A stretch of DNA of 32,000 nucleotides from Candidatus Atelocyanobacterium thalassa isolate ALOHA (GCF_000025125.1 NC_013771.1:1080001-1112000); one strand, 5' to 3'; counted from the stretch's first letter, positions 1 through 32,000 are shown. Numbers and translations: made by a program. The notes: generated from the letters alone by a model not told the origin.

Positions 1-1
1 T

Positions 2-421
2 GGACAATGGAAGCCGAATAATCTTGTATCATCTATAGGGTGGGATTACGGCAGTGTTACAAAGAACAATAGTCGAGATTATAGTATTTCAAAGCCTTTA
101 CACAAAAATACCTATATTTCCATTACTTTGGTGTGGGATCGTTTGACAGAATTAAATGATAAAAATGCAAATCAAAAATATGACTTAGGAGAAAGTTTTA
201 ACAATAAAGGATTAAATAATCTTGATATTTTTTTAATGCCTACAAAAGCCAATAATATATCTCAGAGTATTTGTTCTTCTGTAAGCCGAGTTGATAATTT
301 GGAACATATTTTTTGTACTATTCCAAAAACAGACTACTACAAAATACGAGTACAATATACAAAACAAATTAATAGACCATATCAGCCATATGCCCTTGCT
401 TGGTGGGGCGTATCAGATTAA
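2..421 (+). CDS. C-terminal fragment of a larger protein, possibly the beta-sandwich domain that follows S8 subtilase catalytic domains; 5' end lies outside the window
   Basis: The frame is open from position 2, while the ORF track reports only the last 97 aa. The pattern ITLVWDR..NNLDIFL..VDNLEHIF..DYYKIRV..QPYALAWW resembles the TLxWxD / NDLDL / NNVE / Y.I.V / FALV pattern of bacterial subtilase C-terminal domains. Confidence 0.4.
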   Translation, partial: GQWKPNNLVSSIGWDYGSVTKNNSRDYSISKPLHKNTYISITLVWDRLTELNDKNANQKYDLGESFNNKGLNNLDIFLMPTKANNISQSICSSVSRVDNLEHIFCTIPKTDYYKIRVQYTKQINRPYQPYALAWWGVSD

Positions 422-531
422 AAATACGCTATCTATATCAGTTGTGAAAAATCACAAAGATAGTACCGTAGTTGTTAGTAATTAATTATGATAAATTAGT
501 TACTACTGACTGTAGTTAAGAGAAATAAGTT

Positions 532-1179
532 TTGGCAAGAACACGCATTCGTCAACACGTCAACCCATTAAGCATAAAATATACAAAACCTATATCCCTA
601 CCTGATTGGAATAGAATATATATTAATGCAAACAATCCTTTACACTTAGACATAGGGTGTGCGAGAGGAAAGTTTTTGATAAAAATGGCTCTTCTTTATC
701 CGGATATTAATTTTTTAGGTATAGAAATCAGAGAAGCTTTAGTTGTAGAGGCTAATGAAAATTGCAATCACCTTCAATTACCTAATTTATATTTTTTATT
801 TTGTAATATCAATACACATATTGAAGAGTTGCTAAAATCTTTTCATCTAGGAATATTAAATTGTGTTAGTATTCAATTTCCAGATCCTTGGTTTAAACGC
901 AGTCATCAAAAAAGACGAGTAACGCAAGCTGATTTAGTATGTACAATTAGTAGTAATTTAAGTAGTAATGGACATATTTTTTTACAATCAGATATTCAAT
1001 CAATAACTAACGAAATGAAAGAAGAATTTATGAAAAATTCATCTGTATATGAACATGGCGAAAATGCTGATTTAACGAGTAATTACTTTACTGTTTTGAC
1101 AGAGAGAGAAGCTTCAACACTAAATAAAAACAAATTAGTTTATAGAGCTTTATTACAATCAGCACATGATCACAATTAA
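532..1179 (+). CDS. trmB: tRNA (guanine-N7)-methyltransferase
   Basis: Motifs RIRQHVNPLS, LDIGCARGKFL, LGIEIR and QFPDPWFKRSHQKRRV are typical of TrmB. TTG start at 532. Confidence 0.9.
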   Translation: MARTRIRQHVNPLSIKYTKPISLPDWNRIYINANNPLHLDIGCARGKFLIKMALLYPDINFLGIEIREALVVEANENCNHLQLPNLYFLFCNINTHIEELLKSFHLGILNCVSIQFPDPWFKRSHQKRRVTQADLVCTISSNLSSNGHIFLQSDIQSITNEMKEEFMKNSSVYEHGENADLTSNYFTVLTEREASTLNKNKLVYRALLQSAHDHN

Positions 1180-1361
1180 AAAAGAAAAATTTTTCAATAT
1201 TATTTATTATGATAATGAAAGTAATATTTATATTTTAAAATTCTTACATCTTCCTTCTTGATTATTCAGTTGGTTAATTATAGTAAATTTAGTTTATAGT
1301 ATCTAAGAATATTAATACTTAGACTTAGTAGTATCTAATCGTAAAGACTAAAACAGTACAA

Positions 1362-1679
1362 GTGGATAAAGATAAATACATTTCGAAACTTTCAAAAGCT
1401 GAACAATTAGAAATAGAACAGAAGAAGAATGTTATTCTTCTAGTAGAAAACTTAATGGAACGAGAAGAAATAACAATTAAGATGATAATTGATTGTCTCT
1501 ATGATTCTGGTTCTGAAAATTTTGTTGATAAAAAATTTCAACTACGTTCTGTAAATAAAACATTAAAAATTATAGCTAGACTTTCTAAGCCAAGCTTTAG
1601 GAGGATAGCCTTTTATTGGGGTAAAAAAATAGCACCTGAATTAATTACTGATTGGCTATTACAAAAAATAAGATTTTAA
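1362..1679 (+). CDS. hypothetical protein (105 aa)
   Basis: Open frame with a GTG start and no recognisable motif. It is isolated between long AT-rich spacers, and the start is uncertain. Confidence 0.35.
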   Translation: MDKDKYISKLSKAEQLEIEQKKNVILLVENLMEREEITIKMIIDCLYDSGSENFVDKKFQLRSVNKTLKIIARLSKPSFRRIAFYWGKKIAPELITDWLLQKIRF

Positions 1680-1923
1680 TATTAATTTGTATCTATTTCA
1701 TATTGGCCTATTTTGTTTGGACAGTATATGCAACATATATATAAATGTTAGAGTAATAATTCTCAGAAAAGATAAAAATAATTATGATAAGGTAAGGAAC
1801 TATTAAAACACCTCTAACTTATTCAGTCTTTTTATAAATATCTTATAAGATATAAATAGGATACTTGAAATCTGTTAACCACAAGACATCTAGTCACAGT
1901 ATTGTACTAGAACTCTAAAAAAA

Positions 1924-2469
1924 ATGAATTCTACTTTTTCTTTATTTGCATTCACTTTCATACTGACTAGCCAAAATTTAACACTGCTAGGTGAAGATAC
2001 TACAATCTCAAAACAGTCTGAAATAATTATTTCTAGAATTAAAAATCCAATTAGCATAATTGCTTTAACAGAAGATAAGGCAATGGCTAGTCATATTAGT
2101 ATTAATTTAAAAGAACGCCGCGTTTATGTTTATCAAAATAGTGAAGTTATAAAAAGTTATAAAGTAGCTATTGGTAAAAAAGGATGGGAAACTCCAAAAG
2201 GAAATTTTGCTGTAATGGAGATGGTAGAGAATCCTCAATGGAAAAATCCTTGGAATGGTAGGATTAGTGCTGCTGGACCTAATAGTCCTTTAGGAGAGCG
2301 GTGGATAGCTTTTAGCCAGCAAGACGGTAAATACGTTGGGTTTCATGGAACTGCAGGAGAACATTCTATGGGTAAAGCTGTTTCTCACGGATGTGTAAGA
2401 ATGAGAAATCAGGATGTCAAAGAATTATATGAACTTGTAAGCCTAGGAATACCTGTCGTTGTTCAATAA
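1924..2469 (+). CDS. L,D-transpeptidase (YkuD/ErfK family), secreted
   Basis: Hydrophobic N-terminal signal-like segment. The catalytic motif HGT...SHGCVRM is characteristic of the YkuD domain. Confidence 0.85.
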   Translation: MNSTFSLFAFTFILTSQNLTLLGEDTTISKQSEIIISRIKNPISIIALTEDKAMASHISINLKERRVYVYQNSEVIKSYKVAIGKKGWETPKGNFAVMEMVENPQWKNPWNGRISAAGPNSPLGERWIAFSQQDGKYVGFHGTAGEHSMGKAVSHGCVRMRNQDVKELYELVSLGIPVVVQ

Positions 2470-2816
2470 TTTTAACTTAGTATCCCAAAACCTTTTTTAG
2501 AAACAGCCCTAGTTTTTTAGGTAATTTTAGTAGAACTTCAGGCTTCAAAATTGATACCTTAAATCGCGTTATAAAATCTAACTTTTTGAAATCTGTTAAT
2601 GATTTATCGAATAAATTTAATTTTGAAGCTTCTAGGGCATAACATTTTATTTGCAAAATAATTACTTCTTAATGTTATTTTACAAAAACGTTAAACCATA
2701 TACATATCTTATATAAATAACTAGCAAACTAAGATTCTTCGATTTAGTGAATGAATATGAAGAGGTTATTTTAGGCTACTTTATTTACTATTCGTATAAG
2801 CTTTTTGTACAAATAG

Positions 2817-2850
2817 TATTGGGGAAAGAAAATATCTTCTTTCCCCAATA
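2817..2850 (-). terminator. Perfect 14-bp stem hairpin 25 nt downstream of the epimerase stop
   Basis: tattggggaaagaa / aatatc / ttctttccccaata. The arms were verified as exact reverse complements. Confidence 0.55.
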
Positions 2851-2874
2851 TAATAGAAAATTTTATATTAACGC

Positions 2875-3807
2875 TTAGACATTAGAATAAACACTATTAC
2901 GTAGAATTGTATAACCTTTAATCAATTCTTGGATTCCTCTTCCTAAAGACCAGTCAGGGCTAAAACCTGTATCTAATATACGTTGATTAGATACAATATA
3001 GTCTCTCTTGTCTGGGTCTTCGCCAATTGGAGCTTCCAAGTAAGTAAAGTTTGGTAAATATTTCTTAATTTCAAAACATAATTCTAATTTTGATAAATTG
3101 GCATCTTCTAAACCTACGTTATAAGGCTTACCTTTCATTCGTTCAAAATTTTCAATCCCATGAATAAAAACTTTAGCTACATCTCTAATATGAATATAGT
3201 TACGTTTAAAGTGTCCTTCAAAAATAACAACTGCACGATCATAAAAAGCACGATAAACAAAATCGTTAACTAATAAATCTACGCGCATTCTTGGAGACAT
3301 ACCAAAAACAGTTGCCAAACGAAATGTAATGCTATTTTCTCTTTCTAAAACTGCTCTTTCTGCATCAACTTTAGTAGTTCCATAAAGAGAAATAGGTCGT
3401 AAAGGAGACTCTTCAGTACAAAATTTACCTGCTTCACCAATGCCATAGCCGCTGTTAGTTACAGGCATTAAAATTCTTTGTTGTTTACTAGCTAAATCAC
3501 AAATTAATTGGACTGCTTCATAGTTAATAGTACGTGTACCAATATTATCTCTACTACAAAGTGGTGCTCCAACAAGAGCAGCTAGAGGAATTATTACGTC
3601 AGAGTCTTTAAGTAATTTTTTAATTAAGGATTCATCGCGACAATCACCACGGACAACATGAAATTTATCATATTGACAACAATCAGCTAGGCTATTTTGC
3701 CCAAACATAAAGCTGTCCAAAACTGTAACTTCATACCCTTTAGCTAATAATATCGGAGTTAGAACTGAGCCAATATATCCAGCTCCACCAGTAATTAAAA
3801 TCTTCAT
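2875..3807 (-). CDS. NAD-dependent epimerase/dehydratase (extended SDR)
   Basis: N-terminal Rossmann motif ILITGGAGYIGS. Length of 310 aa, and last gene of a minus-strand operon with the ABC exporter genes. Confidence 0.85.
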   Translation of the reverse strand: MKILITGGAGYIGSVLTPILLAKGYEVTVLDSFMFGQNSLADCCQYDKFHVVRGDCRDESLIKKLLKDSDVIIPLAALVGAPLCSRDNIGTRTINYEAVQLICDLASKQQRILMPVTNSGYGIGEAGKFCTEESPLRPISLYGTTKVDAERAVLERENSITFRLATVFGMSPRMRVDLLVNDFVYRAFYDRAVVIFEGHFKRNYIHIRDVAKVFIHGIENFERMKGKPYNVGLEDANLSKLELCFEIKKYLPNFTYLEAPIGEDPDKRDYIVSNQRILDTGFSPDWSLGRGIQELIKGYTILRNSVYSNV

Positions 3808-3835
3808 AAATAACTTATAATCCTATATCTTATTT

Positions 3836-4570
3836 TTAAACAGAAGCTAAATATTGATGAATAGTTTCATCTGCTTTTCCTACATATTCAATTTTTCCTC
3901 GATTGATCCATATGGCTCTATCACAAGATTGTTGAATAAAATCTAAACTATGAGAAACAACTAAGATAGTTGTATTATGTCCCCATAATTTATCCATTCT
4001 TTTTTTACATTTGTGCTTAAAATTTTCATCACCTACAGACAAAACTTCATCTAAAATTAAAATATCTGGTTCAACATCTGTGGCGATCGCAAAACCAAGG
4101 CGAGCTGCCATTCCAGAGGAAAGAGATTTAACAGGTGCCAATCTATAATCATTTAAGTCAGCAAAGTCTAAAATCGCATTAACACGATTTTTCATATTCT
4201 GACGAGAGAAACCTAGCATCACACCATACAGAACAATATTATCAGCCACAGAAAGCTCTCCATCGAGCCCTGCTCCCAGCTCAATCAAAGGAGCAATTTT
4301 ACCTTTTACACGAACTTGTCCTGATGTGGGATCTAAAATACCAGTAATAACTTTAAGTAAAGTAGATTTACCAGAACCGTTTGCTCCTATAATACCAATC
4401 TTTTCTCCAACACTAACTGTCAAGTTAATATTATTAAGAATTAACTTTCTTGACGGTTGACGATATTTTCCTTCTAGAAAAGAGAAAATAGTTCTTTTCA
4501 AATCATAAGAAAACTCCTCTTGAGTTCTGCGCCATAGAGAGACTTGATCGAGTCTAATTGCTTCTATCAT
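3836..4570 (-). CDS. ABC transporter ATP-binding protein, polysaccharide/O-antigen export type (Wzt/TagH/KpsT-like)
   Basis: Walker A GANGSGKST, signature LSSGM and Walker B ILILDE. It follows the ABC-2 permease gene after an 8-nt gap. Confidence 0.85.
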   Translation of the reverse strand: MIEAIRLDQVSLWRRTQEEFSYDLKRTIFSFLEGKYRQPSRKLILNNINLTVSVGEKIGIIGANGSGKSTLLKVITGILDPTSGQVRVKGKIAPLIELGAGLDGELSVADNIVLYGVMLGFSRQNMKNRVNAILDFADLNDYRLAPVKSLSSGMAARLGFAIATDVEPDILILDEVLSVGDENFKHKCKKRMDKLWGHNTTILVVSHSLDFIQQSCDRAIWINRGKIEYVGKADETIHQYLASV

Positions 4571-4578
4571 TTAATTTT

Positions 4579-5433
4579 CTAAAGCAAATCCATAAAGTTT
4601 TTTTGCCAGGAACGAAAATAAATCCAGCCTAGCATCAATAAAATAATACCGTTCAAAAATGAATGTAAGACCAGTATCATATCAGGCAAAGATCCTGATA
4701 GAGATATTTGACGAATACTTTCAATAATTGGAATTAATGGATTAAAAAATAAAAAAGGTTTTACAGCAGACGGAACAATCTCTGCTGGATAAAAAACTGG
4801 AGAACTAATCCAAAGTACAAAACAAACCAATTCATAAAAGTAGGGTAAATCTCGGAAAAATACGTATAGTGCACTAACTAGAAATCCTATACCAGTACAC
4901 ACGAGACCCAGGGCTATAAGTGGAAGCAGAAGAGCTAATACATTTATAGGGTTTCTAGACATTATCAAAGTAACAATAGCTAATAATGGCAATGAACCTA
5001 CGATAAATTGAAATATATTAGCTACAATCATTGAAACTGGAAAAACTGTTACTGGAAGACGAACTTTGTTTAAAAGAGCTCCATTGCCTACTACACTAGT
5101 TAATGCTTGGCTAGTAGATGACGAGAAAAAATTAATAACAATTAAACCCGTAAAAGCAGCCAAAACATATCTAAGGGTGGAATCTTGATAGTATTCACTA
5201 AAAGCTGTTCCAAAGATCGCTGCATATAATCCTGTCATAATTAAAGGGTTCAGCAATGACCAGTAAACTCCTAAAAATGAGCCCCGATAACGCCCTTTTA
5301 AATTTCGTTCTACCAATATTTGTACTAGCTCTAGGTATCGTTTTGTTGACGATACATCTTTACCAAGCTTATTAATAATCTTACTAGAGATACTATCTCT
5401 GATATGGATTAGACCGGCTTTTAGCGATGTCAT
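4579..5433 (-). CDS. ABC-2 type transporter permease (Wzm/TagG-like)
   Basis: Polytopic hydrophobic protein of 284 aa, directly upstream of the ATPase in the same orientation. Confidence 0.8.
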   Translation of the reverse strand: MTSLKAGLIHIRDSISSKIINKLGKDVSSTKRYLELVQILVERNLKGRYRGSFLGVYWSLLNPLIMTGLYAAIFGTAFSEYYQDSTLRYVLAAFTGLIVINFFSSSTSQALTSVVGNGALLNKVRLPVTVFPVSMIVANIFQFIVGSLPLLAIVTLIMSRNPINVLALLLPLIALGLVCTGIGFLVSALYVFFRDLPYFYELVCFVLWISSPVFYPAEIVPSAVKPFLFFNPLIPIIESIRQISLSGSLPDMILVLHSFLNGIILLMLGWIYFRSWQKNFMDLL

Positions 5434-5600
5434 AATTAGGTATAAGTACCTACAAATCTAGGAATTAATAGCATAATGTACTAAATGTCAGGTACTCTTC
5501 TTAAATTGTTCCCAACTATGTTAACAAAATTTTATCCACGAAGATGGGTCAAATTCAGCTAAACTTATGAGTGATTAACTAATACAATCAGTATATTTAT

Positions 5601-5795
5601 ATGGAAATTGGTCAAAAAGTCAAAGTAATTCATCTTAGAGACCGTGTCTCTGGAAACGTTGCCGACAAGTTAGGGAAAGAAGGCATCATCAAAAGCTTCA
5701 AAATGACTGACGGAAGTGGAATTGGTGCGATCGTAGAATTTGCCGATAAAACCACTACTTGGTTTTTTGGTGAAGAACTTAAACCCGTTGAATAA
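5601..5795 (+). CDS. Small conserved cyanobacterial SH3-like protein (DUF2862/PetP-like)
   Basis: 64 aa. The pattern IGQKVKV..LRDRVS...LGKEG.I..FKMTDGSG.GAIV.F.D...TWFF..EL matches, from memory, the PetP-type cytochrome b6f accessory subunit family. Confidence 0.5.
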   Translation: MEIGQKVKVIHLRDRVSGNVADKLGKEGIIKSFKMTDGSGIGAIVEFADKTTTWFFGEELKPVE

Positions 5796-5816
5796 TAACT
5801 AAAACAACTTCTATTT

Positions 5817-6902
5817 ATGGCTTTAATTTTAACTTTTTTAGGGAAAAGTGCTAGTGGCAGTTCTACTGTAGCTATAGCTACAGCAAAAAAATTAGCAGCT
5901 TCTGGATCACGTGTCTTATTAGTATCACAAGATTCAACCCCATCTTTTGATACTTTATTAAATATTCCTGCACAATCTTCCCCGACAGAGATAGAGCCTA
6001 ATTTTGAATTGGTAAATCTAAAGTCAAGTCAACTTTTATCAGAAATTTGGACTGAATTTAAAGATTTAGAAGCTAAATACTTAAAGCTACCAACTTTTAA
6101 AAGTATCTATGAACAAGAATTAGGGATTTTACCAGGCATGGATGAGGCACTAGCACTCAATGCTCTAAGGAAATATTACCAAAGTGGTATTTATGACGTT
6201 GTCATTTATGACGGTGGTAATACTTTTCGTACATTACGAATGTTTAGTATTCCGAGTGTCTTGAATTGGTATTTAGAAAGATTTCGTCAAATATTTGCTG
6301 AATCTGATCTAGGAAAAACTTTGGTCCCATTTATCCAACCATTGATTAGTACTATTCTAAATACTTCGTGGACTTTGGATGATATCGACAAGGCCTCTAA
6401 TAACAATATCCTACATGAAGGTAATGCAACCCTAAAGGATAGCAGTCGCATTGCTGCTTATTTAATAACAACTGAAGACAAGGCGGCAGTTGCCGCAGCT
6501 AAATATTTTTGGGGTGGAGCATATCAAGTAGGCTTATCTGTTAAAGGTGTAATTGTTAACCAAAGTTCAGGACTACCTATAGACAAACATTTTGATCAGT
6601 TAAAATTATTTTCCTTACCTAAAAAGGTTGAAGATAACTGGCAGCCTTTAATAGAAGCTTTACCAGACTTTTTAGATAAATCTCACACTCCTTTATCTAT
6701 TGATATTGATGTTGCTACTGGTCAAATTAAAATATTTCTACCTGGTTTTGAAAAAAACCAAGTAAAATTAACCCAATCCGTTTCAGAACTTACTGTTGAA
6801 GCTGGAGACCAAAGACGTAAGATTTACTTACCTGATCCTTTGGTGGGTAAGGCCGTAAAGTCTGCAAAATTTCAAGATAATTATTTGGTTGTTTCTTTAT
6901 GA
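5817..6902 (+). CDS. ArsA/Get3-family ATPase-like protein with a degenerate P-loop and a C-terminal HSP20/alpha-crystallin-like domain
   Basis: The N-terminus LTFLGKSASGSSTVAIATA aligns to the GKGGVGKTT deviant Walker A but lacks the second Gly-Lys-Thr. The C-terminal 70 aa (IDIDVATGQIKIFLPGF...YLVVSL) look like an alpha-crystallin fold. Confidence 0.7.
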   Translation: MALILTFLGKSASGSSTVAIATAKKLAASGSRVLLVSQDSTPSFDTLLNIPAQSSPTEIEPNFELVNLKSSQLLSEIWTEFKDLEAKYLKLPTFKSIYEQELGILPGMDEALALNALRKYYQSGIYDVVIYDGGNTFRTLRMFSIPSVLNWYLERFRQIFAESDLGKTLVPFIQPLISTILNTSWTLDDIDKASNNNILHEGNATLKDSSRIAAYLITTEDKAAVAAAKYFWGGAYQVGLSVKGVIVNQSSGLPIDKHFDQLKLFSLPKKVEDNWQPLIEALPDFLDKSHTPLSIDIDVATGQIKIFLPGFEKNQVKLTQSVSELTVEAGDQRRKIYLPDPLVGKAVKSAKFQDNYLVVSL

Positions 6903-6922
6903 TATTTATTTATTAAAGCCAT

Positions 6923-6959
6923 ATTTTATGAGGATTTGCTATGCCAATCCTCATAAAAT
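6923..6959. terminator. Bidirectional hairpin between convergent genes
   Basis: attttatgaggatt / 9-nt loop / aatcctcataaaat, a perfect 14-bp stem. It lies between the stops at 6902 (+) and 6988 (-). Confidence 0.6.
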
Positions 6960-6987
6960 CTAAATATAAAAAATATTAACTTTTTAA

Positions 6988-7638
6988 TTACTTATGTAAC
7001 GGACAGCCAGTAGTTAAATTATTAAGAAAAGAATCATTATCAAAGTAGTGCTCTACGGAAATAATTTTCAAATCTTCTGTAACTTTAGCAATACTCATGC
7101 CTACAACTTCTATTATTTTCCCTGTTGGTTGATAATCTTTATAAGCTCCATTGAACTCACCCCAATGCCTCCATTTAAAAGCAATACTTGGAGGACCAGA
7201 TAAAACTTCTGTTACTTCCCAAAGAAAACCATTTTTAAAAGCTTTGTGAAATAATTCAACTGATGAATTTAAATCACTAGGATCATATCTCTCACTTTTA
7301 TCAATGAAAAGGTTATAGGTACCTTGCTCTGCAACATCTTGTGCAGTGTATGCAGGACCTCCATTACTACTCATTTGAAATTTATCAATGACAATTGATA
7401 GCCATTGATTAACATCCTCTTTATGAGAAGCCTCCATTTCGAATGTTCTCACTAAATTTTGTGTAATTGCTTCTAATGATTCTGGAGAATGATTATACTG
7501 ACTTTCTTTTTTTAAAAACTGATCCGTATAAGAATAATCAGGCTTTTCACCACTTCTCCAGCTCACTCCTTCACTATCATTTATAACCGTGTTACGGTCT
7601 TGAACCCAGAGGGGCAGTTCAGCTTTATGTACGTTCAT
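6988..7638 (-). CDS. NTF2/SnoaL-like fold protein (homolog of plant pathogen-related protein type)
   Basis: 216 aa. The C-terminal half, with FKWRHWGEF.G and a mixed alpha/beta pattern, resembles SnoaL-like cyclase-fold proteins. Assignment is from memory only. Confidence 0.4.
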   Translation of the reverse strand: MNVHKAELPLWVQDRNTVINDSEGVSWRSGEKPDYSYTDQFLKKESQYNHSPESLEAITQNLVRTFEMEASHKEDVNQWLSIVIDKFQMSSNGGPAYTAQDVAEQGTYNLFIDKSERYDPSDLNSSVELFHKAFKNGFLWEVTEVLSGPPSIAFKWRHWGEFNGAYKDYQPTGKIIEVVGMSIAKVTEDLKIISVEHYFDNDSFLNNLTTGCPLHK

Positions 7639-7750
7639 AATAAGACTACCTATTCCTTAGAAAATTAAAGCATCTAAATTTATTATAAATATTTACATTC
7701 ATAATATCCAAAACAAAAAAAGAAAATACCCCTAAAAATCTTTTTTATAA

Positions 7751-9391
7751 TTAACTAGGTTGAAAGCCTGAACCAACAGGAGCAACACTATCTAATTTTA
7801 GTTCTGGATGGTCTGTTATTACTTGCTGTAAGGCCCATTTGTTCTTAAATAATAAAACTGGTCTATCCCAACTATCTTTAACTGTAATAGCATTAAAGAC
7901 TCTATCTATTTTCTCTAAGGCTTTCCATCCATCCTTAACCCAGCGAGCCACCTCAAAAGGTATAGATTCTAGAGTTGTATCTACCCCATATTCACTTAAG
8001 ATTCTAAACTGTACTACTTCAAATTGTAGTCTTCCTACTGCTGCCAATATAGGGTCACGTTTAAAACCATCAGTAGAATGCATAATTTGAATTGCGCCTT
8101 CTTCTTTTAATTCATGAATTCCTTTTTGAAATTGCTTAAATTTAGAAGGGTTTAAATTTTTTAAATAAGAAAAAAATTCTGGAGAAAAGCAGGGAATCCC
8201 TTCATATTCTAATTTCTGTCCACTATAAATCGTATCTCCAATTGCGAACATCCCTGGATTATTTAAACCAATAACATCTCCACCAAAAGCTTCTTCAACA
8301 GAAGATCTATCTTGAGCAAACAATTTTTGAGGACGAGATAGGCGAATAGTTTTACCAGTTCTTGCATGGTTTACAATCATATCTTTTTGAAACTTTCCCG
8401 TACAGACTCTAATGAAAGCTACGCGATCACGATGTTTGGGATCCATATTAGCTTGCAGTTTAAAGATAAAACCACTGAATTCTGGATAAGTTGGATCAAC
8501 TATTCCAATAGATGAGTTGCGTCCATCAGGCTTTAAAGCATACTTTAAAAAAGCTTCTAGAAATGGTTGTACTCCAAAATTTGTCATGGCTGATCCAAAG
8601 AAAACAGGAGTCATGCCTCCTGAGTGAATCTTCTCTAGATCAAAATCATTTCCTAATTCTTCAAGTATCTCTAAACTATCCCTGAACTCTGAGTAAATTT
8701 CTGGTTCTATAGAACTTTTTAATTCTTCACTTTCTATTTCAAGATTTTTTACTTCTGCTTGTTGACTTCCATGAGCAGAACGTTTGAATAAGTTTATTAC
8801 TTTTTGAGAGCGATTATAAACTCCTTTAAAGCTATCACCAGTACCTATTGGCCAATTTACAACGTATGGCTTTAATCCTAATTCTTGTTCAATCTCATCC
8901 AATAGCTCTAAAGGATCACGTCCTGGACGATCCATTTTGTTTATAAAAGTAAAAATAGGAAGTTTTCGAAGACGACACACTTCAAAAAGCTTTTTTGTTT
9001 GAGTTTCTAATCCTTTTGCGGCATCAATAAGCATTACAGCATTATCAGCAGCTGCAAGAGTACGATAAGTATCTTCGCTAAAATCTTGGTGTCCTGGAGT
9101 ATCTAGCAAATTAATCTGAAAGCCTTGGTATTTAAACTGTAAAACAGTAGAAGTAATCGAAATACCACGCTGCTTTTCCATCTCCATCCAATCAGAAGTT
9201 ACTTTACGTTGATCACGTCTTGCTTTTACTGCACCTGCCTGATGTATGGCACCTCCATATAGTAATAACTTTTCAGTAAGTGTGGTTTTGCCTGCATCAG
9301 GATGAGAAATAATAGCAAAATTTCTTCTTACTTGAACAGCCTCTTGAATTTCTTGTTGTTTTTCATTAGTCATAGAAAACTTTTCGTACAT
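7751..9391 (-). CDS. prfC: peptide chain release factor 3
   Basis: GTPase motifs [30 protein letters not shown] and NKMD, plus the 546-aa length. The start could instead be the second Met at 9373. Confidence 0.92.
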
Positions 9392-9447
9392 TGATAATTA
9401 CTTCTATAAGTTATATCTAATTCTTCATTTATAAAACAGTTTTTATA

Positions 9448-9605
9448 AATACTGTAGTCTTTCTTATTTTAATACAATCAAAATATTCTTAAAATCTAAA
9501 AAATCTTTATAAAGTTTGTAAAGATTTTGCTAAAAATATAATTATCAAGAGTTTGTACCCCACTTTTAATATCGACTTTTTTGTATACTTTGCGCAGGTT
9601 TTTAT
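9448..9605. repeat. Outer inverted repeat, left copy (158 bp)
   Basis: Hand alignment shows it is the reverse complement of 11851-12008. There are 4 transition mismatches (left positions 9530, 9549, 9570, 9583) and no indels. Confidence 0.92.
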
Positions 9606-10007
9606 ATAGTATTTTAAAATTAGTTTGTTATTGTATTAACTATTTTTCTATCCTCTACAAGATTTATCTATCAAAAAAATATGCTTTTAGTATAACTTTT
9701 TTATTAACGTTTTTTCTTCTTTTTTCAGAGTCCACGTAATTAGCTTTAAGACATTATCGGGAGCCTTAGAATTAGGCGTAAAGTATCCTAAGCATTAGCT
9801 TTCTTTGATATACAAGTGCAATATATTGATTGTCTATATATTTTTAGTTATTTAAGTACCACAATAAGCCAATTAAGATTGATACATAAATATATTTTTA
9901 GATAGACTATTTTTCTTTATATATATTATTTTGAGGTTATATTTTTAAAATTTAGACTGTATTGCTAGGTAATAACACAGTCTAATAACTAGATTTAAAT
10001 ATAGTTA
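9606..10007. other. 402-bp AT-rich insert that splits the left repeat arm and is absent from the right arm
   Basis: The right arm is contiguous across the 11850/11851 junction. The left arm carries 402 extra bp with no ORF, iterated TAGACTRT motifs and two hairpins (9952-9985 and 9983-10010). Confidence 0.8.
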
Positions 10008-10189
10008 TTAGACTATACTTTAATATATATATTAATATTTATAAAAGTAGGTATTTTGAAAAATATGTACCCCAAAGATGGCGAAACCCTAGATGTTTAT
10101 GTAAAGAGATGTCGCCTTGCTTTAAAACTAACACAATCTGCAATGGCTAGAAAAATTAACATTAATACTCAGAGCTTAGGTAAAATTGA
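10008..10189. repeat. Inner inverted repeat, left copy (182 bp, perfect)
   Basis: Checked base by base as identical to the reverse complement of 11669-11850. It contains the upstream leader and the first 45 codons of the HTH gene. Confidence 0.95.
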
Positions 10190-10220
10190 ATTTGGATGTA
10201 AGGGTAACAATAGTATTTAG
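10056..10220 (+). pseudogene. Duplicated 5' fragment of the XRE-HTH gene (54 codons, truncated)
   Basis: It translates as MKNMYPKDGETLDVYVKRCRLALKLTQSAMARKININTQSLGKIE, identical to the full gene. It then diverges at the repeat boundary into FGCKGNNSI-stop. Confidence 0.7.
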
Positions 10221-10262
10221 CTTTTGTTCTAATGATTTATTTTTTATATTTATACGATATTC

Positions 10263-11213
10263 TTATAAATCTTGTTCTAGTAGATTACTAAGTTTTAATT
10301 GATCCTGGTTGCGATTATCATCGTAAATCATTAAGGTATTTAAATTCTTATGTCGCGATAATTTTTGCACTTTTCTGACATTTCCATTACTTTTATCTAA
10401 GGCAGTGGTAATTGATGAATGTCGAATTCTATGTGGTGAAATGCGTTTTTCAATTCCTGCCTTTTCACAATAACGGCGAACAATTTTGTATATCCCGTCT
10501 CCGCTAAGACGATTTCCTATGGATTTCGAGTCTAAAGAAGTAAATAGAGGTGTATATTTTTTGACTTCGTTACCCCGGTATACTAGCCAATACTTAATAG
10601 CTTCTACGCATTTAACAGATAAATCTATGGCATGCTTTTCGTTATATCCTTTTCCTTTTATCCATAGTTTACTGTTTGAATAATCGATATCATCTATATC
10701 TAATGCACTAATTTCGTTTCTTCGCAGTGCATTAGACCATAACAGCATCAATAAAGCTTTATCTCTTGTTCCTTTTATGGTTTTCAAATCACATACCATT
10801 AAAACCTTTTTAAACTCTTCTAAAGTGATTCCAGAAGTATCCCGAAAAGGCTTCGATCTTTCACTACCGACAACATCCTTAAGTGAATATTGGCATAGTC
10901 CTAAACGATGTGCTGCACAAACGAAAGATTTGATAACACTGATCTTTCGGTTAATAGTAGATGGAGCTAATTGTTTCTTCCTTAAGTAACCTTTATAAGC
11001 TATAAGAGCAGCATTTGCTTGAAAAGGCTTGATACTTAAAAATTCTTTTATCAATTCTTCTGTTACCGTTTTTTGCGACATAGATTCAAAGAAATAACAT
11101 AAATCTTTCTCATATTCATAACGAGTCATAGGAGATGATTTATCCAGTAGCCAAAGAGTAATTAATCTCTTAATAGATGATGTTTCTTGCTCTATATTTA
11201 TAAGTTTTAGCAT
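10263..11213 (-). CDS. tyrosine-type site-specific recombinase/integrase (XerC/XerD-like)
   Basis: SAM-like N-terminal domain. Catalytic set is present: ALRRNE (Arg), KGKG (Lys), HRIRHS (His-x-x-Arg-His) and SRHKNLNTLMIY (His..Tyr). ATG at 11213; the ORF extends to a TTG at 11234. Confidence 0.9.
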   Translation of the reverse strand: MLKLINIEQETSSIKRLITLWLLDKSSPMTRYEYEKDLCYFFESMSQKTVTEELIKEFLSIKPFQANAALIAYKGYLRKKQLAPSTINRKISVIKSFVCAAHRLGLCQYSLKDVVGSERSKPFRDTSGITLEEFKKVLMVCDLKTIKGTRDKALLMLLWSNALRRNEISALDIDDIDYSNSKLWIKGKGYNEKHAIDLSVKCVEAIKYWLVYRGNEVKKYTPLFTSLDSKSIGNRLSGDGIYKIVRRYCEKAGIEKRISPHRIRHSSITTALDKSNGNVRKVQKLSRHKNLNTLMIYDDNRNQDQLKLSNLLEQDL

Positions 11214-11241
11214 TATCAAGGGTTTTAGTATCAAGTTACTT

Positions 11242-11281
11242 AAAAGTGGTATCGAAAATTTTTATTTTCGATACCACTTTT
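11242..11281. promoter_or_regulatory. Perfect palindrome with 17-bp arms and a 6-nt spacer, between the HTH stop and the recombinase start
   Basis: aaaagtggtatcgaaaa / ttttta / ttttcgataccactttt. It may be an intrinsic terminator/attenuator, an operator, or a recombinase core-type site. Confidence 0.6.
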
Positions 11282-11343
11282 TCCAAAATAACACAATTTT
11301 AGAAGATAGAACTTCACAGAGCAAAAATGTTAGGCAGAAAAGA

Positions 11344-11802
11344 TCAATATGTTTTTTCTTGCTGCTGATTGTAAGGATGACCACAATAACCGCAAAAACG
11401 AAATTTTAGAGACGGTATAGGTTGTTCGCATTGCATACAACGATCTATCAGCGCAGAACCACATAAAAAACAATAGTTTGCGCGTTTGTCTAACCACATA
11501 GCTTCTAGACTATGTCCAGGAGACCAGCATTTAGGACAAATCTTGGGAGATTCTTCTGATGTGATTGCAACTCCTCTGCAAATAGAATCAATACAAGTTT
11601 CAGAAACATTGAGAATTTCAGCGAGCCCTAGTCTCGTTTTATGATTTAGCTTCTGTGTTTTTCCTGACTCAATTTTACCTAAGCTCTGAGTATTAATGTT
11701 AATTTTTCTAGCCATTGCAGATTGTGTTAGTTTTAAAGCAAGGCGACATCTCTTTACATAAACATCTAGGGTTTCGCCATCTTTGGGGTACATATTTTTC
11801 AA
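11344..11802 (-). CDS. XRE-family helix-turn-helix protein with a C-terminal double zinc ribbon (four CxxC)
   Basis: HTH segment LKLTQSAMARKININTQSLGKIESGK. Cysteine pairs CPKC, CFLC, CMQC and CGYC. TTG at 11802 or ATG at 11793. Confidence 0.8.
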   Translation of the reverse strand: MKNMYPKDGETLDVYVKRCRLALKLTQSAMARKININTQSLGKIESGKTQKLNHKTRLGLAEILNVSETCIDSICRGVAITSEESPKICPKCWSPGHSLEAMWLDKRANYCFLCGSALIDRCMQCEQPIPSLKFRFCGYCGHPYNQQQEKTY

Positions 11803-11850
11803 AATACCTACTTTTATAAATATTAATATATATATTAAAGTATAGTCTAA
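11669..11850. repeat. Inner inverted repeat, right copy (182 bp, perfect)
   Basis: Reverse complement of 10008-10189. It covers the 5' 134 nt of the functional HTH gene plus 48 nt upstream. Confidence 0.95.
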
Positions 11851-12008
11851 ATAAAAACCTGCGCAAAGTATATAAAAAAGTCGATGTTAAAAGTGGGGTA
11901 CAAACTTTTGATAATTATATTTTTAACAAAATCTTTACAAACTTTATAAAGATTTTTTAGATTTTAAGAATATTTTGATTGTATTAAAATAAGAAAGACT
12001 ACAGTATT
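11851..12008. repeat. Outer inverted repeat, right copy (158 bp)
   Basis: Reverse complement of 9448-9605 with 4 transitions, and contiguous with the inner repeat. Confidence 0.92.
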
Positions 12009-12075
12009 CGAATACATTAATTACTATCTTTAAAATATAAGTTTTAATATTTCTTGATTTTCAAAGAAATATAAT

Positions 12076-12103
12076 AAATATGAGGATGAAAGTCCTCATA
12101 TTT
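12076..12103 (-). terminator. chlP terminator hairpin
   Basis: aaatatgagga / tgaaag / tcctcatattt, a perfect 11-bp stem 15 nt downstream of the chlP stop. A T-rich tract follows on the minus strand. Confidence 0.65.
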
Positions 12104-12117
12104 ATTATTATTATTAA

Positions 12118-13338
12118 TTAAGGAGCTAAAGCATGACCTCGCAGTAAACTGCCAATAGTTTTAGCAGTTAGCTTCATCTGTACTAAAGGATTCATTGGAA
12201 CAACAGTTTTATACAAATAACTATCAAAAGTCATTCGTTGAGCATTTTTATCAGCACACATCTCGACAAAAGCTTCACGAGATGCATCAGAACGATAAAA
12301 AATATGCTGTAATATATCTAAAACTAAATAGGTAGTACCATACTGCTTATCCCAGCGTTTTAAATAAAGCTTTAAATCATCTTCAGTAGGAATGGTTCTA
12401 CCTGAATTACTGGTTTCAACAATTATTTCAGCACACATACGTGCCGACTTGGCCGCAAAATAAATTCCCTCCCCAGAAGATTTAGTAACAGTTCCTGCTG
12501 CATCACCAACTAGAGCGACGCGATTAACAACACGACGTGGTCGAGGATGTTCAGGGATCGGATGTGCTTCAACCTTTATCACTTCACCGCCTTCTAGCCT
12601 AGAAAATGCGCGACTGCGAATACCTGCCTGCAGCTTTTTGATCATAGCCTGGTTGTTTTTCATGGTTCCTGTTCCCACAGCCACATGATCATACTTTGGA
12701 AATATCCAAGCATAAAAATCAGGGGAAACGTCTTTTCCTACATACATTTCTGCTAAATCTTCATAGCGATTCATCTTATCTTTTGGTAGACGAATACGTT
12801 CTTGAAATGCAATAGCGTAATTATAATCTCCTGCATCTATAAATTTGGCGATACGGGAATTTGCACCATCTGCTCCGATAATTACATCAACTTGAAGAGT
12901 TTTTTTCTCTCCTAAAGCTTGACCATTTGAGTGATCAGCATAGTAGATAGTATAAGGATCTTGAGAATTTTGAGGAGTATCTAATTGATAAACTGTACCA
13001 TTTATTAAATTAGCACCTAATTCAACAGCTCTATCGCGCAAAAAACCATCAAGAATTTCTCTACGACACATCCCTATATATTCGTCTTTATTGTCCAAAT
13101 TTAAGTCGACTTCAATATTTGATGGAGATATCATTTTCATCTTCCGGACTCGCCTATCAATAATTGTAGGTGGAAGCTCAAATTCATCAACCATACATAA
13201 AGGAATAGCTCCTCCACAAGGTTTGACGTAGCTCAGATTGCGCTCAAATAAATAAGTTTCGATACCGGCTTTTACCAATGTCTCAGCAGCAGAAGATCCG
13301 GCTGGACCTGATCCAACGACAGCAACGCGTAAAACCAA
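12118..13338 (-). CDS. chlP: geranylgeranyl diphosphate/geranylgeranyl-chlorophyll reductase
   Basis: VLRVAVVGSGPAGSSAAETLVKAGIETYLFER and near full-length similarity to cyanobacterial ChlP. The likely start is the TTG at 13338, preceded by GAGGAG; the ORF track extends to 13359. Confidence 0.92.
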   Translation of the reverse strand: MVLRVAVVGSGPAGSSAAETLVKAGIETYLFERNLSYVKPCGGAIPLCMVDEFELPPTIIDRRVRKMKMISPSNIEVDLNLDNKDEYIGMCRREILDGFLRDRAVELGANLINGTVYQLDTPQNSQDPYTIYYADHSNGQALGEKKTLQVDVIIGADGANSRIAKFIDAGDYNYAIAFQERIRLPKDKMNRYEDLAEMYVGKDVSPDFYAWIFPKYDHVAVGTGTMKNNQAMIKKLQAGIRSRAFSRLEGGEVIKVEAHPIPEHPRPRRVVNRVALVGDAAGTVTKSSGEGIYFAAKSARMCAEIIVETSNSGRTIPTEDDLKLYLKRWDKQYGTTYLVLDILQHIFYRSDASREAFVEMCADKNAQRMTFDSYLYKTVVPMNPLVQMKLTAKTIGSLLRGHALAP

Positions 13339-13492
13339 GATTATTCTCCTCACTATCAAATATGGTTACGGCTTGAATCGTATCATAAAAAGAATGATAA
13401 TAGAGGACAGATAATAATCTTTACAGTGTTAATAAATGTTACCTTATATTAAGTTTATTATTACGTTGAACCATATCTAATAAAAAAACAAT

Positions 13493-14518
13493 ATGCAATT
13501 TATCGATCGAGCCGAGATTGAAGTAGAAGGAGGAAAAGGTGGTGATGGGATAGTAGCGTTTCGAAGAGAAAAATATGTTCCAGCAGGAGGACCTTCTGGA
13601 GGAAATGGAGGTAAAGGTGGCTCAGTTTACTTACAAGCTGCGCAAAATTTACAAACTCTTCTTGATTTCCGATATTCTCATTATTTTAAAGCTGATGGTG
13701 GAAGAAGAGGAGGAACAAATAATTGTACAGGAGCTGCAGGAAAAGATAATATTATCCAAGTTCCTTGCGGGAGTGTGATCTATGATCTTGAAACGGAAGA
13801 AATACTAGGCGATTTAACTATAGATAAACAAATTATATGTATTGCCCGAGGAGGAAAAGGAGGTTTTGGAAATAAGCACTTTCTTAGCAATCAAAATAGA
13901 TCTCCTGAACATGCTTTACCTGGATTGGAAGGAGAACATAGATTTTTAAGGTTAGAACTAAAATTACTTGCTGAAGTAGGTATTATAGGATTGCCAAATG
14001 CTGGTAAATCAACTCTTATTTCTTCTTTATCTGCTGCTCGTCCAAAAATTGCTGATTATCCTTTTACTACTTTAACTCCTAACTTAGGAGTAGTGAGAAA
14101 AACCACAGGAGACGGAACAGTTTTTGCTGATATTCCAGGACTAATTGAAGGAGCTCATGAAGGTATTGGGCTAGGTTATGAATTTTTAAGACATATTGAA
14201 AGAACCAGCTTATTACTTCATTTGATAGACATTACTGCTGATGATCCTCTGAAAAACTATCAAATCATTCAAGATGAATTAAAAGCTTATGGAAAAGGAA
14301 TTAGTGATCGTTTTCAGATAATAGCTTTAAATAAAGCTGATGCATGTGATCAAAACAATATTGATGCAATAACAAAAAAAATGAACAAACTAACTAATGC
14401 GCCAATTTTCAATATTTCAGCAGTTACAAAAGCAGGAACCAAAGAGTTATTACACACTATTTGGAATTATTTAGAGTTGGAAAATAGTAAAGAAAAATCT
14501 TCTACTTCGTTTTTATAA
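13493..14518 (+). CDS. obg: GTPase Obg/CgtA
   Basis: Glycine-rich Obg fold (FIDRAEIEVEGGKGGDG...GGNGGKGG) followed by G motifs GLPNAGKST, DIPGLIEGA and NKAD. Confidence 0.93.
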   Translation: MQFIDRAEIEVEGGKGGDGIVAFRREKYVPAGGPSGGNGGKGGSVYLQAAQNLQTLLDFRYSHYFKADGGRRGGTNNCTGAAGKDNIIQVPCGSVIYDLETEEILGDLTIDKQIICIARGGKGGFGNKHFLSNQNRSPEHALPGLEGEHRFLRLELKLLAEVGIIGLPNAGKSTLISSLSAARPKIADYPFTTLTPNLGVVRKTTGDGTVFADIPGLIEGAHEGIGLGYEFLRHIERTSLLLHLIDITADDPLKNYQIIQDELKAYGKGISDRFQIIALNKADACDQNNIDAITKKMNKLTNAPIFNISAVTKAGTKELLHTIWNYLELENSKEKSSTSFL

Positions 14519-14706
14519 TATTACTATTAATAATTAAATGTAATTAGTGAACTATATCTGTGCTATTTTCAGTTAATGATATTGAGATTTATTATTTTTA
14601 TAAAAAGTATTGAAATAATTAATTGTTGATTTAAATTATTATATTAAAAATATCTAATACAATAAGATACAAAGATCTACATAAAGCAAACTATTTATCT
14701 AAAAGG

Positions 14707-14731
14707 AATTTAACACAATTTGTGTTAAATT
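14707..14731. promoter_or_regulatory. 25-bp perfect palindrome 36 nt upstream of the TamB-like start
   Basis: aatttaacaca-att-tgtgttaaatt. It could be an operator or a 5' UTR stem-loop. Confidence 0.3.
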
Positions 14732-14767
14732 AGTCGTTGTGTTTCTTGCACCTCTGATGAACTGACC

Positions 14768-17700
14768 ATGGCTAAAAGCTCCCTTGAGCCGCTTTCAAAA
14801 GTATCTAAATATCAAGCATTAAAATCAAAGTGGGCAGGACTAGTTGGCTTTGTTAGAAAACCTTTTGTTCTATTTTCCACAGGAGTGGTTGTGTCATTAG
14901 GGATTTTACTCTATGGAGGAGCCAACTATTTTGTGTATCATAAATTATCATTTATTCTTTCATCTAGATTAAGCAAAATTCTGGAAAGAGATGTCAAGGT
15001 TGGATTAATCGAAAATCTTTCTATTAATTCTATTCGAATTGGAAATTTATCTATTTCTGCAACTAAAAATAGTGGAGACTATATTGATATTCAAAACGCT
15101 ACTATTACTGTAGATTTTTTTACATTTCTTATAAAACAAACTTTAGACGTTAACATTTTTGTCAATAATCCAAATTTTTATGTCAGTCAAGATAAGAAAG
15201 AAAAATGGATAGCATTACCAGAATTAAAGTTACAAGAAGAGTTAAATATACCCATTAAGATTAAAACCAATTTTTATTTAAATAATGCTAATGTTTTTAT
15301 ACTTCCTAATAATTTTAAGAAGATAGCAAAATTAAATGTTAACGGAAAATTTTCATACACATATAAATCAAATAATAATCAAAAAATAAACTATTTTGTA
15401 AATGTTGGCTTGTTAGGAAGTGAAATTGATATTAAAGGTCTTACGGATATAAAATCTTGGAAAACCAGAACGAAAATCGTAGTTAATAGACTTGAATTAG
15501 ATAAATTATTTAGTTCAAGTAATAATTTATTTACTCAGCTAAGCAAAGGATTCTTAAACACTGATCTGAATATTTCTCTACCTTCATTAAAAGAGATAGA
15601 AAAAATCAAAGGAGCAGGAAAACTAAAAGTTACTAATCTTACATCAACAGTTAAAGAGTTAGAATCCCCAATAAATATATATTTAGGTCTTGAGTTTATT
15701 GGGCAAACCCTTAAATTCAACAGAACTAAAATGATATTTGGAAATACCATAACAAAACTTGAAGGTTCTATTAATTTACAAAAAGGTTATGACATTTATA
15801 TTAATTCCAACTATTCTCTAATCAATAAGTTTCCAGACTTTCTCAATGATGAATCAAAGCCAAAGTTATACGGGAATATAAAAAGCGAAATAAGATTAAC
15901 CGGCAAAGTTGAAGATCCTATTTTTACGGGAATAATTAAAAATAACAAACCACTATTAATTAAAAATAGTTTTATTGAAAATTTTCAAATTATATTTAAA
16001 GCTAATTTAAGAAAGATTAATTTAAAGCGCTTTCAAATTCAAACGAGTGAAGGAGGAGAACTTTTTGCAGCAGGGGAAGCATATATAGACTTTTTAAATC
16101 TGATACACGAAAATGAGTTTATAAATTGGCAAAAGATTCCTGTCTTATTAGGTTTACAAATAAATCTTCCGTTTGAAAAAGTTTTAAGTTCTTACCATAA
16201 AATATCTGAGGATATTAGATTTGGTGAATTAAAAATTCATGGAGAGTTTAAAGGGAACCTTGGAAATCCCAAAGGGAAAATTATATGGTCTGCTCCTCAA
16301 ATAGTAAAAATTGCAAAACAACAATTATCTGGAAAAGGGACAATCATTTTTGGTAAAAAAAATATTTTTTTAAAAGATACAGTACTTAATACTGACAAAG
16401 GTAATCTTCAAATTAAAGGGATAGGTAATATAAGTAGTAAAAAATGGAGTAATTTAATTGTTGCAAATAACTTTTCTTTTAATCCACTTATAAAATTATC
16501 TTGTACTTTGATTGCATGTCCTAAAGATTTAACAAATCAACCTATCGTCTTTCGCAAAGGAACCATTAGATTAACAGGTCAATTAAATAATCTTACTATC
16601 AATAGTTTTGAGAGCCTAGAAAAGATACTATTTAGCGTAGGGGAAAGTAGTATATACATTCAAACAAAATTTTCGAAAAAACATATAGCAGGAAATATTT
16701 TTATTTCAGATTTATTATTTAATAGGTATTTTTCGCTTTTACCTACCTCTGTAAATCTTGATCGAGGCAACATAAACTTCAGTGGTTCTTTAATAAATTT
16801 ATCTAATATTAAAATTTCTGATATCAAAAATTTTGATATTAATGGAACTATGCAGATATCTTTACAGAATAACCCTGTGACTACTGATGTAGAAATCAGA
16901 AACGGTATTTTAACTTCCTCAATTAAAGCCAACCATCTTTTTTTTAAATCTCATTCTCCTATCTTATCGAATCAGATACAGACTACTAGCAAAGTAAATA
17001 TTACTGGCAACATAAATTCTTTTATCTCTTCTTTAAGAACTACTCCTAATATTAATAGCTTTAGTGGAAATGCTGATATAGAATTTTTTCTAAACAATAA
17101 TCCTATCAAGATTACAAGTACTTTAAGCGATGGAACCATAAAAGGAATAGCCCGATTTTCTGATTTCCATTTAGATAATTTCATATCTAACTTGCCTGTT
17201 TTAAATCACAAAGTTCAAGGACAAATAGCTATTTCAAGTCGACTACTACCTTTAATAAGAAAAAAACCTGATCTTACCAATACAGAAGCACATATTGATT
17301 TGCAATTAACAGCAGGCGAAGGAATTATAAATTCTACAACTCATTTAAAACATAATAGATGGAATTCTAAAATTAATGCATCTCAATTCAATCCAAGATT
17401 AATTCTAAATAACATTCTTCCTAAGACATTAAAAACTAATAGCAGTAATTTAAGTGGGCAAGCGATACTTTCTGGTAATATATCAAATCTATTTAATAGA
17501 GAAGAGAATTTACGAATTAAAGCCAAAAATATAATAATTCAGTCTCAAGAATATAAACAATCTTTAAATGCAACTGGAGACATTTTTGTTTTTAATATAT
17601 TTACAAAACCCGATATAAACGCTTATCTTTCTTTAGAAGTAAATTCGATTCTTGACAAAATTCATCTGAATCAATTTTTCCCATCATCTTCTTCTAAAAT

Positions 17701-20700
17701 AAAGTTTTTTGCTAAAGAACTACAATTAAAAGGTAGTGGAAGGTTTAAAGGGACCTTGATTATAAAAAAATTATTAACTGATGTATTCTCTGGAGGAAAC
17801 CTTCAAATACTAGGAGATTTAATTCTACAAAATTTTGCTATTAATGAAAAATTTTTTGAACCTTTACTAGTAGGTAAAATCAATATTCCTGTGGGGAAAA
17901 GTATCTTTGTTGATTTACAAGGTTCTGAAGATATAATTAAAATGTCTTTGCAACCATGTATTAAGTCAAAATGTTCTTTGCCATATCTCCCATCATTTTT
18001 TACATTACTTCAGAAATTTGGCTCAGAAGTACCAATGGTTATACAAAGTAAATTAAAAAATGATGATGTAGTTGCTACTATTAAAGCACTTCCGCTTAAT
18101 ATTTTTAATATACCTCCGAGTAAAAACTATAATATATCCAATTACATTTCAGGTGTACTAGACACTGAAATTATTATCAATCCATTTAACTTAGAAGGGA
18201 AAGGAAAGTTAAAAATTAAAAACCCTAATACTGATCTTATTGAGACACCACAGTTAGGGGCTGAAATAGTTTATAAAAATAATATTATCAACTTAGAAAA
18301 TATTACTTTAGGCTTAAGAAAAAGCTTATATCAAGCGCAAGCATCAATTAATTTAATCTCAGAAGATATTAGTGGTGTATTAAGCATTAAAGAGGGACAA
18401 ATAAAAGATTTATTTGCCATATCAAAAGTTTTTAATATCGAACGTTTACTCGATTTATTACAAGTTAAAACTATTGACAGTCAAAACATAGTAGATCTTT
18501 TGCCTGAATCAATAGGGAATGTTGATGCTAATATTGCAGAACAAATCAATTTATTAGCAATAATCGATCAAAATATACGTAATCTAGCTGATAAGAAAGA
18601 AAAATGGGGCGTCCCTACTGAACTTGATATTCGTGGAAACTTTGATACAAATATCATATTAGGGGGTAATTTGCACGATCCCAGAGTAGATATCACTTTA
18701 ACAGGTAAAAAATGGGAATGGCATTCTCGAGAACCTTATCGTGATGTTATAAATCCTTTAGGTTTAATTGTTCGAAGACAATCATTTATTCCTATTGATG
18801 AAGTATTAATTAATGCTAAGCTCGCAAATAATATTATCAACATTAATCCTGCTTTTATTCAAATTAATGGTACTAGTCTTGGTTTAGATGGAGAATTTTC
18901 TTTACAAGAAATTGATGCTAACTGGCAAATTAACTATCTTTCAGTTGACACTATTAAAAATTTTATAAATATTCCCATAAATGCTACTGGAGCATTAAAT
19001 GCATCAGGTTCTATTATTGGAGATACTTTCAATCCCCAACTCCAAGGTAATTTTGCATTTGTAGATGCTGCATTTGAAGGACAATCATTAAATTCAACCG
19101 TTGAAGGACAATTTAGTTACGAAAATTCTCGATTTCAACTTTTAACTAATGAATCATCAATAATATTTGCATCTGTTAATATTCCGTTCATAAACTATGA
19201 AGAAAATAATGAGTTTGATATTAATATTCAACTAGATACTGAGGCACTTCAATTGCTAAGTATCATAACAAACGAACAAATATCTTTAACTAGTGGAGAA
19301 GGTCAAATTAATGCACAAGCTACAGGTCAATTAGATGCATCCCAAGGATTATTATTATCAGATTTAAGTATAGGGGGAGCCATTATACTTAATGAAACAA
19401 TATTTCAGAGCAAAACACTTTCTCAACCACTAACAGTTAGCGGGAAGATCAATATTAATAAACAAATTATTGATGTCAAAGAAATACAAGGTAATTTTGC
19501 TGACAGTACCTTAAAAATTAGTGGTATTCTACCTTTATTTAAACCACAAGAAAACTTAAACAATCCTTTAATTATTTCAATTGATAAAGGAGAAATAAAA
19601 TTAGAGGAATTGTATAAAGGTATAGTAGACGGTGAGTTGACAATAACAGGTGCTGCTATTCAACCAATTATTGGTGGTCAAATAAAATTAATTGATGGGC
19701 AAATATTCTTACCAACAAAGGTGGAAGACCAGGAAGAGACTGTTGCTCAAATTAATCAATGGGTAAAGAGAAGATCAAGACAGAATAATGCAAATAGTCA
19801 GTTTATTTCCTTTATTCCTGAATTACAGAATTTTCAATTAAGTCTTGAAAATTTATTTATCGAAGTATTACCTTTGTTTAGATTTGATTTTGGTGGCGAC
19901 GTTATGATAAGTGGTTCATTAACAGACTTTACTTCAGTAAAACCAGAAGGGAAAATTGATGTAAATAGAGGTTTAGTAAATTTCTTAGACACTCGTTTCT
20001 TCGTTGAACGAAGAAAAGATAATAAGATTGTCTTTATTCCAGAAAAAGGTTTACTAAATCCTAGTTTAGATATTTCTATGAGAGCTATTGTTTCAGAGGT
20101 TCCGGACACGGCTAGAAATTTTCGAACAGGAGATACTACTGAAATTCCTGATGACAGTTTAAGTAAGGTACAAAGGATTGATATTGATTTATCACTTGAT
20201 GGTCCTTTGTCTCAATTAACTCCAAACTTAGGAAAAGATGCAAATCAAGTTTGCCAAATAAATAATTTACTTAAACCAATCCAAAATACTACTCATCTAT
20301 CTGAAACAGATTTAGAAACTGCTAGTATTTGCTTACAAGCTATTACAACAAAAGGAACTGTAGGAGAGCAACTATTAAGTAATCCTGTTATTAATTTAAC
20401 TAGTAATCCTCCACGATCCCAAGGAGAAATTGTTCGTTTATTAGGAGAACAATTTTTAGTTTTAGCAGAAGAATTACAAGATCAGAATACAGAACAATTA
20501 GTACAATTTGGTATTGTACAATTAGCTTTACCAATGGTATTTCAAAGTTTTATTTACGATTTAGAGTCATCTGTAAATGAAACTATTAATAGTGCAGATT
20601 TTAGAATTGTCCCTTTTTTAGAAACCATATATGAAGTTGAAAACAAAGGTTATGTACGTTTATCTTATGATTATGCTCTTAATGGATTTCGTGTTAGGTA

Positions 20701-20716
20701 TGAAAAGCGTTTTTAA
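14768..20716 (+). CDS. TamB/TIC236-like translocation and assembly module protein (DUF490-type C-terminus)
   Basis: 1982 aa, with a single N-terminal TM helix (FVLFSTGVVVSLGILLYGGANYFVY) and a long beta-rich body. The conserved C-terminal block (GKIDVNRGLVNFLDTRFFVERR...) ends in an aromatic residue. Confidence 0.78.
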   Translation: MAKSSLEPLSKVSKYQALKSKWAGLVGFVRKPFVLFSTGVVVSLGILLYGGANYFVYHKLSFILSSRLSKILERDVKVGLIENLSINSIRIGNLSISATKNSGDYIDIQNATITVDFFTFLIKQTLDVNIFVNNPNFYVSQDKKEKWIALPELKLQEELNIPIKIKTNFYLNNANVFILPNNFKKIAKLNVNGKFSYTYKSNNNQKINYFVNVGLLGSEIDIKGLTDIKSWKTRTKIVVNRLELDKLFSSSNNLFTQLSKGFLNTDLNISLPSLKEIEKIKGAGKLKVTNLTSTVKELESPINIYLGLEFIGQTLKFNRTKMIFGNTITKLEGSINLQKGYDIYINSNYSLINKFPDFLNDESKPKLYGNIKSEIRLTGKVEDPIFTGIIKNNKPLLIKNSFIENFQIIFKANLRKINLKRFQIQTSEGGELFAAGEAYIDFLNLIHENEFINWQKIPVLLGLQINLPFEKVLSSYHKISEDIRFGELKIHGEFKGNLGNPKGKIIWSAPQIVKIAKQQLSGKGTIIFGKKNIFLKDTVLNTDKGNLQIKGIGNISSKKWSNLIVANNFSFNPLIKLSCTLIACPKDLTNQPIVFRKGTIRLTGQLNNLTINSFESLEKILFSVGESSIYIQTKFSKKHIAGNIFISDLLFNRYFSLLPTSVNLDRGNINFSGSLINLSNIKISDIKNFDINGTMQISLQNNPVTTDVEIRNGILTSSIKANHLFFKSHSPILSNQIQTTSKVNITGNINSFISSLRTTPNINSFSGNADIEFFLNNNPIKITSTLSDGTIKGIARFSDFHLDNFISNLPVLNHKVQGQIAISSRLLPLIRKKPDLTNTEAHIDLQLTAGEGIINSTTHLKHNRWNSKINASQFNPRLILNNILPKTLKTNSSNLSGQAILSGNISNLFNREENLRIKAKNIIIQSQEYKQSLNATGDIFVFNIFTKPDINAYLSLEVNSILDKIHLNQFFPSSSSKIKFFAKELQLKGSGRFKGTLIIKKLLTDVFSGGNLQILGDLILQNFAINEKFFEPLLVGKINIPVGKSIFVDLQGSEDIIKMSLQPCIKSKCSLPYLPSFFTLLQKFGSEVPMVIQSKLKNDDVVATIKALPLNIFNIPPSKNYNISNYISGVLDTEIIINPFNLEGKGKLKIKNPNTDLIETPQLGAEIVYKNNIINLENITLGLRKSLYQAQASINLISEDISGVLSIKEGQIKDLFAISKVFNIERLLDLLQVKTIDSQNIVDLLPESIGNVDANIAEQINLLAIIDQNIRNLADKKEKWGVPTELDIRGNFDTNIILGGNLHDPRVDITLTGKKWEWHSREPYRDVINPLGLIVRRQSFIPIDEVLINAKLANNIININPAFIQINGTSLGLDGEFSLQEIDANWQINYLSVDTIKNFINIPINATGALNASGSIIGDTFNPQLQGNFAFVDAAFEGQSLNSTVEGQFSYENSRFQLLTNESSIIFASVNIPFINYEENNEFDINIQLDTEALQLLSIITNEQISLTSGEGQINAQATGQLDASQGLLLSDLSIGGAIILNETIFQSKTLSQPLTVSGKININKQIIDVKEIQGNFADSTLKISGILPLFKPQENLNNPLIISIDKGEIKLEELYKGIVDGELTITGAAIQPIIGGQIKLIDGQIFLPTKVEDQEETVAQINQWVKRRSRQNNANSQFISFIPELQNFQLSLENLFIEVLPLFRFDFGGDVMISGSLTDFTSVKPEGKIDVNRGLVNFLDTRFFVERRKDNKIVFIPEKGLLNPSLDISMRAIVSEVPDTARNFRTGDTTEIPDDSLSKVQRIDIDLSLDGPLSQLTPNLGKDANQVCQINNLLKPIQNTTHLSETDLETASICLQAITTKGTVGEQLLSNPVINLTSNPPRSQGEIVRLLGEQFLVLAEELQDQNTEQLVQFGIVQLALPMVFQSFIYDLESSVNETINSADFRIVPFLETIYEVENKGYVRLSYDYALNGFRVRYEKRF

Positions 20717-20736
20717 GAAAGTTAATAAACTTTCTT
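20715..20736. terminator. Short hairpin overlapping the TamB-like stop, between convergent genes
   Basis: aagaaagtt / aata / aactttctt, a 9-bp stem. Confidence 0.4.
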
Positions 20737-20759
20737 GAAAACACTATTTCTAGTAACAT

Positions 20760-21320
20760 TTAGGTACGAGAAAAAGAAACTATCCAGGTACCAACATAAA
20801 CTCTAAGTGGAATTTGTCCAGAAGTTAAAATATCACAAATAAAATAATAAGTACCAGAACTAGGATTTTTAAGATTAGAGAATACAAGTTCAACTGAATT
20901 CCCTGCCTCAAGATCTTTTTCTATATCAATCTCTAGTACACGATTTTCTTTGTCCCAATAAATTTCTTTAATCGGGATAGATTCTCCACCAACACGAACA
21001 TCTACAGATTTTGTATTAAACTTCCCATCAAACTTTGGATCTTTAAGATAAGATACAAAGAATTTGCTAACGCCTTGAGTTAATTTTTTTTTAGGTACAC
21101 GCAACCTCATACGTTCACCATAAAACTTAGGGCGTCCGTTAAAATCAAGCTTATACTCTAAAATATCACTACGATTTTCTATACCACTAAAAATAACTAA
21201 ACCTGAATTTCCATTAGCCATAGAAAGATCAGGAGATAAAGTGAATAAACATCCAGATAAGGCTAGAGATGCTGTAGAGTATCTAAAAATTTTTGCTTTT
21301 AAAGTTTTTACTATTTTCAT
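20760..21320 (-). CDS. secreted/lipoprotein-like conserved cyanobacterial protein (DUF2808-like)
   Basis: Signal peptide with LSGC, a possible lipobox. The beta-rich body ends in NPSSGTYYF....G.W. Family name is from memory. Confidence 0.45.
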   Translation of the reverse strand: MKIVKTLKAKIFRYSTASLALSGCLFTLSPDLSMANGNSGLVIFSGIENRSDILEYKLDFNGRPKFYGERMRLRVPKKKLTQGVSKFFVSYLKDPKFDGKFNTKSVDVRVGGESIPIKEIYWDKENRVLEIDIEKDLEAGNSVELVFSNLKNPSSGTYYFICDILTSGQIPLRVYVGTWIVSFSRT

Positions 21321-21545
21321 ATAAGGTCTATTAGATAAGTATTTCTTTTTTACTAAAGGATAGCATTACATTAATCAATCATAATGTAATAATTAAAATA
21401 GCTAATACAAAAATTATGCTTTAAGCTCATCTTTATCTATAAAATCAAGAAATATTTTTATTTTTACGTTATTCAAATTAATTTTTGTAATATTTACGAG
21501 TGCTCAAATACTATCGAAAAATCAAGAAAACAAGGGTAATACAAT

Positions 21546-21845
21546 TTATTTATCTTGTTTATTTTTATATTTAATAATTTCTTCATAGAATCCAAATACT
21601 ACTAAAGTATTAGACAATGTGAGGAATAGTTCAGCTGCTCCATGTAACCAATCAATATTGGCTAACTCTTCTTCATATACTTCTTTTGCAAAAATACCAG
21701 CAGGAATTGTTATTGCAACAAAAATCAATAAACAATAAAAACCTATTAACGCAAGTCTTGGTGTTTCCTTTGAGTATGTTAAAAACCATAAAAAACCAAG
21801 ATAAGGAAATAAAGATAATAAGAATAATGTATTTACAGATAACAT
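21546..21845 (-). CDS. small membrane protein (DUF3593-like)
   Basis: 99 aa with 3 predicted TM helices. It is adjacent to a Ycf49-like gene, as in many cyanobacteria. Confidence 0.5.
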   Translation of the reverse strand: MLSVNTLFLLSLFPYLGFLWFLTYSKETPRLALIGFYCLLIFVAITIPAGIFAKEVYEEELANIDWLHGAAELFLTLSNTLVVFGFYEEIIKYKNKQDK

Positions 21846-21903
21846 AATAAAACATTTAGAATTTTAGTAGAATACACCACGTAATTATTGAAAGATAACT
21901 CAG

Positions 21904-22236
21904 TTAGGTCAACTCACTGGATCCGGAATTTTCTTTATCTATAGCTTGGGAATTAAGAAAAATATGTCTGCCAGCAAGACACAAAGTACTATTACCTAAT
22001 AAAGTTAATGCTGCTTGTATAGTTACCAGCCAATCTAAAGATGGAGAATTATCAAAAAAATGCCAAAGGCATGCACATGAAGCGCTGGCCAATGATGGTA
22101 GCATAGCAACTGAAAGAAACTTCCAATAATTCTTATTGCTTACTTCTGAATAAGTCCATACAAGCCAAATAGCGATTATCCATTCAGTTACACTAGCAAT
22201 ATGGATCATCCATGTTGGAATTGAGAGTAAAGTCAT
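21904..22236 (-). CDS. Ycf49-like membrane protein (DUF2499-like)
   Basis: 110 aa with 3 TM helices and the motif IPTWMIHI.SV.EW. Confidence 0.5.
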   Translation of the reverse strand: MTLLSIPTWMIHIASVTEWIIAIWLVWTYSEVSNKNYWKFLSVAMLPSLASASCACLWHFFDNSPSLDWLVTIQAALTLLGNSTLCLAGRHIFLNSQAIDKENSGSSELT

Positions 22237-22263
22237 AGAAATTAATATATTAATTACAATTTT

Positions 22264-23223
22264 TTATTGAGATGTTACCCATTTAATTACTTCTTGACCT
22301 AAATTTTTCTGATCAAGACTATCAATTTCCCTGATACCAGTAGGACTAGTAACATTTATTTCAGTAAGATAGCCACCTATAATATCAATTCCTACAAAAT
22401 ATAAACCATCTTGCCGTAATTTCTTTCCTAAAACTTTACACATGTCATGCTCTTGAAGACTAATTTCTGCCTTTTCAACTCTTCCTCCAACAGCCATATT
22501 CCCTCTAAATTCTTGGCCAGTAGGTACTCTATTTACTGCTCCTATAGGGTTACCATTTAGTAAAATAATCCTTTTATCTCCATATTTTGCTTCAGGAAGA
22601 AACTGTTGTATCATTACTGGTTCCTGCCCCTGATGAGTACTAATTTCAATAATTGAATTAAGGTTAGGATCTTGTAGGTTTAAAATTAAAATCCCTTCGC
22701 CAGCTTTACCTCCTAATGGTTTTAAAACAGCTGTTTTGTATGTATGTACGAAGTCATGGATAATCTCTTTATCTTTACCTACGATAGTAGGCGGCATGAA
22801 CTGATGAAATTGTAAAGCATATATCTTTTCGTTAGCTTCACGTAATCCTCTAGGTGAATTGAGAACCAAGGTATTTATGGGATTAATAAGATCTAAGATA
22901 TATGTTGCATAAAGATAACGAATGTTAACAGGAGGATCTTTCCTCATAAAAACAACATTCATATCATCTAAACATACTAATCTTTGGGAAGATATCTCAT
23001 ACCAAGAAATATTTTTAGGTTTTTGCTTCTCCCTAAAAAATGTTAGGTCTACTTCTATCCTGGACATTCTTGCCCAAGCTTTTCCTTCAATAATGCTAAG
23101 TTTATTAATTTTAGTGACCCATACTTCATGTCCTAAGTCCTGAGCCGCCTCTATCATGGCAATAGTACTATCATGATTAGGCTCAAGTTCTGAAATAGGA
23201 TCAACAACAAATGCTAATTTCAT
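22264..23223 (-). CDS. gshB: glutathione synthetase (prokaryotic ATP-grasp type)
   Basis: N-terminus MKLAFVVDPI..L.P.HDST.AMIEAAQ..GHEVW and an ATP-grasp C-terminal half. It lies immediately downstream of the glutaredoxin gene. Confidence 0.9.
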   Translation of the reverse strand: MKLAFVVDPISELEPNHDSTIAMIEAAQDLGHEVWVTKINKLSIIEGKAWARMSRIEVDLTFFREKQKPKNISWYEISSQRLVCLDDMNVVFMRKDPPVNIRYLYATYILDLINPINTLVLNSPRGLREANEKIYALQFHQFMPPTIVGKDKEIIHDFVHTYKTAVLKPLGGKAGEGILILNLQDPNLNSIIEISTHQGQEPVMIQQFLPEAKYGDKRIILLNGNPIGAVNRVPTGQEFRGNMAVGGRVEKAEISLQEHDMCKVLGKKLRQDGLYFVGIDIIGGYLTEINVTSPTGIREIDSLDQKNLGQEVIKWVTSQ

Positions 23224-23230
23224 TATTTGC

Positions 23231-23488
23231 TTACTCTTCTAATAACTTGTCTAAACCTCCAGTTGCTTCCATAGAATGTAATTCATCACAACCTCCAATG
23301 AACTTATTGTTAATGAAAATTTGAGGTACACTACTTTTTCCATTGGTTCTTTCAGTCATTTTAGCTCGTGCTGCTTCATCTCCATCAATGCAGTATTCAA
23401 CAAATTTTAAATTCTTTTGATTAAGTAGTGCTTTAGCCCGAATACAAAAAGGGCAAGAACTCCATGTATATATTTCTATGTTAGTCAT
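23231..23488 (-). CDS. grxC: glutaredoxin (CPFC active site)
   Basis: IEIYTWSSCPFCIRAK, VPQIFI and GGCDE. ATG at 23488; the ORF track's TTG at 23512 is probably not used. Confidence 0.88.
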   Translation of the reverse strand: MTNIEIYTWSSCPFCIRAKALLNQKNLKFVEYCIDGDEAARAKMTERTNGKSSVPQIFINNKFIGGCDELHSMEATGGLDKLLEE

Positions 23489-23829
23489 TATGCATACCAA
23501 AAATATTAGCAATATTGATAATTGTACTAGTTTATGACTGTTTGCTACGCCAATAAATCATAAAAAATAAGTATGATGAATATTTTATACTTGATTGGAA
23601 TTGTAAAAAATTATAGTTTTCTCTTGACTAGCTTAATTGATTTGATTGAAACTTGATTTTTAACGGTTTTTCTAAGAATCGTATTTAGAGAACTATTTCG
23701 TACCAAGCCGACAGTAAAAATTTTTTATAATATGTGTTCTATATATTTTTAGAAATAATTTAAAACGATCTATACTAAAGTATATGGATTTAAAAAATTC
23801 TACTAAAGTTTCTTAGTATCACATTTATC

Positions 23830-24645
23830 ATGAAATGTACTGTCAATCGTCGCGCCGAATTTAGTGCCAGTCATCGATACTACTTGCCAGAATGGAGTAT
23901 AACTAAGAATGAAGAAGAATTTGGAGCTAACAGTTTTTCCCCAGGTCATGGACATAACTACGTTTTATTTATTTCACTGGAAGGAGAAATAAATAAGTAT
24001 GGAATGGTTGAAAACCTTTCTTTTATTAAAAAAATAATTAAACAACGAGTTATTGATGAACTTAACTATTCTTGTTTAAATAATATTTGGCAAGAATTTA
24101 GTGATACTTTACCCACTACTGAAAATATTGCTAGGATAATTTGGGAACACTTATATCCACATCTACCTATTACTGGCATAAAGTTATTTGAGCACCCCAA
24201 ACTTTGGGCTGAATACCGAGGAAATGATATGCAGGCAACATTAACCACCCAAGTCCACTTTAGTGCAGCGCACCGTCTAGCTCTTCCTAATCTTAGCTTA
24301 GAAGAAAATACAAATATTTATGGAAAATGTGCTCGTGTTCATGGCCATGGACACAATTATCATCTAGACATATCTGTAAGCGGTAATATTGATGTACGTA
24401 CTGGAATGATCGTAAATCTTGTAGATTTGCAAAATATAATTAATGACTATGTCATAGAACCTTTTGATCATACGTTCCTTAATAAAGATATTCCATATTT
24501 TGTTCAAACTATTCCTACAGCTGAAAATATCACTCTTTATATTGCTCAGCTATTAGAAGAACCAATTAGAAATCTGGGAGTTGTATTACATAAAGTTAAG
24601 TTAACTGAAAGTCCAAATAATTCCTGTGAAATTTACTGTTCCTAA
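23830..24645 (+). CDS. tandem two-domain 6-pyruvoyl-tetrahydropterin synthase-fold protein
   Basis: Two PTPS/QueD repeats: FSASHRY...PGHGHNY and FSAAHRL...GKCARVHGHGHNY. Only the second keeps the Cys before the HGH motif. Confidence 0.8.
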   Translation: MKCTVNRRAEFSASHRYYLPEWSITKNEEEFGANSFSPGHGHNYVLFISLEGEINKYGMVENLSFIKKIIKQRVIDELNYSCLNNIWQEFSDTLPTTENIARIIWEHLYPHLPITGIKLFEHPKLWAEYRGNDMQATLTTQVHFSAAHRLALPNLSLEENTNIYGKCARVHGHGHNYHLDISVSGNIDVRTGMIVNLVDLQNIINDYVIEPFDHTFLNKDIPYFVQTIPTAENITLYIAQLLEEPIRNLGVVLHKVKLTESPNNSCEIYCS

Positions 24646-24882
24646 ACAATAGAAATATTATAAATCGAAATTGAAGAGGAACAAAAATTAACTATATTTC
24701 GTTAATTAATGTAACATTATCTCACTAAACACTAGAGAGTTAATCAATAATTTGTCTAAATTGTTTTTTAAGGTTTTAAAATCCGATAAAAATGTTTATT
24801 ATTGTCTTGTCTGTACTTAAAAGATCTACCTGTTAAAGGTAGCTTATAAAATGAGCGCAGGTTAGGCAGTCTATTTTATAGT

Positions 24883-25353
24883 GTGATGTCTTTTGGCATT
24901 TACAATATTCACTTCTTAGATTTTGAAAAGGATACAGCAGATATGGAATTCAATGTTCAAGAGCAAACAAACCCAAAAGACTTAAGTACTGAAACAGAAG
25001 GAAGTCTTACACCAGCTTTTTCTCTAGGTAATCAACCCTGGCAGGAATGGTTAACTCCTATGGTAGATAGTTTTGCTAAAGTTCCCGAATATGTTGGTCG
25101 ATTCTTTAGCGAGTATAAACAGCCCCTAACTACTCTTGGCTTATTGATTCTATCTTTCATTAGTGTCAAGATCATGATTGCTGTTTTAGGAGCTATTGAT
25201 GATGTTCCTTTATTAGCTCCTTTATTACAAATAATTGGATTAGGCTATACACTCTGGTTTACCTGGCGTTACCTTTGGAAATCATCTAATAGAAAAGAGT
25301 TACTTTCTGAATTCGAAGCAGTAAAAAACCAAGTTTTTGGTAACAATATATAA
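24883..25353 (+). CDS. CAAD-domain / CURT1-family thylakoid membrane protein (CurT-like)
   Basis: The C-terminal double-TM motif AIDDVPLLAPLLQIIGLGYTLWFTWRYL is typical of CAAD/CURT1. The start is uncertain (GTG 24883, ATG 24886 or ATG 24943). Confidence 0.65.
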   Translation: MMSFGIYNIHFLDFEKDTADMEFNVQEQTNPKDLSTETEGSLTPAFSLGNQPWQEWLTPMVDSFAKVPEYVGRFFSEYKQPLTTLGLLILSFISVKIMIAVLGAIDDVPLLAPLLQIIGLGYTLWFTWRYLWKSSNRKELLSEFEAVKNQVFGNNI

Positions 25354-25379
25354 TCATTGCTATGACTTCATGATTTCTC

Positions 25380-25412
25380 GAATCCCTCCGATTATAAGAA
25401 CTCGGAGGATTC
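25380..25412 (+). terminator. Hairpin downstream of the CurT-like gene
   Basis: gaatccctccga / loop / tcggaggattc, an 11-bp stem with a one-base bulge. Confidence 0.45.
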
Positions 25413-25984
25413 ATTATAATTATCCTAAAAATAATTTTAGATCTTTGGTAAAATAAAAATTAAATTTATCAAAGTTTAATAAGTTTTTATATGTATCTTT
25501 ACTTAAATATTTAATCTTGATCTGCAGTTTGATGTTGTTTAATACTTGAGATAGGGCTGTTTTATTTAAAATAGTGTTTAGTCTCTCAATAATAAAAAAA
25601 ATAGCAGCGCAAAAGATACTTGGTTCAACATTATTCTTAAAAAAATTATAGAACTGACAAAAAAATCTTCAAGTTAGTTTTACACCACGGTAGCAAATTA
25701 TATTGAATAACAACTATAGAATCTATATATTTAATTTATATATTTAACTTTATAAAAAGACTAACACTACATATACTAGGTTTTCAGCTTTAACATACTC
25801 AAAATTCTTTAGTAATAATGCAAATTATATTGGAGTGAAGGCAATGATTATGTTAAATTTCTTAATAAGACACTGTGTTTACTAAAGTTTAAACCTTAGC
25901 GAGAATACCTCTTAAAAGACAGTACAGTGAATCACTCACGATACCAATCATCTATCTTATATTTGATAACGGATTATAGTTTCA

Positions 25985-26653
25985 ATGTTCTCTAAACAAG
26001 TTACAGATTCTAAAATTTATCAGTGGTTTAATGATCGTTTAGAAATCCAAGCTATTTCTGATGATATTACTACCAAATATGTTCCACCCCACGTTAATAT
26101 TTTTTATTGTCTTGGTGGAATTACTCTAGTCTGCTTCATCATCCAGTTTGCTACTGGTTTTGCAATGACTTTTTATTATAAACCTAGTGTTGCTGAAGCA
26201 TTCAACTCAGTTCAATACATCATGAATGAGGTTAACTTTGGATGGCTAATCCGTTCTATCCATCGTTGGTCAGCTAGTATGATGGTTTTGATGATGATAT
26301 TACATGTTTTCAGAGTATATCTTACAGGTGGATTCAAAAAACCTCGTGAATTAACCTGGATAACAGGGGTCACCATGGCTGTGCTTACAGTTTCTTTTGG
26401 AGTAACCGGTTATTCTTTACCTTGGGATCAAGTTGGTTATTGGGCAGTTAAAATAGTTTCTGGTGTACCAGCAGCTATCCCAGTAGTAGGAGACTCACTA
26501 GTAGAACTATTAAGAGGAGGACAAAGTGTAGGTCAAGCAACACTTACTCGTTTTTATAGTCTACACACCTTTGTTTTCCCTTGGTTAATTGCGGTGTTTA
26601 TGTTAGCCCACTTCTTAATGATTCGTAAACAAGGAATCTCTGGTCCTTTGTAA
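25985..26653 (+). CDS. petB: cytochrome b6
   Basis: Near-identical over its full length to cyanobacterial PetB ([26 protein letters not shown]...[13 protein letters not shown]). Confidence 0.97.
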
Positions 26654-26784
26654 TTCTGAATTTCAAAATGTTAATTAGAACAAATTAACTACTAACAAAG
26701 TTTAGATAATTTGATTCTGATTATTAATGTTTAAGCAAAAACATGAATAATCTATTATTCATACTAATAAGGAGAATTAATTAA

Positions 26785-27267
26785 ATGGCCATTGAAAAAA
26801 AGCCAGATTTAAGCAATCCTAAATTGCGTGCTAAGTTAGCTCAAGGAATGGGTCATAATTATTACGGAGAACCAGCTTGGCCTAACGATTTACTTTATAT
26901 CTTTCCAGTGGTAATCTTTGGAACTATTGGTCTAATAAGTGGTTTGGCTGTTCTTGATCCAGCTCTAGTTGGAGAACCAGCTAACCCTTTTGCTACGCCT
27001 TTAGAAATTTTACCTGAATGGTATCTATACCCTGTTTTCCAAATTCTAAGAATTCTTCCCAGTAAATTATTGGGAATTGCTTGTCAAGCAGCTATACCTT
27101 TAGGATTAATGCTTATTCCTTTCATTGAAAGTGTAAATAAGTTTCAAAATCCTTTCCGCCGTCCTCTAGCTTCTAGCGTATTTCTTTTTGGAACAGCTGT
27201 AGCACTATGGTTAGGCATAGGTGCAACCTTTCCTATTGATAAATCTTTAACTTTAGGATTATTTTAA
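26785..27267 (+). CDS. petD: cytochrome b6f complex subunit IV
   Basis: [34 protein letters not shown] and PEWY motifs. It follows petB. Confidence 0.96.
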
Positions 27268-27304
27268 AATAAACCAAGTTTTAATTTAAGCTTCAAGTTT
27301 TTTA

Positions 27305-27350
27305 TAAGCCGAATATTCCTAAACTTTTAAGAACAGGAATATTCGGCTTA
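27305..27350 (+). terminator. petBD terminator
   Basis: Perfect 16-bp stem (taagccgaatattcct / 14-nt loop / aggaatattcggctta) followed by atatttt. Confidence 0.7.
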
Positions 27351-27493
27351 ATATTTTATACATAATTTCTTAGTTAAGAATCAATTGCAAAAATTATAAA
27401 TAATTTAATATCTGATTATCTTGATATATTCAATACAATCTAATGAAACATATTGGTGGTTTGTATATACGCCTATATCCGGAATGGCAGTCT

Positions 27494-29008
27494 CTATGAA
27501 AAGTAATCAATTAATTGGTTAGTTAAGCCTTCTAACGTGTATTCTTTTGCTTCAACATCAACTCTGCCAAATAAATCATTGCAGGTTTTTGAAGTTTGAG
27601 GTCCAATACATGCTAGATAAACATTATCTAATTTAGATAAGATCTTTTTTTCTTCTATACTATCAGGAAATATATTCTTGAATAAATGATAGAAATGTTT
27701 AACAATTTTAGAACTAGTAAAAGTAATTATATCTACTTGCTCATTTTTTAATATTTTCCATATTTCATTATCAATATTTTTAGGGCAAATTGATTGATAA
27801 GCAGGGACTTCAGTGATACTAGCCCCTTTTTTTATAAATTCTTTTAAAAGTATATCTCTTCCTCCTGTCTCTACCCTAGGAAATAAGATCTTTTTACCAT
27901 TGATATCTTCTGGAAAATTTTCAACTAATGAATCAGCAATAAAATCAGAAGGTATAAAATTAGGTTTTAAGTAAAATTTCTTTAAATAATCAGCTGTTTT
28001 TTTACCAACAACAGCAATTTTAATATTATTTAAAATACGAATATCTTTTCCTAAGTCATGTAATCTTTCCATAAAAAACTTCACCCCATTTGCAGAAGTC
28101 AAAACCAGCCAATCAAAAGATGAAATTTCTTGAATTGCTCCATCTAGTCTTTCCCAAGAAGAAGGTGGTAGTATTTCTAACAAAGGTAGTGTGATAACAT
28201 CTGCTCCAGCTTCTTGCAACTGAAATTTAAATTGACTAGAAGACTCATGAGAACGAGTTATTATTACTTTTTTACCTGCTAAGGGGAGATTAGAAGACGA
28301 TGGCATATTTCTTAATTTTACTACTTCTCCAATTATGATAATAGCTGGAGATAAATAATTAGCTGCAATCTTATCAACTATAGTTTTTAGTGTTCCTGTA
28401 ATTGTTATCTGATTGGAACTTCCGCAATTATGAACGATTGCAACCGATTCATTTGAAGACTTACCATTAATTATTAATTTATCAATAATTTTACTAAGAT
28501 TCTTTATTCCCATCAGAATTATTAGTGTATTACTTCTAGCTAATGTTTCCCAGTCTAATATGGTTAAGTCATGTCCCGTTAATATTGTGAAGCATTGACT
28601 TATTTTTTTATCAGTAATTGGAATTCCAGCTAATACAGGAGCTGCCAATGCTGAAGAAATACCAGGAATTATTTCGTACTTACAATTAGCTTGCGTTAAG
28701 GCATATACTTCTTCTGTAAGACGCCCGAATAAGGAAGGATCACCTCCTTTTAACCTTACTATTTTCTTCCCTAACAAACAATGATTTACTAATAAGTTAT
28801 TAATATATTTTTGATGAGTACTTAATTTACCTCGACGTTTTCCAACATAAATTTTGAGGCAATTAACTGGTACCAATTCTAATAAACTCGAATCAATTAA
28901 AGTGTCATATATTACTACTTCTGCATTAGATAGTAAATAATATCCCCTAAGAGTCAAATAAGATATATTAAATACTCCTGAACCTACAAAGAATATTTTG
29001 CCTGTCAT
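27494..29008 (-). CDS. bifunctional uroporphyrinogen-III C-methyltransferase / uroporphyrinogen-III synthase fusion
   Basis: The N-terminal half has tetrapyrrole methylase motifs (VRLKGGDPSLFGR, IPGISSA). The C-terminal roughly 250 aa are HemD-like. The N-terminal GxGxGD motif is degenerate (GSGVFN). Confidence 0.85.
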   Translation of the reverse strand: MTGKIFFVGSGVFNISYLTLRGYYLLSNAEVVIYDTLIDSSLLELVPVNCLKIYVGKRRGKLSTHQKYINNLLVNHCLLGKKIVRLKGGDPSLFGRLTEEVYALTQANCKYEIIPGISSALAAPVLAGIPITDKKISQCFTILTGHDLTILDWETLARSNTLIILMGIKNLSKIIDKLIINGKSSNESVAIVHNCGSSNQITITGTLKTIVDKIAANYLSPAIIIIGEVVKLRNMPSSSNLPLAGKKVIITRSHESSSQFKFQLQEAGADVITLPLLEILPPSSWERLDGAIQEISSFDWLVLTSANGVKFFMERLHDLGKDIRILNNIKIAVVGKKTADYLKKFYLKPNFIPSDFIADSLVENFPEDINGKKILFPRVETGGRDILLKEFIKKGASITEVPAYQSICPKNIDNEIWKILKNEQVDIITFTSSKIVKHFYHLFKNIFPDSIEEKKILSKLDNVYLACIGPQTSKTCNDLFGRVDVEAKEYTLEGLTNQLIDYFS

Positions 29009-29025
29009 ATTATTATATTAAGTTT

Positions 29026-29421
29026 TTACGAATTAGAACCCTTAACATAGCTAGCAGAAGATGTACAAGTTTCTTTTACTTCAACCATGGTTAATCCAGG
29101 AAGCTTTGCTTTTTCAAGTTGTTCGAAAATCCATTGCGCAACGGCCTCACTAGTTGGGCTTTCTAAGCCTGTAGTTTCGTTAAGATAGTAATGATCTAAA
29201 AAATTTTCTATAAGAGGATTTAAATAATTATTGATATCACCAAAATCCATAACCATACCTTTTTGTGATCCCTCATCGTGTAAATTGTTTTGTGTAATAT
29301 AAACTCTTCCTACCCAGCTATGTCCATGAAGACGAGAGCATTTCCCTTTATGATGAGGTAGCTTGTGTGCTGCTTCAAAACGAAATTCTTTATATATTGT
29401 CCAACTACTCTTTAGATTCAT
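29026..29421 (-). CDS. queD: 6-carboxy-5,6,7,8-tetrahydropterin synthase (QueD-type PTPS)
   Basis: FRFEAAHKLP...GKCSRLHGHSW and GMVMDFG motifs, in a 131-aa protein. Confidence 0.85.
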   Translation of the reverse strand: MNLKSSWTIYKEFRFEAAHKLPHHKGKCSRLHGHSWVGRVYITQNNLHDEGSQKGMVMDFGDINNYLNPLIENFLDHYYLNETTGLESPTSEAVAQWIFEQLEKAKLPGLTMVEVKETCTSSASYVKGSNS

Positions 29422-29510
29422 ACAAAAATCCTATAATAAAGTTCTCGAGATCATCTTACAAGATTAATATATAAATAGTTACAAATTTCATCAATAAATT
29501 TAAAAAAAGT

Positions 29511-29548
29511 AAAACAATAAAGACATATTACAGTGTCTTTATTGTTTT
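29511..29548 (-). terminator. Strong hairpin with a T-run on the minus strand
   Basis: aaaacaataaagaca / 8-nt loop / tgtctttattgtttt, a perfect 15-bp stem. On the minus strand actttttttaaattt follows. It would stop antisense read-through from the CorC gene across the tRNAs. Confidence 0.55.
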
Positions 29549-29551
29549 AAC

Positions 29552-29581
29552 TTGACAATATATACAGAAAATAGTTATATT
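29552..29581 (+). promoter_or_regulatory. Sigma-70-type promoter for the tRNA-Asp/tRNA-Ala unit
   Basis: TTGACA (29552-29557), an 18-nt spacer and TATATT (29576-29581). It sits about 19 nt upstream of the mature tRNA-Asp 5' end. Confidence 0.6.
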
Positions 29582-29599
29582 ACTTTAGCAACAGAAATT

Positions 29600-29673
29600 G
29601 GGACTGTAGTTCAACTGGTTAGAGCACCGCCCTGTCACGGCGGAAGTTGCGGGTTCGAATCCCGTCAGTCCCG
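29600..29673 (+). tRNA. tRNA-Asp (GTC)
   Basis: Manually folded cloverleaf: acceptor gggactg/cagtccc, anticodon loop ctGTCac, T arm gcggg-ttcgaat-cccgt, discriminator G. No encoded CCA. Confidence 0.92.
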
Positions 29674-29736
29674 CTAAGTATCCAGAATTTGTATATACCC
29701 ATACAACATAAACTTATTTCAATGCATTTTTTTATT

Positions 29737-29809
29737 GGGGAATTAGCTCAGTTGGTAGAGTGCTGCGATCGCACCGCAGAGGCCAGGAGTTCGAATCTCC
29801 TATTCTCCA
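29737..29809 (+). tRNA. tRNA-Ala (CGC)
   Basis: Cloverleaf with acceptor ggggaat/attctcc, including the G3:U70 alanine identity pair. Anticodon loop atCGCac, T arm aggag-ttcgaat-ctcct. No encoded CCA. Confidence 0.9.
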
Positions 29810-31212
29810 TCATAATTATTCTCCATGTTCATATCATCGCAATCTCCTGAACTATTGGCATTTTTCCCCAAAATATCGTAGTTGCTAGAAGGTTTTCTTT
29901 GAATATGAATTTGTCTTAAACGTGGGCCTTCAGACTTAACGATAGTAAATAATAAATTGTCATACTTTAATATTTCTCCCTGCATAGGTATCTTTTGCCA
30001 CTGATATGATAAAAAACCTCCCAATGTTTGATATTCATCTATCAAAGGTAAGTTTAAACCTAATACATTATTGAGCTCTTCTAAATTTAATTGAGCCTCT
30101 ATTAAAAAATTATTTTCATCAATTATTTTTAATATTTCCTTTTTTTCAGTTATATCTTCTGAATCATTACCTAGGATTTCTCCAATTACATCTTGTATTG
30201 TAATTAGCCCAGATGTTCCTCCAAATTCATCTACTATAATTACCATTTTTAGTTGTGATCTCTGCATTAAAGATAATAATTCATCAAGAGGCATTGATTC
30301 AGAGACAAACTTTACTGGTTTAACCCAAGCGCATAGAAAAGAGTTTGAACTCAACTCCCCCTGAGCTAAAGGTTCGGCAAGATCTTTGAAATCAATAATA
30401 CCTAGAATATCATCAAGAGAATCACCTTTAATTGGGTAGCGAGAATGTCCAGTTTTAGTTACTTCTTCCAATAATTCTTCAAAAGTAGTAGTTTCTGAAA
30501 CAGCAATTAATTGAGTACGAGGAACCATAACTTCCATTGTCGTAACTGTACCAAACTCAAATATATTTTTAAGCAGAGCTCTCTCTTGAGCTTCTAGACC
30601 TGTTGATTCTCCTTCTGTAGATATGATTAATTGTAATTCTTCAGGAGTAACCTGACTGTACCTTTCTTGCCCCGTATACTGAATTCCAATGCTGCGTAAT
30701 AAAAAACGTGTCGATTGATTTAAAATCCAAATAAAAGGATTAAATATCTGTGATATAACTCTAATTGAAGGTCCTAAGAATCTAGCTAGTTGTTCCGAGT
30801 ACAACAAGGATAATGATTTAGGGCATAATTCTCCTAAAACAATCTGTAAATACGCCAAAAACAGAAAAGCACAAGGTATAGCAATGCTATGAGATAGGCT
30901 TATACTAACAAATCTCGGCAATGGTGATTTTGTTAAGACTTCTATCACTAACTTGGCCATAACACTTTCTCCAACCCAGCCTAGGGCCAAACTGGATAGT
31001 GTTATGCCTAACTGTGTCGTTGAAAGCAAGCGATCAAGACTACGCTGCAAAGATTGAACTGTTTGAGCTTGAATATCTCCAGCCTTAACTAACTGACTAA
31101 TCCTTGATCTCCTAACCGAAACCATCGCAAATTCTGCAGTAACAAAAAATGCATTAATGGCTATAAGGAAAAAAACTGATAAAACCCGTATTAAAATATC
31201 TGAAGTTGACAT
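29800..31212 (-). CDS. CNNM/HlyC-CorC family transporter (DUF21 + CBS pair + CorC_HlyC domain)
   Basis: N-terminal 4-TM DUF21 region, tandem CBS region and a C-terminal CorC domain, followed by a roughly 35-aa unconserved tail. The stop codon lies inside the tRNA-Ala 3' end. Confidence 0.87.
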   Translation of the reverse strand: MSTSDILIRVLSVFFLIAINAFFVTAEFAMVSVRRSRISQLVKAGDIQAQTVQSLQRSLDRLLSTTQLGITLSSLALGWVGESVMAKLVIEVLTKSPLPRFVSISLSHSIAIPCAFLFLAYLQIVLGELCPKSLSLLYSEQLARFLGPSIRVISQIFNPFIWILNQSTRFLLRSIGIQYTGQERYSQVTPEELQLIISTEGESTGLEAQERALLKNIFEFGTVTTMEVMVPRTQLIAVSETTTFEELLEEVTKTGHSRYPIKGDSLDDILGIIDFKDLAEPLAQGELSSNSFLCAWVKPVKFVSESMPLDELLSLMQRSQLKMVIIVDEFGGTSGLITIQDVIGEILGNDSEDITEKKEILKIIDENNFLIEAQLNLEELNNVLGLNLPLIDEYQTLGGFLSYQWQKIPMQGEILKYDNLLFTIVKSEGPRLRQIHIQRKPSSNYDILGKNANSSGDCDDMNMENNYDGE

Positions 31213-31242
31213 ATATCAAATGTGATAACTTTTAAATAATTA

Positions 31243-31923
31243 TCAGATCACAGGAATATTATTTATATTGAGTTTAAGCTTTCTATCAGGATAATTAGTT
31301 AAACTTAGAGATAAAGTTCTACTTTTCTTAATAGAAAAATGAGGAATTCTTATCTCTCCCCTAAAAATATTACTCTTAGGTGGCAAGACTTCTGGAAGAC
31401 CTTTTATGGTTGCCCCAAGAGAATAATTCTTATCATCACGAATTTCTAAAGAACTATAAAGAAATTTAATTTTATCAGTCCCTTTATTTTGTAAATTAAT
31501 TTTCAAAAGCATTGCCTCACCTTCATTTAGGACCTCTTTTATTTCTAGTATTACTTCTCGATCCGTAACTTGCAAAGGTAAGCTTTTTGAAGTTTTATTA
31601 TGAATATTTTGAGTTTTGTCATCTTGAGATTCGTTTTTGTGGAAATTTACTAATTCTTTTTTTTGATTTGTATAATCATAAACCTTACTTAATACAGTTT
31701 TTTCGTCAATAGGCTTGAACTGAGTTGGTTGGGTGAATGTGTTGGAGTTATCCACCAATTTTTTACTAGGATTAGTATTTAATTGATTTACTCCTTTAAG
31801 GGCTTGAGAGCCTGCCTGATAAGCGAAATAAGCTCCCATGGTACCAGTACCTATAAGTACTGATAATAATACTGTAAGCCTTACCGTTGCATTTGTTTTC
31901 ATCTTGTTGATTGAATGATACAA
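31243..31923 (-). CDS. hypothetical membrane-anchored protein with a beta-rich C-terminal domain
   Basis: N-terminal TM/signal anchor (LTVLLSVLIGTGTMGAYFAY). The C-terminal part, with alternating beta pattern (LLKINLQNKGTDKIKF...LEIRDDKNYSL), is loosely DUF4352-like. Start may be TTG 31923 or ATG 31902. Confidence 0.4.
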   Translation of the reverse strand: MYHSINKMKTNATVRLTVLLSVLIGTGTMGAYFAYQAGSQALKGVNQLNTNPSKKLVDNSNTFTQPTQFKPIDEKTVLSKVYDYTNQKKELVNFHKNESQDDKTQNIHNKTSKSLPLQVTDREVILEIKEVLNEGEAMLLKINLQNKGTDKIKFLYSSLEIRDDKNYSLGATIKGLPEVLPPKSNIFRGEIRIPHFSIKKSRTLSLSLTNYPDRKLKLNINNIPVI

Positions 31924-32000
31924 AATTCTTCTTGATTATAATAATTTAGTTGAACAGTTACACAAATATTTTTATCTATTCACTATTGCGCTATAATATG

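Follow-up and report, generated by a model that had tools for sequence, protein, structure and literature searches.

Large inverted repeats of plastid type are long and near-identical, undergo gene conversion and enclose a unique segment that is found in both orientations, the isomers being functionally equivalent. In the yeast 2-micron plasmid, the gene of the FLP tyrosine recombinase lies in a unique region between 599-bp inverted repeats, the FRT sites are located inside these repeats and two isomers occur. Tn3-family resolution modules that use a tyrosine recombinase (TnpI/IRS, TnpS-TnpT) have their res site directly upstream of the recombinase gene. The UCYN-A lineage, to which the nitroplast belongs (the first nitrogen-fixing organelle to be described), has a genome of 1.44 Mb that is regarded as streamlined and static; in 2010, Tripp et al. 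reportedly found two inverted repeats consisting of rRNA operons in its chromosome. Single-recombinase Xer systems place dif beside the recombinase gene, as is the case for difH (AGTTATGAAAA) and difSL (TTTCCGAAAA) (PMC5357621).

The present analysis concerns a stretch of 32,000 nucleotides (hereafter the window) of the genome of Candidatus Atelocyanobacterium thalassa UCYN-A1 ALOHA, in which a cassette made of two genes and of long inverted arms lies between prfC and chlP. No earlier description of this locus was found in the searchable literature, in agreement with the preliminary description of this DNA, according to which no cyanobacterial system of such architecture is known. Our results point, with moderate confidence, to an old inverted duplication that undergoes RecA-type flip-flop around an Xer/dif-like module derived from a plasmid, rather than to a site-specific switch.

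The inverted arms and the genes that they enclose

The cassette is flanked by prfC, which encodes release factor 3 (positions 7751-9391, minus strand), and by chlP, which encodes geranylgeranyl reductase (12118-13338, minus strand). Both are core genes, as stated in the preliminary description, and are identified by their ORFs and Pfam families (GTP_EFTU and RF3_C on an identical protein for prfC, FAD_binding_3 and GGR_cat on orthologues for chlP); the prfC flank is also found with an identical sequence in wild contigs. Direct comparison of the arms reproduced the identities announced previously (182 bp exact and 158 bp with four transitions and no indels): the inner pair (10008-10189 versus the reverse complement of 11669-11850) is identical at 182/182 positions and the outer pair (9448-9605 versus the reverse complement of 11851-12008) at 154/158 positions without indels, the four differences (9530, 9549, 9570 and 9583) all being transitions, i.e., 336/340 identical positions in total for the reference. 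A repeat search of the window retrieved the same two pairs, and, when 8500-13000 was shuffled 50 times, no exact inverted repeat exceeded 20 nt, versus 182 nt in the actual sequence. The outer ends of the arms are sharp, AATACTGTAG beginning at both 9448 and 12008 and the flanks beyond being unrelated, and the inner ends fall within an HTH gene, past codon 44 (numbered from the TTG at 10056).

The left arm (9448-10189, plus strand, 742 bp) comprises, from its outer to its inner end, the region upstream of the HTH gene, its promoter region and its first 44 codons. The right arm of the reference (11669-12008, minus strand, 340 bp) is equal to the left arm minus a stretch of 402 bp (9606-10007). 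The core between the arms (1.48 kb) holds the rest of the HTH gene, a 28-bp dif-like palindrome and the gene of an Xer-like tyrosine recombinase. The full-length HTH gene (11344-11793, minus strand), whose first 125 nt from the ATG lie within the right arm, encodes a 149-aa protein with an XRE HTH and a double zinc ribbon (ADB95636.1). Its truncated 5′ copy (10065-10220, plus strand) encodes 51 aa from the ATG, with an HTH domain that ends after about 32 of the 55 profile positions, and this ORF is annotated on 23 public contigs. The core has a unique tail at its truncated end (10190-10262), of which two population variants occur, with 100% and 91% identity to the window. The recombinase gene (10263-11213, minus strand) encodes a protein of 316 aa (ADB95635.1 / WP_012954322.1), and the palindrome (11248-11275), GGTATCGAAAA-TTTTTA-TTTTCGATACC, a candidate cognate site, lies about 35 nt upstream of its start. 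A hairpin that is terminator-like on both strands (12071-12108) is located outside the repeat, between the right arm and chlP. The gene content is as initially described, i.e., a recombinase gene and an HTH/zinc-ribbon gene without any transposase or phage gene.

The 402-bp stretch, which the reference carries in its left arm only, is present in all the examined wild UCYN-A1 arms that extend from flank to core (19/19), on the prfC side as well as on the chlP side. Therefore, the natural length of UCYN-A1 arms is about 742 bp, and the shorter right arm in the reference is better read as the result of a 402-bp deletion or of an assembly loss than the left arm as the result of an insertion. The initial view of 340-bp arms, one of which had received an insertion, thus gives way to that of 742-bp arms, one of which would have lost this stretch in the reference. 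The interpretation of this stretch as a MITE or another insertion was rejected, since it has no further copy within the window and is found in both arms in all wild contigs; clean microhomology was sought at its ends and not found.

Arms are also present in UCYN-A2 and in a third UCYN-A lineage. Those of UCYN-A2 are 856 bp long and identical at 856/856 positions as assembled, an identity to which repeat collapse during assembly could have contributed, and the truncated HTH copy of this lineage has 87 aa. The cassette lies between prfC and chlP in both UCYN-A1 and UCYN-A2 and beside chlP in the contig of the third lineage. The inner boundary of the repeat varies by lineage, the part of the HTH gene that it includes being 44, about 73 or about 77 codons long. 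In the three lineages, the outer ends look homologous, their outer block being the sole non-coding arm sequence that can still be aligned among them. The arms are near-identical within a lineage, whereas those of UCYN-A1 and UCYN-A2 are alignable over the inner 178 nt only (78.7% identity). Therefore, the duplication is old and its copies evolve in concert, as do inverted repeats of plastid type kept by homologous recombination. The dS values of the cassette genes (0.8-1.35) are similar to or above those of prfC and chlP (0.68-0.80), which, with the shared position, fits vertical descent. Both cassette genes are under purifying selection (dN/dS 0.09-0.17), with values of 0.09-0.12 across the three lineages for the recombinase and of 0.13-0.17 for the HTH/zinc-ribbon gene.

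Orientation of the core and exchange between the arms

All four types of junctions were found among 20 complete flank-arm-core junctions of UCYN-A1 in public contigs: prfC with the full-length end (n = 6), prfC with the truncated end (n = 5), chlP with the truncated end (n = 5) and chlP with the full-length end (n = 4). UCYN-A2-like contigs show the full-length end joined to prfC (L153 and L154) or to chlP (L155). It should be emphasized that these contigs are short-read assemblies and that assemblers cannot phase through identical arms: several contigs stop as they would at an unresolved repeat, L158 to L161 correspond to the core alone, and some orientation calls and mosaics could therefore be chimeras of co-occurring strains. 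However, phasing is possible where the arms differ. About 16 sites, never more than 136 nt apart, distinguish the arm haplotypes H1 and H4, and the first of these sites is separated from the flank by a mere 101 identical nt. H4 was seen at the truncated end only and is found on the prfC side in L162 (a k141 contig) and L164 and on the chlP side in L167 and L169, and complete arms of either haplotype (H4 at the truncated end, H1 at the full-length end) adjoin both flanks. Because some junctions carry arm haplotypes distinct enough for phasing, the inversion of the cassette proposed in the preliminary description is probably real in nature. The complete H4 arms at both flanks require exchanges in the first 101 nt from the outer end of the arm, where a hot spot or a site may be located.

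The self-symmetry of the cassette was also verified: since both arms hold the same promoter region and the same 5′ codons, both orientations have the same full-length and truncated genes, and inversion in either direction restores the same HTH-recombinase operon. The locus thus departs from phase-variation switches, whose orientations differ in expression or products.

The arms are mosaics of haplotypes, such as the left arm of the reference, which combines the outer part of H1 with the inner part of H4. A four-gamete (Hudson-Kaplan) analysis of 20 arms indicated a minimum of at least eight exchanges in separate intervals along the arm, although contigs from metagenomes can be chimeric. Exchange points spread in this way along the repeat are a trait of plastid-type inverted repeats. 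Since site-specific exchange cannot keep 742-856 bp identical, the arms must in any case undergo homologous recombination with each other. UCYN-A has been reported to have recA, recFOR and ruvABC (PMC5101192).

According to the explanation that we favor, the arms would recombine with one another through the general homologous recombination of the cell, presumably in a RecA-dependent manner. Non-crossover events would keep the arms near-identical, which would account for their concerted evolution, and crossover events would flip the core, which would generate the two orientations seen in natural populations. Such a flip would probably be close to neutral, given that each arm bears the same promoter and 5′ coding part and that the operon would be the same either way. 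The recombinase is most likely not the catalyst of the flip. It would more plausibly act on the single palindrome upstream of its own gene, as an Xer/dif-like or plasmid res-like resolution module that would derive from a plasmid or integrative element of Crocosphaera type and would have been retained by purifying selection.

The recombinase and its candidate site

The recombinase has the organization of simple two-domain, Xer-like members of the tyrosine recombinase superfamily, i.e., a catalytic domain with the R-K-H-R-H/W-Y residues (Pfam Phage_integrase, 9e-29) and an N-terminal SAM-like core-binding domain (Phage_int_SAM_1, 1e-4). R150, K188, H261, R264, H288 and Y297 do not vary among 26 homologues or are conserved in at least 90% of them, in line with its previous description as apparently intact. 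Its best PDB matches are XerA, XerD and XerH. However, its scores with the NCBIfam equivalogs are far below the cut-offs for XerC (124.6 versus 335 bits), XerD (111.4 versus 330 bits) and XerS (60.3 versus 267 bits), which places it outside canonical XerC, XerD and XerS. In cyanobacteria, its family is mainly plasmid-borne (124 PLSDB plasmids). Under a RecA-type flip-flop, it would be a coincidence that an intact and selected recombinase lies exactly within the invertible segment of a genome that has otherwise shed nearly all such genes.

A search of other genomes for the same gene pair between inverted repeats had been suggested; the pair was retrieved in UCYN-A2, with arms also in the third lineage, but not at the loci of recombinase homologues, none of which (0/80) has the HTH gene nearby. 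Long inverted repeats are likewise missing at the nearest of these loci that were examined. In free-living cyanobacteria, the XRE/zinc-ribbon family adjoins tyrosine recombinases of a different subfamily, in divergent order and not in tandem as in UCYN-A. The two partner recombinases that were compared share 24-28% identity with that of UCYN-A over the aligned part, no long inverted repeats were found at these loci, and a Tn3-family transposase gene lies beside the pair in two of the five loci examined.

The palindrome has an 11-6-11 architecture and is included in a perfect 17-nt stem spanning 11242-11281, with a predicted hairpin energy of -18.4 kcal/mol (z = -9.6). The 32-kb window contains a single copy, inside the unique core, for a chance expectation of 0.01, and no half-site was detected in the arms, even allowing up to three mismatches in 13. 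UCYN-A1, UCYN-A2, the third lineage and seven Crocosphaera-type loci all have this palindrome upstream of the recombinase gene. Overall, it was found at 37 of the 81 homologue loci versus three sites in 885 kb elsewhere, with a variable spacer and the family consensus GNTATCGRAAA-N6-TTWTCRATANC. It was also the only match in a search for non-coding motifs common to the cassette and the Crocosphaera homologue regions, the arms giving none. Its size and location are those of single-recombinase Xer/dif modules (inverted arms of about 11 bp on either side of a 6-11 bp center, about 28-31 bp in all, next to the gene), but it could also be a simple operator or terminator. Such modules have one site per chromosome, in the terminus region, for the resolution of chromosome dimers. 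The orientation of the 6-bp spacer of the palindrome does not track that of the cassette, and the GC skew, considered as an indicator of the terminus, follows gene strand only over the 32 kb.

An inversion catalyzed by the recombinase in the manner of FLP, at one site per arm and perhaps with the XRE/zinc-ribbon protein as a helper or regulator, appears unlikely. It would explain why an intact recombinase under purifying selection is encoded inside the invertible segment, and it fits the exchanges that the complete H4 and H1 arms at both flanks place in the outermost 101 nt. The outer block, the only non-coding part of the arms alignable in the three lineages, moreover has an imperfect 11-7-11 palindrome (9500-9528), and the XRE/zinc-ribbon family does adjoin tyrosine recombinases in free-living cyanobacteria. 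However, these recombinases are the distant ones mentioned above (24-28% identity over the aligned part), and the imperfect palindrome, which is conserved neither in UCYN-A2 nor in the third lineage, was rejected as a core site. FLP-type systems have a target site within each repeat, whereas the arms studied here lack both the 28-bp family site and its half-sites. Furthermore, exchange intervals are scattered over the whole arm, the inner boundary of the repeat depends on the lineage, and an identity over 742-856 bp is beyond what site-specific exchange can maintain, so that homologous recombination is needed regardless. Thus, of the initial comparison with flip systems, the geometry is supported (long inverted repeats around a tyrosine recombinase, both isomers) and the FLP/2-micron mechanism is not: the sole family site is in the core and the mosaic arms, with their eight or more exchange intervals, have no half-site.

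It is more doubtful still that the cassette is a programmed switch driven by the recombinase, regulated by the XRE/zinc-ribbon protein, acting at the conserved outer block of the arm and kept by a nascent organelle genome since before the split of the sublineages. If it were, a flip would reverse the polarity of the dif-like site relative to the chromosome or would toggle read-through, in the sense direction into prfC in one state and antisense into chlP in the other, and a plasmid-derived recombinase module would have been recruited for the maintenance or regulation of the nitroplast chromosome.

Other explanations, significance and comparison with known systems

The cassette could also be a fixed rearrangement scar, i.e., a single ancient inverted duplication whose orientation is fixed in each strain, the mixed orientations being an artefact of short-read assemblers. 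In favor of such an artefact, all four junction k-mers occur in either orientation, which makes identical arms unphasable, the junction counts are close to the 1:1:1:1 expected from a random choice of path, contig breaks are frequent within or at the arms, and only in the ALOHA reference, with its differing arms, is the phase somewhat secure. This explanation is nevertheless improbable, since the haplotype H4 can be phased and is joined to prfC in two contigs (L162 and L164) and to chlP in two others (L167 and L169). In addition, the concerted evolution of the arms is proof of their recombination, any crossover between inverted repeats has to invert the segment that they enclose, and the H1/H4 mosaic of the reference left arm is of the type expected from a crossover.

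It is highly improbable that the cassette is a mobile element with long terminal inverted repeats moved as a unit by its own tyrosine recombinase: its sharp outer ends and the association of both gene families with plasmids and transposons in free-living cyanobacteria would fit, but it is inserted at one and the same point between prfC and chlP in UCYN-A1 and UCYN-A2 (and lies beside chlP in the contig of the third lineage), its dS is at least about as high as that of its neighbors, it has neither a target-site duplication nor a second copy in the window, and each public contig that includes a flank has prfC or chlP. The absence of target-site duplication and of transposase or phage genes agrees with the preliminary description, which had noted that the geometry is not that of a prophage or IS; the lack of direct (att) repeats at the ends, the presence of only two genes and the constant position also set the cassette apart from integrated prophages, ICEs and ISs. 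A tRNA or ncRNA attachment site was considered and rejected, as the only tRNA genes of the window are located at 29600-29811 and no Rfam match was found near the locus.

The locus indicates that the UCYN-A chromosome is still engaged in active homologous recombination, of which concerted evolution, mosaic arms and structural isomers are the signs. A plasmid-type recombinase and its own candidate site have been retained under selection across the UCYN-A sublineages, and this work provides a testable cognate site for a family of tyrosine recombinases that over 100 plasmids of cyanobacteria carry. If this site were dif-like, it would offer a handle on the resolution and segregation of a polyploid, organelle-like chromosome. 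A complete genome of UCYN-A2 type, that of the Braarudosphaera bigelowii endosymbiont, was reported to be devoid of xerD (PMC8679911); the fact that public assemblies break or choose arbitrarily at this locus may be the reason for this reported absence.

The cassette shares features with several families of described systems. Like FimB/FimE and the hsdS inverting loci, it has a tyrosine recombinase gene near an invertible segment and, like the hsdS systems, inverted repeats within a coding sequence and a truncated gene copy. However, phase-variation invertases and shufflons swap promoters or gene ends, so that their states differ, whereas one 3′ end and two identical 5′ ends give the same products in both states here. 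As in the Tn3-family modules (TnpI/IRS, TnpS-TnpT), the palindrome lies directly upstream of the recombinase gene, but the UCYN-A locus has no transposase and its gene pair is in tandem. With XerS/difSL, XerH/difH and archaeal XerA/dif (PMC5357621), it shares a single Xer-like tyrosine recombinase and a 28-bp site, made of two inverted 11-bp arms and a 6-bp center, directly beside the gene, and its half-site GGTATCGAAAA resembles difH and difSL. Unlike in these systems, the arms of the site are perfectly symmetrical, the protein scores far under the XerC, XerD and XerS cut-offs and belongs to a mainly plasmid-borne family; its dif-like role is a candidate one, proposed from sequence. As in FLP/FRT, the recombinase gene is located in the unique region between long inverted repeats and two isomers are found (within the limits of short-read phasing), but the candidate site conserved in the family is single and outside the arms, and a role in copy-number amplification is implausible for a chromosomal locus. 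Compared to large inverted repeats of plastid type, the cassette is far smaller (1.5-kb core, 0.74-0.86-kb arms), its arms cut a protein-coding gene and thereby yield a truncated copy, and its core encodes a recombinase. It resembles them by its long near-identical inverted repeats subject to gene conversion, by its unique segment found in both orientations, by the functional equivalence of its isomers and, as we infer, by general homologous recombination as the driver.

Anatomy and age of the inverted arms

The arms enclosing the prfC-chlP cassette were recovered as in the preliminary description: by direct comparison, the right arm (11669-12008, beside chlP) is the reverse complement of 9448-9605 plus 10008-10189 of the left arm (9448-10189, beside prfC), with 182 identical inner nt and four transitions in the outer 158 nt (9530, 9549, 9570 and 9583). 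Across 50 shuffles of the region, exact inverted repeats reach at most 20 nt. Between the arms lie a tyrosine recombinase gene (316 aa; 10263-11213, minus strand), a strong palindrome (11242-11281) and the 3′ two thirds of an XRE-HTH/double-zinc-ribbon gene (149 aa; 11344-11793, minus strand), a truncated 5′ copy of which (51 aa; 10065-10220, plus strand) begins inside the left arm. Neither tRNA nor Rfam families were found near the locus. The two proteins exactly match ADB95635.1 and ADB95636.1 from Candidatus Atelocyanobacterium thalassa isolate ALOHA (UCYN-A1; genome of 1,443,806 bp). No description of this locus was found in the searchable literature, and its interest rests mainly on the organism, since the nitroplast belongs to the UCYN-A lineage.

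Public assemblies, queried for exact matches to the full HTH protein and the truncated ORF, provided 20 complete flank-to-core arms. In all wild contigs examined, prfC-side and chlP-side arms alike carry the 402-bp stretch 9606-10007; natural UCYN-A1 arms therefore measure ~742-745 bp, which corrects the earlier picture of 340-bp arms with an extra stretch in the left one. This stretch is missing from only one of 21 arms examined, the right arm of the reference (after 11850), and has no further copy elsewhere in the window. Two of the four reference transitions (9549A and 9583A) are alleles of H4, a common natural arm haplotype. We take the 402-bp difference to reflect sequence deleted from the reference, or lost in its assembly, and not an insertion; as the ALOHA genome derives from a sorted natural population, the shortened arm could represent a rare variant or else an artefact of assembly. 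The arm also contains a direct repeat (9903-9928 and 10009-10034: TAGACTAT...TATATATATTA, two copies, 81% identical) and a TAGACTGT/ACAGTCTA motif (9952-10014) forming a short hairpin immediately upstream of the HTH promoter region, both of which may serve the HTH protein as operators. Several points at which haplotypes switch are located close by (9868-9917).

The feature is real and ancient. In the UCYN-A2 assembly SIO64986, the locus, rebuilt from two contig ends with a 190-nt overlap, has 856-bp arms that are identical as assembled, and in a third UCYN-A-like lineage (recombinase ~80% identical) the repeat extends over at least 196 nt at 100% before a contig end interrupts it. Between UCYN-A1 and UCYN-A2, only the inner 178 nt of the arms are alignable (78.7%); from a multiple alignment, the outermost ~35-45 nt seem to be homologous across the three lineages at both flanks. 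The inner boundary of the repeat includes 44 HTH codons in UCYN-A1, ~73 in UCYN-A2 and ~77 in the third lineage. That the arms are nearly identical within genomes yet deeply diverged between lineages implies that they continually convert each other.

Orientation in natural populations and effect of inversion

Among the 20 complete UCYN-A1 arms, prfC is joined to the end with the full-length HTH gene in six and to the truncated end in five, and chlP to the truncated end in five and to the full-length end in four. UCYN-A2-like contigs likewise include both prfC-full (L153, L154) and chlP-full (L155) junctions. However, either orientation contains all four junction sequences, so that an assembler is unable to phase identical arms; some contigs act exactly as an unresolved repeat would, L158-L161 consisting of the core alone. 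Natural arms comprise at least three haplotypes. H4, found only on the truncated side in the arms examined, differs from haplotype H1 at ~16 sites separated by gaps of at most 136 nt, the first lying beyond 101 identical nt from the flank. Two contigs connect H4 to prfC (L162, a k141 contig, and L164) and two connect it to chlP (L167 and L169). Concerted evolution provides independent proof that the arms recombine and, since crossovers between inverted repeats invert the intervening DNA, we consider natural inversion probable on these short-read assemblies.

As the preliminary description stated, inversion restores the same gene structure: each arm supplies an identical promoter region and identical 5′ codons, so either state has the same full-length, truncated and downstream recombinase genes. 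The flip redirects any read-through, which would enter prfC in the sense direction in the reference state and chlP in the antisense direction in the alternative state, and reverses the polarity of the palindrome with respect to the chromosome; no sign of a consequence was found for either change.

Selection on the cassette genes and their relatives

A decaying scar is ruled out by the conserved catalytic residues of the recombinase and by the dN/dS values of the recombinase (0.09-0.12; dS 0.81-1.01) and HTH/zinc-ribbon gene (0.13-0.17; dS 0.82-1.35), those of prfC and chlP being 0.05 (dS 0.80) and 0.04 (dS 0.68). Judged by such substitution patterns, both cassette genes are functional and have descended vertically. 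An A6 to A5 frameshift at about codon 32 of the full-length HTH copy (~4812 in L153; position 731 of the 856-bp arm), giving a 43-aa product, is present in five independent wild UCYN-A2-like contigs (L153-L157). The truncated-side arm retains A6 in both frameshift contigs reaching that position (L155, L156), as do both arms of SIO64986. The complete genome of a B. bigelowii endosymbiont (UCYN-A2 type) was reported without xerD (Suzuki et al. 2021, PMC8679911), whereas xerD is present in SIO64986 and in ten UCYN-A2-type metagenome contigs, in each case on contigs whose ends lie within or close to the arms; this discrepancy would be accounted for by gene loss or by an assembly gap that the repeat induced. 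The frameshift and the genome reported to lack xerD suggest that UCYN-A2-type genomes can do without the cassette or are losing it.

Cyanobacterial plasmids are the typical setting of the recombinase family (124 in PLSDB, most often with a single copy), and its nearest relatives are from Crocosphaera. The WH 8501 homologue adjoins primase-polymerase-like and VirB4-type ATPase-like genes (translations judged by eye). The HTH/zinc-ribbon family occurs on 57 plasmids and, in free-living cyanobacteria, its gene lies divergently beside a different tyrosine recombinase (~256-304 aa) in five of five loci: L151 (Nostoc commune HK-02 plasmid8), L152 (Acaryochloris pREB4), L148 (Gloeothece PCC 7424 plasmid), L149 and L145. 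The two partner recombinases compared with the UCYN-A enzyme share 24-28% identity over the aligned part, and a Tn3-family transposase is adjacent in two of these loci. Such pairs may be resolution modules of transposons or plasmids, of a kind not described before. The cassette has the appearance of a relic of maintenance functions from a plasmid or transposon, fixed between two core genes earlier than the split of the UCYN-A sublineages. A 6,464-bp plasmid of the nitrogen-fixing Rhopalodia gibba endosymbiont (L014, CP067996.1) encodes a homologue (62% identical), with feoA/feoB-like and MIP-channel-like ORFs (by eye) and, distant from the recombinase gene, a palindrome of this type (at 2167). 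Crocosphaera-type or cyanobacterial homologues in MAGs assigned to Crocinitomicaceae, Gracilibacteria and Sediminibacterium (L013, JAKVAR010000106.1; L022; L054) are probably binning errors.

Candidate recombinase site and proposed mechanism of inversion

The recombinase gene starts 35 nt downstream of the palindrome, GGTATCGAAAA-N6-TTTTCGATACC, whose arms are conserved and whose 6-bp spacer is variable in UCYN-A1, in UCYN-A2, in the third lineage and in seven loci of the Crocosphaera type, where the recombinase is 67-69% identical. With at most four mismatches, the palindrome occurs in 37 of 81 homologue loci overall, most only 47-52% identical, against just three matches in 885 kb elsewhere in these loci. 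The spacer (11259-11264), compared in the window and in L002-L004, L006, L087, L088, L134-L144 and L153-L170, occurs in both orientations within single lineages: in gene sense, UCYN-A1 has TAAAAA in ALOHA, L088, L142, L163 and L170 and its reverse complement TTTTTA in 15 contigs, and the third lineage has TTTTTA in L002 and L004 and TAAAAA in L003. UCYN-A2 has TAAATC (three loci) or TATTCA (seven contigs), which are not simple complements. These flips, which do not track cassette orientation, look like recurrent hairpin-loop inversion.

The preliminary description proposed an FLP-like switch in which the enclosed recombinase acts on the arms. A selected recombinase inside an invertible unit would indeed be a striking coincidence, and the exchanges behind the complete H4 arms at either flank must fall in the outermost 101 nt, the only conserved non-coding portion of the arm, which may harbor a hot spot or a further site. 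However, the window contains a single palindrome (chance expectation 0.01), within the unique core, and no half-site was found in the arms (at most three mismatches in 13); if the palindrome is the site of the enzyme, the locus offers it a single substrate instead of an inverted pair. Moreover, the arms are mosaics (the left arm of the reference is H1 in its outer part and H4 in its inner part), the four-gamete test indicates at least eight exchanges in separate intervals from flank to core end, and site-specific exchange cannot account for arms that are near-identical within genomes and diverged between lineages. Inversion driven by the recombinase is therefore unlikely, and neither an FLP-like nor a phase-variation switch is supported.

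The locus is best filed as an inverted repeat maintained by homologous recombination, with structural isomers, around an Xer/dif-like recombinase-plus-site module. UCYN-A is reported to possess recA, recFOR and ruvABC (PMC5101192). RecA-type flip-flop with gene conversion between the arms would be the most economical mechanism. Plastid inverted repeats behave likewise, as presumably do the rRNA-operon repeats of UCYN-A. The solved structures closest to the recombinase are XerA, XerD and XerH, and the palindrome is laid out like a dif site (11-6-11, 28 bp). Similar half-sites occur in difH and difSL, which likewise adjoin their single recombinase genes (PMC5357621).
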